From an uncultured Alphaproteobacteria bacterium (lineage in GTDB: Bacteria > Bacteroidota > Ignavibacteria > Palsa-1295): a stretch of 64,000 bases of DNA. The notes under the pieces are model-generated. The model searched no databases and had not been told where the DNA came from. It saw only the letters and a list, made by a program, of their open reading frames with translations. The stretch lies in contig CAYOJJ010000018.1 of assembly GCA_964404255.1 (NCBI GenBank), positions 356 to 64,355 on the forward strand. Reading direction: 5' to 3'. A program made the translations under genes and the position numbers. Below, piece by piece: positions 1-64,000 of the stretch; position 1 is the stretch's first letter, and the number at the start of each line of letters is the position of its first letter.

Positions 1-1047
1 AAATTTGTGGCTTGTACTGAAGATACAACTGCGCGGGTTTGGGATGTACAGACCGGCAAGGTATTATTTAGCTTACGAGCCGGGCTGAGAGAGGTCGATA
101 ATGCAATCTTTTCTCATGATGGAAAAACTATTGCTACTATCGGGTATGATTCATTAGGGGTAAACAGTTATTCCGTTAAATTATGGGATGCTCAAACCGG
201 TGCTTTCATCAGAACGGTAGGCACGCCGAATTTTAGTACCGGAGATATAGAATTTAATAATGACGATAGCCGTATTCTTGTATCCTCTTTTGGGTTGGCG
301 ATTATTTATCAAAACCCTTCCGGCGGGAGCCAATCGGATATCTCGGATGGTACCTGGTCTATCGTTGCAAATAATGGTGGCAATGTTATCGTTTACACCC
401 CGGATGTTTCCGCGAAGGTCAATGATATTGTCAGTATTCCAATCCTAATAGACGATCCCGGCAGTGCCATTGCCGGCGGTGCTACTACGATCACCGCCAC
501 ACTGGATTATAATGTTACAATGCTCGAGCCTATCCAGAATACCCCGGCAGGTACGATCTCCGGAAATATTCGCTCTATTCCTTTAACACTGACCATCAAT
601 CCTAACGATACCGTATTGACACGGTTAGCTTTTAGAGTTGCTTTAGGAAATGATTCCGTTACGAAACTCGATGTGATCAATCCTATTACTAATTCGGCAA
701 CCGTTTTAGCAAGCGATCAAGATGGACAGTTCAAATTACTCGATCTTTGCCACGAAGGAGGAGCCAGACTCTTGAATCCGGATGGAGTTGTGAATATGAT
801 AGTTCTCTCGCCGAATCCTACTTCAACCATGCTCAACATCAAACTCGATCTTGCAGAGTATGGGCATACTTCCGTTTCGATAGCCGATGAAACGGGACGA
901 ATAATAAAAACACTGCTGGACGAAGACACCCGAACTTCATTACTGTTCTTAAAAGTACCGGTTACCGATCTTCCGAGCGGAAGATATTATGTACTATTGC
1001 AGACACCTACGTACCATTCACGCGAGGCGATCGAGGTGAAGCGATGA
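1..1047 (+). CDS. WD40-repeat / cohesin-like domain secreted protein with T9SS C-terminal sorting domain (5' partial, continues upstream of window)
   Basis: The frame is open from nt 1. WD40-like repeats are present (ARVWDVQTGK, VKLWDAQTG). A cohesin-like segment follows (AKVNDIVSIPILIDD...ATLDYNVTMLEP). The last ~80 aa (LSPNPTS..VSIADETGRIIKTL..LPSGRYYVLLQT) look like a Por/T9SS CTD. Confidence 0.75.
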   Translation, partial: KFVACTEDTTARVWDVQTGKVLFSLRAGLREVDNAIFSHDGKTIATIGYDSLGVNSYSVKLWDAQTGAFIRTVGTPNFSTGDIEFNNDDSRILVSSFGLAIIYQNPSGGSQSDISDGTWSIVANNGGNVIVYTPDVSAKVNDIVSIPILIDDPGSAIAGGATTITATLDYNVTMLEPIQNTPAGTISGNIRSIPLTLTINPNDTVLTRLAFRVALGNDSVTKLDVINPITNSATVLASDQDGQFKLLDLCHEGGARLLNPDGVVNMIVLSPNPTSTMLNIKLDLAEYGHTSVSIADETGRIIKTLLDEDTRTSLLFLKVPVTDLPSGRYYVLLQTPTYHSREAIEVKR

Positions 1048-3161
1048 GATATTTTTTCATTCTGCTGCTCCTTATTACCAGTCTTAGCAGTTCTAAAGCC
1101 CAGGACACATTACGAACCCGATATGGGCTATTTGGTGGCTGGTCGGTGAATACTCATACTGCCGATTTCCGGGCATTACCGGGAGTCCCTAACTGCTGCC
1201 CGCAATTTAGCTCCGGGTCAGGGGGTGGTATCATGGGTGGTGCTGTTATCGAATTTCCGCTTGCCTATTCGTTCTTGTTTTCACTCAGTGCTTCTTATAT
1301 AGATCATAGCGCCTTGCTATCGGCTGATGAAAAACTGAGAATTATTGTCAATGGAAGTGGTACCGACGGTATCGATCATCATACGGTTGATGCAACGCTC
1401 TCTTCGGTAGGTATAGAACCCCAGATAGCTTTCCGTCCCTTTGGTAATTTCTTTATTTCTGCGGGAGTCCGTGCTGCTTATTTACTTACCAAATCTTATG
1501 ACCAAAAAGAAGTTATCGATAACGGCACATTCTATGATTCGCTTGGAAATGATTCTCATAGCAGAATAAGAAATGCCAATAGTGGTACGATTCCCAATAC
1601 TTCCGCTCTGCTGCTGCAAGGAATACTTGGAGTTCGGTACGAACTTCCGCTTAATAGCGATCATACTTATTTTCTGGCGCCCCAGGTTTCTTATGCCCTT
1701 TCCTTTACCGATGTTGTCGATGGTTTGACCTGGAAGCCGAATGGCATCCGGGCAGGTCTCGGCATAATGTATTCTCCGAAACCCGAGGTTCGCAAGCGAT
1801 TTTATGATACGACCTTCTATCGCGATACGGTTACGAAACAAGTCCGGGATCTTGCTGTACAGCGCTTAAGTCTTGCCTCAAGCGACAGAACAAAAAATGT
1901 TACCGCTACACCACTCGAAATTACCGAGCACACTATCTATCGGGAGCATTATCTGCTCGAACTACCCGATAAGCACGATCTGCAGGCAAATATTGATGCG
2001 TATGGCCTTGATGACGATGGCAATGAGCAGCGGGTTGCAACCCTTGAAATAGAAGAATTTCTTTCTACCAAAGCACACCCATTACTTGGCTATATCTTCT
2101 TCCCCGAAGGCGATAGCCTCGTAGCTCCAAGATATGTGCAGATCACACCCGCAGGCGCTAAGACCTTCCGTCCGGAGCAGCTTTTTGGAGGAGATGCGCT
2201 TGATATTCATCATAATGTCCTCAATATCATCGGCTATCGTATGAAGCAATATCCGAATGCCAAATTATCGTTGACGGGTTGTAATTCGAATCAGGGTATT
2301 GAAGAAAATAATACGGGCTTATCGCAGGCTCGTGTTGCAATGATAAAACGGTATTTTATGCAAACCTGGGGAGTCGCAGGCGATAGAATATCGACCGCCT
2401 ATAGAAATCTACCGGAAAAGCCTTCAAACCCACGGACGCCTGATGGTCAGGAAGAAAACCGGCGTGTGGAGATTACCTCCGATGTTCCCGAAGTGATCGA
2501 CGTCTTCGTTGCTAACGATACTACCCGAACCGTAAACCCACCTCAGTTGCGCTTCAAGCTTACTACCTTCTCTTCAAGCGAAGTCACCAATTGGGAGCTT
2601 GAAATATTACAAGGAAGACAGCGGCTCAAAGATTACCGCGGTACCAAAACGGTGCCTCCGATCATTGACTGGGACCTGACAAACGATCAGAATGCTATTC
2701 CGAGATATAACGAACCTCTACGTATTTTCTTCCATGTAAATAATAAGAAAGGCGACCAGGTAACCGATACTATTAATTTGCCGACGAAAGTGACAACGAT
2801 TGCCCAGAAAAAGGCCCGCAAAAAAGGAGATGTTGTTATCGATCGCTATAACCTTGTGCTCTTCGATTTTGGAAAGGCCGATATTACGCCTGCCCATCGT
2901 AGAATTATTTCGATGGTACAATCGAAATTGCAGCCAACTTCTTCAGTACTGGTCGAGGGATATACCGATAGAAGCGGTTCGGCGGCCTCAAATAAAAGGC
3001 TTGCTACCAGCCGCGCCCAATCTACTTCCGATGTATTAAAGCATCCGAATACTATCGTCAAAGGTATTGGCGAGGATAGGCTGCTGTATAATAACGATAC
3101 GCCGGAAGGGCGCTTCTATTGCAGGACGGTACAGATAACCGCAAGAACTCCGGTAGAGTAA
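1044..3161 (+). CDS. OmpA-family outer membrane protein with N-terminal beta-barrel and two OmpA_C-like domains
   Basis: Signal peptide MRYFFILLLLITSLSSSKAQ. Two OmpA-like modules are present (LSLTGCNSNQG..GLSQARV..NRRVEIT and VLVEGYTDRSGSAASNKRLATSRA). An ATGA overlap links it to the upstream CDS. Confidence 0.8.
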   Translation: MRYFFILLLLITSLSSSKAQDTLRTRYGLFGGWSVNTHTADFRALPGVPNCCPQFSSGSGGGIMGGAVIEFPLAYSFLFSLSASYIDHSALLSADEKLRIIVNGSGTDGIDHHTVDATLSSVGIEPQIAFRPFGNFFISAGVRAAYLLTKSYDQKEVIDNGTFYDSLGNDSHSRIRNANSGTIPNTSALLLQGILGVRYELPLNSDHTYFLAPQVSYALSFTDVVDGLTWKPNGIRAGLGIMYSPKPEVRKRFYDTTFYRDTVTKQVRDLAVQRLSLASSDRTKNVTATPLEITEHTIYREHYLLELPDKHDLQANIDAYGLDDDGNEQRVATLEIEEFLSTKAHPLLGYIFFPEGDSLVAPRYVQITPAGAKTFRPEQLFGGDALDIHHNVLNIIGYRMKQYPNAKLSLTGCNSNQGIEENNTGLSQARVAMIKRYFMQTWGVAGDRISTAYRNLPEKPSNPRTPDGQEENRRVEITSDVPEVIDVFVANDTTRTVNPPQLRFKLTTFSSSEVTNWELEILQGRQRLKDYRGTKTVPPIIDWDLTNDQNAIPRYNEPLRIFFHVNNKKGDQVTDTINLPTKVTTIAQKKARKKGDVVIDRYNLVLFDFGKADITPAHRRIISMVQSKLQPTSSVLVEGYTDRSGSAASNKRLATSRAQSTSDVLKHPNTIVKGIGEDRLLYNNDTPEGRFYCRTVQITARTPVE

Positions 3162-3180
3162 TCTTCGTAGATCGATTTCA

Positions 3181-3211
3181 ATGGCAGTGGCAATACCACT
3201 GCCATTTTTTA
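3181..3211 (+). terminator. Rho-independent terminator after the OmpA-family gene
   Basis: 10-bp stem ATGGCAGTGG / CCACTGCCAT, loop CAATA, followed by TTTTTT. The T-tract overlaps the stop codon of the convergent DUF2235 gene. Confidence 0.7.
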
Positions 3212-4279
3212 TTTAGGCCAAAACTCTTTAATATTCTTCGGCCGGTAATCTGGGTATTGCTTCATTCGCTCGAAAACAGAATCGTGAAAGACGGCTGTTG
3301 CCGGATCAATGGTACGAGGTCTGCCTAAATTAACCCGGAGCCTGGTTTTATAGATAACTTTCCCGTCTTTCTCTATCCGCTTATGGTGAATCTTAGGCCA
3401 AATTTCGGTAAACCACCATGCTCCTTTTAATGATTTGTTCACTACCTCTTTAGGATACGGCTCTTTTTGTTCGGAAGCAAGCATACGCTCCTTAGCTTCT
3501 GAATTTATTAATAGTCCGTTGTTACCGGCTTGCTCAACCATCCACCATAAGGCAATATTAGAAAGGCCGCTTACTACCGGAGAATATCCGCCTCCTACAT
3601 CGGAATGCACTCCGGCAAACCATAATTGCTGGAAATCCTGATGCTCGCGAGGCGAATCAAAAAGATTTTGCCGAAAAAAGGCACGACGTTCATCGATGGA
3701 CATGGCATGCCGAACGATATTGAGATCGGAATTATCGGCCGTAGAAGGAAATTTTACAATGCTAACGAACCATCCGACAGATGAAACAGTATCCCAAAGA
3801 CCAAGAAAATGAGTTTTGCATTCTTGGGAAAAAGTCTCTTTAAAATGAGTCATTATCCCGAAATTCTTTTTTTTCTTTTTTGCCATTCGGATAATATAAG
3901 GGATAAGCGACTCATTGCCTTTACTCAAAAGACCGAACCATTTTAATATGCCGGCAAAGGCTCGCGCCGTATATGCCCCGCGGCTAAACCCAAAAAGGTA
4001 TACGCGATCTCCGGGCTCGTACCTATCCATGAGATATGCATAAGCATCAGCAATATTTTCAGAAATTCCATAGCCGAAAGCTAACCCGAATAATCGTGTT
4101 CGTGCTTTGCCAAAATTTGATAACGCATTCTTTGCTCCCATCGTACCAAGCCCCGGATGATAATAGGCAACCTGCTCCGGCCCCTTTTGCAAGAGTTGAT
4201 ATAATTTTACGACATTCGAATTATTTTTGCCAAACTGTTCGCCGGTGCCGTCAAAGCAAATAACTATATTTTTAGGCAT
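3209..4279 (-). CDS. DUF2235 (Tle1-like) alpha/beta hydrolase
   Basis: N-terminus NIVICFDGTGEQFG, GXSXG-type FGFSRGAYTARA, and GLWDTVSSVG are hallmarks of the DUF2235 / T6SS Tle1 phospholipase family. I chose the start at internal Met 4279, directly before the conserved N-terminus. The ORF is open to 4327. Confidence 0.72.
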   Translation of the reverse strand: MPKNIVICFDGTGEQFGKNNSNVVKLYQLLQKGPEQVAYYHPGLGTMGAKNALSNFGKARTRLFGLAFGYGISENIADAYAYLMDRYEPGDRVYLFGFSRGAYTARAFAGILKWFGLLSKGNESLIPYIIRMAKKKKKNFGIMTHFKETFSQECKTHFLGLWDTVSSVGWFVSIVKFPSTADNSDLNIVRHAMSIDERRAFFRQNLFDSPREHQDFQQLWFAGVHSDVGGGYSPVVSGLSNIALWWMVEQAGNNGLLINSEAKERMLASEQKEPYPKEVVNKSLKGAWWFTEIWPKIHHKRIEKDGKVIYKTRLRVNLGRPRTIDPATAVFHDSVFERMKQYPDYRPKNIKEFWPK

Positions 4280-4381
4280 GATCTCTGATGTAAGAAAGAA
4301 GCAAAAATACAATCGTTTGCTTCCCAAACATAGAGAAGTAGCTGTTAAACTACGGGTAAAGGGCCGATCTAAGTGACTACT

Positions 4382-5716
4382 TTATAGTATCAATTTCTGC
4401 AATACCTCTACATGTATCTCTTTGGACAGCGCGAAAAGTGTCATCTCGTCGAAATCCTTGGTGATCAGTTGCCCGCCAATAGGAAGATTATTTCTATCAA
4501 GCCCGATAGGAATACTGGCCGCTGGTGTACCGGCAATATTAGCGCTTACCGTGTAAATATCGTTTAAATACATTGCCAGTGGGTCGGTCGTCTTTTCACC
4601 AATCTTAAAGGCAGTTGTTGGTGTGGTAGGAGTAAAGAGCGCATCGACCTCTTTGAAGACTTCGGTAAAATCATTCTTTACCAGGCGGCGGACTTTCTGT
4701 GCGCGCTTATAATACGCATCGTAATAGCCGCTCGAAAGCACATACGTACCAAGCATGATACGGCGCTTTACTTCTGCACCAAACCCTTCGGTTCGGGAGT
4801 GGAGGTATGTATCGGAAAGATCAATGCTATTCGCAGAGCGATACCCATATCTAATCCCATCAAAACGAGCAAGGTTACTCGAGGCTTCTGCTGTAGTAAG
4901 AATATAATATACGGCAATAGAATATTTGGTATGCGGCATCGAAACCGGCACCAAGGTACATCCGGCTGCCTGTAATTTACTTTTGGCAGCTTCTACTGCT
5001 TCGAGAACATCCGGGTCTATCCCCTCTCCAAAATATTCTTTTGGTATGCCGATGCGCAAACCTTTAACATCTTTTGTAAGCGCGGTCGAGTATTCCTGCA
5101 CCGGAAGCTCGGCGCTCGTCATATCATGTGGGTCTTTACCGGCCATTACTTCCAGCGCCTTTGCGGCAGATTCCAATGTGCGGGAAAATGTCCCTACCGT
5201 ATCGAAACTGGAAGCGAACGCAACGAGGCCATATCTTGAAATACGTCCATAGGTAGGCTTTACTCCTATAGTCCCGGTAAAAGCGGCCGGCTGCCTGATC
5301 GAGCCTCCGGTATCGGTACCGAGCGCCAGATCGGCAGAGCCGATTGCAACAGCCACGGCGCTCCCGCCCGAAGACCCGCCGGAAACCCGTTTTTTATCCC
5401 AGGGATTTCGAACAACTCCAAAAGCAGAATTCTCGTTGGAAGACCCCATAGCAAATTCATCCATGTTGGTCTTACCGGTAATACTCACACCGGCCGAAAT
5501 AAGCCGTTCGACACACGTTGCCGAATAAAGCGAGGTAAACGGTTCAAGGATTTTTGAGGCACAGGTCAGATGAGCATCTTTAAGAGCGAATACGTCCTTC
5601 AAAGCGACGGTCATTCCACTCAGCTTTCCGTTCATTACCAGATGCAGTGGCTCCTCAAAAACCTGAAGGTAGCAATTATAGCTATTGTTAAGCTCTCGTA
5701 AATGCGCAGTAGTCAT
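4382..5716 (-). CDS. gatA: Asp-tRNA(Asn)/Glu-tRNA(Gln) amidotransferase subunit A
   Basis: Amidase signature GGSSGGSAVAVA..GTDTGGSIRQPAAF. Overall GatA-like sequence with C-terminal LPIGGQLI. Confidence 0.88.
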   Translation of the reverse strand: MTTAHLRELNNSYNCYLQVFEEPLHLVMNGKLSGMTVALKDVFALKDAHLTCASKILEPFTSLYSATCVERLISAGVSITGKTNMDEFAMGSSNENSAFGVVRNPWDKKRVSGGSSGGSAVAVAIGSADLALGTDTGGSIRQPAAFTGTIGVKPTYGRISRYGLVAFASSFDTVGTFSRTLESAAKALEVMAGKDPHDMTSAELPVQEYSTALTKDVKGLRIGIPKEYFGEGIDPDVLEAVEAAKSKLQAAGCTLVPVSMPHTKYSIAVYYILTTAEASSNLARFDGIRYGYRSANSIDLSDTYLHSRTEGFGAEVKRRIMLGTYVLSSGYYDAYYKRAQKVRRLVKNDFTEVFKEVDALFTPTTPTTAFKIGEKTTDPLAMYLNDIYTVSANIAGTPAASIPIGLDRNNLPIGGQLITKDFDEMTLFALSKEIHVEVLQKLIL

Positions 5717-5722
5717 GAAGTA

Positions 5723-6184
5723 TTATTGCAATGGAATTTCCGGAAATGGCATTGTATCCATTTCACTTAAAATATACTTATGAACATATTGGCAGCCTTC
5801 TTTGTGCGAAGGAAATACTAATCTGCCTATTGCCGATTCGTAACTTACCCAATCATAAGCCTGATGTTCATTGGAAAGTATTACTTCCGCTGAAGTATCG
5901 ACAAGAACGAGGAATACAGGGACGGCAAGTATTTTATCACGCTTCAAACTAAAAAAAGAAGCCGTATATGGTACTACCCAGCATCGGCGTGCGACGAGCC
6001 CCGTCTCCTCGGTTAATTCCCGAAGCGCTCCCTGAACGAAGGTTTCTCCTTCTTCGACTCCTCCGGTTATAACCTGCCAGACATTCGGGTAGACCGGTTC
6101 ATCAGCAGCCCGGTGAAGTAATAAATGCTCATAAACTCCACTTGCCTCACGAATAACATGGAGTTGGATCATCCTTTCGGACAT
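5723..6184 (-). CDS. NUDIX hydrolase
   Basis: Nudix box GGVEEGETFVQGALRELTEETGL. Confidence 0.8.
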   Translation of the reverse strand: MSERMIQLHVIREASGVYEHLLLHRAADEPVYPNVWQVITGGVEEGETFVQGALRELTEETGLVARRCWVVPYTASFFSLKRDKILAVPVFLVLVDTSAEVILSNEHQAYDWVSYESAIGRLVFPSHKEGCQYVHKYILSEMDTMPFPEIPLQ

Positions 6185-6280
6185 AATTTCCCGCCTTTTT
6201 GCACTGAATACTACCTCATGAACAATATAGATGGAACTACTATCGGTACAATTTCGTATTTAGACTCAGTCTTAATAAGG

Positions 6281-6841
6281 ATGACTAACGAATCAGAGAT
6301 AGTGAAACCAGCCAAAAAGGCCAAGAAAGAGACTCAAGCCTCTCATGACCCACATGAGGTCTTTAGGAAATTCTTAAAGGATGGCGAATACCGGATCACC
6401 CCCGAACGATTTGAAGTACTCGATGCAGTCCTTAAATGGGATGACCATTTCGATGCCGATAATCTCTTTATCTATCTCAAAAATAGCGGCTCAAAAGTTT
6501 CCAGAGCAACCGTTTATAAGACGCTGAATCTTCTTCACGAGTGCGGCCTGGTATCGAGGTACCGGTTTTCGCAGGGCCATGCTCAGTATGAGAAGACGGT
6601 CGATCGCCCGCATCATGACCACCTGATCTGTACCACTTGCGGCAAGATCATTGAATTCGATAATTCCCGCGTAGTGCAAATGCAAAACGATATTTGTATT
6701 GCCTACGGCTTCAAGCCACTCTACCATTCCTTCCAGATATTCAGCGAATGCCTTGATGGCGCGATGGATATTCAGGACTGTGAATATGCCCGCCAACGGA
6801 AGATGGCGCTGATGAATCCGGCAAAACGCAATAAGCATTAA
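6281..6841 (+). CDS. fur: Fur-family transcriptional regulator (with Lys-rich N-terminal and extended C-terminal tails)
   Basis: RITPERFEVLDAVL..SRATVYKTLNLL..HHDHLICTTCGKIIEF. I chose the start at ATG 6281 (preceded by TAAGG) to avoid overlapping the divergent NUDIX gene. The ORF is open from 6125. Confidence 0.78.
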   Translation: MTNESEIVKPAKKAKKETQASHDPHEVFRKFLKDGEYRITPERFEVLDAVLKWDDHFDADNLFIYLKNSGSKVSRATVYKTLNLLHECGLVSRYRFSQGHAQYEKTVDRPHHDHLICTTCGKIIEFDNSRVVQMQNDICIAYGFKPLYHSFQIFSECLDGAMDIQDCEYARQRKMALMNPAKRNKH

Positions 6842-6852
6842 GAAAGAAAATA

Positions 6853-7665
6853 ATGATCGGCAAATTATTCAATCCTTTTATAATTAGTTTTCGTGAGTCG
6901 ATCGAAGCCTCCCTCGTCGTCATGGCTGTTCTCGTGGCCTTAAAGAAAAAAGGAGATCCGCGCTTTCGTAAGGCGGCGCTTTGGGGTATCGCCGTGGCGG
7001 TGCTTGCTTGTATCATTGGCGGATATATGCTCGGAACGATCGCCCTCGTTAATAATCATGGCGTAGAACTAGCGCTGTACCTGGCTGCGGTAGTGGCGGT
7101 TACCGGGATGGTCTTTTGGATGATGAAAGCCGGCAAGGGCCTGCGCAAGCATATTGATACCCGTATCGATTCCTACAGCAGTGAGAACAAACTTCTTCCG
7201 ATGCTCGGAGTATTCTTCTTTGTCTTCTTTATGATCACTCGCGAAGGGTTTGAAATGGTATTGCTTCTGCTTGCCTTTGGCAGAGGGATCGGCGGAGGCT
7301 TTTATGTAGGAGCAATGCTGCTTGGCATTGGCTGTGCTGTAGTGCTTGCCTATTCGATCTCCAAAGGCCTGATAAAAGTGAATATCGGTAAATTCCTGCA
7401 GCAATCGGCCTACGTACTCTTGATCTTTGTCGTTCAATTGATCTTCGATTCTCTCCATGAAGCTTATGAAGGTGGTTTTTTACCGGAGCCTTCATCACAA
7501 GGTTTTGCAAATTTTGTCGATTACGTCCACGATCAAATTCCTATCTTTTCTTATATCGCCATAGGCTTTTTTGCCGTGATCGTGGTTTACCATCTGATCT
7601 CGAACATTAATTCTTCCGGAATGCCTAAAAAACCGACACCGATCCAGGGTAAACTTACTTCCTGA
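6853..7665 (+). CDS. FTR1/EfeU-family high-affinity iron permease
   Basis: Two REXXE motifs (RESIE near the N-terminus, REGFE mid-protein) in a polytopic membrane protein. It lies 11 nt downstream of fur. Confidence 0.8.
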   Translation: MIGKLFNPFIISFRESIEASLVVMAVLVALKKKGDPRFRKAALWGIAVAVLACIIGGYMLGTIALVNNHGVELALYLAAVVAVTGMVFWMMKAGKGLRKHIDTRIDSYSSENKLLPMLGVFFFVFFMITREGFEMVLLLLAFGRGIGGGFYVGAMLLGIGCAVVLAYSISKGLIKVNIGKFLQQSAYVLLIFVVQLIFDSLHEAYEGGFLPEPSSQGFANFVDYVHDQIPIFSYIAIGFFAVIVVYHLISNINSSGMPKKPTPIQGKLTS

Positions 7666-7706
7666 GCGATAGTGTTTTAAGGCATCAATCACGAACGATC
7701 ATTACC

Positions 7707-8867
7707 ATGAAGCAACTGTTATTTCCGGTGCTTTCCGGTCTATTGCTCTATACTTCTGTCTGTGCACAACCGGGTAAATCTCCTTATGAGATCAAGAATC
7801 CGCAAATAAATATCATCACTTATCGTTCGGGTGCGGAGAACTCCGGCATTAATAGAGCAACCCAGTTTCCCGGCGCTAAGCCACTTCCCGATAATCTTTA
7901 CCTCAAAGAGGAAAAGCATCTCCGTAATATCCGCCAGCTTAGCTTTGAAGGGGAAAATGCCGAGGCTTACCTTAGCCCGGATGGGAAACATATTTCTTTT
8001 CAGGCACGCGGCAAAGGTGATGGGCATTGCGACCAGATCTATTCCATGACGCTCGATGGGAAGAATGTCAAAGAAATTTCCACCGGATACGGCCGGACGA
8101 CCTGCTCCTATTATTTACCGGATAATGCCCATATTCTCTATGCTTCAACCTCGCAGGCTAGCGAAGAATGCCCCCCGGAGCCGGATCATTCCAAAGGCTA
8201 TGTCTGGCCACTCTATAAAAGCTACGATATACTTATTGCCGATACCAATGGCCTCACGATGGGCCGCCTGACCGCCGATTCGAGCTTCTACGATGCCGAA
8301 GCAACCATTTCACCCAAAGGAGACCGTATAGTATTTACCAGTACCCGCAATGGCGACATCGATCTCTATTCCATGAAGCTTGATGGTACCGATGTAAAGC
8401 AATTGACCACCGAAGAAGGCTATGATGGCGGGGCGTTTTATTCTGCCGATGGCAAGAAGATCGTTTATCGCGCTTCGCGTCCGACCGGGAAAGGATTAGA
8501 AGAGTATCGGACCCTTTTAAAAGAACACCTCGTAAAACCTTCTGCTCTTGAGATCATGGTAATGGACGCCGATGGTTCTAATAAGCATCAGATAACCCAT
8601 AACGGAAAAGCAAATTTTTGTCCGTACTTTTTCCCCGATGGAAAGCGTATTATTTTTTCATCGAATATGGATGACCCGCAAGGAAGAGAGTTTGATCTCT
8701 ATGCTATCGATACCGATGGAAAGAATCTCGAACGCCTGACCTATTCAAAAGGCTTCGATGGTTTCCCGATGTTTACTGCCGATGGTAAAACGATCGTCTG
8801 GTGCTCGAATAGAAACGACTCCTATCCAGGAAATACAAATATTTTTGTGGCCGATTGGGTAAATTAA
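7707..8867 (+). CDS. Periplasmic PD40/TolB-like beta-propeller repeat protein
   Basis: Signal peptide, then repeated PD40-like units (SPDGKHISF, SPKGDRIVFTSTRNGDIDLY, SADGKKIVY, FPDGKRIIFSSN, TADGKTIVWCSNR). Confidence 0.75.
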   Translation: MKQLLFPVLSGLLLYTSVCAQPGKSPYEIKNPQINIITYRSGAENSGINRATQFPGAKPLPDNLYLKEEKHLRNIRQLSFEGENAEAYLSPDGKHISFQARGKGDGHCDQIYSMTLDGKNVKEISTGYGRTTCSYYLPDNAHILYASTSQASEECPPEPDHSKGYVWPLYKSYDILIADTNGLTMGRLTADSSFYDAEATISPKGDRIVFTSTRNGDIDLYSMKLDGTDVKQLTTEEGYDGGAFYSADGKKIVYRASRPTGKGLEEYRTLLKEHLVKPSALEIMVMDADGSNKHQITHNGKANFCPYFFPDGKRIIFSSNMDDPQGREFDLYAIDTDGKNLERLTYSKGFDGFPMFTADGKTIVWCSNRNDSYPGNTNIFVADWVN

Positions 8868-11314
8868 AAGTGATCGGTCGTCCCGCAAAGTTCGCCACTA
8901 TTTTGTGAACCGTTCGCTTTTTTAACGGTCGTACGCATCATTGTTGATAGTGGTGCCCTTGCAATACCGGTAAAGACAATAGTAAGATCGGGAGTATCTC
9001 CGAATTTCATCCATCGCTGTAGAAGAAGGGTCGTCTCATCGGTTAGCGAGCGCAATTGCACCGTACAGCTTAGCTTTCCAATATCCGATGTACCTTCGAG
9101 TTTTTCCAGACCAAGGTCTTTCTTTAATCTTCCTTCGCAATCACCCGTCTGCTTCTGGTATTCATCGGATGTTAGCAGAGAAAGAGTAAGTTTTTCCATC
9201 GTACCACCCGATTGCAACGCGGCGATCGCACTATTCTTTTCCTGACTTGAAGGAGCACGATGCAAAAAGCGGCTATATAACTCGTTGATCTGCCTCGTCT
9301 GATATTCCGTACTGCTCAATACTATCTTCGCAATAGCATCGCGGGTAGTTTTTGAAGCCTGGAGCCTATCTACAAACGGGTCTTTTTCATCGGAAGCAGG
9401 ATTGCGGCCAAGAAGATCCTTATAGAGGGAATCGATAAAACCACCTGCCGTTGAGCCACAGCGGATGTAATAACTTGGTGCGCCTAAGAGAATAACCTGT
9501 AACTGCTCGAGTGTTGCACCGCCCCGATATTCGGAAAGCAAAGAGCCTATCTCAGAAGCTGAAGCACTGCGCCCAAAATACTGTAAAAATAGCTTTTTAA
9601 TAAGCTCGGTACGATACATATCACCGGTGACAGCAGTGGCAGCAAGCGTTCGGCAATCGTTCGAAACTCCTTTTACAATGCTAAACTCGCTGCAGAATGA
9701 TGCCTTTGTAAGTTGTAAGGTATCGCGATCTCCTGTTATGGAAAGTGAGATTGGTTCTATCTTTCCATTGATAGAGCTGTAGGATGGTGTCGGGTCAAAC
9801 GTCTCTTCTATTCTCGATACGGCAAGCCGCAGAGTAAGCGTAGCAGCATCGATCGTAACAGCTGCAAGCGGCGATTCTCCCGTAGATACCCCGGATTTTA
9901 ATATGATTTGCTGCGGAATGTTCTTCTCATTCTTAAAAGAGATAAGCCATTTATCGGAAGCAGGCCGCGGAGAACGCAGAAGCGGCAATAGGTTTTGCTC
10001 GAGCGACGATGGCCGCAATGCTATCAGAATATAGCGCGTCGGACCAGAGCTTTGATCGAACTCACAATGACCTACCGTTCCGAGCACACTTCTATTGCCT
10101 TTATTATCGATGATCTCGAGGCCGGTTATCTGGCCGATAGGTTTATTATTAAGAAATAACCCAAGCGAATTTTGGTCGGCCTTTTGTACAGCATCGGTAT
10201 TCCAATCTTCCAATTCGAATTCATGCTCTCCTAATACCGGTTTGGTAGTGGTTGAATCACTTTTACCAGTGCCGGCAGTACCACCCGTACTTCCCGATCC
10301 TGTCGATGAGCCAGATGAGTTAGTAGAAGTAGTATCCGTTTTTCCACCACTGGTTGAGGTCCCCCCCGAAGTGCCTCCGGTGCCCGTCGTATCGTTTTTA
10401 AGCGATGTTGCGGAAGAGGATGTTGTATCGATCCCACCACAATTGGCATCGACAGTAAAGCCAAAGGGCTCTGCCCATCCTTCGTTCGAAAGGACAAATG
10501 GCTCCCCATTATTATTAAGGGCACGAATGCTCCAAATATATTTCTTTCCTTTTTCCGGTAAGAAAAATTGTACTGGCCATAGCAGAGTAGTTAATCCGGT
10601 AAGATCCTGCTCAAATACCGGCCTACCGCCGATAAGCGCTGAAACAGGCGATTGACCGGGAAGGACTTCGACGATCCTAAACCTGTAGGTCACTACCTGC
10701 GCAGGTACAGGTGCGATCGGCGTCCAGGTGAAGTTTGGCATCGGAGAGCCATCCTTCGAAAAGATCACGTTATTCTCTCCTACTTTACAAAGGATTGCTT
10801 CGTTTGCCGGTAAAATAAGCTGGGGTGGAAAATAACTGAATATCTGGCTGCATCCGGCCTCATCCGGACTAACCGCTAATTCAGAACCATCTGCAGCATC
10901 GAGCAGATGTATTTTTAAGCAGATTAATCCATCGGGAATACGCCCTGAACGTTGAGAATTTTTATCGACAGAGTTTTCAAAATGGATGGATGTAAACGGG
11001 GCTATGTATTCTCCGTTGAAGGTATTGCGCTGATCGGGATCCGGGAATACCGTAACCGTCTTTAAGACCTCGGGTCTGGTAAAGGCGATGAGCTCTCCAT
11101 TGAGGTAAAAATCGGTCCTGATCTTACAGAGCTTTGGCTTTCCGGTCCTGTTATGCATGGAGACAGTCGCCATGCTACTGCGGCTTTGCCAATCCGATAG
11201 AAAAGCAGATGGATTAGTGATTATCGGGACATCGACAGAAAATGGCTGTGCCCAGGCACTTAGCCCGGCAAAGAAAAGAAAAAGACTACCTATGAGAGCA
11301 AATGCCCTGTTCAT
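8864..11314 (-). CDS. Large secreted multidomain protein with Ser/Thr/Gly-rich linker and DUF4214-like repeats
   Basis: Signal peptide MNRAFALIGSLFLFFAGLSAWAQ at the internal Met (11314). A low-complexity STG linker is present (TGTGGTSGGTSTSGGKTDTTS..). Two DUF4214-like units follow (LLGRNPASDEK..LSSTEYQ and FLHRAPSSQEK..LLTSDEYQ). Confidence 0.7.
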   Translation of the reverse strand: MNRAFALIGSLFLFFAGLSAWAQPFSVDVPIITNPSAFLSDWQSRSSMATVSMHNRTGKPKLCKIRTDFYLNGELIAFTRPEVLKTVTVFPDPDQRNTFNGEYIAPFTSIHFENSVDKNSQRSGRIPDGLICLKIHLLDAADGSELAVSPDEAGCSQIFSYFPPQLILPANEAILCKVGENNVIFSKDGSPMPNFTWTPIAPVPAQVVTYRFRIVEVLPGQSPVSALIGGRPVFEQDLTGLTTLLWPVQFFLPEKGKKYIWSIRALNNNGEPFVLSNEGWAEPFGFTVDANCGGIDTTSSSATSLKNDTTGTGGTSGGTSTSGGKTDTTSTNSSGSSTGSGSTGGTAGTGKSDSTTTKPVLGEHEFELEDWNTDAVQKADQNSLGLFLNNKPIGQITGLEIIDNKGNRSVLGTVGHCEFDQSSGPTRYILIALRPSSLEQNLLPLLRSPRPASDKWLISFKNEKNIPQQIILKSGVSTGESPLAAVTIDAATLTLRLAVSRIEETFDPTPSYSSINGKIEPISLSITGDRDTLQLTKASFCSEFSIVKGVSNDCRTLAATAVTGDMYRTELIKKLFLQYFGRSASASEIGSLLSEYRGGATLEQLQVILLGAPSYYIRCGSTAGGFIDSLYKDLLGRNPASDEKDPFVDRLQASKTTRDAIAKIVLSSTEYQTRQINELYSRFLHRAPSSQEKNSAIAALQSGGTMEKLTLSLLTSDEYQKQTGDCEGRLKKDLGLEKLEGTSDIGKLSCTVQLRSLTDETTLLLQRWMKFGDTPDLTIVFTGIARAPLSTMMRTTVKKANGSQNSGELCGTTDHF

Positions 11315-11431
11315 TCTTTTAAAAATACAAAAAATTGTCACCCTCTGCAATAGACGCGCGAAATCCTCATTCTGTGACAATTGTATGATAGTAAAAAGGA
11401 TAGAACAAAGGGACCTATCTTAGGGTTAGCA

Positions 11432-12061
11432 ATGAAAATGATTGCTTCTTACCGTTTTTTAAGACAATTTAGCAAAGGTGCTGTTCTCCTTTTTATCCTC
11501 CTGTCTTGTTTTTCTTTGGTCTCGGGCATAAAAGCTCAGATCCGGACAATTTATCATTCTCCCGAGGCTACCCTTTCGATGCCGGAATTACTGAGGATAT
11601 TTAAGCCGGAATTAGCTACCTATTCTATTCAGCTTCATCCCGGTTGGCTTCAGAAGGAAGAATATGATTCTCTTAAACATATTTCTGTCCTTTATGGGCT
11701 CGATCCGGCCGATACTAACCATATATTCATTAAAGTTATCAGCCAGCACTTTACCTCAAGGACCATCGACCCCAAAAGCTGGACGCTGTTGAAGGCTAAT
11801 CTGCGCTCGAATTATGGCAACCGAAAGATCGGTACCGTTGAGCTTTCCGATAGCATTTTTGCCATAAAAACCGATAAAGGAATATTAGCGCGATATGAGC
11901 TACTGGCTAAACTGCCGGATAGCTATGAGTATTCTGCAACGATCATTACCCCATCGGAAACCTTGCTGCTGATAGCCGATCTTTCGGCTTCTGATGAAGC
12001 TACAAAAAAACTATATTATTTCCGCGAAATTGCGGCAAATATTACTGAAACTGCAAAGTAA
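11432..12061 (+). CDS. Hypothetical secreted/membrane-anchored protein
   Basis: The ORF has N-terminal hydrophobic segment AVLLFILLSCFSLVSGIKAQ. No recognisable domain. The start at ATG 11432 was chosen over 11381. Confidence 0.55.
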   Translation: MKMIASYRFLRQFSKGAVLLFILLSCFSLVSGIKAQIRTIYHSPEATLSMPELLRIFKPELATYSIQLHPGWLQKEEYDSLKHISVLYGLDPADTNHIFIKVISQHFTSRTIDPKSWTLLKANLRSNYGNRKIGTVELSDSIFAIKTDKGILARYELLAKLPDSYEYSATIITPSETLLLIADLSASDEATKKLYYFREIAANITETAK

Positions 12062-12155
12062 TTTCTGTGTCTTTTTTAATAAAAGAATTGGGCATAAGCT
12101 CGTAACTTATTGCCGTTTTTAGGGTTTATTTGAGATAATTCTTGCGACCGTTCAG

Positions 12156-14963
12156 ATGAAAAAGATTTTCACTATTGTATATGTTGGCTTAGTTCTATTA
12201 TCCCTGCCCTGTCTCGGATTTTCCCAGCAAACCTCCTGGAATAGCATTCGAACTTCCACCGGTTCTTCAAGGTTATTAGTACCCCGCAGTCCTGTATCGA
12301 TCACTACCTTTTCTAAAGGACAGCCCGCCGCCGCCGCAGAACAAGTGCGCAGCATTACCCGCTCTGTCCTGCAGGATCAAGCCATTATATCGGCCGGATA
12401 TAATTTAGGTCAAGCTATAACTTCCGAGGTAGAAGCACAAACAGTCATAAATACATTTCCCGTTCTATATAATGGGATACCCCTTCAGGATAAGAAAATA
12501 ACCACAACTGTAGGAGCAAAGAACCATTCTATTGTTGCTATCGAGCAGGCGCTTTCCGGCTTTCTGCCGACCACTTCTTCCCCTGCCCGTTCGACAGAGT
12601 ATATAACCGCTTCCTGTATTACATATTTGGGTGATGGCGTCTCGTTTATACAGCTTCCTACGCTTATCTATCGTGAGGATAAAGCTTCCGAATCGCTTCG
12701 CCTGTGCTATGAGGTGATCGCCCGTGATAATACTCGCGGAAGCTGGCGCCTGACCTTCGACGCTACAACCGGCGAACTTATCGAAAAACGCTCCCGGCTT
12801 CATTACGAGCAGAATGAGTCGCCTGCGGCTAATAGCAAAGGTTCTATTAAAGGCGAAGCACATTTGAGAAATCCTTTTGAACCGGCAACTAAGGTCGATC
12901 TTCCGTATCTAAAACTTAAAGCCGGCCCATCGCTGCTGCTTAATTCCGATTCCAGCGGTGCCTTTACTATTTCACTCTCGTTACCTATCGCAGTATCTGC
13001 AACACTCAATGGCATGTACTTTGGTATTGTCAGAAACGATGGCCCGAATGCAACATTGAATACAACGTTTTCTTCCGGAACATCGGAATTGGTGTTCGAT
13101 AATTCCAACAGCGATCAGGCCGAGCGTGATGCTTATCGCTCTGCAAACTTTGCCCGTTCCTTTGTCCGTTCGTTAGATCCATCCTTAACCGAGCTTGACC
13201 GGTACATGCCCGTGAATGTAAATTTGGATATGACGTGCAACGCCTTTTATGATCCGGATTCCGTTACCCTGAATTTTTTTACTGCCGGTGGGCAGGATTG
13301 TTCTAATACGGCAGAAGTTGCAGATGTCGTCTATCATGAATTCGGCCATCGTGCTCAACATGCCGTTTATTCAACGGTGTTAGGCGGCGGGCTTGACATT
13401 TCCAATGGCGCCCTTGGAGAAGGTTTTGCCGATATTTATAGCGCCTTTATGAGAGATGATCCGCGTATTGGTATCGGTTTCTTCTCAGATACTACACAGT
13501 TGCTGCGCAATTGTAAAAATTCAGCCGTCTGGCCGGATGATATTTCCTCTGATGTACACGAAAGTGGTACGATCATTGCCGGTGCTTTTTGGGACCTGCG
13601 TCAATCGATCGGCCTGAAGGATGCGCTACGGCTTTTCCATTATATGATGTACCACCACCCGGACGATCCGGATGATCAGTCGCAGGATGGATTATATAAT
13701 GCCTTCAGCCAGACGCTGCTCGCTACAATAATTACCGATGACGATAATAATAATCTTGCTGATGGCACCCCTCATCTGTCCCAAATACTCGCAGCATTTA
13801 AACTGCACAATATTACCCTTGCCAGTTCTTCCCTGTTGAGTACTTCTGTCATTCCCGATCAGGATACGAATAGCCTTTCTTATCCTCTGAGCATAACTAC
13901 TAAGACCGATGGTGTGCTTGGTGTGTTAGATCAATCAAGCATTAAAGTATATTACAAAGTGAATAGTGGCAATTTTATGCCGCTTGAAACCTCACCGACG
14001 AGTGTGGGAAGTGTTAACCATTGCGATATTCCAAAACAGCCTGCCGGCTCGATCGTTACTTATTATGCTTCGGCAATAATGCCCCTAACAGGCGATACAG
14101 TACTCTCTTCATCGAATACATTTCTCGTAGGCTTTAGGACTCTTTATAGTAACGATTGTGAAACCAATACCAACTGGAAGATTGGCATTAGCTCCGATAA
14201 TGCAACTACGGGTATCTGGGAATTCGGCGATCCGTTCGGCACCTACAATGATCCTACAGCACCCATTGACTTTATTCAACAGGATACTGATCATTCGCCA
14301 ACCGGCATAAATTGTTTTGTAACCGGAAACCAAAATTTATTAAACCAAAGCCGTTCGCCCGGTTATGACGATGTCGATAATGGTGCAACGACTTTACAAA
14401 CGCCTTCTATACCATTATCCAGCTCGAAAAATCCGATCGTGCGATATTGGTATTACTATTCTAATGACAAAGGCTTTAATCCCGGCATGGCACAGTTTGT
14501 TGTAAAGCTTTCCACCAATAACGGGGGTAGCTGGAACATTGTAACCAAAACTTCCGCCAGTACAATAGGATGGCAACAAGCTACGCTGGTGTTAAAAGAT
14601 ATAGCAGTCCTGCCACTTACTACGATACAATTACGCTTCATCGCTTCGGATAATGTGGGTGTATTAGTGGAAGCTGGTATTGACGATATAAGTGTTCTCG
14701 ATCCCATCGAGGATGCGCCTCAAAACGATGTCGATCACCAACCGCAGGCCGATCATAGTATCCCCTATCCTAACCCGGCAGCAAGAGGCAGCATCATTAC
14801 TGCCGGTACTGCCATAAGCTGGCTTGAACTCTACGATATAACAGGCAAACAGCTACTGCGCAGCGAAGGAAAAACTATGACGATCCCATCTCAACTCGCT
14901 TCGGGGATGTACCGCCTGAGAACTTCAAATAACGAGTTCTTCCCGTTGTTGATTGTTGAGTAA
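12156..14963 (+). CDS. Secreted zinc metalloprotease (HExxH) with T9SS C-terminal sorting domain
   Basis: Signal peptide. Zinc motif VVYHEFGHRAQH with downstream GEGFAD. A MAM-like or immune-inhibitor-A-like region precedes the C-terminus. C-terminal CTD: YPNPAARGS..LELYDITGKQLL..ASGMYRLRT. Confidence 0.8.
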   Translation: MKKIFTIVYVGLVLLSLPCLGFSQQTSWNSIRTSTGSSRLLVPRSPVSITTFSKGQPAAAAEQVRSITRSVLQDQAIISAGYNLGQAITSEVEAQTVINTFPVLYNGIPLQDKKITTTVGAKNHSIVAIEQALSGFLPTTSSPARSTEYITASCITYLGDGVSFIQLPTLIYREDKASESLRLCYEVIARDNTRGSWRLTFDATTGELIEKRSRLHYEQNESPAANSKGSIKGEAHLRNPFEPATKVDLPYLKLKAGPSLLLNSDSSGAFTISLSLPIAVSATLNGMYFGIVRNDGPNATLNTTFSSGTSELVFDNSNSDQAERDAYRSANFARSFVRSLDPSLTELDRYMPVNVNLDMTCNAFYDPDSVTLNFFTAGGQDCSNTAEVADVVYHEFGHRAQHAVYSTVLGGGLDISNGALGEGFADIYSAFMRDDPRIGIGFFSDTTQLLRNCKNSAVWPDDISSDVHESGTIIAGAFWDLRQSIGLKDALRLFHYMMYHHPDDPDDQSQDGLYNAFSQTLLATIITDDDNNNLADGTPHLSQILAAFKLHNITLASSSLLSTSVIPDQDTNSLSYPLSITTKTDGVLGVLDQSSIKVYYKVNSGNFMPLETSPTSVGSVNHCDIPKQPAGSIVTYYASAIMPLTGDTVLSSSNTFLVGFRTLYSNDCETNTNWKIGISSDNATTGIWEFGDPFGTYNDPTAPIDFIQQDTDHSPTGINCFVTGNQNLLNQSRSPGYDDVDNGATTLQTPSIPLSSSKNPIVRYWYYYSNDKGFNPGMAQFVVKLSTNNGGSWNIVTKTSASTIGWQQATLVLKDIAVLPLTTIQLRFIASDNVGVLVEAGIDDISVLDPIEDAPQNDVDHQPQADHSIPYPNPAARGSIITAGTAISWLELYDITGKQLLRSEGKTMTIPSQLASGMYRLRTSNNEFFPLLIVE

Positions 14964-14980
14964 TTAGAACTGCAGCAAAC

Positions 14981-15016
14981 AAAAAAGCCGCTTGCAACAT
15001 GCCAGCGGCTTTTTTA
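14981..15016. terminator. Bidirectional rho-independent terminator
   Basis: AAAAAA-GCCGCT-(11 nt loop)-AGCGGC-TTTTTT, between convergent genes. Confidence 0.75.
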
Positions 15017-15059
15017 TTAGTACCCATAACAGAATGGGCATCATCATCCATTACAAAGA

Positions 15060-15413
15060 TCACATCAGCGATTTTCTGCTGCTCGTCGGGTACACCCGAT
15101 AGACGATCTTGCGGATCGTATCGAATTGCAGGTATGGGTACATCTCCATTAAAGCTTTGATCGCCTGCGAAGTTTTCATCGTTCCTTCGGCCTTTAATTT
15201 CAGGAACATCTGACGGATGATATAATCGCGAAGAGATTTCTCGTTCAGAAGGTCGTTTTCCCGCAGCATAGCATACACATCATCGCTCACCAATTCCGAA
15301 ATCGGATTGGCTTGTCCGTCTTTATAACTATTACGAAGGGAACCGAGCGTATCGGTGATCGGGAACGAACGAATGTCAGCAGTGGAAGAATGGGCAGAAT
15401 GACGGATTTCCAT
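15060..15413 (-). CDS. Hypothetical small protein, possible C-terminal helix-turn-helix
   Basis: 117-aa ORF. The C-terminal segment SQAIKALMEMYPYLQFDTIRKIVYR resembles a sigma-region-4 / Mor-like HTH, but the similarity is weak. A 283-nt AT-rich non-coding region precedes it. Confidence 0.5.
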   Translation of the reverse strand: MEIRHSAHSSTADIRSFPITDTLGSLRNSYKDGQANPISELVSDDVYAMLRENDLLNEKSLRDYIIRQMFLKLKAEGTMKTSQAIKALMEMYPYLQFDTIRKIVYRVYPTSSRKSLM

Positions 15414-15676
15414 AATCAGCTTCTTTCTTGAGAATGATTGTGATGAAACGTACAGTTGTCATATATCCGGTATGGAAATAATAGTATGATGTATTTGGTA
15501 CTATATTTGAAACCGGATCTAAATCAGTATCAAGTTAAGAAGTGTATGGTTTTCCTTTTCTTAAAAAATATTAAAGTAACTTCGGTACATACATAAATAC
15601 CCTTGACTACCCATTTTGTTACAAACTATTTTAGGTCATTATTCTTTGACCCAAAATCCTCCAATTTCCCGAAATT

Positions 15677-15705
15677 GTTAACTAATTAATATATAATTAG
15701 TTAAC
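15677..15705. repeat. Perfect AT-rich palindrome overlapping the stop codon of the BNR-repeat gene
   Basis: GTTAACTAATTA-ATATA-TAATTAGTTAAC, with 12-bp arms. The stop codon lies at 15697-15699, inside the right arm. Confidence 0.6.
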
Positions 15706-18207
15706 AGTTGAAGTAATCAGATGCTGGCTTATCGAGCGGCCATTTTCCGTAAGTACTGCCCAATAAGAGCCTGCGAGGGAAGGCATAGCTAAAGTGACCG
15801 TATGCTCCCCTTTTTCAAGAAAATCATTAAGCAATGTCTTTATTTCCCTGCCTAATTCATCGTATAATTTTATAGTAATCGTCCCGGAAATATCGGTAGA
15901 AAATGTTCCGGTCATGGCTGCACCTGGCTTTGAGGGATTCGGAAATACTGATATCCATTTGAATGCCGATACATCCGAGCCGCCGACGCCGGAAGGAACC
16001 TGTGGCGGATCATTCAAATTCATTGCGTACATACCGTTTCCATAGGTAGTTGCCAATAGATAAGTGGTACTCTTGCCCCTGACTCTCAATTTTGTTACCT
16101 GGGCAAGAGGCATTCCATCGGTCATTGGCTCCCAAGTCGTTCCAAAATCCAGCGAGCGAAGTACACCGAAGGTATGGCCGATATACAATGCTCCATTCGG
16201 GGCACGAGCGATCGTCTGAGCATTAACGCTTGGGAAATTTGTTGCCGGAAACGTCCAGGTAGCGCCATAATCGGTAGAGTAGGCAAAATGCTTGGAGCCA
16301 GCACCGGCTATCGATACCCACACTTTAGAAGCATCGTTCGGATCGGTTACGATATCCGAAACGAGACCCAGTGTTTGGGAAGATTTTGTCCAGCTGCCGC
16401 CAAGATCCTTGGTGACATACATAGTCGTGCTATTGCCGGCATAGACAACATTTTCATCGGCGGCAGGAACATGCACCGTTTCAGGGCCGCCAGTGATGGT
16501 ATTTGATTTTGTGATCGCATCTAATGTCGCCACACCGTCATTGGAATAATAGACGTTGGTCCCGCCGGCTATTGCAACGATAGCCGGATTGCTTTCCGAA
16601 ACATCGTAGTACATATAGAATGGGACTCCTTCGTTCAATAATTTCGACCCCGTAGGAATAATATTATTATCGCCGCGCGTACCGAAATTCCATGTTTCCC
16701 CTCTGTTAGGAGATTTTTGCAACGAAGCTCCGATATAAGTCGAATAAGCATACAACCCATCGGTTTGCGAAATAAAGCAGCGGCCACCATCGCCTCCGAG
16801 CACCGATTTGAATTGTTTATTAGGATCATTAACCGATGCCCTATTTATGCCATTGTCCTGCGCTCCACCTAATACATAGGTAAAATCAGCATCGGCATCG
16901 CCTCCGACAAATAACATTGTCGGTAAGGTACGGTTTCTTGATTGCCAGCTTCCGCCGTTATCACCACTCATAAAAACCCCGCCATCGGTCAATGCCCACA
17001 AATTATTCGAGCCATACTGAAGCACATGGACATCGGCATGAGCAAAACGAGAATCTGAAGATGACACTCTCCAATCCGTCGTTTGCGTGAAACTGGAGGC
17101 ACTATTGGTTGAACGCCATATATCTAAACCTCCAACAACCACAACATTTGAGGCATTAGGATTAGCGGCACAGGCATTATCGTAAAAGGCCTGTTGGCTG
17201 GTATAATTATTATTCCATTTCAACGTCCAGGTAACTCCGGAGTCTTCCGAATTAGCTACCCCTTTAGCTGAACTGCCATCGTTGGCTATGCCGGCATAAA
17301 GATGAAACCCATTTTTGGCACTTAAAGCAAGGGTAATAGTCCCACCCCCGGTTACCGTCGAAGCGATATTACCTGACCAGGAGTCGCCACCATCGTTCGA
17401 ACGCTTGATCGCGCCGGCGCCTCCGATAAAGATATTCTTTCCATTATTGGGATCTATTACAATACTGGTGGTTCCGTTGACTGCCAATACTTTTTTCCAG
17501 GTAGCACCGCCATCGATACTTCTTCTTACACCATCTCCGCCCGTCAAAAATAGTGTGGAGGAATTTGCGGGATCAAAGATCATCTGGTAAGCGGTGCTTC
17601 CGGTGACCGCCTTTGTGGCTATATGGCTCCAATTCAAACCGCCATCTACTGATTTATACAACCCATCGCCTACGCTCATTTCACCGGTATTTCCACTGTA
17701 AAGATCCCCTGTCGCGGCATAGACAATGCTATCGTTTGTGGGATCAACAGCCACAGCACCGATTGCATTTGTTGCAATGTCTCTGCTTACATTCACCCAG
17801 GTAGTACCAAGATCGGTAGATTTCCACACACCACCGCCTGAAGTACCGAGATAACAAGTCTGAGGGCGTTGGTGGGAAAAAGCAATACTATTTGGCCGGC
17901 CACTGACATGCCCGTCCTGCGAACCGCCAACCTGAAACCAGGAAGGGGTTACAGCCTGGGTTTTAAACATATTTTTAGGGCGGGTCATAGCCTTAAGCTC
18001 GTCGTAACCTTTACGACGAATTTCAGAAAGAGTACCCTTGGTTTCGGAAAGCTCCCAATGAGCCCAATACTTAAGAGCTTCTTCAATATGCTGCCGCTCA
18101 CCCCAATCAGGGTCGGAAAACGTCGGCTTCGACTCCTGTGCAAAAACAACAGACCCCGCTACAAGTACACAACTCAATAGTAATACTAATCTTACAGTAA
18201 TTCTCAT
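15697..18207 (-). CDS. BNR/Asp-box repeat beta-propeller protein (sortilin/VPS10- or GH74-like) with T9SS C-terminal sorting domain
   Basis: Signal peptide, then about 10 Asp-box motifs (STDLGTTW, SVDGGLNW, SIDGGATW, SNDGGDSW, SEDSGVTW, SGDNGGSW, SPNRGETW, TKDLGGSW, STDYGATW, SLDFGTTW). C-terminal CTD: VFPNPSKPG..IKLYDELGREIKTL. Confidence 0.85.
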   Translation of the reverse strand: MRITVRLVLLLSCVLVAGSVVFAQESKPTFSDPDWGERQHIEEALKYWAHWELSETKGTLSEIRRKGYDELKAMTRPKNMFKTQAVTPSWFQVGGSQDGHVSGRPNSIAFSHQRPQTCYLGTSGGGVWKSTDLGTTWVNVSRDIATNAIGAVAVDPTNDSIVYAATGDLYSGNTGEMSVGDGLYKSVDGGLNWSHIATKAVTGSTAYQMIFDPANSSTLFLTGGDGVRRSIDGGATWKKVLAVNGTTSIVIDPNNGKNIFIGGAGAIKRSNDGGDSWSGNIASTVTGGGTITLALSAKNGFHLYAGIANDGSSAKGVANSEDSGVTWTLKWNNNYTSQQAFYDNACAANPNASNVVVVGGLDIWRSTNSASSFTQTTDWRVSSSDSRFAHADVHVLQYGSNNLWALTDGGVFMSGDNGGSWQSRNRTLPTMLFVGGDADADFTYVLGGAQDNGINRASVNDPNKQFKSVLGGDGGRCFISQTDGLYAYSTYIGASLQKSPNRGETWNFGTRGDNNIIPTGSKLLNEGVPFYMYYDVSESNPAIVAIAGGTNVYYSNDGVATLDAITKSNTITGGPETVHVPAADENVVYAGNSTTMYVTKDLGGSWTKSSQTLGLVSDIVTDPNDASKVWVSIAGAGSKHFAYSTDYGATWTFPATNFPSVNAQTIARAPNGALYIGHTFGVLRSLDFGTTWEPMTDGMPLAQVTKLRVRGKSTTYLLATTYGNGMYAMNLNDPPQVPSGVGGSDVSAFKWISVFPNPSKPGAAMTGTFSTDISGTITIKLYDELGREIKTLLNDFLEKGEHTVTLAMPSLAGSYWAVLTENGRSISQHLITSTVN

Positions 18208-18299
18208 ATTACCTCATTTTTACAGATTTTATAGAACAGACACCATCCATAATCGGTTTTACGTACTATTAGAAATAGAGTAACACAATAGAATCCTAC

Positions 18300-19961
18300 A
18301 TGTCTCAAAAGATCGGTACACTTCTCGACCGCTCGAAAGAGCCCTTTTCAAGTCAATTCGCCCATCATACAACCGCCCTGCAGCAATTAGAGCAGTTGGC
18401 GGATCGTGTAAAATTGGGTGGAGGAAAAAAAAATATTGAAAAACAGCATGAGAAAGGAAAACTGACAGCCCGGGAGCGGATTGCGCTGCTTATAGATCCG
18501 GGCTCTTCCTTCGAAGAATTCGGCCTCTTTGCAGCCGAAGGAATGTATGCAGATGAAGGTGGTGCCCCTTCTGCAGGAGTAATAACCGGCGTTGGCCGGG
18601 TTTCGGGAAAACTATGTGTCATTGTTGCAAACGATGCCACAGTAAAGGCCGGAGCATGGTTTCCAATGAGCGGTAAAAAAAATCTGCGGGCACAGGAAAT
18701 TTCTATTGAAAACCGCCTCCCGATCATCTACCTCGTCGATAGCGCCGGTGTGTACCTTCCAATGCAGGATGAGATATTTCCGGATAAAGAACATTTCGGC
18801 AGGATCTTTAGGAATAATGCTATTATGAGCAGCATGGGTATTGTCCAGATCGCTGCTATCATGGGCCCCTGTGTGGCTGGCGGCGCTTACCTGCCAATTA
18901 TGTCGGATGAAGCATTAATTGTTGAAGGTACCGGCCACGTCTTTCTGGCCGGAAGTGCACTCGTTGAAGCGGCCATTGGAGAAAAGATCGATAACGAGGC
19001 ACTGGGTGGTGCAACCGTCCATTCTGAAGTATCGGGAGTGACGGATTATAAGATGCCGAACGATGAGGAGTGCTTAAAAACGATTCGCTCTATTGTTTCA
19101 AAATTCGGAGAAAAACCGAAGGCGGGTTTTGATCGAATTGCCTCTGCCGATCCTCTGTTTCCTGCCGATGATCTCCTCTCGATCTTACCCCCTACCACAA
19201 ATAAACCATATGATACCTATGAATTACTTGCCCGCCTCGTCGATAATTCCGAGATCGATGAATATAAAAAAGGCTATGGCAAGACCATTGTAACAGCCTA
19301 TGCGAGAATCGATGGCTGGGCAGTAGGCATCGTTGCAAATCAACGGAAAATTGTAAAAAATTCTAAAGGTGAGATGCAGGTCGGCGGAGTAATTTATTCC
19401 GATTCTGCCGATAAAGGCGCCCGTTTTATTATGAATTGCAATCAGCAGCGCATCCCTTTAGTATTCTTACAAGATGTAACCGGCTTTATGGTAGGCTCCA
19501 GAAGCGAACACGGGGGTATTATTAAAGATGGGGCAAAAATGGTAAATGCTGTTGCTAATTCTGTCGTCCCGAAATTTACCTTCATGATCGGTAATTCTTA
19601 TGGAGCCGGTAATTATGCCATGTGCGGCAAGGCTTATGACCCCCGCCTCATTTTTAGTTGGCATAATGCTCAACTTGCCGTTATGGGCGGGGCGCAGGCT
19701 TCAAAGACGCTCTTAACCCTTAAGATCGCAACCCTTGCTAAATCGGGACAACAAATCACTCCTGAAAAGGAACAAGAACTCCTCGCAGAGATACAAAAAA
19801 GATATTCCGATCAATCAGGGCCGCTCTATGGTGCTGCCCGCTTATGGACTGATGGTATCATCGATCCAAGAGAAACCAGAAGAATAATTTCCCTTGGAAT
19901 CGAAATGGCCAATCATAACCCTAATATTCCAGCCTTTAATCCCGGTGTTATCCAAACCTAA
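18300..19961 (+). CDS. Acyl-CoA carboxylase carboxyltransferase (beta) subunit, MccB/PccB family
   Basis: LGGGKKNIEKQHEKGKLTARERIALLIDPGS and tandem carboxyltransferase domains (ANDATVKAGAW, FLQDVTGFMVG). Confidence 0.85.
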   Translation: MSQKIGTLLDRSKEPFSSQFAHHTTALQQLEQLADRVKLGGGKKNIEKQHEKGKLTARERIALLIDPGSSFEEFGLFAAEGMYADEGGAPSAGVITGVGRVSGKLCVIVANDATVKAGAWFPMSGKKNLRAQEISIENRLPIIYLVDSAGVYLPMQDEIFPDKEHFGRIFRNNAIMSSMGIVQIAAIMGPCVAGGAYLPIMSDEALIVEGTGHVFLAGSALVEAAIGEKIDNEALGGATVHSEVSGVTDYKMPNDEECLKTIRSIVSKFGEKPKAGFDRIASADPLFPADDLLSILPPTTNKPYDTYELLARLVDNSEIDEYKKGYGKTIVTAYARIDGWAVGIVANQRKIVKNSKGEMQVGGVIYSDSADKGARFIMNCNQQRIPLVFLQDVTGFMVGSRSEHGGIIKDGAKMVNAVANSVVPKFTFMIGNSYGAGNYAMCGKAYDPRLIFSWHNAQLAVMGGAQASKTLLTLKIATLAKSGQQITPEKEQELLAEIQKRYSDQSGPLYGAARLWTDGIIDPRETRRIISLGIEMANHNPNIPAFNPGVIQT

Positions 19962-19976
19962 TTTTAGAGGACACAA

Positions 19977-20009
19977 ATAAAAAAGCCGGGTTAAAACCCG
20001 GCTTTTTTT
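19977..20009. terminator. Bidirectional rho-independent terminator
   Basis: AAAAAA-GCCGGGTT-AA-AACCCGGC-TTTTTTT, between convergent genes. Confidence 0.8.
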
Positions 20010-20026
20010 ACGATCTATTTTCCGTA

Positions 20027-21634
20027 TTATTTAGGATTTGTCCTAATGACCATAAAGTGGGGTGTATATCCGTTCGGATCGTTACCACGTCCCACTGCCA
20101 GAACTTCATATATACCTCCTTTTTCCGGTGTAAAGGTAGTACTAATATCAACCGGTGTATCATTTCCACTAAGTTTAAAGCTCCAGGAGCCAGTCACAGT
20201 CGTGGGTGATCCATCGGCAGGTATATCCCTAATAATGGCAGAATTCTTCAAGGATGATGCCTTGATCGAAGGAATCAACGTACCATTCACATAAAATTTC
20301 TGTCCGGTTACCGAAGTACCTTTATAAGGAGCCGGCGTAGTATTTGCCAGAACAATAATAGCATTATTGGGCTGCGGTTCATCCGGAATCATAATGGTAG
20401 TAACACCGGCTGCCGAATCGTACGGAATCGCCTGAGAAGCATTAAATTTCTTTACCGTATCATAAATAACGACCGACATTAATTGGTCGCTGACAATAAC
20501 CTGGCTATTGGCATAGAATCGGAATAAGATTGAATCGCCAGAGCTTGGGTTCTGACCGATCGGCCGTACTGTCTTAAAATAGGTAAGACTGTTTAGTGGC
20601 AAAGATTTTGGATAAGCATTCCAAATACCCGTGCCTCCATCTTGATATCCCGGGGCAGCCTGGAAGGCTTTAAGGCCCTGGAAATCATATACCGTATTAT
20701 TATTGATAACAATAGCCATACCTGGGCTATTGGGATCCATATAATTTACAAGCAGCGGTGTAGGAAATGCCGGCGGTACCAAGGCATTAACAACATTAAA
20801 GCGCAAGGTTTGCTGTACCGGTAAAAGATCCGTTCCGGAAGTATTGTCATCATAAAGATGAACGCGGAGCGTATCGTCAAGGACATGATCACCATTGATA
20901 TCGGTTTTACGGCAATCGGAATCTAACTGTCCACCCCAGGTGATAGTATGGTACTCACCGGGTCCGAGAGAAACACCAGCCAAACGGCCCATAACAGCTC
21001 CGTCGCTGGTACGTACTACAAAGAATGTAACCGTAGTATCCGTTTTTGTTTTTAAGCCGATATAGTTACCGATATTCATTCCTGCAATGGCCCCACCAAG
21101 AGCATCGCCAGAAATCGGATCGTTAATTTTAACGATCATTTCATCGGCATTCGTATTCATAAATCTGAAATAGGAGTAACTATTATCTGTAGCGGTTGCA
21201 GGATTGTCTCTAACCAGCAATTTTGGGTTTGGTCCGCCATCATGCTTATCGTTATTGAAGATGACCCAGGTATATTTATCACCCGGGAATAAGGTCACAT
21301 TATCTTCGGCAATAACAGTTTTGGGGCCGGCTAAACGAGCGACCAGATGATATTTCTGGCCGGCGCCGCGAGCAGTAGGAAGATTATTGACATACGGAGT
21401 TGCAACGCCGTAGGTCATGGCAGTCGGTGTTAAATGTACCGTATCGGTTGTACCATCGGTAATGAGATCGATCTGGATAGGATCGCACTGGACGAATTCC
21501 ATAATTCTGATCAATCCGAAATCGACATATGAAGGATCTGGCGCAGTATCCTTACAGGAAGAAAGCAGCGAAGCAAACCCTGCAAGTAAAAGCACTGCAA
21601 TAAGATATGACTTTTTAATACCCGTATTCTTCAT
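20027..21634 (-). CDS. Hypothetical lipoprotein with repeated beta-sandwich-like units (possibly DUF4397-like)
   Basis: Lipobox LLSSC at the N-terminus. Repeated units start with hydrophobic strands (IRIMEFV, FRFMNTN, LRFNVVN, LFRFYAN). The family assignment is tentative. Confidence 0.65.
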   Translation of the reverse strand: MKNTGIKKSYLIAVLLLAGFASLLSSCKDTAPDPSYVDFGLIRIMEFVQCDPIQIDLITDGTTDTVHLTPTAMTYGVATPYVNNLPTARGAGQKYHLVARLAGPKTVIAEDNVTLFPGDKYTWVIFNNDKHDGGPNPKLLVRDNPATATDNSYSYFRFMNTNADEMIVKINDPISGDALGGAIAGMNIGNYIGLKTKTDTTVTFFVVRTSDGAVMGRLAGVSLGPGEYHTITWGGQLDSDCRKTDINGDHVLDDTLRVHLYDDNTSGTDLLPVQQTLRFNVVNALVPPAFPTPLLVNYMDPNSPGMAIVINNNTVYDFQGLKAFQAAPGYQDGGTGIWNAYPKSLPLNSLTYFKTVRPIGQNPSSGDSILFRFYANSQVIVSDQLMSVVIYDTVKKFNASQAIPYDSAAGVTTIMIPDEPQPNNAIIVLANTTPAPYKGTSVTGQKFYVNGTLIPSIKASSLKNSAIIRDIPADGSPTTVTGSWSFKLSGNDTPVDISTTFTPEKGGIYEVLAVGRGNDPNGYTPHFMVIRTNPK

Positions 21635-21773
21635 TGTAAATAGAAAAAAGGATCGCGGTCAACACTGACACAACAAAACCTTAGTAATTCTGATAACACA
21701 CAACTCCACAAAAAGTAGCAGTGTAGAGGTTGCAAAGATACGGCTTTTTAGACCGTATCTTCTTCAAAAACCC

Positions 21774-23480
21774 TTAGAGAGAATCGTACGAAAAATTCTC
21801 TAAATAATATTTTACCCGCTCGGTAAATTGAACTCCGTACATACCATCGACAAGCCTATGGTCATAAGATAGCCCGAGATACATCATCGAGCGAATGGCA
21901 ATGTAATCTTCTCCATCGGCACCGGTTTTGACAACCGGTTTCTTGACGACAGCTCCGGTTGTCATAATAGCAACCTGAGGCTGGTTTATGATTGGCGTCC
22001 CGAAAAGATTGCCATACATTCCGGGATTGGTGAGGGTGAAGGTGCCGCCGGAAATATCATCCGGGGTAAGTTTTTTGCTACGGGCTTTTGCAGCCAGATC
22101 GGCAACTGCTTTTGCAATGCCGGTATAATTTAAGTTTTGAGCCTGCTTAATTACAGGTACAATAAGAGCCGGTGGAAGCGGTGAGCCTTCGACTTGTGGC
22201 AGGCTGACGGCGACTCCAAAATTAATATCCTTCTTTACAATGATATTCGTCCCATCGATCTGAGAATTGATGATCGGGAAATCTTTGATCGCCCGAACCA
22301 TTGCCTCGATAAAGATCGGCGTATATGTAAGATTAAGGCCCTCACGACGTTTGTATTCCTCTTTGAATTTCTCGCGGAATTTTACGATAGCCGTAACATC
22401 GACTTCGCTAACGCTCGTAACATGGGCGCTGGTATGCTTCGAACGAACCATGTGCTCGGCGATCTTCTGACGGATATTATCCATCGGGATCGTCATATCA
22501 CCCGCAAATACAACGGCCGGTGCAGAAGGAGCGGGTGCGCTGCTCTGTTTCATAGAAACAGCAGGAGCACTCGAAACAACCGGTTGTACCTTGCCCTGCT
22601 TACGATTAGAAATATAACCAAGAATATCGTTCTTATTTACCCGTCCTCCCAAACCCGAACCGGTAATAGATTCTAATTCCTCGAACGTTACATTCTCCTG
22701 CTTAGCGATCGAACGTACCAATGGAGAATAAAAGCGATTGGTTGCGGTTCTCGCAGGAGCAGAAGCAGTTGCCGATACTGTAACGACCGGCTGAGAAGCA
22801 GGCTGCACCGGCGCTTGAGATTGACTTGAAGGAGCTGCGGCTGGTGCAGGAGCCGGCGCACTCGAAACAACGGCACTCTGGCCGGCAATATAGGCTATTG
22901 TTGCACCGACAGCAATAACCTGCTTTTCTTCTGCTAAGATCTTGGTAAGAGTACCCGCGATCGGGGCCGGTACTTCGGTATCGACCTTATCCGTAGAAAT
23001 CTCTAAAATAGGTTCGTCTTTCTTAACGGTATCGCCCGGCTTCTTTAACCAACGGAGGATAGTCCCCTCGGTAATGCTCTCGCCCATTTTAGGCATTACG
23101 ACAGCCTGTTCAGAGGAAGACACGGCTGGCTGAGTAGTGGGTGCCGCTGGCGCAGGAGCAGATACCGGAGCAGAAGGAGCCGGTGCTTTTGCCGCAGCGG
23201 GAGCTTCCACTGGCGCTGAAACGGGGGCCTCCGCCTTTTCACCGGCTTCACCTATCACGGCGATCGGTGCACCGACGGCGACAGTCTGTTTTTCCTGTAC
23301 TAATTGCTGCAGCAGCACACCTGCTGAAGGAGCCGGCACTTCGGTATCGACCTTATCGGTCGATATCTCGAGAATAGGCTCATCTTTTTTAATAGCATCT
23401 CCAGGATTTTTCAGCCACCGAAGAATAGTACCTTCGGTAATACTCTCGCCCATTTTGGGCATTACCACATTTGTCGCCAT
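21774..23480 (-). CDS. 2-oxo acid dehydrogenase E2 component (dihydrolipoamide acyltransferase) with two lipoyl domains
   Basis: Two lipoyl domains (EISTDKV twice), Ala/Pro linkers, an E3-binding domain (SPLVRSIAKQENV..GSGLGGRVNKNDI), and catalytic LSYDHRLVDG. The start at ATG 23480 (MATNVVMPKMG) was chosen over 23564. Confidence 0.85.
   Translation of the reverse strand: MATNVVMPKMGESITEGTILRWLKNPGDAIKKDEPILEISTDKVDTEVPAPSAGVLLQQLVQEKQTVAVGAPIAVIGEAGEKAEAPVSAPVEAPAAAKAPAPSAPVSAPAPAAPTTQPAVSSSEQAVVMPKMGESITEGTILRWLKKPGDTVKKDEPILEISTDKVDTEVPAPIAGTLTKILAEEKQVIAVGATIAYIAGQSAVVSSAPAPAPAAAPSSQSQAPVQPASQPVVTVSATASAPARTATNRFYSPLVRSIAKQENVTFEELESITGSGLGGRVNKNDILGYISNRKQGKVQPVVSSAPAVSMKQSSAPAPSAPAVVFAGDMTIPMDNIRQKIAEHMVRSKHTSAHVTSVSEVDVTAIVKFREKFKEEYKRREGLNLTYTPIFIEAMVRAIKDFPIINSQIDGTNIIVKKDINFGVAVSLPQVEGSPLPPALIVPVIKQAQNLNYTGIAKAVADLAAKARSKKLTPDDISGGTFTLTNPGMYGNLFGTPIINQPQVAIMTTGAVVKKPVVKTGADGEDYIAIRSMMYLGLSYDHRLVDGMYGVQFTERVKYYLENFSYDSL
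22881..23468 (-). repeat. Intragenic tandem duplication encoding two ~74-aa lipoyl domains separated by an Ala/Pro linker
   Basis: VVMPKMGESITEGTILRWLK(N/K)PGD..KKDEPILEISTDKVDTEVPAP occurs twice (23247-23468 and 22881-23102). The similarity is also visible at the DNA level. Confidence 0.8.
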
Positions 23481-23681
23481 GTATCCAAATCGTACAAATT
23501 TTAGTACGGCAATAACAGTATTAGCAGAAACTTCGCTCCCAAGGTTATCCACACAACCGGACATCCATAATTGGAATTCTTACGTAACAAAACAATAATA
23601 TTATGGCAACGAAACAGACGAACTTATCAGCCTTACTTCCGTTTCTCATAGGTATCTTATTTAATCATAAAGGAGGCTGCA

Positions 23682-23975
23682 ATGATCGATGAGATCACTG
23701 TAATAAGTCATACCAGACTGCCTGAGCTCTTCAGGTATGAGATCGCCGACAGCCAGCACCGCAAGCATACAGTCGAAATACACCAGGATGTCCTATCTGT
23801 TACTCCGACATCCTATGCCCGTGGTACTGACATCGAACACCTCGAAACGATCGCTTGTGGAACGGTATTAATGGACCTCGATCCGGAATCCCGCTTTCAT
23901 AAAGTAGATCGCTCCATGGTCAACCGTGCTTATGAAGCGGCATCTCGTGCTCAGATCCTTGGCAGGCTCGGATAA
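23682..23975 (+). CDS. Hypothetical small protein
   Basis: 97-aa ORF with a strong SD (AAAGGAGG, 6 nt before the ATG) and its own terminator. No recognisable motif. Confidence 0.5.
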   Translation: MIDEITVISHTRLPELFRYEIADSQHRKHTVEIHQDVLSVTPTSYARGTDIEHLETIACGTVLMDLDPESRFHKVDRSMVNRAYEAASRAQILGRLG

Positions 23976-24004
23976 TAACATCCGAATCATCCAAGAATAT
24001 GAGA

Positions 24005-24032
24005 AAAAGCCCGCCAGTTTGGCGGGCTTTTT
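24005..24032. terminator. Bidirectional rho-independent terminator
   Basis: AAAAA-GCCCGCC-AGTTT-GGCGGGC-TTTTT, between convergent genes. Confidence 0.8.
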
Positions 24033-24048
24033 ATTTATCCCATTCCTT

Positions 24049-24717
24049 TTATTCTATTCGGTCTTTTGCCAACGCAACGATCCTCGCGACCTGTTCTTCG
24101 AAACTCAACGTACCCGTGTCTATTATGATCGCATCGTCAGCCTGGCGTAATGGACTGATCACTCGGTTCATATCGCGTTCGTCCCGCTCTTTGAGTTCTT
24201 GTTCTAACTGCGAAAGGCTCATATTCCTGTCCTCTTGCGAACGCTCATTATACCGGCGTTTCGCCCGAATTTCAGGATCGGCAACAAGAAAGATCTTCAG
24301 TTCGGCATCCGGGAAAACAACGGTGCCGATATCGCGGCCATCGAGTACAATAGCACCGTTTCTGCCGATCTCCTGCTGGATTGATACCAGTTTTTGGCGT
24401 ACATCGGTTCTCGTAGAAAGCGAACTGGCAAGCGTTGCAATATCGGCGGCTAAGATCTCTTGCATAATATTCTTGCCATCGAGCAAAACTTCCGCGTGCT
24501 CATCGATATCTATATACACCCTTTCGAGCAGTTCGGCAACGTTCTCATCTTCCGGATCCGAAACTCCCCACTGCTTACAGTACAACGCAAAAGCTCTGTA
24601 CATAGCACCGGTATTAAGGTGCCGATAGCCAAGTTGTGCTGCTACTGCTTTAGCCGTAGAACTTTTTCCGGACGCTGTTGGCCCGTCAATTGCGATAATA
24701 ATGCCGTGTTGACGCAC
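24049..24717 (-). CDS. cmk: Cytidylate kinase
   Basis: IIAIDGPTASGKSSTAK..LNTGAMYRA, typical of Cmk. Confidence 0.9.
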   Translation of the reverse strand: MRQHGIIIAIDGPTASGKSSTAKAVAAQLGYRHLNTGAMYRAFALYCKQWGVSDPEDENVAELLERVYIDIDEHAEVLLDGKNIMQEILAADIATLASSLSTRTDVRQKLVSIQQEIGRNGAIVLDGRDIGTVVFPDAELKIFLVADPEIRAKRRYNERSQEDRNMSLSQLEQELKERDERDMNRVISPLRQADDAIIIDTGTLSFEEQVARIVALAKDRIE

Positions 24718-25353
24718 TTAGTTACTTCTGAATTCAGTACTGACAATCGTAAGTTCTTTAGGGTAGGTCATACTACCGATAGGAGTAGAAATTTTCGGTT
24801 GAGCTTTGAGAGCCAGCTTTGCTACTCCACCCTGCCCGCTTATTGCAAGGGCAAGGTTGATAATATCGTTATAGCCCTTATCTCCAAAAAATTGTTTTAG
24901 ATCGATAGATGCCTGCAACGGAATAATAGTGGTCTGGCCGCCGTCAGGCAATGGGACGGCATTTGCAATACCTCCGGAGATCGTCTCGCGGCCATCAATA
25001 AGGAGGTGGTATGGGAATTCTGATAGAGAGAATGAAGATAGGCCCGATTTGGGATCGTGTTTATTAGGATTACGGGCCGCGACGTTCAGCGTAAAGGTCA
25101 ACGGCATTTTGCCGGAGTTGAACGAGTTCAGCAGATTCATTCCATCGACGATGCTAAAATCTTTGATCGTTTTTTTCGAGGAAAGATTTATGCCCATCAA
25201 ACTCACATTGACGGCATCCTGTAATTTGAATTCTGCTTTAGTAAGTCCGGCCAAGGCATTGAGCGTTGCGCAGGAATTGAGATTAATAAGCAACCCGATG
25301 GCAACGGCAAATACCAGCGTTATAGAGATAAAAGGAATAAGTGTTTTCTTCAT
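24718..25353 (-). CDS. Hypothetical lipoprotein (LEA_2 / NDR1-HIN1-like fold suspected)
   Basis: Signal plus lipobox (LINLNSC). The stop codon abuts the cmk start codon, indicating an operon. The domain call is tentative. Confidence 0.6.
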   Translation of the reverse strand: MKKTLIPFISITLVFAVAIGLLINLNSCATLNALAGLTKAEFKLQDAVNVSLMGINLSSKKTIKDFSIVDGMNLLNSFNSGKMPLTFTLNVAARNPNKHDPKSGLSSFSLSEFPYHLLIDGRETISGGIANAVPLPDGGQTTIIPLQASIDLKQFFGDKGYNDIINLALAISGQGGVAKLALKAQPKISTPIGSMTYPKELTIVSTEFRSN

Positions 25354-25591
25354 ACAGTGCAATAACGATTCCATAGAAGAGATGTTCCCCCAATGAACGT
25401 ATTTTCATAGACTTCCAAAAACTTACTTTATGCTTTACACCAACTCAATACCACGATAATCAGGTAACGATAAGACAACGTATATTTAACAGACTGGTAA
25501 TACAGCGAAGCATTGATTATATGGCGTCCAATGTTTTGAGTCCCGATTGGCGAACGCCATTCGATTTATCTATGAACTATCCTACAAATCC

Positions 25592-26644
25592 ATGACAACC
25601 AGAATACTTACTGCACTAGTACTTACAGCCGCCCTTACGGTAGGTTGTGGTAAGAAATCCGATACGACTCCCGGATCAGATTCGACTAAGGTGGGTGCAT
25701 CGCTAACGGGAGCAGGTTCGACTTTTATCGAACCGATCATGACCCACTGGATTGCCGAATACGGAAAGGCATCGAATGTTAAAGTAAACTATCAGGGTGT
25801 TGGCTCGGGTGCAGGTATCAATAACCTTATCGATAAGACAGTCGATTTTGCCGGCAGCGATGCTCCGATGAATGCGAATGAGCTCGAGCGGGCCAAAGAT
25901 CCGGTCATCCATATTCCGGCCGTAATTGGAGCCGTATGTGTCTGCTATAACGTCAGTGGTGTAGAAGGCGCCCTGAATTTTGACGGTGAAGTATTGGCAA
26001 ATATTTTCCTCGGCAAGATCACCTATTGGGATGCCCCGGAGATCAAAGCCTTGAATAAAACGGCAAAACTTCCCCATGAAAAGATCTTTACGGTACACCG
26101 CTCCGATGGATCGGGTACGACAGCGATCTTTACCAATTATCTCACAAAAGTCAGCGCTGATTGGAAAACCAAGATCGGTGAAGGTAAGACCGTCAATTGG
26201 CCAGAAAATGGACTTGGCGGCAAAGGTAATGCCGGCGTAGCAGGTATTCTCAAAGAGCATGCAAATTCGATCGGCTATGTTGAGTTAGCGTATGCTGAAC
26301 AGAATAAGATCCCGTATGCTTCTATGAAGAATTCTTCCGGTAATTTTATTGCTCCTTCGGTTGAATCGGCCAGCTTAGCCGCCGATGGCGTTCAGCTTCC
26401 CCCGGATATGATCGCCTGGATCACTAATACGAGCAACCCACAGGGATACCCGATCACCGGATTTAGCTGGTGCATTATTTATAAGAATGCTGCAAAAGCT
26501 GCCGACATTAAGAAATTCATGCATTGGTTAACGACCGACGGTCAGAACGATTGTAAGGCTCTCTATTATGCGCCGATTCCCGAAGCGATTCGTAAAATGG
26601 AAGCGGCGGCATTAGAAGGCGGCGCGAGCACTGCTCAGCAATAA
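25592..26644 (+). CDS. pstS: Phosphate ABC transporter substrate-binding protein
   Basis: Lipoprotein signal (LTVGCGKK), GAGSTFIEP..YQGVGSGAGI, HRSDGSGTT. The start at ATG 25592 was chosen over TTG 25547. Confidence 0.85.
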   Translation: MTTRILTALVLTAALTVGCGKKSDTTPGSDSTKVGASLTGAGSTFIEPIMTHWIAEYGKASNVKVNYQGVGSGAGINNLIDKTVDFAGSDAPMNANELERAKDPVIHIPAVIGAVCVCYNVSGVEGALNFDGEVLANIFLGKITYWDAPEIKALNKTAKLPHEKIFTVHRSDGSGTTAIFTNYLTKVSADWKTKIGEGKTVNWPENGLGGKGNAGVAGILKEHANSIGYVELAYAEQNKIPYASMKNSSGNFIAPSVESASLAADGVQLPPDMIAWITNTSNPQGYPITGFSWCIIYKNAAKAADIKKFMHWLTTDGQNDCKALYYAPIPEAIRKMEAAALEGGASTAQQ

Positions 26645-26680
26645 GTTCTCTATCTACGCAGCTTCATAAACACTCTATCT

Positions 26681-26722
26681 ATCTCCCGGGAAATCGTATA
26701 GATATTCCGGGAGATTTTTTTA
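26681..26722 (+). terminator. Rho-independent terminator after pstS
   Basis: ATCTCCCGG-(17 nt loop)-CCGGGAGAT followed by TTTTTTT. Confidence 0.65.
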
Positions 26723-26726
26723 TCTA

Positions 26727-27620
26727 TTACTGAGCCATCCTGTTGCGGAGAATATACCGGGTAGTAATACTGAGCAGCAGGATAAAACTTATCAGGATCA
26801 AAGCTCCGGCAAAAGCAAGATGATGAAGCGATTCCCAGGGAGAAGTGGCATACTTATAAATATTGAGAGGTAAGGCATCGATCGGCTCATCGAGCGCCAT
26901 GCTAAAGGTCATATTTCCAAAAGCAGTAAAAAGCAGCGGAGCAGTCTCACCGGCGATACGTGCAATAGCAAGCATGATACCGGTAATGATCCCTTCCCTG
27001 GCTGCCGGAAGGATTACACTGAACATGGTACGTGCCTGTGAAGCTCCTAAAGCGAGCGAGGCTTCCCGTAAACCGTTCGGTACCAGTTTCAAAATTTCTT
27101 CGGTTGTCCGGATGATCGTCGGCACCATAATAATACCGAGTGCCACACTTCCTGCTAAGAGGCTAAACGCATGCCCCGGATGGATCTGAGCGGTTGGCAA
27201 TACAATGACCACATACGCAAATAGACCGAGTACGATACTTGGAATACTATTGAGCACATCGGTCAGCAGGCGAATGAATGAAGAGAGTTTCGATTTCGAT
27301 TCGGCCTGGTATATTCCTCCACAAATTCCGAGTGGAATTCCGAAGATAGCTCCTAAGCCAAGCAGTTCTACTGTTCCGACGATGCCATTAAGCAACCCTC
27401 CACCTGGTTCGCCCTGAGGTGCCGGCCCTTTGGTGAACACGTCGAGATTTAGCGAAGAAGCTCCTTCATAACATACATATCCTATGACCAGCACCATGGC
27501 TGCTACACTGATCAAAGTACAAACAATGCAGATCGTCACCATTACCCGGTTAGAGATCTGTGTTCTGCCGGTATGCGTCAGTATCGATGGGAATGAGGAT
27601 TTGCTGATGAGCGTACTCAT
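26727..27620 (-). CDS. pstA: Phosphate ABC transporter permease PstA
   Basis: LREASLALGASQARTMFSVILPAAREGIITG..ARIAGETAPLLFTA. Confidence 0.9.
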   Translation of the reverse strand: MSTLISKSSFPSILTHTGRTQISNRVMVTICIVCTLISVAAMVLVIGYVCYEGASSLNLDVFTKGPAPQGEPGGGLLNGIVGTVELLGLGAIFGIPLGICGGIYQAESKSKLSSFIRLLTDVLNSIPSIVLGLFAYVVIVLPTAQIHPGHAFSLLAGSVALGIIMVPTIIRTTEEILKLVPNGLREASLALGASQARTMFSVILPAAREGIITGIMLAIARIAGETAPLLFTAFGNMTFSMALDEPIDALPLNIYKYATSPWESLHHLAFAGALILISFILLLSITTRYILRNRMAQ

Positions 27621-28705
27621 TAGTTAATAGCCTTTCCAGTATAGCGTACTAATAATTTTGCAACGATATTTACCAGAAGCGTCACGACGAATAACGACAA
27701 TCCTATTTCGATCAGAGCCGAGCGATAGAGACCGGAGGCTTCCGCCAATTCGTTCGCTATGACGCTCGACATTGTATAGCCGGAATTGAAGAGCGACCAC
27801 GTAATTCTCGGAGAATTTCCGATCACCATTGTAACAGCCATCGTCTCTCCCAAGGCCCTTCCAAGACCAAGAATGATCGCGCCAATAAGACCGGAACGGG
27901 CATACGGCAACACGGCAAGGCGGATGGTTTGCCATTGGGTTGCTCCGAGTGCATAGGATGCATCACGAATGGTTCTTGGAATGGTACGAAGAATATCTCT
28001 CGAAACGGAAGTGATATAAGGGATGATCATTATTGCCAGAATGATGGAGGCGCTAAGCATATCATACCCATTCGGAGTATCGCCAAAGATCGGAATATGC
28101 GAAAGAAAAGAGTTCTTTGCAATTGGCGTCTCGAACCATTTCACTAAAAATGGCTGAAGAATAAAAATCCCCCACAGACCATACACGACACTTGGAATTG
28201 CCGCAAGCAGCTCAACCAGAAAGGATAATGGTTTATAAAGCCGGTTAGGGCAAAACTCCGATAGGAATACGGCCGTAAAGATACTTATCGGAACAGCGAT
28301 GATCAGTGCCCAGGCAGAGGAATATAACGTACCAAGGATGAATGGGAGAGCGCCGAAGTGCTCGCTGCCGGGATCCCATTTACTCTCGCTGAAAAAATGA
28401 AACCCGAAGGTACTAAGCGATGCGGTCGAGCCGGAAAGCAGTTCAACAAAGATGCCGAGAATAATTAATAATACGCTGAACGAGCATAAAAACAAGGCCG
28501 AATAATAAATACCATCGATGATCTTACTCGATACTTTACGCTCTTTAAAGGTTACTTTTTTCTGAGGATCGCTTCCCGATTGCTGCCATTTAGGACTGGA
28601 CCTTCTCGATTCGAAAATATGATTAAAAATGGTAATGGGGTTAGATGTTCGCCGAGGCTCCGGGGGCTGTAAAATGTCTTCCGCTCGTTTTATTGGTTCT
28701 TCCAT
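27620..28705 (-). CDS. pstC: Phosphate ABC transporter permease PstC (with ~70-aa N-terminal extension)
   Basis: IRDASYALGATQWQTIRLAVLPYARSGLIG..GRALGETMAVTMVIGN. A TAATG overlap links it to pstA. Confidence 0.85.
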   Translation of the reverse strand: MEEPIKRAEDILQPPEPRRTSNPITIFNHIFESRRSSPKWQQSGSDPQKKVTFKERKVSSKIIDGIYYSALFLCSFSVLLIILGIFVELLSGSTASLSTFGFHFFSESKWDPGSEHFGALPFILGTLYSSAWALIIAVPISIFTAVFLSEFCPNRLYKPLSFLVELLAAIPSVVYGLWGIFILQPFLVKWFETPIAKNSFLSHIPIFGDTPNGYDMLSASIILAIMIIPYITSVSRDILRTIPRTIRDASYALGATQWQTIRLAVLPYARSGLIGAIILGLGRALGETMAVTMVIGNSPRITWSLFNSGYTMSSVIANELAEASGLYRSALIEIGLSLFVVTLLVNIVAKLLVRYTGKAIN

Positions 28706-28848
28706 ACCTTGATTTTAATTAAGAATGGAGTAGAGTCAACGATAGCGAAAGCGGGGGTGGTTCGGTTCGAATATTATGTTACTGTTAATATATTGGAATC
28801 AAAATATTTTGGATGTGGGGACTATCGAAGCAAACTGCGGGAAAGGTG

Positions 28849-28922
28849 CGGAGCGGACGGGACTCGAACCCGCGACCTCCTACGTGACAGGCAGGCGTTC
28901 TAACCAGCTGAACTACCGCTCC
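28849..28922 (-). tRNA. tRNA-Asp (GTC)
   Basis: The 74-nt sequence folds by hand into a cloverleaf: acceptor GGAGCGG/CCGCTCC, D-arm GTTC..GAAC, anticodon loop CTGTCAC, T-arm GCGGG-TTCGAGT-CCCGT. CCA is not encoded. Confidence 0.9.
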
Positions 28923-28983
28923 ATCCGCACTCGTAAAAGTTGCGGGCTTATAACTATTATTACCTACCAGAAGTTCAATGATT

Positions 28984-30642
28984 TCACTCAAATCCTCCTA
29001 CTATTTGCCCGAGTGATTTTCGCAGGGAGAACCATAAGAATTGAAAAAATTCTTCCGGGGGCAGCCGTTTTCGGGTGGTAATGGCTGTTTTAGCAGGCTT
29101 TCCCTCCTTATCTATGTTATTCGACCGAATAACGAATATATTAGCCCAGGTTGTTTTCAACCTATCCCAAATAGTCCTGTTTTCTGAAGATTTTTTTGAT
29201 AAAAAGGTAATACTAAGGTCCTCGAACCTGGGGGTAACGGCTGTAGTAGCTGTTCCATTACGAACATGCATAATGATATCCCCGCTTATTACCTTCCCAG
29301 AAGCTACCTGAGTCCTATCGGTGTTAACAAGGTAGGAATTGATGGTTTTCCCGTCAAAGCCACCGATATGAGCTGCAATATCCATATCGAACGATGGCTT
29401 GGAAAGCGGATACTCAACTTCAGCTTTTAATGCTCCCTGCCCCTGAAAGAGCGTTTGCAAAGAGAAATGCACGGCATCAGAATCCATAGACACCGAAGAA
29501 TCAATAAGCAAAGGAGAGATCGTCAATTTCGTTTTCTCGAAGGTCAATTCCGAAAGATGAGGGCTTACGTTCGATTGCTCCCTAATATGGATAAATCCAT
29601 TAGGCAATCTCAACGAATCGGCATGGATAGGAAATCCTATCTTTCTCAGCAATTCATTTGGCATTGGTGCAGGCGGTGGATTTGGGTCCGAGGGCTTACG
29701 TTTATCCGAATAGTAATCGAACTTCCAGCTTTTGACACTTGCAGATCTGAATCGAATACTATTGAGCCGCAATAATTTAGTCAGATAGATCTGCTCCGCT
29801 TTAAGGCCTATACATTCTAAAAATAACCGTCCCCGATTATATTTATTTTTATTGGCAAAGGCCTGTTCGCTATAATTCGGCCGCAAACGCAATGTATCTA
29901 CGGAAAGCGATGAATCTTCAAATACGCCATTCAATCCTTTAATCTCCAGGGAATATATACTATCATCGAAGGTATATATGGCCTGCCGGGCATTTATATG
30001 AATACTCTTGGAAAAGAGCAGGTATTTATTCGTTTTCATGGTCATCGTATCGAGACCGAAACTTCCGATAGTCAGGCTTGTCCCTTTTAGTACTGTCCGC
30101 TGATGGCTGGTATCGCTCTCCATAACGATAGCTATATTACTCAGAAGAATACTATCAATGGCGATCGAAGGAAAAATATTTTTGATGGTGGGGAGAAATT
30201 GCGCGGTATCGAACTTATCAGAATAATGATCCGGATTACTATAAGTTGAAATATGTAATGACGGGTGATGGATTTCAAGCCTGTCGAGTTTTAACCCGTT
30301 TTTCCAAAGTATATCCCACCAGGAAATACCGCTAATACTAATGGTGTCGAGAAAACATTTTTTTATATAGAAGCCGGGTGTCAGGCTATCATATCTGACT
30401 CGGATAAGAACAACATGGCGGCAGGATAGAGAAGTAAAAGAATGGTCAATTTTTCCCAATATCAATTCATATTGGTAATGGGTCGCGCGACGTACCCACT
30501 CGGCAAGTTCAGGGCGGACGGTTTTATTGAGAATCCCATCGAGAAAAAATACAACAATAATGACTATTGTAAGAACAATGGCGCTAATGAATCCGGCTAC
30601 CCAGAGGAGAATCTTCTTTTTAAAAGACAATGGTTTACGCAT
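28984..30642 (-). CDS. Hypothetical membrane-anchored protein (AsmA/DUF748-like architecture suspected)
   Basis: A single N-terminal TM (LLWVAGFISAIVLTIVIIVVFFL) is followed by a long, predicted beta-rich region. The family call is tentative. Confidence 0.6.
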   Translation of the reverse strand: MRKPLSFKKKILLWVAGFISAIVLTIVIIVVFFLDGILNKTVRPELAEWVRRATHYQYELILGKIDHSFTSLSCRHVVLIRVRYDSLTPGFYIKKCFLDTISISGISWWDILWKNGLKLDRLEIHHPSLHISTYSNPDHYSDKFDTAQFLPTIKNIFPSIAIDSILLSNIAIVMESDTSHQRTVLKGTSLTIGSFGLDTMTMKTNKYLLFSKSIHINARQAIYTFDDSIYSLEIKGLNGVFEDSSLSVDTLRLRPNYSEQAFANKNKYNRGRLFLECIGLKAEQIYLTKLLRLNSIRFRSASVKSWKFDYYSDKRKPSDPNPPPAPMPNELLRKIGFPIHADSLRLPNGFIHIREQSNVSPHLSELTFEKTKLTISPLLIDSSVSMDSDAVHFSLQTLFQGQGALKAEVEYPLSKPSFDMDIAAHIGGFDGKTINSYLVNTDRTQVASGKVISGDIIMHVRNGTATTAVTPRFEDLSITFLSKKSSENRTIWDRLKTTWANIFVIRSNNIDKEGKPAKTAITTRKRLPPEEFFQFLWFSLRKSLGQIVGGFE

Positions 30643-30684
30643 GTTATTCCATCTATTGATACGGAATAACCTGCCATAGGGGTT

Positions 30685-31827
30685 TTAGCCCATCGTCCAG
30701 CAATTGGGAGCTACCATTAATTTCCGGCGGCGGCGCGGATCATCCATGCCGAGCCCATCGATGCTCATACTAATATCGGTAACGACCCATCCATCCTGAT
30801 AATAACTATGCTCTATAATTCCTTTTACGATCGGGGTACAATCTACCTGATTGATCTTATTGTGGAGTAGCTGCGGATGTGCAGCACCATTGGTACCTAA
30901 GCGCTCGGGGTTACCTTTGGTATAATCGGAAATGTACATAGCGACATCTCCCTTATTATAATAAAGAGTAACGGTTCTGGTAAGATCGTCGAGTAATTCG
31001 TATGGTTGGCCTTTTTCAAAGATATCGTCATCGACATCCGGGGCACAAAGGAATATATGCTCAAATATCCTTGGAAGGCTTTGAGTCGGGGTAAAATCGG
31101 CAATACGGGCTATCGCATTCTGCAGGACATAATTACCCATCGAGTGACATAACAGATGGATATTCTGATTACAAAGCTCCGGTGTCTCTCCATTGGCATC
31201 GGGGCGACGGAGCTTGATAAGATAATCGCGCAGTTTTAATATACCTCTTCCAAAAGCTTTGCCGGACGCCGCCGCTTCCGTACGATCGGATTTATAGGAG
31301 ACAAACGGAAGCGCCATACCGTCCGAAGGCCAGCTAAAGAGCACTACAATAGTCGGCATATCTGGGTTGCCGGTCTCGTCGTGATTTAAGGATTCCTGTA
31401 AAGCACAGGCCGAGCCGACCGCCGCATCCCAGGAGACATTAAAGCCATGAATATAGATAAGAACATTCTGCGATTGGAGCATCGCGGTGCGCAACTCCTC
31501 GAACATATCCAACGATCCGAGTTTTGCCCCCCGCTGTGCTACTTCCGATTTTGTTTTATCGATCGATTCCTCAAATGCTTTGATCGTTGCCGTCTTAGAA
31601 CACTTGGAAAAATAATCGGAAAGTTTTTCTCCATCACCGGGGCCGAAGCCACAATCTTTTTGCAATAAAGAATCTACGGTTGCTTCATCGGCCTGTAACA
31701 GTACTTTACCAAATCGGAGATTTTCAGTGCCGTCGTCACTGAATTTTGTACCATAGGAAGTGGGATTCCATTGATCGGGACCGAGGTGATTGCGATTGGT
31801 CGCATAATATAAAATAATCGTTTTCAT
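30685..31827 (-). CDS. DUF900-family alpha/beta hydrolase (esterase/lipase-like)
   Basis: N-terminal ILYYATNRN, YIHGFNVSWD, and nucleophile elbow LLCHSMGNYV are typical of PF05990-like hydrolases. Confidence 0.7.
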   Translation of the reverse strand: MKTIILYYATNRNHLGPDQWNPTSYGTKFSDDGTENLRFGKVLLQADEATVDSLLQKDCGFGPGDGEKLSDYFSKCSKTATIKAFEESIDKTKSEVAQRGAKLGSLDMFEELRTAMLQSQNVLIYIHGFNVSWDAAVGSACALQESLNHDETGNPDMPTIVVLFSWPSDGMALPFVSYKSDRTEAAASGKAFGRGILKLRDYLIKLRRPDANGETPELCNQNIHLLCHSMGNYVLQNAIARIADFTPTQSLPRIFEHIFLCAPDVDDDIFEKGQPYELLDDLTRTVTLYYNKGDVAMYISDYTKGNPERLGTNGAAHPQLLHNKINQVDCTPIVKGIIEHSYYQDGWVVTDISMSIDGLGMDDPRRRRKLMVAPNCWTMG

Positions 31828-31856
31828 AAGGCGACTTTAGGATGATCTTTTGAGAG

Positions 31857-31929
31857 TGGAGCTGAGGGGACTCGAACCCCTCACCTTTTGAATGCCATTC
31901 AAACGCTCTACCAGATGAGCTACAGCCCC
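31857..31929 (-). tRNA. tRNA-Ala (GGC)
   Basis: 73-nt cloverleaf: acceptor GGGGCTG/CAGCTCC with the G3:U70 Ala identity pair, anticodon loop ATGGCAT, T-arm AGGGG-TTCGAGT-CCCCT. Confidence 0.9.
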
Positions 31930-32011
31930 GGCTTTCGCACTGGTGAAAGTGCGCGTCTTAAACCTGTTTACGGCTATAGAGGGTTCCCGTAACCTTATGG
32001 TGGCTTGCTTC

Positions 32012-33592
32012 TCAGGCATTCCAAAACTGACGGTCAAGACTTCGGTATTGGATGGCTTCGGATAAATGCGGTATCTCGATCGACGGGCTCCCGGCGAGAT
32101 CCGCAATAGTACGCGCAACTTTGAGGATACGGTCATAGGCTCGGGCAGAATGCCCCATTTTCGTCATCGCCTTTTTCAGCAATTCCCTGCCGGCCTCATT
32201 TATTTCACAATATTGCTGAATAAGGCTCGGATTAAGATCGGCATTTTTGAAAACTTTTTGCTTCGGATTCTTTTCGTTATGCTCGTTATACCGGTCAACT
32301 TGAAGCTGTCTTGCCTGCAGTACCCTATCTCTGATTTGTTTCGATGGCTCTCCAGAGGCCTTCTTTTGCAGTTCTTCGATCTTCACGCTCGGCACTTCGA
32401 TATGAATATCTATTCTATCGAGCAGCGGGCCGGATATCTTGCTCATATATCGCGAGCGCATCTGTTCGGTACAGGTACATTGATGCAGCGATGAACCGAA
32501 ATTGCCACATGGGCAGGGATTCATAGCGCACATCAGCATAAAATTAGCCGGATATTCAACCGTTAGTTTTACCCTGGAGATCGTCACCCTTCCATCTTCG
32601 AGCGGCTGGCGTAATACCTCTAAGACATTCCGTTGAAATTCGGGAAGCTCATCGAGGAACAATACCCCGTGATGAGCAAGGGAAATCTCCCCGGGACGAA
32701 TATTATTCATTCCACCGCCGACAAGTGCCGCATCGGAAATAGTATGATGGGGCGAACGGAATGGGCGGCTCGTGAGCATCGGTATATCAGCCGGTAAGAT
32801 GCCCGAGACCGAATGGATCTTCGTCGTTTCCAACGCTTCATCGAATGTAAGCGGAGGTAATACCGAAGGAAAGCGTTTGGCAAGCATACTCTTTCCGGAG
32901 CCGGGCGAACCGATCATGATAACATTATGACCGCCGGCAGCAGCGACTTCAAGTGCCCGCTTGACCGTCTCCTGGCCTTTTACTTCTGCAAAATCGAGTA
33001 ACGATTGATCCAGGCGGCGCTTAAATAATTGATCGACATCGATCTTCGAAGCTTCAAGTACGGCTGTTCCGTTAAGAAATTCTACTGCTTCGCGAAGCGA
33101 AGTGACACCATAGATCTCAAGCTCCGGTACCAGGGCTGCTTCGGCGGCATTTTCCAACGGAAGAATGATCCCTTTCAGGTTGGGCTGCTGCTTACGTAGT
33201 TCTCTTGCATGCAGTGCAACATTCAGGGCGCCATGGATCGGGCGGACGGCTCCATCGAGAGCTAATTCGCCGAGCAGAAGATATTGCTTCAGGATCTCGG
33301 AATCGATATTCCCCGCTGCAGCGAGTAGGCCCAATGCTATTGGCAGATCGAAAGCGCTACCTTCCTTGCGAATATCGGCCGGAGCAAGATTGATGGTGAT
33401 ACGTTTTGAAAAATCGAACGCAAGCCCGGAGTTCTTCATTGCTGCCTGTACGCGCTCCTTACTTTCACGAACGGCAGAATCGGGCAATCCTACCATTGCA
33501 AAGTTTGGAGACATATTTTCGATGTGGCTTTCGATCTCTACTGTGTAAGCTTCAATTCCCTGAGTCGTGGCCGAGTAGCAGCGTGAGAACAT
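32012..33592 (-). CDS. comM: YifB/ComM-family Mg-chelatase-like ATPase
   Basis: Lon-protease-like N-terminal domain, Walker A GSPGSGKS, LFLDELPEF, zinc-ribbon-like CPCGNFGS..CTC, and a C-terminal ChlI-like helix bundle. Confidence 0.9.
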   Translation of the reverse strand: MFSRCYSATTQGIEAYTVEIESHIENMSPNFAMVGLPDSAVRESKERVQAAMKNSGLAFDFSKRITINLAPADIRKEGSAFDLPIALGLLAAAGNIDSEILKQYLLLGELALDGAVRPIHGALNVALHARELRKQQPNLKGIILPLENAAEAALVPELEIYGVTSLREAVEFLNGTAVLEASKIDVDQLFKRRLDQSLLDFAEVKGQETVKRALEVAAAGGHNVIMIGSPGSGKSMLAKRFPSVLPPLTFDEALETTKIHSVSGILPADIPMLTSRPFRSPHHTISDAALVGGGMNNIRPGEISLAHHGVLFLDELPEFQRNVLEVLRQPLEDGRVTISRVKLTVEYPANFMLMCAMNPCPCGNFGSSLHQCTCTEQMRSRYMSKISGPLLDRIDIHIEVPSVKIEELQKKASGEPSKQIRDRVLQARQLQVDRYNEHNEKNPKQKVFKNADLNPSLIQQYCEINEAGRELLKKAMTKMGHSARAYDRILKVARTIADLAGSPSIEIPHLSEAIQYRSLDRQFWNA

Positions 33593-33657
33593 CCTGATAG
33601 GTGCCTATAATTAATAGGTCTAAAATACGAAACTGCGGTCTGAGTACGGAGAAAGGT

Positions 33658-35637
33658 TTAGTGTTTGATGGATGCAACCGTACGGCGTTCGGTAGTACCG
33701 ATCACAGCTTCCACGCTATCTTTAGGTACTTCTTCTTCTTTAGGTTTTGCGGGAATGGCTGTTTTCTTGGCATACTTTGCCTGCCGGTATTTTTCGTATT
33801 CAGGGGTATTAGGTAGAATGGTAGGCTTGGGATCTTCCCGGTCACGATATAAATAGTATTTTATAAGTTTGCGGGCAATAGGTGCAGATACAGAACCTCC
33901 AAAACCGGCATTTTCAACCATCACGCACATCGCGATCTTCGGATGATCGAACGGAGCAAAACAAATGAACCAGGCGTGGTCTTTGCCATGCGGGTTCTGA
34001 GCCGTACCGGTTTTTCCGGCGATCTTGCAATCATGCGGGCCGGGCGTTTCGGCAGAATGAGCCGTGCCACCGCCTTCGTGAACAACACCCCACATCCCAT
34101 TGCGAACGGTCTCGATAATAGTATCGGCAATGGCTACTTTTCTTTTTTTCGGTTCGACTGTTTCCCAAATCGCCGTTTTCGGATTAAAGATGGCTCGCGC
34201 AGCATGAGGCTGTACCCATACGCCATGATTTGCCCATGTCGCTGCGTAAGCCGCTTGTTGCAATGGCGTCACCCCGATTTCTCCCTGGCCAATACCCTGG
34301 CTAACAACATATCCTTTTGTCCAGCCTTTTGGGTACCACTTATTCATGCGGGCCGTGTTCGGTATCATTCCGCTTCCTTCAAAGCCGATATCGGCACCGG
34401 TCGGTTGGTCAAAACCGAATTCCCGGGCATATTTCCACATGGAGTCGATACCGAGCATGAGGATCGTGCGGTAATAGAACACGTCGCAGGAGGCAACGAT
34501 GGAACGGTGAATATCGGTAAAGCCGTGTACTGCATCATCATGATAAGTGTGATCGCCGAAAGTGAACGAGCCGGGGCAGCTTATCGAAAAATTCATCGGG
34601 ATCGTTTTTGTCTGCATTGCTGCTGCAGCCATCATCAGTTTCCAGGTCGATCCCGGTGGATAGCGGGTCTGGGTAGCTCGATTGTACAGTGGATGGGCGG
34701 GATCGAGCATTACTTCCTGATACTCTGCTTTCGATGTTCTGCCGCTAAAAATATCAAGGTCAAAATCCGGCTTGCTTACCAGTGATAAGATCTCTCCGGT
34801 ATTGGGGTCGAGCGCTACAACGGCCCCATGCATTCCTTCGAGCAGTTGTTCGGCATATTCCTGCAATTCGATATCCATACCAAGCTGAATGCTTTGGCCA
34901 TCGGTGGAATTAACATCGGCTTGCCCCTGCTTGAATCGTGCCTGACGCTGACCACGGGCATCGACGGCAACATATTCATAGCCTTTTATTCCCCGTAATT
35001 CTTTTTCATGGTAGGCTTCAAAACCCGAAGTACCGATCACATCGCCAGGATGGTAGTATTCACTATCGGCCGTCCCTTCGAGATCTTCGAGCTTCTTTTC
35101 TGAAATTTCTTTGGTATATCCAAGCAGATGAGAGGCGCGAACGGGAGCCACATATTGCCGTTTCGATTCAAAGGTAATATCGATACCCGGCAGGTCGCTT
35201 GCCCGCTCCTGAATAGCAGCAATCATCCGCGGGTCAAGATCGCTGATGATCTTAACTGGCTGGAATTTGGTATAGAATCCGGATTGGTTTAATTTATTTA
35301 AAATATAGTTGGTATCGACACCGATAAGCTTTGCCAGTAACGGTAGCGTGGTCTTTTTATAGGGCTGGAAGTCTTGCGGAGTAATGGTCAGCGCATACGA
35401 AGGAATGCTGGCGGCGATCACAGCGCCAAAGCGGTCATAAATAGCTCCGCGAACCGGGATGCGTTCGATGCGCTTGATCCCCTGCGCGCTGGCAGCTCCG
35501 CGAAGTTCGGCCCCTTCCAAGAGTTGTAATTGGACGAACCGGAATATGAAACCACCAAAAACTAAGGCAATAATAACGGCAAGTATCCGGCGCCTGGTCG
35601 GGGAAGCGAATTCATGATCGGAAAAGAAATCAAACAT
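33658..35637 (-). CDS. mrdA: Penicillin-binding protein 2 (peptidoglycan D,D-transpeptidase)
   Basis: N-terminal TM, SxxK (STWK), SxN-like region, and KTGTAQ motif. Confidence 0.85.
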   Translation of the reverse strand: MFDFFSDHEFASPTRRRILAVIIALVFGGFIFRFVQLQLLEGAELRGAASAQGIKRIERIPVRGAIYDRFGAVIAASIPSYALTITPQDFQPYKKTTLPLLAKLIGVDTNYILNKLNQSGFYTKFQPVKIISDLDPRMIAAIQERASDLPGIDITFESKRQYVAPVRASHLLGYTKEISEKKLEDLEGTADSEYYHPGDVIGTSGFEAYHEKELRGIKGYEYVAVDARGQRQARFKQGQADVNSTDGQSIQLGMDIELQEYAEQLLEGMHGAVVALDPNTGEILSLVSKPDFDLDIFSGRTSKAEYQEVMLDPAHPLYNRATQTRYPPGSTWKLMMAAAAMQTKTIPMNFSISCPGSFTFGDHTYHDDAVHGFTDIHRSIVASCDVFYYRTILMLGIDSMWKYAREFGFDQPTGADIGFEGSGMIPNTARMNKWYPKGWTKGYVVSQGIGQGEIGVTPLQQAAYAATWANHGVWVQPHAARAIFNPKTAIWETVEPKKRKVAIADTIIETVRNGMWGVVHEGGGTAHSAETPGPHDCKIAGKTGTAQNPHGKDHAWFICFAPFDHPKIAMCVMVENAGFGGSVSAPIARKLIKYYLYRDREDPKPTILPNTPEYEKYRQAKYAKKTAIPAKPKEEEVPKDSVEAVIGTTERRTVASIKH

Positions 35638-35827
35638 TTCAGTTCTTGAAAAACGAGTGCAACCGAATGGCTTGTTCCGCGTATCGTTAACATTGTAGGA
35701 TATTTATAGACTTTTCTTAAATCTATCGATATCCAAATAAACGTACTTCTCTAAAATAGACGATTTATCGATGAAGCAGCATTTTCTTCGTATTTTAACC
35801 CCACGTTTTACCTTAGGAGGAGAGACT

Positions 35828-36190
35828 ATGAGACCGTTACTATGGATAGTATTGCTTTCTTTTTTTGCTATCACGGGATGCAATAAAGGAGATAATGATA
35901 ATTGGGTTGAAACAAAGGATGTTTCCGTCATGGCCTATAAATCGGACCCTGAAAATGGGAAGCAGTATCTCGATGTCATTTATGAAAATTCGGGCACTTA
36001 TAATATCAGTAAAGTTAAAGTCGAATTAGTAACCTATAAGGGTACCCAGGTCGATACTGTTGTTAAAGTCATTACCCCGACCGAAGTGCTTAAACCGAAA
36101 GATAAACACCTCGCTAAACGGCCTATCGGCGAACAACCGGCCACGTTCGATGAAGTAAAAGTCGGGCGGGTCTGGATAGTTAAGCAATAA
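35828..36190 (+). CDS. Hypothetical small lipoprotein
   Basis: MRPLLWIVLLSFFAITGC lipobox. SD GGAGGAG upstream of ATG 35828. Confidence 0.55.
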   Translation: MRPLLWIVLLSFFAITGCNKGDNDNWVETKDVSVMAYKSDPENGKQYLDVIYENSGTYNISKVKVELVTYKGTQVDTVVKVITPTEVLKPKDKHLAKRPIGEQPATFDEVKVGRVWIVKQ

Positions 36191-36264
36191 TACTATTTTC
36201 GGTATTCTCTGATCGCTACGTACGGTCCCGCTCTTGCCGTATTTTTGAGGCAAACGTTATCTCA

Positions 36265-36999
36265 ATGACCCAAACCTTTGTGTTCGATATTGAAACGGTG
36301 CCATTACCGTTCGATCAATCATTCGATGAAGTCCAGAAAGAATACCTTTTACGCGGACTAACCGAAGAAAAAGATATAGAGAATCAAAAGCGCTTCGGGG
36401 CTCTTAATCCACTGCTCGGCCGGATCGTATGTATCGGTATCTTTATTCCTGAGCTCAAGCGTGGAGTGGCTCTTTCTCTTGCCGATAGCGAGGCAGAAGA
36501 AACGATCGAATATAGCGATCATTCGGTGAAGTATCTTTCTTTTGCCGATGAAGCAGCGCTGATTACACACTTTTGGAAAGGGCTTGAGGCCCAACGATAT
36601 TCTTCGTATGTGACATTCAATGGCCGCAATTTCGATTGCCCGTTTCTTATGCTTCGCAGTGCTGCGCTCGGCGTCAGGCCAACGGTAAATTTAATGGCCG
36701 GAACCCGCTGGGCATTCCGGGTCGGAGGTAAAAATTATGAGGCCGATCATATCGATCTTGCCGATAAACTGGTCTTCGGTGCCGGCTTCGATAAGAATGG
36801 AGCAACCCGACGTTTTAACCTTGATTTTTATACTAAATCTTTCGGCATAAAATCTCCAAAAGCAGAAGGTGTTACCGGCTATGAAGTGCCGGAATATTTC
36901 GCCGAAGGTAAGATCAGGGAAATAGCCGAATATTGCGTCCGCGATGTGGTAGCAACGGCTGAATTATATGACCGCTGGAATACGTTATTGCGGTTCTAA
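36265..36999 (+). CDS. Predicted 3'-5' exonuclease, RNase H-like fold (PolB exonuclease-domain-like)
   Basis: ExoI-like FVFDIETVP at the N-terminus, TFNGRNFDCPFL, and C-terminal YCVRDVVAT (ExoIII-like). Confidence 0.65.
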   Translation: MTQTFVFDIETVPLPFDQSFDEVQKEYLLRGLTEEKDIENQKRFGALNPLLGRIVCIGIFIPELKRGVALSLADSEAEETIEYSDHSVKYLSFADEAALITHFWKGLEAQRYSSYVTFNGRNFDCPFLMLRSAALGVRPTVNLMAGTRWAFRVGGKNYEADHIDLADKLVFGAGFDKNGATRRFNLDFYTKSFGIKSPKAEGVTGYEVPEYFAEGKIREIAEYCVRDVVATAELYDRWNTLLRF

Positions 37000-38267
37000 A
37001 ATTATATACCGGTATCTTTTATCCGTTTTACATAGCTGGCCGCTTTATCCGGCATCGTCGCAATGACGAACAGGGAAATCCGTCAAAGAAACGGTTCGTC
37101 TCTTTCATTATTGCTATCGCCATTGGGGCAGTAGGTCTTGGAACAGCTACCCTTATCGTAGCGCTTTCCATTCTTTCCGGATTTGAAAAGACACTAACCA
37201 ATAACGTGATCGGTTATACAGCCCATGCCGAGATCAGTTCATTTGGCAATCGCCCCCTGCCGGATTATCCTACTACTTTACGAATATTACCGAAGAAATT
37301 CCAGCACGTAAAAACGATCGTGCCGATGGTCGAGCAGGAAGTAGTACTGCGCAGTTCGAAGGGGATAGCCGGAGTCGTTATGCAGGGAGTACCGGTCGGT
37401 GATTCACTTACGCTGGCCTTTAAGCGTTTGAAATATGGCCGGGCGCCTTCGGATCAATATAGCGATTCTATTCCTGAAGTAATTCTTAGCAGCGGGACTG
37501 CCAAAGAACTGCATACCGATACCGGAAAGATCATTACCGTCTTTCGGTTTTTTGAAGGGATGCAAAGCCGCGAAGATGTCATTAGTAATCTTATGCGCTT
37601 CCGGGTCGTCGGTATTTTCGAAACCGGAATGACCGAATACGATAACAGCCTCTCCTATACCACTCTTGCTTCGGCACAGCATTTACGCAGAATCAGCCCG
37701 ACACAGGTTAGCGGCTTCCGTTTACTTGTCGATGATCTGAACCAGGTTAATGAGATCAGTTCGAGTATCCGCCGCTACCTTCCCTATCCCTATTTCATCC
37801 AGACGGTCTATGAAATGTACCCGACCATCTTTGGCTGGATCGAACTACAAAAAAAGCCGATTCCCATTATTCTCGGATTGATCATTATTGTGGCGGCCTT
37901 TAATGTCATTTCGACCTTGCTCATTCTGGTGATCGAAAAGACGCGCCAGATCGGGGTACTGAAATCGCTCGGCGCGGCAAATGCATCTATTCTTTCTATC
38001 TTTGTTTCCGAAGGCGCTTATATTGCTGTTACCGGTACGATTATCGGAAATATAATTGCCTTTGTGCTTTGCTATTTACAATTGCATTATCAATTCTTCA
38101 AACTCCGTGCCGATATCTATTTTATGCCAAGCGTCCCGATTTCCATTGAATGGCAGCACTATGTAATTGTAAGTGCCATTGCACTGACGATCACTATCAC
38201 TTCTGCCATTATACCGGCGCGAATTGCTACGAAGATCACTCCAATTAAAGCGTTAAAATTCGGATGA
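36987..38267 (+). CDS. LolC/LolE-like (FtsX/MacB-type) ABC transporter permease; start codon unresolved
   Basis: C-terminal FtsX domain (KPIPIILGLIIIVAAFNVISTL..IGVLKSLGA). The conserved N-terminal YPFYIAGRFIRHRRN plus TM1 (FIIAIAIGAVGLGTATLIVALSILSGFEK) is encoded in frame at 37020-37190. There is no ATG, GTG or TTG between the upstream stop (36969-36971) and GTG 37206. ATT 36987 is listed only as a placeholder start. Confidence 0.65.
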   Translation: MAVLKLYTGIFYPFYIAGRFIRHRRNDEQGNPSKKRFVSFIIAIAIGAVGLGTATLIVALSILSGFEKTLTNNVIGYTAHAEISSFGNRPLPDYPTTLRILPKKFQHVKTIVPMVEQEVVLRSSKGIAGVVMQGVPVGDSLTLAFKRLKYGRAPSDQYSDSIPEVILSSGTAKELHTDTGKIITVFRFFEGMQSREDVISNLMRFRVVGIFETGMTEYDNSLSYTTLASAQHLRRISPTQVSGFRLLVDDLNQVNEISSSIRRYLPYPYFIQTVYEMYPTIFGWIELQKKPIPIILGLIIIVAAFNVISTLLILVIEKTRQIGVLKSLGAANASILSIFVSEGAYIAVTGTIIGNIIAFVLCYLQLHYQFFKLRADIYFMPSVPISIEWQHYVIVSAIALTITITSAIIPARIATKITPIKALKFG

Positions 38268-38668
38268 TACCGGTTGAAGTCGTAACGGCGTTATTGATCA
38301 GAGACGGTAAAGTTCTTATGGGCGAACGCCATGAGAAAAAGCTCTACCCTTTTCATTGGGAGTTTCCAGGTGGGAAAGTTGAGTCGAACGAGACATTACT
38401 TGAAGCCCTGAAGCGCGAACTTACCGAAGAACTTGAAATAGAGCTGGTATCAGCCGCCCCCTATTTCGAAGATACGATGACCTATTCGAATGGCATCACC
38501 TATCATGTAACATTCTTCGTCGTTACAGAATTTATTGGCGAACCCCAAAATACCGAGTTCAATGCCATCGGCTGGTTCGATGCAGAAACGCTACCATCAC
38601 TACAGCATTTAAGCGGTAATAAAGCTATCCTCGATAGATTATTTTCCGAAGGAATTCCGGCACAGTGA
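38264..38668 (+). CDS. mutT: MutT-like NUDIX hydrolase (8-oxo-dGTP diphosphatase type)
   Basis: Nudix box GGKVESNETLLEALKRELTEELEI. An ATGA overlap links it to the upstream gene. Confidence 0.72.
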   Translation: MIPVEVVTALLIRDGKVLMGERHEKKLYPFHWEFPGGKVESNETLLEALKRELTEELEIELVSAAPYFEDTMTYSNGITYHVTFFVVTEFIGEPQNTEFNAIGWFDAETLPSLQHLSGNKAILDRLFSEGIPAQ

Positions 38669-39588
38669 GAAAACAGCAACGAGAACGGCTGCTGGAAGCG
38701 CGGCGTCTTCTGTTGCGGTGGCACAATAATAATGCCCGGCCTTTTTCCTGGCGCGGGAAAATTCGAGATCCGTATTCCGTTCTCTTATGCGAACTCATGG
38801 GCCAGCAAACCCAGGCTACCCGTATCGAAGAATACCTTAAGCGCTTTTTAAGTCATTTCACTTCCCCATCGGAGCTTGCTGCAGCTTCACAGCCTCAGAT
38901 TCTTCGCCTGTGGCAAGGTCTCGGTTATAACCGCCGCGCTATTAATCTGCACCGGGCAATGAAAGCGATCGCTACCGATCATAATAATACAGTCCCGAAT
39001 AATTACGAACAGTTACTCGATTTACCGGGCGTTGGTCCTTATACGGCAAAAGCGGTGCTTGTCTTTGCATACGAAGAACCTTATTCTGCTATCGATGTGA
39101 ATGTCAGCCGCGTAATTACAAGGCTTTATTCCCGGACGACCAAACATGAGACGCTGCTACCTATAAAACAGGTGGAAGAAATCGCCGATAGTATTTTACC
39201 GAAAAAGCAGGTAAGAGCCTGGCATGAAGCGCTAATGGATCTCGGTGCAATGATTTGCATAAAGCGAGCGCCGAAATGCAATAGCTGTCCGTTAAAAGAA
39301 GTCTGTCCTTCAACTGGCCTTGGCACGAAGCAACGTAAAGATAAAATCCCGGCCAATCGTACTGTGGAAAAGCTGTATTTCGAACATCCGAAGCGTATCT
39401 GGCGCGGAAGGGTCTTAAAATATATCAGTAATAATTCCGGTGCGAGCCGGCAGGCAATTGGCGCATATCTTCGAAAGAATTTCAATCTGAATCCCGCACA
39501 AAGCACGACCATTTTATCGCTTGTGCTCCCCGAGCTCAAAGAAGAAGGATTCATACAGATCATGGGCAGGAGGATAGAACTTGCCTGA
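38665..39588 (+). CDS. mutY: A/G-specific adenine DNA glycosylase (MutY family, HhH-GPD with 4Fe-4S cluster loop)
   Basis: PYSVLLCELMGQQTQ, LWQGLGYNRRA, LPGVGPYTA, and Cys cluster C-x6-C-x2-C-x5-C (CIKRAPKCNSCPLKEVC). GTG start overlaps the mutT stop (GTGA). Confidence 0.8.
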   Translation: MRKQQRERLLEARRLLLRWHNNNARPFSWRGKIRDPYSVLLCELMGQQTQATRIEEYLKRFLSHFTSPSELAAASQPQILRLWQGLGYNRRAINLHRAMKAIATDHNNTVPNNYEQLLDLPGVGPYTAKAVLVFAYEEPYSAIDVNVSRVITRLYSRTTKHETLLPIKQVEEIADSILPKKQVRAWHEALMDLGAMICIKRAPKCNSCPLKEVCPSTGLGTKQRKDKIPANRTVEKLYFEHPKRIWRGRVLKYISNNSGASRQAIGAYLRKNFNLNPAQSTTILSLVLPELKEEGFIQIMGRRIELA

Positions 39589-40207
39589 GCTTCCCGAACC
39601 CTGGAAAAGCGCATATCAGGCAAGCACGGACGCTATTAAAAACAGGCTCTCCGATTTTGCCGCTATTCCAAGAGAAGAGTATTTTTACGAGTTAATCTTT
39701 TGTATTCTCACTCCGCAATCAAGTGCAAGAAATGCCGAAGCTACAATAGCTAAGTTACAAACAGGTGCATTTTTTGAGAAGGGGTTCGATCCCACGGAAG
39801 TACTTCGCCATAGCGAGCACTATATTCGTTTTCATAATACAAAAGCGAGAAGATTACTTCGCATTCGTGAGGAATATTCGGATATTGTTGCTTTAATAGC
39901 AGCCGAATATGAAGACCCCATTGCTTTCAGGCAACAGTTGAGAGAAAAAGTACCGGGATTCGGGTTAAAAGAAACATCACATTTTTTACGCAATATCGGT
40001 TTTCGGAATTTTGCTATTTTAGACCGACATATTTTAAAGCATCTTCAGCGGCTGGACGTAATAAAAAGTATTCCCACAAGCATGACCGATAAGCAGTACT
40101 TATCCATAGAGGAAAAATGGAAAAAATATGCGAAGGAAATTGGCATCCCACTCGATGAACTCGATCTGCTGTTTTGGAGTATGGAAACCGGAGAAATTCG
40201 AAAGTGA
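39581..40207 (+). CDS. ogg: 8-oxoguanine DNA glycosylase/AP lyase, Ogg2 (archaeal/Thermotoga) type
   Basis: FCILTPQSSA, FHNTKARRL, GFGLKETSHFLRNIGF..AILDRHI (catalytic Lys and Asp context of Ogg2). TTG start overlaps the mutY stop. Confidence 0.72.
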   Translation: MPELPEPWKSAYQASTDAIKNRLSDFAAIPREEYFYELIFCILTPQSSARNAEATIAKLQTGAFFEKGFDPTEVLRHSEHYIRFHNTKARRLLRIREEYSDIVALIAAEYEDPIAFRQQLREKVPGFGLKETSHFLRNIGFRNFAILDRHILKHLQRLDVIKSIPTSMTDKQYLSIEEKWKKYAKEIGIPLDELDLLFWSMETGEIRK

Positions 40208-40209
40208 GC

Positions 40210-41457
40210 TTACGGGGTATCGGTTATCGTATGCTCGATGAGGCCCTCGATGCCATGAGAATGGCCGCCCAATAAATGTCCTAATTTTTTGCGCTTGGTT
40301 TCCAGATAAGCAGCATTTGCTTCGCCGGCCGGAATATCGATCGGTACTCTTCCAACTACTTCCAACCCATAACTACCGAGGCCAACGATCTTTTTCGGAT
40401 TATTAGTCAGAAGTTTCATTTTATTAATACCGAGATCGGCAAGTATCTGCGCGCCAATGCCATAATCACGAAGATCGGCCTTGAAGCCCAATGCTTCATT
40501 CGCTTCAACGGTATCCTTGCCTTCTTCCTGAAGTTTGTATGCCTTCAACTTATTGGCTAAACCAATACCACGTCCTTCCTGACGCATATACAGCACTACC
40601 CCACGCCCTGCTTTTTCTACCATCATCATGGCGGCATGAAGCTGATCCTGGCAATCGCATCGAAGCGAGCCAAGGGTATCACCGGTAAAACACTCCGAGT
40701 GCACGCGTACCAATGGCGGCTCTCCAGTAGCTACATCGCCTTTTGTTAAAGCAATATGCTCTTTACCATCGACCTTGTTTTTATATAGATGAAGCTTGAA
40801 ATCGCCATAGTAGGTTGGTAGCATCACCTCTACAACTTTTTCGATAAGCTTTTCGCGCTCGGTGCGGTACTTGATAAGATCCTGCACCGATATGATCTTC
40901 ATATCGTGCTCATCGGCGATCTTGCGAAGCTGGGGTAAGCGCGCCATGGTCCCATCCTCATTGAGTATCTCTACAAGTACTCCTGCAGGATAAAAACCAG
41001 CCATGCGGGCAAGATCGACTGCTGCCTCAGTATGCCCTGCCCGGCGAAGCACTCCTTCATCGACAGCTCGAAGCGGGAAAATATGTCCCGGCCGCGCGAA
41101 ATCCCGCGAACCGGCAGAAGGATTGGCTAAAGCACGAACCGTTGCGGCCCTATCGCTGACGGAGACGCCGGTGGTAGTACCATGTACATAATCGACCGTG
41201 ACCGTGAAGGGCGTACCATGCAAAGCAGTATTGACATCGACCATCATTGAAAGATCGAGATCGCGGGCTCTCGCTTCGGTGATCGGCGCACAGACCACTC
41301 CGCGGCCATAGCGGGTCATGAAGTTGATCGTTTCCGGAGTCGTTACTTCGGCAGCCGTAATAAAATCGCCTTCGTTTTCCCTGTCTTCGTCATCGACAAC
41401 AATGACAAGCTTGCCTTTTTTTATATCGGCTATTGCAGCATCGATCGAATCGAGCAT
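40210..41457 (-). CDS. ribBA: Bifunctional 3,4-dihydroxy-2-butanone-4-phosphate synthase / GTP cyclohydrolase II
   Basis: [11 protein letters not shown] (RibB) and [18 protein letters not shown] (RibA) motifs. Confidence 0.92.
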
Positions 41458-41489
41458 GGCCTTCCCTCTCTATAAAACCTGGAAAATTC

Positions 41490-41819
41490 TTATTTAGGGA
41501 TGATCGCCGTTACAGCAGTCTTTTCAAAACGGATCTTGGTATTTTCAGCAACTTCTACCAAGATAGTCTTATCTTCGAGAGCGGTAATTTTTCCATGCAT
41601 GCCGCCGGAAAGGATTACCTTGTCTCCTTTATCCATCTTAGAAAGCTGTTCATCGCGCTCTTTCTGGCGTTTGCGCTGCGGACGGAGGATCATAAAATAG
41701 AAGATCAACCCGATAGAGGCGAACATAATAAGTGTGGAAGTAAGGCTGGAAGCCGGGTCCTGCCCTCCACCCTGGGGTGCCATTAAAATAACGGCAAGAG
41801 AAGATAAATTCATGGTCAT
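41490..41819 (-). CDS. yajC: Preprotein translocase subunit YajC
   Basis: Single TM followed by ILRPQRKRQKE..GDKVILSGGMHGKI. Confidence 0.85.
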   Translation of the reverse strand: MTMNLSSLAVILMAPQGGGQDPASSLTSTLIMFASIGLIFYFMILRPQRKRQKERDEQLSKMDKGDKVILSGGMHGKITALEDKTILVEVAENTKIRFEKTAVTAIIPK

Positions 41820-41879
41820 AAATTAGTTAGATTAATAAAACAGATATCGGGCTCAAAACATTCTTCCCGGCGAAACTGC

Positions 41880-43007
41880 CTATTTTATTGCAGTATATTG
41901 TCCTATAAAAGCGGCTTTCCATGAGATAAAGGTGCCATCAAGAATAGCCTGCCTTGCTTCGCGAACAAGCTGCTGGTAAAAAGAGATATTGTGCATGGTA
42001 GCAAGAACAGCTCCAAGGATTTCACCGCAGGTAAAGAGATGGCTCAGATAGGCCTTTGAAAAATTAGTTGAAGCATAGGAATCAGTATGCTCATCGATAG
42101 GGCTAAAATCCGTTTTATATTTTGAGTTCTTTATATTTATCTTTCCATTGCGCGTAAAGAGTTGCCCGTTTCGTGCATTTCTGCTTGGTAAAACACAATC
42201 GAACATATCGACTCCGCGCGCGATGCACTCGATAAGATCAAGCGGTGTACCCACACCCATGAGATACCGTGGCTTAGCCGGCGGAAGGACATCGGTGGTG
42301 ATATCGGTAACATCGTACATCACTTCATTTGGCTCACCGACGGCCAGACCACCGATAGCATAACCGAACGTATCGAGAGCCATCAGTTCTTCGGCGCAGC
42401 GTGTACGAAGATCGGGATGCACACCTCCCTGCACTATCAGAAAGAGGGCTTGCTCATAGCCATGTTTAGGTGTTGTCGCATGAAAATGAGTTACGGCACG
42501 ATGAGCCCAGCGGATCGTCCGTTCGACAGCCTTTTCAACAATCTTACGCTCTGCATTCGAAGGAGGGCATTCATCGAGAACCATCATAATATCAGGCCCA
42601 AGATCGCGCTCGATCTCAATAACTTTTTCCGGAGTGAAGATATGTTTTGAACCATCGAGATGGCTCTTAAAGGTTACTTCTTCATCGGTGATCTTTCTCA
42701 GATCTCCTAAAGAATATATCTGATACCCCCCGGAATCAGTAAGGACGGCTCCCTGCCAGTTGGCAAACTTATGAATGCCACCTGCTTCCCGGACGATCTC
42801 TGTACCCGGACGAAGATATAAGTGGTAAGCATTCCCGAGGCATATTCTCGCGCCGGTTTCCCAGAGATCACGAGGTGTTAGAGATTTTACGGTTGCCAGC
42901 GTTCCAACCGGCATAAAACATGGTGTTTCGATCTTCCCATGATCGGTTTCAAGAAGCGATGCCCGTGCTTTGCTCGTTGGATCGGTATGAAGAACCGTAA
43001 AGTTCAC
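41880..43007 (-). CDS. tgt: tRNA-guanine transglycosylase (queuine tRNA-ribosyltransferase)
   Basis: TPCFMPVGT, LTDSGGYQ, GGLAVGE, and DMFDCVLPSRNARNG. Confidence 0.92.
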   Translation of the reverse strand: MNFTVLHTDPTSKARASLLETDHGKIETPCFMPVGTLATVKSLTPRDLWETGARICLGNAYHLYLRPGTEIVREAGGIHKFANWQGAVLTDSGGYQIYSLGDLRKITDEEVTFKSHLDGSKHIFTPEKVIEIERDLGPDIMMVLDECPPSNAERKIVEKAVERTIRWAHRAVTHFHATTPKHGYEQALFLIVQGGVHPDLRTRCAEELMALDTFGYAIGGLAVGEPNEVMYDVTDITTDVLPPAKPRYLMGVGTPLDLIECIARGVDMFDCVLPSRNARNGQLFTRNGKINIKNSKYKTDFSPIDEHTDSYASTNFSKAYLSHLFTCGEILGAVLATMHNISFYQQLVREARQAILDGTFISWKAAFIGQYTAIK

Positions 43008-43657
43008 TGTTGCGAAGTATAGGGTAATAAGGGAAGCGAACGATGCGCTAATGCAACTTCAGCAGCATCGTTGGTCGCGATAAAAATAATAGACCCATTT
43101 TCAGCAGAACGTCTGATCTGCTCGTATAATCTTTCATTACCATTAGCATCAAGATTCGACCCCGGCTCATCGAGAAAGAGGAAGGGTGGGTCGGAGATGA
43201 AGGCCATCGCCAGTTTCACCCGCTGTTGCATTCCCGAACTATAAAACTTAACCTGACGGGCACTGCCTGCGATCGCTGCATCCAAGCCAAGAGTGGTTAG
43301 TAATGAAATCGCTGCATCGGAAGAAAGCGAAGCGCCGCGCAATTCAAAAATAAATTGCAGATGTTCGATCGCCGAAAGTTCGCCATAGAGCTCAAGATAT
43401 GGCGCCGCATAACCGATAGAGCGTTTAATCGCATCTTCATCAAGTACCGTATTATCGCTCGAGAGAGCTATTGTGCCTTTTGTCGGCTCCAGTACTTTAG
43501 CGAGAATCTTCAGAAGAGTAGATTTTCCGGTGCCATTGGAGCCTGTAATAGCTACGATCTCTCCCGAATGAACCTCTATATCAATTGGAGCAAACAACGG
43601 CCGGGCGCTGAAGCGCTTAAGGATTCCGGAAGCAGAGATCGAGACTCTTCGCCCCAC
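43004..43657 (-). CDS. ABC transporter ATP-binding protein
   Basis: Walker A GSNGTGKST, signature YSSGMQQR, and Walker B LFLDEP. A 4-nt overlap links it to tgt. Confidence 0.8.
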   Translation of the reverse strand: MGRRVSISASGILKRFSARPLFAPIDIEVHSGEIVAITGSNGTGKSTLLKILAKVLEPTKGTIALSSDNTVLDEDAIKRSIGYAAPYLELYGELSAIEHLQFIFELRGASLSSDAAISLLTTLGLDAAIAGSARQVKFYSSGMQQRVKLAMAFISDPPFLFLDEPGSNLDANGNERLYEQIRRSAENGSIIFIATNDAAEVALAHRSLPLLPYTSQQ

Positions 43658-43666
43658 AATAACTGA

Positions 43667-44185
43667 TTACTTCCCTTTTTTCGACAGCGACTTCTGCTCG
43701 CCCGCCTCGATAGCTCTGCGGCGTGCCAGGCGGTCTTTACGCCGGACCTGTGCAGCATTAAAACGCCGTTTCTCGTCTTTCGAAACAGGATTGAGCGGAG
43801 GAACCGGTACCGGGTGACCTATTTCATCGATCGCAACGAAGGTTAAATATCCCGTATTCACATGACGGTGATAGCCGGTATGTATATCTTCAACTTCGAC
43901 GCGCACGCCAACTTCCATCGAGGTATTGAACGCACGATTGACACTGGCTCGTAGATGGACGACTTGGCCAAGTTTTACCGGCCCGAGGAAATTGATCTCA
44001 TCCACGCTCGCCGTAACGCATACTTTGCCGGAATGCTTGGCAGCGGCAAGTGCTGCACAAATATCCATCCAATGCATCAGGGTACCACCTCGCAAATTAC
44101 CAAGCTGGTTCGTATCGTTCGGCAGAACGAGCTCGGTCATTTCGATCTGGGATTCGCGTACTTTTTTCGGTCTCGTGGTTCTCAT
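43667..44185 (-). CDS. Acyl-CoA thioesterase (hotdog fold, YciA-like)
   Basis: ELVLPNDTNQLGNLRGGTLMHWMD..VTASVDEINFL. Confidence 0.8.
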   Translation of the reverse strand: MRTTRPKKVRESQIEMTELVLPNDTNQLGNLRGGTLMHWMDICAALAAAKHSGKVCVTASVDEINFLGPVKLGQVVHLRASVNRAFNTSMEVGVRVEVEDIHTGYHRHVNTGYLTFVAIDEIGHPVPVPPLNPVSKDEKRRFNAAQVRRKDRLARRRAIEAGEQKSLSKKGK

Positions 44186-44955
44186 TTTAAAGAAAGCTGC
44201 TGGCGTAATGCTAACGCTCGTTGGCGCTGTGCCGGCGTTGCCGTAGATAAAAATCGTTCGTCAAAAGCAAGGATCGCATCCTGCGCTTCTTTATTTTTCT
44301 TTCGGCCAAATTGTACTTCTGCAATCCGCAATTGAGCCTCGATTGCCGAGGGAGTGTCGTAATAATTATCGATCACTCTGCCAAAATATTGTAGAGCCGA
44401 TTTATTATCAAGGAGCTTTATATATAATTCAGCCGAAAGTAATATCTTCAAGGCCTGCTTATTCCTGAGATCCGATATCCTGGTCTCGGCACTATCGAGC
44501 AATGATTTCGGAGCAGTGGAATAATCGCGCAAAAAGGTCTGGTATTCGTTGATCGCCGATTGGGTATAGGTTTGATCAAGCTCGGCACGCGGGGAAAGCT
44601 GGTCGTAACTTGAAGCAATCATATACTGTGCCCGCGGAGCCAGTGGAGAACTCGGATAATTTCTGCGAAGCGTTCTGAAATCGACTACCGCGCTGATGTA
44701 GGTGCCACTATTATAGCGAGCCATTCCTTCAAGGAACGTTGCTTCTGCAGCATAATCGGAACTTGGGGCTTGCAGACGGATCTCATCGAAGATCGCAATG
44801 GCTTCAAGCCACTTCTCATCCTGGTATTGCTTTTTGCCTTCGGCAAGGCGCTGCTCGATCGGGGTCGAACCAGCCGTCTGGGAAGGCTTTGAACCACCGC
44901 AACTGCCGAGCAATGCGGCAAAAAGACTAACGATAATTAAGTATTGTACCTTCAC
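44182..44955 (-). CDS. bamD: Outer membrane protein assembly factor BamD (TPR lipoprotein)
   Basis: Lipobox LLGSC, TPR-like repeats, and typical YfiO/BamD length. An ATGA overlap links it to the thioesterase gene. Confidence 0.72.
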   Translation of the reverse strand: MKVQYLIIVSLFAALLGSCGGSKPSQTAGSTPIEQRLAEGKKQYQDEKWLEAIAIFDEIRLQAPSSDYAAEATFLEGMARYNSGTYISAVVDFRTLRRNYPSSPLAPRAQYMIASSYDQLSPRAELDQTYTQSAINEYQTFLRDYSTAPKSLLDSAETRISDLRNKQALKILLSAELYIKLLDNKSALQYFGRVIDNYYDTPSAIEAQLRIAEVQFGRKKNKEAQDAILAFDERFLSTATPAQRQRALALRQQLSLK

Positions 44956-44958
44956 AGA

Positions 44959-45501
44959 TCAGCTTCGGATCATGAAAAATAATGCCACTATAACTACTGC
45001 CCCGACAGAAACAAGCACTGGCTGGGCTGTCGATTCCCAAAAGCCTTCCTCTTTTCCCTTGGGGCCAGTTATTGTACGCCCGGAGGAAATAATTGTATCA
45101 CAAAACAAAGGATGATTAGAGGAAAAATGGATCTCCATATCCGATGCGACCATTGTACCTTTTAAGGTGATCGAGCCACATAAGAAGGTCCGACCGTCGG
45201 GCGCATAGCTTTGATCGAGCCGGCGTTCTATCCTATCGAACCGTACCGAAAGCGACGCCCCGGTAATGGTGATCGGTTCATGAGAAAAGAAAGACGAATC
45301 GTCGTTGGAATATGACAGCGAATAAGAATGCGAACCAAGCGAATAGACCCGTTCTACCGAATCGAGAAATTTCCTGATGACGGGTTTACCTTCGCTAATA
45401 AATCTCGGATCCGAAAACTGAGTGGTCTGAGCTAAGCCATTGGCCCTTGCACAAACAAGGGCCAATAGCATAAGCACTACGATTCGGATTCCGCCAGGCA
45501 T
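44959..45501 (-). CDS. Hypothetical protein with signal peptide and C-terminal TM
   Basis: The ORF has N-terminal VVLMLLALVCARANG and a C-terminal hydrophobic segment. No motif recognised. Confidence 0.5.
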   Translation of the reverse strand: MPGGIRIVVLMLLALVCARANGLAQTTQFSDPRFISEGKPVIRKFLDSVERVYSLGSHSYSLSYSNDDSSFFSHEPITITGASLSVRFDRIERRLDQSYAPDGRTFLCGSITLKGTMVASDMEIHFSSNHPLFCDTIISSGRTITGPKGKEEGFWESTAQPVLVSVGAVVIVALFFMIRS

Positions 45502-46865
45502 TAGCCGTAAATACCGCGCAGACGGAGGGTCTTTGCTACCTTATCGATAGCAAGGATATACGAGCTTAAGCGAAGCGGCACATTATGACGCTTGCTGTTT
45601 TCATAGACACGATCGAAAGCGCCGATCATAGCATCTTCGAGACGTTTGTTTACCGTGTCGAGATCCCAATAGTATCCCATGCGGTTCTGTACCCATTCAA
45701 AGTAGCTGACCTTCACACCGCCGGCATTAGCAAGAATATCCGGGATAACCATAATACCATTCGATTCAAGAATCGAATCGGCACTGGCGCTTGTGGGGCC
45801 GTTTGCACCTTCGACGATAAGCTTTGCCTTGACATCTGCGGCATTCTCATCGGTGATACGATCTTCACGAGCTGCCGGAACGAGTACATCGCAATGAAGA
45901 GTCAGTAACTCGTCGTTGGTGATCCTTTCAGCGCCCTTAAAACCTTCGAGCAGGTTACCGTGTGTTTCCGACCATTTAATAGCAGCATCGATATCGATAC
46001 CTTTCGCATTATAATAGCCACCGGTGACATCGGAAATACCGACGATCTTTGCACCCTGATCCTGCAACGATGCAGCACTGATAGAACCGACATTTCCAAA
46101 TCCCTCGACCGCAACGGTTGCTTTCTTCGGATTGATCTTGAGCTTCTGCATACCACAGAGTGCTGCATGCATAACTCCACGGCCGGTTGCCTCACGGCGC
46201 CCACGGCTTCCACCGAGTACCAATGGCTTGCCGGTTACGACACCCGGTTCGGTACGCTTCATGTGCATCGAATAAGTATCGAGGATCCAGGCCATCACCT
46301 GCTCGTTCGTATTCACATCCGGTGCCGGAATATCACGATCCGGACCGAAAACGTCGAGCATGTTTGCAGTATAACGACGCGTGATCGATTCGAGCTGACG
46401 CTGCGTAAGCTTACGCGGGTCGCAGCGGACACCACCTTTAGCACCACCGAACGGTATATCGATAACGGCGCACTTCCAGGTCATCCAGGCAGCGAGTGCC
46501 TTTACTTCATCAAGATTTACATCGGGGGCGTAACGAATACCGCCTTTCGAGGGGCCGAGAATATCATTATGAACGACACGATACCCTTCGAAAATTTCGA
46601 TCGATCCATCATCCATCGCAATCGGGATGGAGACGATCACACATTTAACGGGGGTTTTGAGATAGTTATAAATTCCGGGTTCGAGACCTAAGATATCTGC
46701 AGCTTTATCGAAGCGCTGCATCATCGATTCAAGCGGGCTATCGTGAGAGACGGCAGCCTGGGGTTTTGCTTTTACCGGAGCCGGTTCTTTATAGCTTGCC
46801 GGTTCCTCGTCGCTAAAGCGGCGTTTCGTATTAGGTTTCGTTTTTGACGAAGGTTGTTTTGCCAT
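45501..46865 (-). CDS. gdhA: Glutamate dehydrogenase (Glu/Leu/Phe/Val dehydrogenase family) with ~45-aa Lys/Pro-rich N-terminal extension
   Basis: PSKGGIRY, FGGAKGG, and Rossmann motif GFGNVG. Confidence 0.9.
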   Translation of the reverse strand: MAKQPSSKTKPNTKRRFSDEEPASYKEPAPVKAKPQAAVSHDSPLESMMQRFDKAADILGLEPGIYNYLKTPVKCVIVSIPIAMDDGSIEIFEGYRVVHNDILGPSKGGIRYAPDVNLDEVKALAAWMTWKCAVIDIPFGGAKGGVRCDPRKLTQRQLESITRRYTANMLDVFGPDRDIPAPDVNTNEQVMAWILDTYSMHMKRTEPGVVTGKPLVLGGSRGRREATGRGVMHAALCGMQKLKINPKKATVAVEGFGNVGSISAASLQDQGAKIVGISDVTGGYYNAKGIDIDAAIKWSETHGNLLEGFKGAERITNDELLTLHCDVLVPAAREDRITDENAADVKAKLIVEGANGPTSASADSILESNGIMVIPDILANAGGVKVSYFEWVQNRMGYYWDLDTVNKRLEDAMIGAFDRVYENSKRHNVPLRLSSYILAIDKVAKTLRLRGIYG

Positions 46866-47036
46866 AGTTTATACACAAATAGATTCAAAGCCGAAGGGGG
46901 CTTTCTTTCGAGCGTGAGAAAACAATCAGAACGGCAAATTCTTTCCCTTGAAAATAGAGGGGCGTTGCAGGCCGCAGGACATAAAAATTCCCCGATTATT
47001 ATACAAAGTTCAAAGGAATATTACTAACATCAAGGG

Positions 47037-47915
47037 TTATTGCCGGCGGTTACGGGCGATCGTCTCATCGAAAAGCTCGCGCGTAAGCAGCAGATCTTCA
47101 TCGAGCATATGGCGGGAAAATTGTCGTGCTTTTGCAATGGCAGAATAATCCATTTCTCCGATCGCAAGATCTTCTTCGAAAAACTTACCGTGCATAATGA
47201 CATTTCCGGAAGGATCTACCAGTTCGGAACCTCCCCAAAAATTCACTCCGTCTTCTACCCCTACGCGGTTACAGAAGGCAATGAACACACTAAAGAGCCG
47301 TGCATATGCCACATGATGCTCTTTATTGATCGTATAATTTCCGGGTACCGATGGCTCAGCGTTACTACCACTTTCGATGCGGGTAGGACTTGCAGCAATA
47401 GTAATGATACTTTGAGCACCCTGGTAGGTAAGTAAATAGGGCAACGACGGATGCCATAGATCTTCGCAAACGAGTACCCCTATCTTCCCGAGTCGCTTCG
47501 ATTCGAAAGCCAGTGCTTTATTACCGGCAAGAAAATAACGCTGTTCTTCGAAAATACCATAGGTCGGCGGGTAGATCTTCCGATGCGTGTGAATCAACTC
47601 ACCACCCTCAAAGACGAATGCCGCATTGTGAACTCCACCTGAAAGAGCCCGTTCGACACCACCACAAATAATGGTAATGTTGTTGCTAAGCGAGCGAAGT
47701 TCTGCAAGACGCGGATCGGCGGCGGCATCGAGTGCGACTTCGATATTCAAATCCCGAAGCGTATAGCCGCTTAACGAAAGCTCTGGAAAAATAACGGCAT
47801 GCGCACCTTCTGCTATTGCCTGTTTCACAAAATCACAATGGTGATTTGCATTCTTCTCTATATCGCCGATAACGGCTTTGGTCTGGGCGGTTGCCAAACG
47901 AATCGGTGATGACAT
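47037..47915 (-). CDS. Carbon-nitrogen hydrolase (nitrilase superfamily)
   Basis: Glu-Lys-Cys triad context: FPELSLSGY, HRKIYPP, and VLVCEDLWHP. Confidence 0.8.
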   Translation of the reverse strand: MSSPIRLATAQTKAVIGDIEKNANHHCDFVKQAIAEGAHAVIFPELSLSGYTLRDLNIEVALDAAADPRLAELRSLSNNITIICGGVERALSGGVHNAAFVFEGGELIHTHRKIYPPTYGIFEEQRYFLAGNKALAFESKRLGKIGVLVCEDLWHPSLPYLLTYQGAQSIITIAASPTRIESGSNAEPSVPGNYTINKEHHVAYARLFSVFIAFCNRVGVEDGVNFWGGSELVDPSGNVIMHGKFFEEDLAIGEMDYSAIAKARQFSRHMLDEDLLLTRELFDETIARNRRQ

Positions 47916-47916
47916 C

Positions 47917-48387
47917 TTAGCTGATGGAAACGTCGTTCGTTAACTGATTATCTTTTTGAGCGCTCGTTTGCGGGAGCGCTGTTTTCAGATGAGTAGCGAT
48001 AGAGCGCAAGGCGGCGTGCAGGCCTTCTTCAAACTGGGCATGAGAGAAATGATGTTTTAAGACCTGCGCTACTTCAGTCCACGTTGACGGATCGACGCGC
48101 TCATGAATTCCTTTATCGCCATAGACGTAAAACTTCCGTTCGGCATACAGAATAAAGAGCAAAACGCCGTTTCTGCCGGAAGTCTTATCCATCTCTAATT
48201 TAAAGAACTCCTTCTCGGCAAGCGCTTCGATACTTATACCGCCCATAGCATTATCACGCTCATCGATAATAGAAATTCTGATCTCAGCCGAGGTATGCTG
48301 TTCGACTTCGGCAATAGTCGCGGCAATACGATCTAACGCTTCGGAAGAGAATGCCTCTTTTGCATGAGTCGGTTGATGATGTGCCAT
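47917..48387 (-). CDS. TPM-domain protein (TLP18.3/Psb32/MOLO-1 family)
   Basis: SAEIRISIID.., GVLLFILYAERKFYVYGDKGI. Confidence 0.7.
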   Translation of the reverse strand: MAHHQPTHAKEAFSSEALDRIAATIAEVEQHTSAEIRISIIDERDNAMGGISIEALAEKEFFKLEMDKTSGRNGVLLFILYAERKFYVYGDKGIHERVDPSTWTEVAQVLKHHFSHAQFEEGLHAALRSIATHLKTALPQTSAQKDNQLTNDVSIS

Positions 48388-48391
48388 AGGA

Positions 48392-50011
48392 TTATACTAT
48401 TTTACGAATGATGGTATTTTTAGTAGCGAGCTTAGGATCGGGTTTTGGATAATCGGTAGTATAATGCAGTCCCCTGCTTTCTTTACGGGCCAAAGCAGAG
48501 CGCACGATGATCAGCGCTACGGTCGCAAGATTTCGAAGTTCGAGCAGCGGCATCGTCACTTTCGTTTTGCGGTAGTATTGTTCGATCTCACGGCCAATAA
48601 GCTCCAGGCGGCGTTTGGCCCGCATTAGGCGATAGTTCGAACGAACGATACCGACATAATCCCACATAAGCTGCTGCACTTCCCGACGGTCGTGCTCTAT
48701 AACAACCCATTCTTCGGCATTTTCGGTACCGGAAGCATCCCATTCTTTTAGTTTTGGAATATGCTTACTCTTGGTTGCATCGTGCACTGCCAGCAGATCG
48801 TCGGCAGCCCGTTTAGAAAAGACAAGCGATTCCAGCAATGAGTTGCTGGCCAGGCGGTTTGCTCCGTGCACCCCGGTCATTGTTACTTCACCGGTAGCAT
48901 ACAATCCTTTTATATTCGTACGGCCATTGAGATCGGTCATGACCCCTCCACAACTATAATGGGCTGCCGGTACGACCGGAATCGGTTCTTTTGTAATATC
49001 GATCCCGGCTTCTTTGCAATGGGAGCTGACGTTGGGAAATTCTTCTAATATCTTTTTGGCGGGTAAATGAGAAATATCGAGAAGGACGTAGGGATCGCCA
49101 TGTTTTTTAAGTTCGGCATCAATTGCCCGCGCTACAATATCTCTTGGAGCCAGCTCCATTCGTTTCGGGTCATAGCGCTTCATAAAGCGCTCACCCTCAA
49201 GATTTTTCAAAATTCCACCCGCACCACGGATGGCTTCGGTGATCAAAAAGGAATTTCTCTTTCCACCGTATAATGCCGTCGGATGAAATTGAATAAATTC
49301 CATGTTCGCGATCGTTGCTCCGGCCCTGTAAGCGATCGCAACACCATCGCCGGTTGCAATAAGTGGATTGGTCGTATGCAGGTACACCTGGCCGCACCCA
49401 CCGGTGGCGAGCATTACCGCCACTTTCGAACGAATGATCGAGACTTTTCCTGTCTGCTCATTCAATACGTAGGCGCCATAACAATGAATACCTCGGGATT
49501 CGGCGCTTTTTTTATCCAATCGCTGGTGATCGGTCAGTAGCTCGATAGCCACATGATCTTCAATCAGCTTAATATTTTTGTTTCTTCCTACTGCCCGCAG
49601 CAGTGTTTTCTCAACTTCTTTACCGGTCAGATCATGGGCATGGACAATACGATTAAACGTATGACCACCTTCCTTACCCAGATCTAATTCTCCTTTTTTA
49701 TTTTTTGTGAACGATGCTCCGAGCCGCAGCAGATCGTAAATACGTTCCGGCCCTTCATACACCAGGGTTTTCACTGCTTCATAATCGCAAAGGCCTGCTC
49801 CGGCAATAAGTGTATCTTCAATATGAGAGGCAAACGAATCTTCTGTCCTGATGACGGAGGCTATCCCTCCCTGGGCATAATTCGTATTCGATTCGGATCG
49901 TTCTTTCTTTGTTATGACGATCACCTTCAATGAACTGCGGGAAGCTACTTCCAGGGCAAAGAACAAGCCGGCAGCCCCGGAACCAAGAATAAGTATATCG
50001 GTCTCTATCAC
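48392..50011 (-). CDS. nadB: L-aspartate oxidase
   Basis: FAD motif DILILGSGAAGL, FIQFHPT, HYSCGGV, and GANRLASNSLLE. Confidence 0.9.
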   Translation of the reverse strand: MIETDILILGSGAAGLFFALEVASRSSLKVIVITKKERSESNTNYAQGGIASVIRTEDSFASHIEDTLIAGAGLCDYEAVKTLVYEGPERIYDLLRLGASFTKNKKGELDLGKEGGHTFNRIVHAHDLTGKEVEKTLLRAVGRNKNIKLIEDHVAIELLTDHQRLDKKSAESRGIHCYGAYVLNEQTGKVSIIRSKVAVMLATGGCGQVYLHTTNPLIATGDGVAIAYRAGATIANMEFIQFHPTALYGGKRNSFLITEAIRGAGGILKNLEGERFMKRYDPKRMELAPRDIVARAIDAELKKHGDPYVLLDISHLPAKKILEEFPNVSSHCKEAGIDITKEPIPVVPAAHYSCGGVMTDLNGRTNIKGLYATGEVTMTGVHGANRLASNSLLESLVFSKRAADDLLAVHDATKSKHIPKLKEWDASGTENAEEWVVIEHDRREVQQLMWDYVGIVRSNYRLMRAKRRLELIGREIEQYYRKTKVTMPLLELRNLATVALIIVRSALARKESRGLHYTTDYPKPDPKLATKNTIIRKIV

Positions 50012-50029
50012 AAAATACTAAACAACTTC

Positions 50030-50065
50030 TATGAAAAACGAATGCCCTTCGAAATCGAAGGGCAT
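50030..50065 (-). terminator. Rho-independent terminator downstream of the beta-barrel OMP gene
   Basis: On the minus strand: TGCCCTTCG-ATTT-CGAAGGGCA followed by TTCGTTTTTC. Confidence 0.7.
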
Positions 50066-50092
50066 CCTGTTACAATACGATTGTTTCGACTT

Positions 50093-50776
50093 TTAGAAGT
50101 GAACAACTAAATGAACATTACCATTATTGGTAATGGCAATAGCAGAGGTCGAAGGAGCGTCTGTTGTCGTTCCGGCAACAGTAGCGCTTGCTGAACCCGA
50201 GCTAAAGCCGAGCATATATTCAGCACCAACAGCCAGGCCATGGGTAAAATACCAATCGAAACCAGCTAATACCCCAATACCGAACGAAGAGCCTGAATAG
50301 GATGTCTCGGTCGTGGTACCGCCCGATGTTACTTCATTCTTGCTGCTGCCACCGGCATAGGAAAGTTGTGCTCCGAAATAGGGAGACGTGGAATACACGG
50401 CGCGGGTATGCATTTCGATACCGACTGCAACACCATAATTAGTGTAGGTATTCTTACCACCTTTTTCAGCATCACCATTGCTGCTGGTACCAAAACCAAG
50501 TATAGCACGCAATGCAAGATCGTCTGAAAGATAATACTTATACCCTGCGCCCGCTACCTGCACCATGCTTGGGCCAACCGTTACCGGATCTCCGATATTC
50601 ATAGCAGGCATACCAAGAGTCGATAATCCCTGAAATGCAAAAACCCAGGCAGCTGAACCAGCTTTGGTGCTCGGGCGGATGATGGAGTTATCCTCTCCTC
50701 CCTGAGCACGGCTCATTCCTACAAAACCGGCTAAGATAAGAAGTACGAGTGTAACTTTGAAAAGTGAACGTGACAT
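50093..50776 (-). CDS. Outer membrane beta-barrel protein (porin/OmpA-barrel-like)
   Basis: Signal peptide, alternating Gly/aromatic beta-strand pattern, and C-terminal VHLVVHF with a terminal Phe (beta-signal). Confidence 0.7.
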   Translation of the reverse strand: MSRSLFKVTLVLLILAGFVGMSRAQGGEDNSIIRPSTKAGSAAWVFAFQGLSTLGMPAMNIGDPVTVGPSMVQVAGAGYKYYLSDDLALRAILGFGTSSNGDAEKGGKNTYTNYGVAVGIEMHTRAVYSTSPYFGAQLSYAGGSSKNEVTSGGTTTETSYSGSSFGIGVLAGFDWYFTHGLAVGAEYMLGFSSGSASATVAGTTTDAPSTSAIAITNNGNVHLVVHF

Positions 50777-50902
50777 ACGTGTTCCTCCAAATGGATTGTG
50801 AAAAAAGTAAAGAAACTACATTCTACACACTACAAATATATTAATAAATTATAAGAACGCCGGGAGAATTACGGATTTGTGGAAAACCTATTTATTCACA
50901 AA

Positions 50903-51541
50903 TCAATCGTTCATCCTCATTGGTGTTTCAGGGAGGTCCTGATGAGCCATGATCTTAATAATATCGATAAGCATTGAAGAACGCTCTTTGAGTACCTCAA
51001 CGGTAGCATCATTGGTAACGACAAAATCGCTGTGATCTTCCATTGCCGGAGTATAAGCCTGATCTTTGAGGCGACGCTTGAGATCTTCCTCCTCAAAGCG
51101 GGAAAGCTTTTTATTCCGATACACGATCTCATCATCGCTGCAGGCGACAAGAATAATCGCATCGAATAAGGCATCGTATCCGCTCTGGAATAATAGTGCT
51201 GACTCGACGGCGATGATCTCTCCCGGTTTTGCTTCGAGAAAGCGTTGCTCGATCTGCTGCATGACGCGCGGATGAATGATCTTTTCCAGAGAGAATTTTT
51301 TGATTTGATCGGAAAAGATAGCCTCGGCGATAAACGAAGTATTTATTCCATCTTCGGTATACGCTTGCGTCCCGAAAATATTATTCACAAGTTTTCGGAC
51401 CTCATCATCGCTTTGCATCAATTCCTTCGCCAAGATATCAGTATTAAGTACGGTAATACCGGCCTGCTCGAATTCAGCAGCAACCGTGGATTTACCGCTG
51501 CTTATCTTTCCCGTAATGCCTAAACGAAACGCTCGTTTCAT
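50903..51541 (-). CDS. coaE: Dephospho-CoA kinase
   Basis: LGITGKISSGKST P-loop, with typical CoaE length and layout. Confidence 0.88.
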   Translation of the reverse strand: MKRAFRLGITGKISSGKSTVAAEFEQAGITVLNTDILAKELMQSDDEVRKLVNNIFGTQAYTEDGINTSFIAEAIFSDQIKKFSLEKIIHPRVMQQIEQRFLEAKPGEIIAVESALLFQSGYDALFDAIILVACSDDEIVYRNKKLSRFEEEDLKRRLKDQAYTPAMEDHSDFVVTNDATVEVLKERSSMLIDIIKIMAHQDLPETPMRMND

Positions 51542-51552
51542 ATAAATAAAAA

Positions 51553-51948
51553 GTGGTTCTTACAGAAGGTACCTCAACGCGGGTCGTTCAAAGGGGACAC
51601 AGACCCGGCCCTGCCGTGTAGTACCGAAGGACGTACTCTCGAAAGAGCGCGTGGATCGGCGCACGAGATGGGCCGGATGCTGCCGGTAATTGCTTACCGG
51701 AACAAAGGCTAAAAGAACCGATGTCCTTTTATAAACGGGCGCCTGCATTTCTTACCTTTTACTTCCACTGTCCCTCATCCGGCGGAGCCCGAAGCTCGGC
51801 ACGACCTATTGGAGTTCCGTATTGCTACGGTGAGGCCTGTAATTGGTACAAATCGCATCAGACGTCCATAGAGTCTATTTGTAAGGTTCTTTTTCGCGTT
51901 GTTGATCCCCAGTGCCGGCTTTCCGCCGGTACCTTCTGTAAGAACCAC
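51553..51948 (-). ncRNA. Candidate large structured RNA (396 nt) of unknown family, closed by a perfect 21-bp terminal helix
   Basis: Terminal arms 51553-51573 and 51928-51948 are perfect reverse complements. Nested helices and hairpins were found by hand. Two GCAA and one to three UUCG(-like) loops, plus G-U pairs, exist only in the minus-strand reading. A U-tract follows the 3' arm. See findings. Confidence 0.5.
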
Positions 51949-52132
51949 AAACTTATGGATCATACACTCATAGAACACAATGTTAAGACTAAATTTATCC
52001 CGATCTTTACACCCAAATGCCGATTTCTTTCAAAATGAGGGCTTTTTACCGAAAATAAAATCCCTTTTCGAGTGTAACATTCATAATTTCATCTGCGTAG
52101 GCATTCGTTTGTGAACCGGGCTTTACCGGAGC

Positions 52133-53203
52133 TTGGGTGCTGTTCGCTATTTTCTCAATGAAGGCATAGCAATTTTGACTATTACAACCTCATACCTGAA
52201 GAGACACAGAACGACAATTCTTGTTGTTCTCTCGGTTGCCGCAATCAGCGGTGTTTCTTTAGCCGCTATAGGTGTATTCCGAATCCCGGTAAAATTCGAT
52301 GGTCGTGAAAAACGGGTCAATGTCAATATCAAAGCGCCATACGGTGCTATTGCTGTCTATTCCGGGGCGCCGGCCGGCTATGCAGCCCTGATCGAATCAC
52401 AATCCAGCGACCCGGATGATAATCCTTCCATCCATGCCCGATATTATTATAATGCCGTTGGTGCTGTAGGCATGTTGAAACTTACGGTAGGTTCGGACGA
52501 GGGGATGCTTACTCAGCCAAAAGAATATGCCGAAGGATGGCTTGCTTCAAATGACGGATTTTCCCTTGCCGGCTACTCTACTATTCATACCGATGCCGGT
52601 TCCTATTCTACCCGAGATGTCTATGATCCGAGTCCCGGAGCCTATTCCAAGTCCAGCTCCGACGATATTTCAAGAGTCTTTCTTACCAGAGAATTGCCGA
52701 TGACCCTGAGCGCCGAACTTGGCTTCGGCGAGTCGATGCTCGATCTGAGCGGCTTACAACTTCAAACTGCCATGATCGAAACAAGCGCTGCAAAATCCCG
52801 CATTGTTAATCATTATAAGAATCCTATTCCGATGGACCACCTGACAGTAAATGCCGGTCTCGGTGAGTGTATCATGGATGGTCTTTGCAATTATAACTGT
52901 ACCCGTCTCGATTTTTCCGGTGGTATCGGTTACTATGAACTGCACTTTAATGGCAGTTTGCAACGCAACCTTGATGCTCATGTGGAAGTTGGCTGTGGGA
53001 AGGTCGTTCTTAGTATTGCTCCGGATGCCGGAAGAGTACAGGTGATCTATGACGATAATATTTTCAGTTCGTATTCTTTTGATGGTTTAAATAAACGCCG
53101 CGACGGATATTATACCAGTGTCGGCTTCGATCAATCGAATGCTCCGATGATCACACTTCGCCTTTCGGCTGGTGTCGGCAAAGTGGTGGTGATTTATAAA
53201 TAA
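52133..53203 (+). CDS. Hypothetical membrane-anchored protein, C-terminal beta-rich toast-rack-like domain (DUF2154/DUF4097-like) suspected
   Basis: N-terminal TM (TILVVLSVAAISGVSLAAIGVF). The C-terminus has repeated short beta-strand units (VNAGLGECIM, LDFSGGIGYYELHF, VEVGCGKVVLSI, LSAGVGKVVVIY). Only TTG starts are available (52133 or 52175). Confidence 0.55.
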   Translation: MGAVRYFLNEGIAILTITTSYLKRHRTTILVVLSVAAISGVSLAAIGVFRIPVKFDGREKRVNVNIKAPYGAIAVYSGAPAGYAALIESQSSDPDDNPSIHARYYYNAVGAVGMLKLTVGSDEGMLTQPKEYAEGWLASNDGFSLAGYSTIHTDAGSYSTRDVYDPSPGAYSKSSSDDISRVFLTRELPMTLSAELGFGESMLDLSGLQLQTAMIETSAAKSRIVNHYKNPIPMDHLTVNAGLGECIMDGLCNYNCTRLDFSGGIGYYELHFNGSLQRNLDAHVEVGCGKVVLSIAPDAGRVQVIYDDNIFSSYSFDGLNKRRDGYYTSVGFDQSNAPMITLRLSAGVGKVVVIYK

Positions 53204-53226
53204 ATTGTTGTTCGTATGGTTTAAAG

Positions 53227-53259
53227 TAAAAAAGGCATCTCAATCGAGATGCCTTTTTT
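53227..53259. terminator. Bidirectional rho-independent terminator
   Basis: AAAAAAA-GGCATCTC-AATC-GAGATGCC-TTTTTT, between convergent genes. Confidence 0.8.
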
Positions 53260-53276
53260 ATTAGAGGTAATTTGTT

Positions 53277-55538
53277 TTACCGACGGCCGCCATAGCCGCC
53301 GCCGCGACGGTCACCACCGCCACCACCACGACGATCGCCGCCACGGAATCCACCACGGTCTCCGCCGCGATCACCACCACGGCCACCGCGATCTCCACCC
53401 CCTTCACGTCTCGGACGCTCGACATACCCTTCCGGCTTTTCCATCAAGGCTTTTCTCGAAAGCGAGAATTTGCCATCCGGCTTAACCGCAATAAGCTTTA
53501 CATCGAATTCATCACCGACCTGAATAAGATCGCTAATGTTATCGACACGGTTATAATCGATCTCGGAGATATGCATCAAGCCTTCCTTCTTCGGCAAGAA
53601 CTCCATGATAGCGCCGAGGCCTTCGCGAACCTGGGTTACTTTGGCACGATAGACGGTACCTTCTTCCGGCAATGCCGTAAGACCATCGATCATTGCTTTG
53701 GCCTTTGCAGCAGCTTCGCCGTTGGTTGCGGCAATAGTCAGCGTACCATCGTCCTCAATCGTAATATCATCGACACCCGAAGTAGCCTGGATCTCACGGA
53801 TCATCTTACCGCCAGGTCCGATAATCAGACCGATCATATCAACCGGCACCTTCATCGTGGTCATGCGCGGAGCATGCATCGAGAGATCGCCACGAGCAGC
53901 AGAGAGGGCTTCATCCATCTTTCCGAGGATGTGCATACGGCCTTCTTTTGCCTGTAATAATGCCTTCTCAAGAAGAGCAAAGTCAATACCTTTGATCTTC
54001 ATATCCATCTGGCAGGCCGTAATACCATCGCGGGTACCGCAAACCTTGAAATCCATATCGCCGAGGAAATCTTCGTTACCGAGAATATCGGAAAGAACCG
54101 AAGAGCGCTCCCCTTCTTTGATAAGACCCATTGCAATACCGGCGACCGGCTTCTTCAAATGCACACCGGCATCGAAGAGTGCAAGGCTTCCGGCGCAGAC
54201 CGTTGCCATCGAACTCGAACCGTTCGATTCAAGAATATCGCTGACAATACGAATGGCATACGGAAATTCTTCCGACGAAGGAAGCAGGTCCCTTAAAGCA
54301 CGCTCGGCAAGGTTACCGTGACCGATTTCGCGGCGACCGGTACCAGTCATTCTGCCAACTTCACCAACGCTGAACGGCGGGAAATTATAGTGAAGCATAA
54401 AACGCTTGGTGGTTTCCGGACGCAAGCCTTCGATGCTCTGCTCATCACGCTTGGTACCGAGAGTAACCGACGAGAGCGACTGGGTTTCACCGCGGGTAAA
54501 CAAGCTCGAACCGTGGGCTCTCGGAAGAACACCGACTTCAATCGTGATCGGACGAACGGTCGTCGTATTACGGCCATCGAGACGAATGTTATCGCTTAAG
54601 ATCATCTCGCGCATCTCACGCTTTTCGATCTCTTTTAAGCAAGCAGCAACATAACTTTCGGCTTCCGTATATTTTTCTTCGCCGAACTGAGTTTTAATTG
54701 CCTCTTTAACGGCATCTTTTGCAGCCGTTGTTTGGGTCGAACGCTCCTCTTTTGTGAGGATGGTACGGGCAAGACGACGAAGTTCGCTTGTAGCAAGTTC
54801 TTCGATACGGAGTTTAATTTCTGGATAATCGACCGGAGCGGCAACTTCACGCTTTGCCTTAGCAAGGCCGGATTCACGAGCAATACGCTCCAAGCCTTCG
54901 CAAACCAACTTGACAGAATCGGCGGCGGCACGAAGTGCTTCGAGATATTCGATCTCGCTGATCTCGTGCGATTCGCCTTCTACCATGACGATAGAATCTT
55001 TCGTGCCGGCTACGATAAATTCGTAATCGGCTTTCTCTAATTCATCGAACGTCGGATTAATAACGATCTGGCCTTCGATACGAGCTACGCGAACTGCTGC
55101 AATGGCTTCAGCGAACGGGATATCGGAAAGCAACAGGGATAGCGAAGCTCCGCAGACAGCCAGTACATCGGCGTCATTCTGCTGATCGCTCGAAATAACA
55201 AAAGCTACGATCTGCGTCTCATAATACCACTTCTTGGGGAACATGGGGCGGATCGGACGATCGACGATTCGCGCCGAGAGGACTTCTTTTTCAGAAGGCT
55301 TGGCTTCACGCTTGAAATAGCCGCCCGGTATCTTACCGGCAGCAGCCATACGCTCGCGGTACTCGACCTGGAGCGGTAAAAAGTCTATGCCTACGCTTGC
55401 TTTTTCAGAAGCACAGACGGTAGTGAGCACCATGGTCTCGCCAAGGCTCGTAACGGCCGACCCGGCGGCCTGTTTTGCATACTTCCCGATATCGAACGAT
55501 AATTGTTTACCGCCGGGAAGTTCTATTGAGTGTATCAT
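53277..55538 (-). CDS. pnp: Polynucleotide phosphorylase with C-terminal Arg/Gly-rich tail
   Basis: Two RNase PH domains, a KH domain (IGLIIGPGGKMIREI), an S1 domain, then a 51-aa RGG/DRGG tail. Confidence 0.93.
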   Translation of the reverse strand: MIHSIELPGGKQLSFDIGKYAKQAAGSAVTSLGETMVLTTVCASEKASVGIDFLPLQVEYRERMAAAGKIPGGYFKREAKPSEKEVLSARIVDRPIRPMFPKKWYYETQIVAFVISSDQQNDADVLAVCGASLSLLLSDIPFAEAIAAVRVARIEGQIVINPTFDELEKADYEFIVAGTKDSIVMVEGESHEISEIEYLEALRAAADSVKLVCEGLERIARESGLAKAKREVAAPVDYPEIKLRIEELATSELRRLARTILTKEERSTQTTAAKDAVKEAIKTQFGEEKYTEAESYVAACLKEIEKREMREMILSDNIRLDGRNTTTVRPITIEVGVLPRAHGSSLFTRGETQSLSSVTLGTKRDEQSIEGLRPETTKRFMLHYNFPPFSVGEVGRMTGTGRREIGHGNLAERALRDLLPSSEEFPYAIRIVSDILESNGSSSMATVCAGSLALFDAGVHLKKPVAGIAMGLIKEGERSSVLSDILGNEDFLGDMDFKVCGTRDGITACQMDMKIKGIDFALLEKALLQAKEGRMHILGKMDEALSAARGDLSMHAPRMTTMKVPVDMIGLIIGPGGKMIREIQATSGVDDITIEDDGTLTIAATNGEAAAKAKAMIDGLTALPEEGTVYRAKVTQVREGLGAIMEFLPKKEGLMHISEIDYNRVDNISDLIQVGDEFDVKLIAVKPDGKFSLSRKALMEKPEGYVERPRREGGGDRGGRGGDRGGDRGGFRGGDRRGGGGGDRRGGGYGGRR

Positions 55539-55764
55539 GATATAAATAATTAAGCCAATGCATACCGATGCATCGGATGTGAAAAAAAAACTATAACTGT
55601 TCGGTAGTCATTAAATGCGATGAATGATACTGTGTACGCTGCGCGCCCAGAGGGAAACAAGGTATGAGTAGAGGCGCTTTATAGTCGGATGTAGGTCAAA
55701 CGTCTCATCGCATTCACTGGGATCGGCACTCCTCGTGACGCTTCTATACACAGCAACTATCAAC

Positions 55765-55801
55765 GAACAAAAAACAAGGGGCTGCCGGTATAGGCAGCCC
55801 C
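55765..55801 (-). terminator. rpsO terminator/attenuator upstream of pnp
   Basis: On the minus strand: GGGGCTGCC-TATACC-GGCAGCCCC followed by TTGTTTTTTG. Confidence 0.75.
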
Positions 55802-55811
55802 GAAAAACTTA

Positions 55812-56081
55812 TTACTTACGGATTTCGAGGTCCTGAATGACCTGGCGATACCGGGCAATGTCTTTCTTCATCAGATAATCGAGAAGCGAGCGGCGCTTAC
55901 CTACCATCTTCAAGAGACCGACCTTCGAATGATGATCTTTCGGGTTAGCCTGAAAATGCGGGGTAAGAGTATTAATGCGCTCGGTAAGGATAGCGATCTG
56001 GACTTCCGTACGACCGGAATCCTTAGCACCACTACCAAATTTCGAGATAAGATCTGACGTTTTCTGTTTAGTAATCGACAT
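55812..56081 (-). CDS. rpsO: 30S ribosomal protein S15
   Basis: 89 aa, with [35 protein letters not shown]. Confidence 0.93.
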
Positions 56082-56192
56082 AAGTTATTATTATAGCATC
56101 GTTTAACAAGACCCAAAACCTTCTGCTATCAAAGCTTTGGGCACTCTTCGAATCCGGTCTAAACGGCTTCTAAGCTACTAAAATTCCTCAAA

Positions 56193-57209
56193 TTATGCCC
56201 TGCCGCCGGCCTCCGAAAGAGCAAGTAAATACGCACCTGTCCCCCACCACCATTCGCCGCGGGATAGCGATTTATAGTAAGCGATGGTCCCTGGCCATGT
56301 CCCTTCCGATACACCGGTGAAGGATCCATTCTTCGCTACATAGGACATAAGGCCTTTTTCAGCTTTTGCAATTACAGGATCGAAGCTTTTAGGCAGGGCA
56401 CCCAGATTTCGGCAACGCAATAATGCAAAAAGATACATTGCCGAAGCGGAGGTCTCTTCATAAGCAGACGGGTCATCGATAATCGTACGCCATAAGCCCT
56501 TAGCGGTTTGGTATTTTTTTAATGCCGTCGCAAGCGGCAAAAACACTTCATCACGAACATATTGGAATTCAGAAGAACGAGGCTTGAAGTTTGAAAGCAG
56601 TTCTACCGAGGTCATCATCACCCAGCCGTTGCCACGGGCCCATGAACCCTCAGAACGTTTGCCACCAAGATTTTCTTCACAATGAATAAAGAACGGCTTT
56701 TTCCCATCGCGAAGAATTTCAAGATGGCCTTTGAGTTGCAGCAGCGCATCGACTTTCCATTCACGTCCGAGATACGTGCCAAGCTTAGCCAGAATAACCG
56801 AAGAATAGTAGATGGTATCGATATAGAGATTAGGCAAATCGACATTATGAAGGATCAGTCCGTTGCCATTACGCAAAGCCTTTTCGGTGATGACATCATA
56901 AATGCGCTCGGCCGTTGCCCGAAGCTGAACCTGTACTTCCGGGAAATGGCGCTCAATATCAGGATATAATAATCCAAAACTCCAGGAGCCACAAAAGTAA
57001 TTTACCGATACCTGTTCATTCAAATGAAAGTGTACCCAGCGGCGGACAAATTCTTTGACCATCGGATCGTTCGTATGATCGAGGCTTCGCAATAAACCAT
57101 AAAAGGCCAGCGATTGCCCCCAATCCGTCGATTCGGATTCCGGGCGATGGCGTTCACACCACGAACGGCTAATGACTGATAGTAGATTTATAGAACCGGA
57201 AGTCTTCAT
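56193..57209 (-). CDS. Glycoside hydrolase family 88/105-like (unsaturated glucuronyl / rhamnogalacturonyl hydrolase)
   Basis: (alpha/alpha)6-barrel-type motifs: WGQSLAFYGLL, IDTIYYSS, WARGNGWVMM, and ETSASAMYLFALL. Confidence 0.72.
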   Translation of the reverse strand: MKTSGSINLLSVISRSWCERHRPESESTDWGQSLAFYGLLRSLDHTNDPMVKEFVRRWVHFHLNEQVSVNYFCGSWSFGLLYPDIERHFPEVQVQLRATAERIYDVITEKALRNGNGLILHNVDLPNLYIDTIYYSSVILAKLGTYLGREWKVDALLQLKGHLEILRDGKKPFFIHCEENLGGKRSEGSWARGNGWVMMTSVELLSNFKPRSSEFQYVRDEVFLPLATALKKYQTAKGLWRTIIDDPSAYEETSASAMYLFALLRCRNLGALPKSFDPVIAKAEKGLMSYVAKNGSFTGVSEGTWPGTIAYYKSLSRGEWWWGTGAYLLALSEAGGRA

Positions 57210-57295
57210 ATCCCCTAATTTACGAATAGACTAGGAGCGAACCTCTTCTCCTTGACTAACTCGATCTTAAAACCCAACTTTATCCTGAAAGACCG

Positions 57296-59230
57296 TTAAT
57301 CGACTTTAGCCGGGACGGGTGTGCGGCCGAAGCGGCGGTCAAGCTCATCAAGTGCTAATTTGATTACAATAGGCCGGCCGTGAGGACAGACATACGGCAT
57401 CTTCGTCTGGAAAAGCTGCTCTATGAGCGAATGCATTTCCTCCTGCGAAAGCTTATCGCCGGATTTTATAGCAGCCTTGCACGAAAACCCTGCCGCCAGC
57501 GCCTCCCGGGTTGAAAACGTACCCAGCCTGTCATACTCCTCATACGATTCAAGCAACTCATGAAGGATAGAAGGCTCGTTGCCGCTTTTTACATCTGTAG
57601 GCACAGCATCGATAACGACGGATGTCCCTCCGAAGAAGCGAATATGAAAGCCCATGCGCTCGAGCTGGTCATGAAGCTCACGGATCATTGCAACTTCTTT
57701 CGGCAGCAGTTCGACCGCCTGCGGAAAGAGTAACTCCTGTGAGTTTCCTTTTCCTTCTTCAAGCGAATGCAGGATACGCTCATAAAGAATACGCTCATGA
57801 GCAACATGCTGATCGACGATCATCAACCCAGTTTTGATCTGGCAGAAGATGTATTTAGTATGCATCTGCCAAAGCTGTGGCTTTTCTGCCAATACTTCAT
57901 GGCTGACTGCCTTGCGTTCGGCTGCAGAAGTCGGTGCCGGAGGCTCAACCGCTTCCCCATTCTCAGAAGGGGTAGCTGGTGTTGGCATCAATCTGGAAGA
58001 TTGATTACCGAAAAGATCCTGACTGGTTTTTCCGAACAGACGCTCTACCGTCCCGAGTCCATTTCCTGCCACCGGTGGTTTTAGTCCGGGGATAGTGGAA
58101 ACATCACGGCTTGATGTCGGCCTGAGCATTGGGGCAGGAGTATTTTCCGGAAAACGAAGTCGCGCTGCATCGCCTTGGTTAATACCGGCAGGCATTACCA
58201 TTTCAGGAGCCATTGCTCCTTCAGAGGCGCTTTGCTGAGTTGCCTTTTGCAATACTTTGGCAAGAGCGCGGCGGACTTCATCGATCACCATCCGCTCATC
58301 ATCAAACTTTACTTCCAGTTTTTGCGGATGGACATTCGCATCTACTTTACTGGGATCGATCTCAATAAAAAGAAAGCAGGATGGAAATGAGCCTTTTTCT
58401 ACTAAGTGCTCATAGGCATTGGTCAGCGCGAAGGAAAGCCCGCGGGAAGTATGGATGGAACGGTTATTAACAAAAAAGAACTGTTCGGAGCGTACCCGTT
58501 TTACAAAACCCGGTGTGCTCATAAATCCATGCAAATGGATATTCGGCGTAACTGTCTCTACGGCAAGCAGCGAGGAGCGCAGGCGGGACCCAAATATCTG
58601 CTCGATGCGCTCGGGTAACGGGCGAAAGGCCGGGAGATCGAAAACGCAATCATGATCGCTTACGAGCATGAAACGCACATTAGGGTTTGCGAGCGCAGCC
58701 CGAGTGACCGTATCGATAATGTGCTTAAACTCCGTTGCTTCGCTCTTTAAAAATTTTCTTCTTGCCGGAACATTGAAAAAAAGATTACGAACATAGACTG
58801 TTGTTCCTTCGTCGCAGGCTTCACTACGAACTTCCCGCTTTACACTTCCCTCGACTTTTACAAACGTACCGAGCTCATCTTCTCGGCGACGGGTGCGAAG
58901 CTCGAACTGTGAGACCGAAGCAACAGCGGCGAGTGCTTCGCCGCGAAAACCGTAGGTCCGGAGTTTTTCAAGGTCATCGATCTCATTGAGCTTACTCGTC
59001 GCATGGCGTTCGACCGAAAGCTCGGCATCTTCGCGAGACATTCCGCAGCCATCATCGACTACCTGAATCAGCGTCCGTCCGGCTTGCTTAATAATAACCG
59101 TGATCGTTTGAGCGCCCGAATCGAGCGAATTCTCGACCAATTCTTTTACAACCGATTCCGGGCGGGTAACTACTTCACCGGCAGCGATCTTCTGAGCAAG
59201 CGTTGGGGATAATTTATGAATGACGGACAT
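57296..59230 (-). CDS. mutL: DNA mismatch repair protein MutL
   Basis: GHKL ATPase N-terminus (IAAGEVVTRPESVVKELVENSLDSGA, DDGCGM, YGFRGEAL). The C-terminal dimerisation domain carries the endonuclease motif DQHVAHERILYE. Confidence 0.92.
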   Translation of the reverse strand: MSVIHKLSPTLAQKIAAGEVVTRPESVVKELVENSLDSGAQTITVIIKQAGRTLIQVVDDGCGMSREDAELSVERHATSKLNEIDDLEKLRTYGFRGEALAAVASVSQFELRTRRREDELGTFVKVEGSVKREVRSEACDEGTTVYVRNLFFNVPARRKFLKSEATEFKHIIDTVTRAALANPNVRFMLVSDHDCVFDLPAFRPLPERIEQIFGSRLRSSLLAVETVTPNIHLHGFMSTPGFVKRVRSEQFFFVNNRSIHTSRGLSFALTNAYEHLVEKGSFPSCFLFIEIDPSKVDANVHPQKLEVKFDDERMVIDEVRRALAKVLQKATQQSASEGAMAPEMVMPAGINQGDAARLRFPENTPAPMLRPTSSRDVSTIPGLKPPVAGNGLGTVERLFGKTSQDLFGNQSSRLMPTPATPSENGEAVEPPAPTSAAERKAVSHEVLAEKPQLWQMHTKYIFCQIKTGLMIVDQHVAHERILYERILHSLEEGKGNSQELLFPQAVELLPKEVAMIRELHDQLERMGFHIRFFGGTSVVIDAVPTDVKSGNEPSILHELLESYEEYDRLGTFSTREALAAGFSCKAAIKSGDKLSQEEMHSLIEQLFQTKMPYVCPHGRPIVIKLALDELDRRFGRTPVPAKVD

Positions 59231-59232
59231 GC

Positions 59233-60231
59233 TCAGCCCTTTACCTCTTCTTCTACCGTATAGGATTCTCCCTGGAAGGTCTCATCACCAAAAAGGGCTT
59301 TCGCAAACTCGTTCGGATCAAATGGCTGAAGATCATCTATTGCTTCACCGACGCCAATATATTTCACCGGAATCTTCATCTCATTTGCTAAGGCGATAAC
59401 AACACCACCTTTCGCCGTACCATCGAGCTTCGTCAAGATCAGGCCGGTAATAGGTGCTACTTTTGAAAATTCTTTTGCCTGCTGTAACGCATTCTGCCCT
59501 GTCGTTGCATCGAGTGCTAATAATACTTCATGCGGCGCATCGGGAATAAGTTTGCGCATGACGCGAGTCATTTTCTCAAGCTCCTGCATCAGGTGCTGTT
59601 TATTATGCAAGCGTCCGGCAGTATCGATCAGCACAACATCGGCATTACGCGAAATAGCAGCTTGCAGAGTATCGTAAGAAACGGCCGATGGGTCCGCCCC
59701 ATGATGCTGTTGAACAATCTCAACTCCGGCCCGATCGGCCCAAACCTCCAATTGTGAATTGGCCGCTGCACGGAAAGTGTCTGCTGCGCCAATGAGTACT
59801 TGTTTACCGGAATTACGGTAATTATAAGCAAGCTTTCCGACCGTTGTGGTCTTGCCTACGCCATTGACACCAATGATCATCGTCACGAATGGCTTTTTAT
59901 CTGCGGGTAAAGCAAATGGATCTTCAGAAGCAGTGAACGCTCCATCGTGAGTAAGTGCTTTGGTTATCTCTTTTCGAAGTTCGTCCCGCAGTTCGGAAGC
60001 ATCAGTCCATTTCATCCTTGCCATAGTGGCTTGAATGTTGGACATGATCTGCTCCGTTGTCATCATCCCAACATCGGCGAGCAGAAGGGTCTCTTCGATT
60101 TCGGCCATCAATTCGTCGTCGATCTTACGGCTTCGATGCAGGATGCGCGTGATCTTGCGCACAAGATTCTCTTGTGTCTTCGCCAGCCCTTCTTTCAGGC
60201 GCGAAAATTTGAATTTATCAAAGAATCCCAT
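59233..60231 (-). CDS. ftsY: Signal recognition particle receptor FtsY
   Basis: GVNGVGKTTT, DTAGRL, and TKLDGTAKGG. The start at ATG 60231 (MGFFDKFKFS) removes the overlap with pgsA. Confidence 0.9.
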   Translation of the reverse strand: MGFFDKFKFSRLKEGLAKTQENLVRKITRILHRSRKIDDELMAEIEETLLLADVGMMTTEQIMSNIQATMARMKWTDASELRDELRKEITKALTHDGAFTASEDPFALPADKKPFVTMIIGVNGVGKTTTVGKLAYNYRNSGKQVLIGAADTFRAAANSQLEVWADRAGVEIVQQHHGADPSAVSYDTLQAAISRNADVVLIDTAGRLHNKQHLMQELEKMTRVMRKLIPDAPHEVLLALDATTGQNALQQAKEFSKVAPITGLILTKLDGTAKGGVVIALANEMKIPVKYIGVGEAIDDLQPFDPNEFAKALFGDETFQGESYTVEEEVKG

Positions 60232-60271
60232 CGAAGTTTCGCAAGTAAAGAGATATACTACGACAAAAAGC

Positions 60272-60832
60272 TTACCTGGCGGAATCGGGTTTGAATAAGA
60301 AACCCGAGCGTGCAATATACACTACGAACGACGTTAGCAGTGCAATGGCCGAGGCAATCCAACCAAACAACAAAATATCACTGGAAAGTCCGCACACGGC
60401 GAGAAAAAGGCAAATGATTGTGAGCAAGATCGCTCCCTTTCCCCAATAGTTAGATGGAGGCACAACGGTTGTTTTTGATCTGACGGCAAGAGCACCAATC
60501 ATAGTCAGTACATCCTTACCGATAACGATAAGCACAAACCATAGCGGCACCATCCCTTTGCTTACCATAGCAAGGATAACAGCTGCAACGTACAGCTTAT
60601 CGGCGGTAGGATCGATGATCTTCCCCCACTCGCTTACCGTATTGGTTTTTCTTGCTACATATCCATCGAGAATATCCGTCAGATAGGCAAGGACCATACA
60701 AGAACCGGTTATAGCCCAATCTCCGGAAAGGAAGGTAAGTACCGTCGGGATAGCAAGCAGTACCCGAAAAAAGCTGATAGCATTGGAATAGGTCAGTAGT
60801 TTATCGGAAGTATGAGTCAGTGAGGTACTCAT
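60272..60832 (-). CDS. pgsA: CDP-alcohol phosphatidyltransferase (PgsA-like)
   Basis: DILDGYVARK..G..IDPTADK motif in a multi-TM protein. Confidence 0.78.
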   Translation of the reverse strand: MSTSLTHTSDKLLTYSNAISFFRVLLAIPTVLTFLSGDWAITGSCMVLAYLTDILDGYVARKTNTVSEWGKIIDPTADKLYVAAVILAMVSKGMVPLWFVLIVIGKDVLTMIGALAVRSKTTVVPPSNYWGKGAILLTIICLFLAVCGLSSDILLFGWIASAIALLTSFVVYIARSGFLFKPDSAR

Positions 60833-60895
60833 GATAATAAACTGACATGGCTACCGATCACTCGGTATAAATAGAATAGTTGCTCAATTGAAAAC

Positions 60896-61906
60896 TTAAG
60901 CAGCCTTAGCCTGCTGACCGGCAGCCGGATAGCTTTCCGAGTAGATCAGGCAGCGAACATCATGCCCATTGGGATCCTGTGAGAGCACTGGATGAATATT
61001 CTTGCAATCGGCCATAACCTTCGGGCAGCGTGGATGGAAATAACAACCACTTGGGGCATTTGCTGGGCTCGGTACATCACCGGTAAGCATGATACGTTCA
61101 CGCTTAAGACGCGGGTTAGCAACCGGTACTGCAGAAAGTAATGCCTGAGTATAAGGTGCTTTCGGAGCATCATATAGCTCCTTATAATCGGCGATCTCGA
61201 CTACTTCGCCGAGATACATCACCGCTACACGATTGGAAATGTGCTTAACGACCGAGAGATCGTGAGCAATAAAAAGATAGGTCAAGCCAAGCTGTTCCTG
61301 AAGATCCATGAGCAGATTAAGCACCTGCGATTGGATCGATACATCAAGAGCGCTTACCGGCTCATCGCAAACAATAAATTTAGGTTCTACTGAAAGAGCG
61401 CGGGCAATACCGATACGCTGACGTTGTCCACCTGAAAACTCATGTGGGTATCTTCTTGCATGCAAAGGGTTTAAGCCCACGACCTTAAGAAGCTCTTCAA
61501 CACGGTCTTTCATTTCAGCTTCGGTTTTACGAAGACCATGAACCTTTAAAATCTCTGTCAGCATTCCGCCGACAGTAATTCTGGGATTAAGGGAGGAGTA
61601 TGGATCCTGGAAGATGATCTGCATCTGACGGCGCATTTCGCGCAAGCGGGTCTGCGTCATAGTCGTGACTTCTTCCCCCTCGAATTTTACCGAGCCTGCA
61701 GTCGGCTCGATAAGCCGCAAAATACAGCGGCCGGTTGTAGTCTTGCCGCAGCCAGATTCACCGACGAGGCCAAGAGTCTCACCACGTTTAATGGTGAACG
61801 AGACGTCATCAACCGCTTTTACATGGCCGACTGTTTTTGAAAATACTCCCTGTTTAATGGGGAAATACTTCTTTAAACCTTTTACTTCGAGAAGAATATC
61901 GGACAT
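60896..61906 (-). CDS. Oligopeptide/dipeptide-type ABC transporter ATP-binding protein (OppF/DppF-like)
   Basis: Walker [10 protein letters not shown], signature FSGGQRQR, Walker B IVCDEP, and C-terminal oligo_HPY-like Cys motif (CYFHPRCP). Confidence 0.85.
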
Positions 61907-61950
61907 TTCCGGGTATCCTTAATTAATAATGAATTGTCAAATTTACGAAA

Positions 61951-62871
61951 TCACCAGGTCATGGCGAATGAAAGCATCGGAGCGCCATCGAGCGGTCTGA
62001 CATTTAATCCAAGAGATGTTTTTACTTGCCCGGGAGCAGTAACAGTATTTTCTGCATCCGGATGAGCCACGAGCCTTCCAAAACTATATCCCAATGCTAT
62101 ACCGAGCGGAATATCGCTCCACCAATGGATACTCGTTGCCACCAAACCGGTTGCAATGCCGCCAATAATTGGGTACCCGACATATTTGATCCACGGATCC
62201 GGATAGTTCTCGGTTATAACCGTCAAGGTTGCCAATGCAGTAGCAATATGTCCTGAAGGGAAAGCATCGTAGTGAGGCACATGCTTTGCATAATCGATCT
62301 GATTCGGGAAAAACCGCCAGGCTCCGGTAGGAGTTGTCGCAACAAAGGGGCTTTCCCGACCCGTCAGATGTTTTAATAACTGTACTACTCCGCCACAAGC
62401 TATAATAACTTCAACGGTCTGGCTTGCCGTTCTGATAGCACGTGAATCGCTTGCTATAAATCCATATCCCGCGAAAGCGGCCGCTATACCGAACTGTACT
62501 TTGCCATCACCTAAGTAGGCAAAAAAGTCGTTTACATCATGGTAGGTCTTATTATAATCGTAGGGGCGTTTGGTAAACTGCCAAGTATCATAATCGGTAG
62601 CGATAGTTACAGCCGTAATGGCGCTGATGCCTGCTATTAATGGAAGCTGATCGATCGTAAAGGTTTGCTTAGACCATTTCCACCAATCACCCGGAAGATT
62701 AGTGATCATATCGAATGGACCCGGCCTCCAATTGGAAGCATCCGCAGTGATCACGGAATCATGGATCATAGGAGCCATCATGGTATCGGCATAGACCGAA
62801 TCTATCGGCGAAGCAACGGCGTTTGCTGCCAATACAAGAAGCACTAATATACTACTGATAACCGTACGCAC
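61951..62871 (-). CDS. PAP2-family (type 2 phosphatidic acid phosphatase-like) membrane protein
   Basis: KHLTGRESP, FPSGH, and SIHWWSD motifs. Signal peptide present. Confidence 0.7.
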   Translation of the reverse strand: MRTVISSILVLLVLAANAVASPIDSVYADTMMAPMIHDSVITADASNWRPGPFDMITNLPGDWWKWSKQTFTIDQLPLIAGISAITAVTIATDYDTWQFTKRPYDYNKTYHDVNDFFAYLGDGKVQFGIAAAFAGYGFIASDSRAIRTASQTVEVIIACGGVVQLLKHLTGRESPFVATTPTGAWRFFPNQIDYAKHVPHYDAFPSGHIATALATLTVITENYPDPWIKYVGYPIIGGIATGLVATSIHWWSDIPLGIALGYSFGRLVAHPDAENTVTAPGQVKTSLGLNVRPLDGAPMLSFAMTW

Positions 62872-62895
62872 GTATTCTCTGTTTTCCCGATTTGC

Positions 62896-63633
62896 TTATT
62901 CGAAACTCATTGCCACAGCAACAGCAGTGATTGCTGCCGTTTCAGCACGGAGCCTGCGTTTGCCAAGCGAAGCAACAATCGCCCCATAGCGCACCCTTGA
63001 AAGGGCAACTTCTCTATCGGTAAAACCGCCTTCGGGTCCGATAAATAAAGCGATCTTTTCTTCCTTAAGGTCTTCCATATACGAATGAAGCGATTGTTTA
63101 TTGTCTATCGCTTCATGAAGTACAACGATCTTACGACCTTCTTTTACCAACAACGATAATACTTCTTCGAACGAGCTTATTTCTGCAAAGGTTGGCATCG
63201 TAGCTCGAAAGGTTTGCTTACAACCAACTTTAAGCAGACGCTCTATCCTCTCTTTTTTGAATGAGCTACGTTCTACGCGTTCGCTCATTATCGGCATAAA
63301 GCCACTGGCACCAAGCTCTGTGCACCTCTCCACAATTTCTTCTAATTTTGAAGGCTGTGAGAGCATTGCTTGTATCAGGAGCACATCGATCTCCGGGTCA
63401 TTATGTCCTGCCAGCGTTTCCAGTATCTTGCAGGTGACAATGCTTTCCTTTTTCTCTTCAGTTATTTCTAAAACCGAAGCTTTATAACAGCGACCGCAAA
63501 GATCTGTTGCCCCCAGTATTTCACCGATTCGCACTCGAAGCGCCTTTGCTGCATGGTGGGCCTCATCTGCGCGAAGAATCAGTAGTCCTTCGTTCTGATC
63601 AACGTCGGAAGGATCGACAACAAAACACTCCAA
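62896..63633 (-). CDS. rsmE: 16S rRNA (uracil1498-N3)-methyltransferase
   Basis: PUA-like N-terminus (HHAAKALRVRIGE) and SPOUT C-terminus (FIGPEGGFT..E, LGKRRLRAETAAI). Confidence 0.85.
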   Translation of the reverse strand: MECFVVDPSDVDQNEGLLILRADEAHHAAKALRVRIGEILGATDLCGRCYKASVLEITEEKKESIVTCKILETLAGHNDPEIDVLLIQAMLSQPSKLEEIVERCTELGASGFMPIMSERVERSSFKKERIERLLKVGCKQTFRATMPTFAEISSFEEVLSLLVKEGRKIVVLHEAIDNKQSLHSYMEDLKEEKIALFIGPEGGFTDREVALSRVRYGAIVASLGKRRLRAETAAITAVAVAMSFE

Positions 63634-63634
63634 G

Positions 63635-64000
63635 TTATTCTACCTTTGTCTTAATGGTAGCGCTTTTACCATTTTTGCGGGTTGGAGTAAATGGCTCGAC
63701 AAGAATCTGGCGATCCATTGCATCGCCAATTCGGACCAACTCGCCCATCATTTCTTCGAACATTTCAAAGGTTAATGCTTGTGCACCATCGCTTAGCGAA
63801 CGAAGCGGGTCGTGATGTACTTCCACCATGATACCATCGGCTCCGACTGCAATAGATGCTCTTGACATTGGCACCACCATATCACGGCGGCCAGTGCCAT
63901 GCGAAGGATCAACTATCACCGGCAAATGCGAAAGCTGCTTCACTAACGGGACGGCACTTAAATCCGTCGTATAGCGCAGAGCGGTTTCAAAAGTTCTAAT
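63635..64000 (-). CDS. 3-deoxy-7-phosphoheptulonate (DAHP) synthase, class I-beta type (3' part only; continues beyond window)
   Basis: [17 protein letters not shown] and [13 protein letters not shown]. The frame stays open to nt 64000 ([23 protein letters not shown]...). Confidence 0.8.

Follow-up and report, generated by a model that had tools for sequence, protein, structure and literature searches.

Characterised 6S RNAs are ~150–200 nt long. Two further RNAs are of interest beside them: 6S-Flavo (Flavo-1, RF01685), which was proposed for Flavobacteria and escapes the general 6S model, and Ms1 of mycobacteria, which is larger than usual at ~300 nt, is not known to have 6S sequence homology, and binds the core polymerase, not the sigma-containing holoenzyme. 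Ms1 is described as a 6S-like, RNA polymerase-associated RNA outside the canonical 6S family (PMC11077062). In 6S RNAs of the E. coli type, a product RNA is synthesised along the 5' bubble strand and into the downstream duplex; the 3' strand of the duplex is thereby set free and forms, with the 3' bubble, a 9-bp hairpin that drives release from the polymerase (PMC8876501). The terminal stem is dispensable for polymerase binding, and a truncated 6S comprising the bubble and two short arms completes the cycle in vitro, with a polymerase affinity ~10-fold lower (PMC8876501); large insertions far from the bubble are therefore plausible. The 6S RNA gene, ssrS, is found "always immediately" after zapA in beta- and gamma-proteobacteria, and E. 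coli ssrS is co-transcribed with its downstream gene, ygfA (PMC7641849). Our search of the literature found no report of a 6S RNA in Ignavibacteria or Kapabacteria.

Here, we describe a 396-nt element in a 64-kb stretch of DNA (64,000 nt, the whole of which is called the window below). On the strength of sequence, structure, and gene context, we put the probability at roughly 0.85 that the element is ssrS, the 6S RNA gene, of a deep-branching, Kapaibacterium-like member of the Bacteroidota. The original prediction had recognised a structured RNA and assigned it to an unknown family; the evidence below points instead to a divergent and enlarged 6S RNA.

The Element and Its Surroundings

The features that define the element and its immediate neighbourhood are as follows.

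51553..51948, minus strand: whole RNA, 396 nt, both arms of the terminal helix included
51928..51948, minus strand: 5' arm of the terminal helix, P1, read as an outer extension of the 6S closing stem
51553..51573, minus strand: 3' arm of P1, placed by pairing; such helices are also present in relatives
51542..51552, minus strand: U-rich tract UUUUUAUUUAU, separating P1 from the coaE ATG
50903..51541, minus strand: coaE, dephospho-CoA kinase, the downstream neighbour, outside the RNA
51986-51981 and 51964-51959, minus strand: sigma-70-like promoter, TTAACA and TATGAT with a 16-nt spacer, 10/12 consensus positions
51950-51957, minus strand: the TAAGTTTG box of the original prediction

The arms at 51553-51573 (GTGGTTCTTACAGAAGGTACC) and 51928-51948 are exact reverse complements of each other and enclose 354 nt. 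With up to three mismatches allowed, the 21-mer occurs at two sites in the window, i.e., at both arms, and at none in 100 dinucleotide shuffles; an exact search of 185,579 species genomes failed to find it. By BLASTN, the 396-nt element matches itself alone in the 64-kb window and is thus single-copy. The coaE gene (Pfam CoaE) begins with an ATG located 11 nt past the 3' arm, with UUUUUAUUUAU between the two; the intergenic gap is ~590 nt, and the next open reading frame begins at 52133 on the strand opposite to coaE. The 21-bp closing helix, the 11-nt distance to the coaE start, and the ~590-nt gap of the original prediction were thus all reproduced. On either strand, the 396-nt stretch folds far more stably than its shuffles (minus strand, z = -5.6; plus strand, z = -4.8). 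The original view of a structured non-coding RNA closed by a long terminal helix is upheld.

The sigma-70-like promoter places the predicted start of the RNA a few nucleotides upstream of the 5' arm. In the 66-sequence family alignment, several pairs are mostly G-U, and the opposite strand would have A-C mismatches in their place; because G-U pairs are abundant family-wide, the RNA is read in the direction of coaE or rny, which in the window is the minus strand. The same strand had been favoured from the start, and that choice agrees with the family-wide G-U pairs, with the promoter, and with the strand of the relatives' Rfam 6S matches.

Relatives, Distribution, and Gene Order

The closest CoaE homologue of the window protein is 50% identical, the exact protein was not found in the collections, and the source lineage is poorly sampled. 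The contigs of four CoaE homologues each have a large gap upstream of coaE that holds a ~200-nt conserved core, and this core is conserved in >130 loci. Its blocks, in order, are CAACG..AAAAAGAACC; ATGG; CAGGCCTCAC; TGAGGGACAGTGGAAGTAAA; GCAGG..CCC; and GGTTCTTTTAGCC.TTGT. The 185,579 species genomes were pattern-scanned twice, and metagenomes once, with RNA motifs alone; about 21 copies of the Kapaibacterium type were recovered, and these were confirmed with nhmmer. They lie directly upstream of coaE and on the same strand, the exceptions being L006, where the RNA is found between pgk and a DUF4199 gene, and L133, a fragment at a contig end. The Kapaibacterium-type RNAs are 288-466 nt long (~290-470), with spacers to coaE of 11-370 nt. 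An ungapped helix scan gave terminal helices of 18-42 bp whose sequence differs by copy, and a U-run follows most of them. Since pairing has been kept in helices of differing sequence, the terminal helix is evidently selected as a structure.

Weaker family matches were found in Ignavibacteria. RNase Y, used as a query for rny loci, returned Ignavibacteria alone, and the RNA is present in 80 of the 80 Ignavibacteriales rny loci examined, between zapA and rny and ending 55-70 nt before rny. Copies in the Ignavibacteriales are ~185-215 nt long, and that of L131 is ~165 nt. The gene orders are as follows.

Ignavibacteriales: pheT, zapB-like, zapA, RNA (~190 nt), rny
Intermediate group (L039, L040, L043, L136, L147): zapA, RNA, rny, coaE
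Intermediate loci L039, L040, and L043: aminotransferase and nadB after coaE
Kapaibacterium type, including the window: RNA, coaE, (aminotransferase), OMP, nadB

Both zapA and rny are absent from the Kapaibacterium-type loci and from the 64-kb window; the adjacency of coaE is therefore interpreted as a synteny leftover of an ancestral zapA-6S-rny-coaE order. L131 is of a different arrangement: its RNA is free-standing, with a divergent gene on one side and a convergent comM-like gene on the other, and has a promoter-like site (TTGACA) as well as a terminal helix of 11 bp that leads into a U-run. Homologues do not, then, always precede coaE: the downstream gene may be coaE, rny, or the DUF4199 gene, and in L131 there is none.

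Probable Identification as a 6S RNA

The 6S RNA became a candidate because the zapA-RNA order in Ignavibacteria mirrors the position of ssrS (PMC7641849). Rfam scans of the window sequence, run with the gathering threshold and also with a limit of E <= 10, yielded no match to the 6S model (RF00013), and L034 was likewise without one. L131, however, matches the full model (positions 1-187) with 42.3 bits and E = 1.1e-7, in the element's place and on its strand. Other full-model matches in the right place and on the right strand are those of L091 (39.9 bits), L054 (38.1), L040 (32.0), and L043 (28.4); the five matches thus span 28.4-42.3 bits and E = 1.1e-7 to 0.07, and all lie under the gathering score of 46.4. 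The L131 alignment lays the family blocks on the 6S consensus in the order GAACC, bubble, GGGA..., CAGGCC, GGAAG, CCCAC, bubble, GGUUC, and the large internal loop aligns with the 6S central bubble. Within the family alignment, GAACC, GGG, CAGGCC, GGAAG, CCCA, and GGUUC are invariant or nearly so.

The window was linked to these relatives by an HMM built solely from the five sequences that match RF00013, none of which is of the Kapaibacterium type. The sole match of this HMM in the 64-kb window is the element (51752-51913, minus strand, E = 2e-6), and it also finds other Kapaibacterium-type copies, down to E = 3e-16. At the level of sequence, this shows the element to be a homologue of a family in which the shorter RNAs match the 6S model of Rfam; the homology of the window RNA itself to 6S, as judged from these comparisons, is indirect and consistent. 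Its insertions are the most plausible reason why the window copy goes unrecognised by Rfam. Apart from 6S, none of the 4227 Rfam families gave a credible match at the element, whether in the window or in relatives, and the original exclusion of RNase P, tmRNA, and SRP stands, there being no credible match to those models in either. RNase P has, in addition, the wrong topology, as the AAAGAACC/GGUUCUUU helix closes an inner domain only. Resemblances to cobalamin-like and other riboswitches are without Rfam support.

Covariation was counted for a 39-pair core structure on 66 non-redundant aligned sequences. Paired cells amounted to 87.5% observed versus 78.0% shuffled, with 0/500 shuffles reaching the observed value, and to 35-55% when the partners were slid by 1-3 columns. 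Double-sided changes occur in 29 of the 39 core pairs; column pair 61/232 of the internal stem, for example, is G-C in 29 sequences and A-U in 26. The covariation in these 66 sequences backs the closing stem, the central bubble, and the internal stem. Conservation and covariation in relatives had been proposed as a check on the element, and both are present (>130 loci; 29 doubly changed pairs in the 39-pair core).

Several features by which a 6S RNA is recognised are found here. The rod fold, i.e., a closing stem in which the 5' and 3' ends pair and an internal stem, with a large central bubble between the two, is present both in the 66 sequences and in the constrained fold of the window RNA, and the window RNA can form the 9-bp refolding hairpin, in which the 3' bubble strand pairs with the closing stem's 3' strand. 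Its 396 nt, with a multi-branched closing stem, lie outside the ~150-200 nt of 6S RNAs, a range within which the Ignavibacteriales copies and L131 fall; this typical size is common in the 6S family, not essential to it, and in this respect the window RNA is a variant. The zapA-adjacent context is found in the Ignavibacteria relatives and not in the window.

Anatomy of the Window RNA

With the family helices imposed as constraints, the window RNA folds at -157.6 kcal/mol versus -158.4 kcal/mol for the free minimum (MFE), a negligible cost. Its architecture is a rod made up, from the outside in, of the terminal helix, the AAAGAACC/GGUUCUUU helix, an internal loop of ~15/15 nt, a long internal stem that carries the invariant CAGGCC and GGAAG blocks, and a branched tip. 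The parts are as follows.

51885..51903, minus strand: closing stem by the bubble, 5' strand (AACAA, GC, AAAAGAACC), the 'downstream duplex' of 6S
51701..51719, minus strand: closing stem by the bubble, 3' strand (GGUUCUUUU, GC, UUGUU), aligned with 6S consensus GGuUC
51870..51884, minus strand: central bubble, 5' strand UUACAAAUAGACUCU, unpaired in the family consensus and equivalent to the RF00013 bubble columns
51720..51734, minus strand: central bubble, 3' strand UUAUAAAAGGACAUC, from the RF00013 alignment and the constrained fold
51834..51869, minus strand: internal stem, 5' strand (AUGG.CGUCUG ... UACC..UUAC.AGG.CC), with invariant CAGGCC, from covariation and the constrained fold
51735..51766, minus strand: internal stem, 3' strand (GG.AA.GUAA..GGUA ... 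CAGGCG.CCGU), with invariant GGAAG, from covariation, the RF00013 alignment, and the constrained fold
51771..51830, minus strand: apical branch, in place of the simple terminal loop of ordinary 6S, from the constrained fold
51817-51830, minus strand: apical hairpin 1, GCAA loop
51771-51813, minus strand: apical hairpin 2, branched, tip at 51785-51797
51710..51731, minus strand: alternative 9-bp release hairpin, UAAAAGGAC / GUUCUUUUA, 3' bubble strand against closing-stem 3' strand
51600..51700, minus strand: insertion domain in the closing-stem 3' strand, common to Kapaibacterium-type relatives
51683-51700, minus strand: hairpin A of the insertion domain, GCAA loop
51600-51682, minus strand: long hairpin of the insertion domain, UUCG tip at 51635-51648
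51905..51927, minus strand: 5' linker from P1 to the core, modelled by MFE and constrained MFE
51917-51927, minus strand: linker hairpin GGC-GGAAA-GCC, modelled by MFE and constrained MFE
51905-51910 with 51593-51598, minus strand: linker pairing of GGGGAU with GUCCCC, modelled by MFE and constrained MFE

The 5' strand at 51885-51903 aligns with CuGAgCC of the 6S consensus, and its helix of eight pairs is 96.6% paired in the 66 sequences, with double changes in four of the pairs. In the apical branch, the helices (numbers 6 and 7 of the family alignment) are 76% paired, and all 12 of 12 pairs show double changes. Across nine relatives, the insertion domain has compensatory changes in 17 of its 27 consensus pairs, including seven of the eight pairs of hairpin A. 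The alternative hairpin at 51710-51731 has a predicted free energy of -8.7 kcal/mol; the corresponding segment of 101 distinct family members gave a mean z of -2.9 relative to shuffles, with z < -1 in 78% of them, and hairpins of this kind are thus enriched throughout the family.

The inner helices that had originally been drawn by hand can now be compared with the family-constrained fold: five agree with it, and four conflict. Those retained are the helix 51603-51611 / 51670-51678 and the hairpins 51817-51830 (GCAA loop), 51785-51797, 51636-51647 (UUCG loop), and 51683-51700 (GCAA loop), the last of which is also the hairpin with compensatory changes in relatives. The helices 51575-51581 / 51895-51901, 51582-51587 / 51801-51806, and 51704-51708 / 51755-51759 had to be abandoned, as did the hairpin 51847-51883, which also conflicts with the covariation-supported internal stem. 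A tenth, the hairpin 51710-51731, is real as the alternative (release) hairpin.

Proposed Mechanism and Relation to coaE

By analogy with the E. coli and B. subtilis 6S RNAs, the window RNA would mimic an open promoter, and the housekeeping sigma-RNA polymerase holoenzyme would bind it at the bubble. On a nutrient upshift, the polymerase would use the 5' bubble strand, together with the AAAAAGAACC strand, as the template of a short product RNA. Synthesis is predicted to start at the 5' end of the 5' bubble strand (51870-51884), with the strand at 51885-51903 as predicted template, and the product RNA would begin 5'-(A)AGGUUCUUUUU if the analogy holds. Copying would unzip the closing stem, whereupon the freed GUUCUUUUA could pair with UAAAAGGAC in the 3' bubble (9 bp), and the RNA would be released.

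P1 and the U-rich tract at 51542-51552 look like a terminator or other 3'-end signal, and the terminal helix and U-tract probably set the 3' end. The coaE gene is probably expressed by read-through or processing, by analogy with ygfA behind E. coli ssrS. RNase III cleavage of the 21-bp stem is a possible step in maturation.

Alternative Explanations

The first alternative is that of a composite, dual-function RNA, in which a second module, made up of the conserved ~100-nt 3' insertion domain and the 18-42-bp terminal helix, would have been grafted onto 6S. We regard this as rather unlikely; were it true, the module might be a protein docking site, or an RNase III/terminator device tying 6S maturation to the coaE operon. 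Less probable again, and in our judgement quite improbable, is a 6S-derived RNA with a different or additional job, in which polymerase sequestration is no longer the main role: the insertion domain and terminal helix would bind another partner, or an RNase III module would couple the RNA to coaE. The ~100-nt insertion domain has indeed been kept in its architecture with compensatory changes, the 18-42-bp terminal helices are retained in the Kapaibacterium-type relatives, and the coaE ATG of the window is only 11 nt past the helix, all of which would be in keeping with such a role. However, the parts that the 6S cycle requires (the bubble, its flanking helices, and the release hairpin) have all been kept, and insertions far from the bubble can be neutral elaborations.

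It is very unlikely that the RNA is a cis-acting leader (a riboswitch or an RNase-sensing 5' UTR) controlling the downstream coaE or, in Ignavibacteria, rny. The RNA does lie directly upstream of a gene and in the same orientation at nearly all loci, there is no room for a separate gene promoter in the window and the Ignavibacteriales, and a small hairpin that re-uses the 3' end of the closing stem precedes the rny Shine-Dalgarno sequence. Nevertheless, the downstream gene varies by lineage (rny, coaE, or the DUF4199 gene); perfect closing helices of 20-40 bp are not switch-like; the fold is explained by the full-length 6S model matches; and E. coli ssrS is also co-transcribed with its downstream gene (PMC7641849). 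Nor can a leader account for L131, because its neighbouring downstream gene is convergent and leaves nothing to regulate. The giant coaE leader once envisaged is thus contradicted by homologues that precede rny in 80/80 Ignavibacteriales loci and the DUF4199 gene in L006, or that stand alone in L131. An rny autoregulatory leader was similarly rejected, as the RNA persists in Kapaibacterium-type relatives that have no rny there and stands free in L131.

A MITE, or another mobile element bounded by terminal inverted repeats of 21 bp, also raised in the original prediction, can be dismissed as hardly credible: perfect 21-bp inverted repeats do end a ~400-bp intergenic element, but it is single-copy in the window, its 21-mer is absent from the 185,579 species genomes, its flanks (AAAAA and AAACT) form no obvious target-site duplication, and its relatives are syntenic and conserved in their interior, with terminal helices that still pair in spite of differing sequences, which rules a MITE out.

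Significance

The 6S family to which the RNA most likely belongs is of course a known one. What is new is that the 6S RNAs of Ignavibacteria and of the Kapaibacterium type fall below the Rfam threshold, and that those of the Kapaibacterium branch have been approximately doubled in size by conserved structured insertions. The Kapaibacterium-type 6S owes its extra length to a long terminal helix, to a 3' domain of ~100 nt that shows covariation, and to hairpins at the apex; the window RNA is most likely about twice the usual 6S size through such extra folded domains and is missed by standard annotation. Recognition of the family fills an annotation gap of a whole clade, and a clade-specific model would annotate 6S in hundreds of MAGs. 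The 6S scaffold is seen to tolerate ~200 nt of extra structured RNA, at the closing stem and the tip, which fits the experiments with truncated 6S (PMC8876501). The zapA-6S linkage of proteobacteria reaches into the Bacteroidota/Chlorobiota group, suggesting a very old arrangement. At the same time, one candidate CoA riboswitch is removed.

Comparison with Known Systems

The window RNA shares with 6S/SsrS (RF00013; E. coli 6S and B. subtilis 6S-1) the closing stem, the central bubble, and the internal stem, as well as the conserved blocks GAnCC ... GGGA, CAnGCC, GGAAG, and CCCAC ... GGUUC. Like E. coli 6S, it can pair its 3' bubble strand with the 3' strand of the closing stem in a hairpin of 9 bp (PMC8876501), and as in E. 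coli, the family RNA is probably co-transcribed with its downstream gene. The gene of the Ignavibacteria relatives lies directly after zapA, as does that of 6S in beta- and gamma-proteobacteria (PMC7641849). Unlike other 6S RNAs, the window RNA is 396 nt long versus the 187 positions of the Rfam model, and it has a ~100-nt two-hairpin insertion, a 21-bp extension of the closing stem, and a branched tip; furthermore, its relatives score below the RF00013 gathering threshold, and the window copy obtains no score. It resembles 6S-Flavo (Flavo-1, RF01685) in being a 6S-like RNA of the Bacteroidota; scans of the window and relatives found no match to RF01685 even at E <= 10, and the relatives match RF00013 instead. 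Unlike Ms1, the window RNA keeps both the 6S sequence blocks and the release hairpin.

Variation around the 6S gene among relatives

Two 6S copies lie outside the usual context, which is either before coaE or between zapA and rny:

L006:1586-1840, minus strand, 6S copy flanked by pgk and a DUF4199 gene
L131:787-953, plus strand, free-standing 6S copy adjoining a convergent comM-like gene

The host DNA of the latter is AT-rich. Two further loci, L039 (CAYLZD010000001.1) and L043 (CAYQST010000001.1), are both titled "uncultured Chromatiales bacterium" in their records; because each carries the Ignavibacteria-type zapA-6S-rny-coaE-nadB block, these labels are probably wrong.

Across loci L050-L129, a short hairpin separates the 3' end of the 6S RNA from the Shine-Dalgarno sequence of rny:

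about 2440-2500 of L050-L129, A/U-rich hairpin before rny (examples are L073, L096, and L062)

This hairpin incorporates the GCGG with which the closing stem of 6S ends, reading GCGGU...ACCGC, then AUUGGAGG, and it could couple formation of the 6S end to the translation or processing of rny. Where the 6S gene instead precedes coaE, the L013, L024, and L027 spacers between the two contain direct repeats that are AT-rich, and that of L018 contains a palindromic insert of ~120 nt (gtcattctgaacgaag...cgttgctcagaatgac); this insert may be a small mobile element or a REP-like one.

Surroundings of the 6S gene in the window

An inverted repeat, its arms 80% complementary and 100 nt apart, falls within the promoter region of the 6S gene, and an ORF of 356 amino acids, for which comparison with Pfam gave no match, is divergent from that gene. 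At gathering threshold, the only Rfam matches over the whole window were two tRNA genes. The coordinates of these four features are:

51950-51969 / 52070-52089, inverted repeat upstream of the 6S gene, 20 nt per arm
52133-53203, plus strand, 356-amino acid ORF
28849-28922, minus strand, tRNA gene
31857-31929, minus strand, tRNA gene

The polynucleotide phosphorylase ORF (53277-55538, minus strand) has a long Arg/Gly-rich C-terminal tail (...GGGDRGGRGGDRGGDRGGFRGGDRRGGGGGDRRGGGYGGRR), which is an unusual feature for a bacterial enzyme of this kind.
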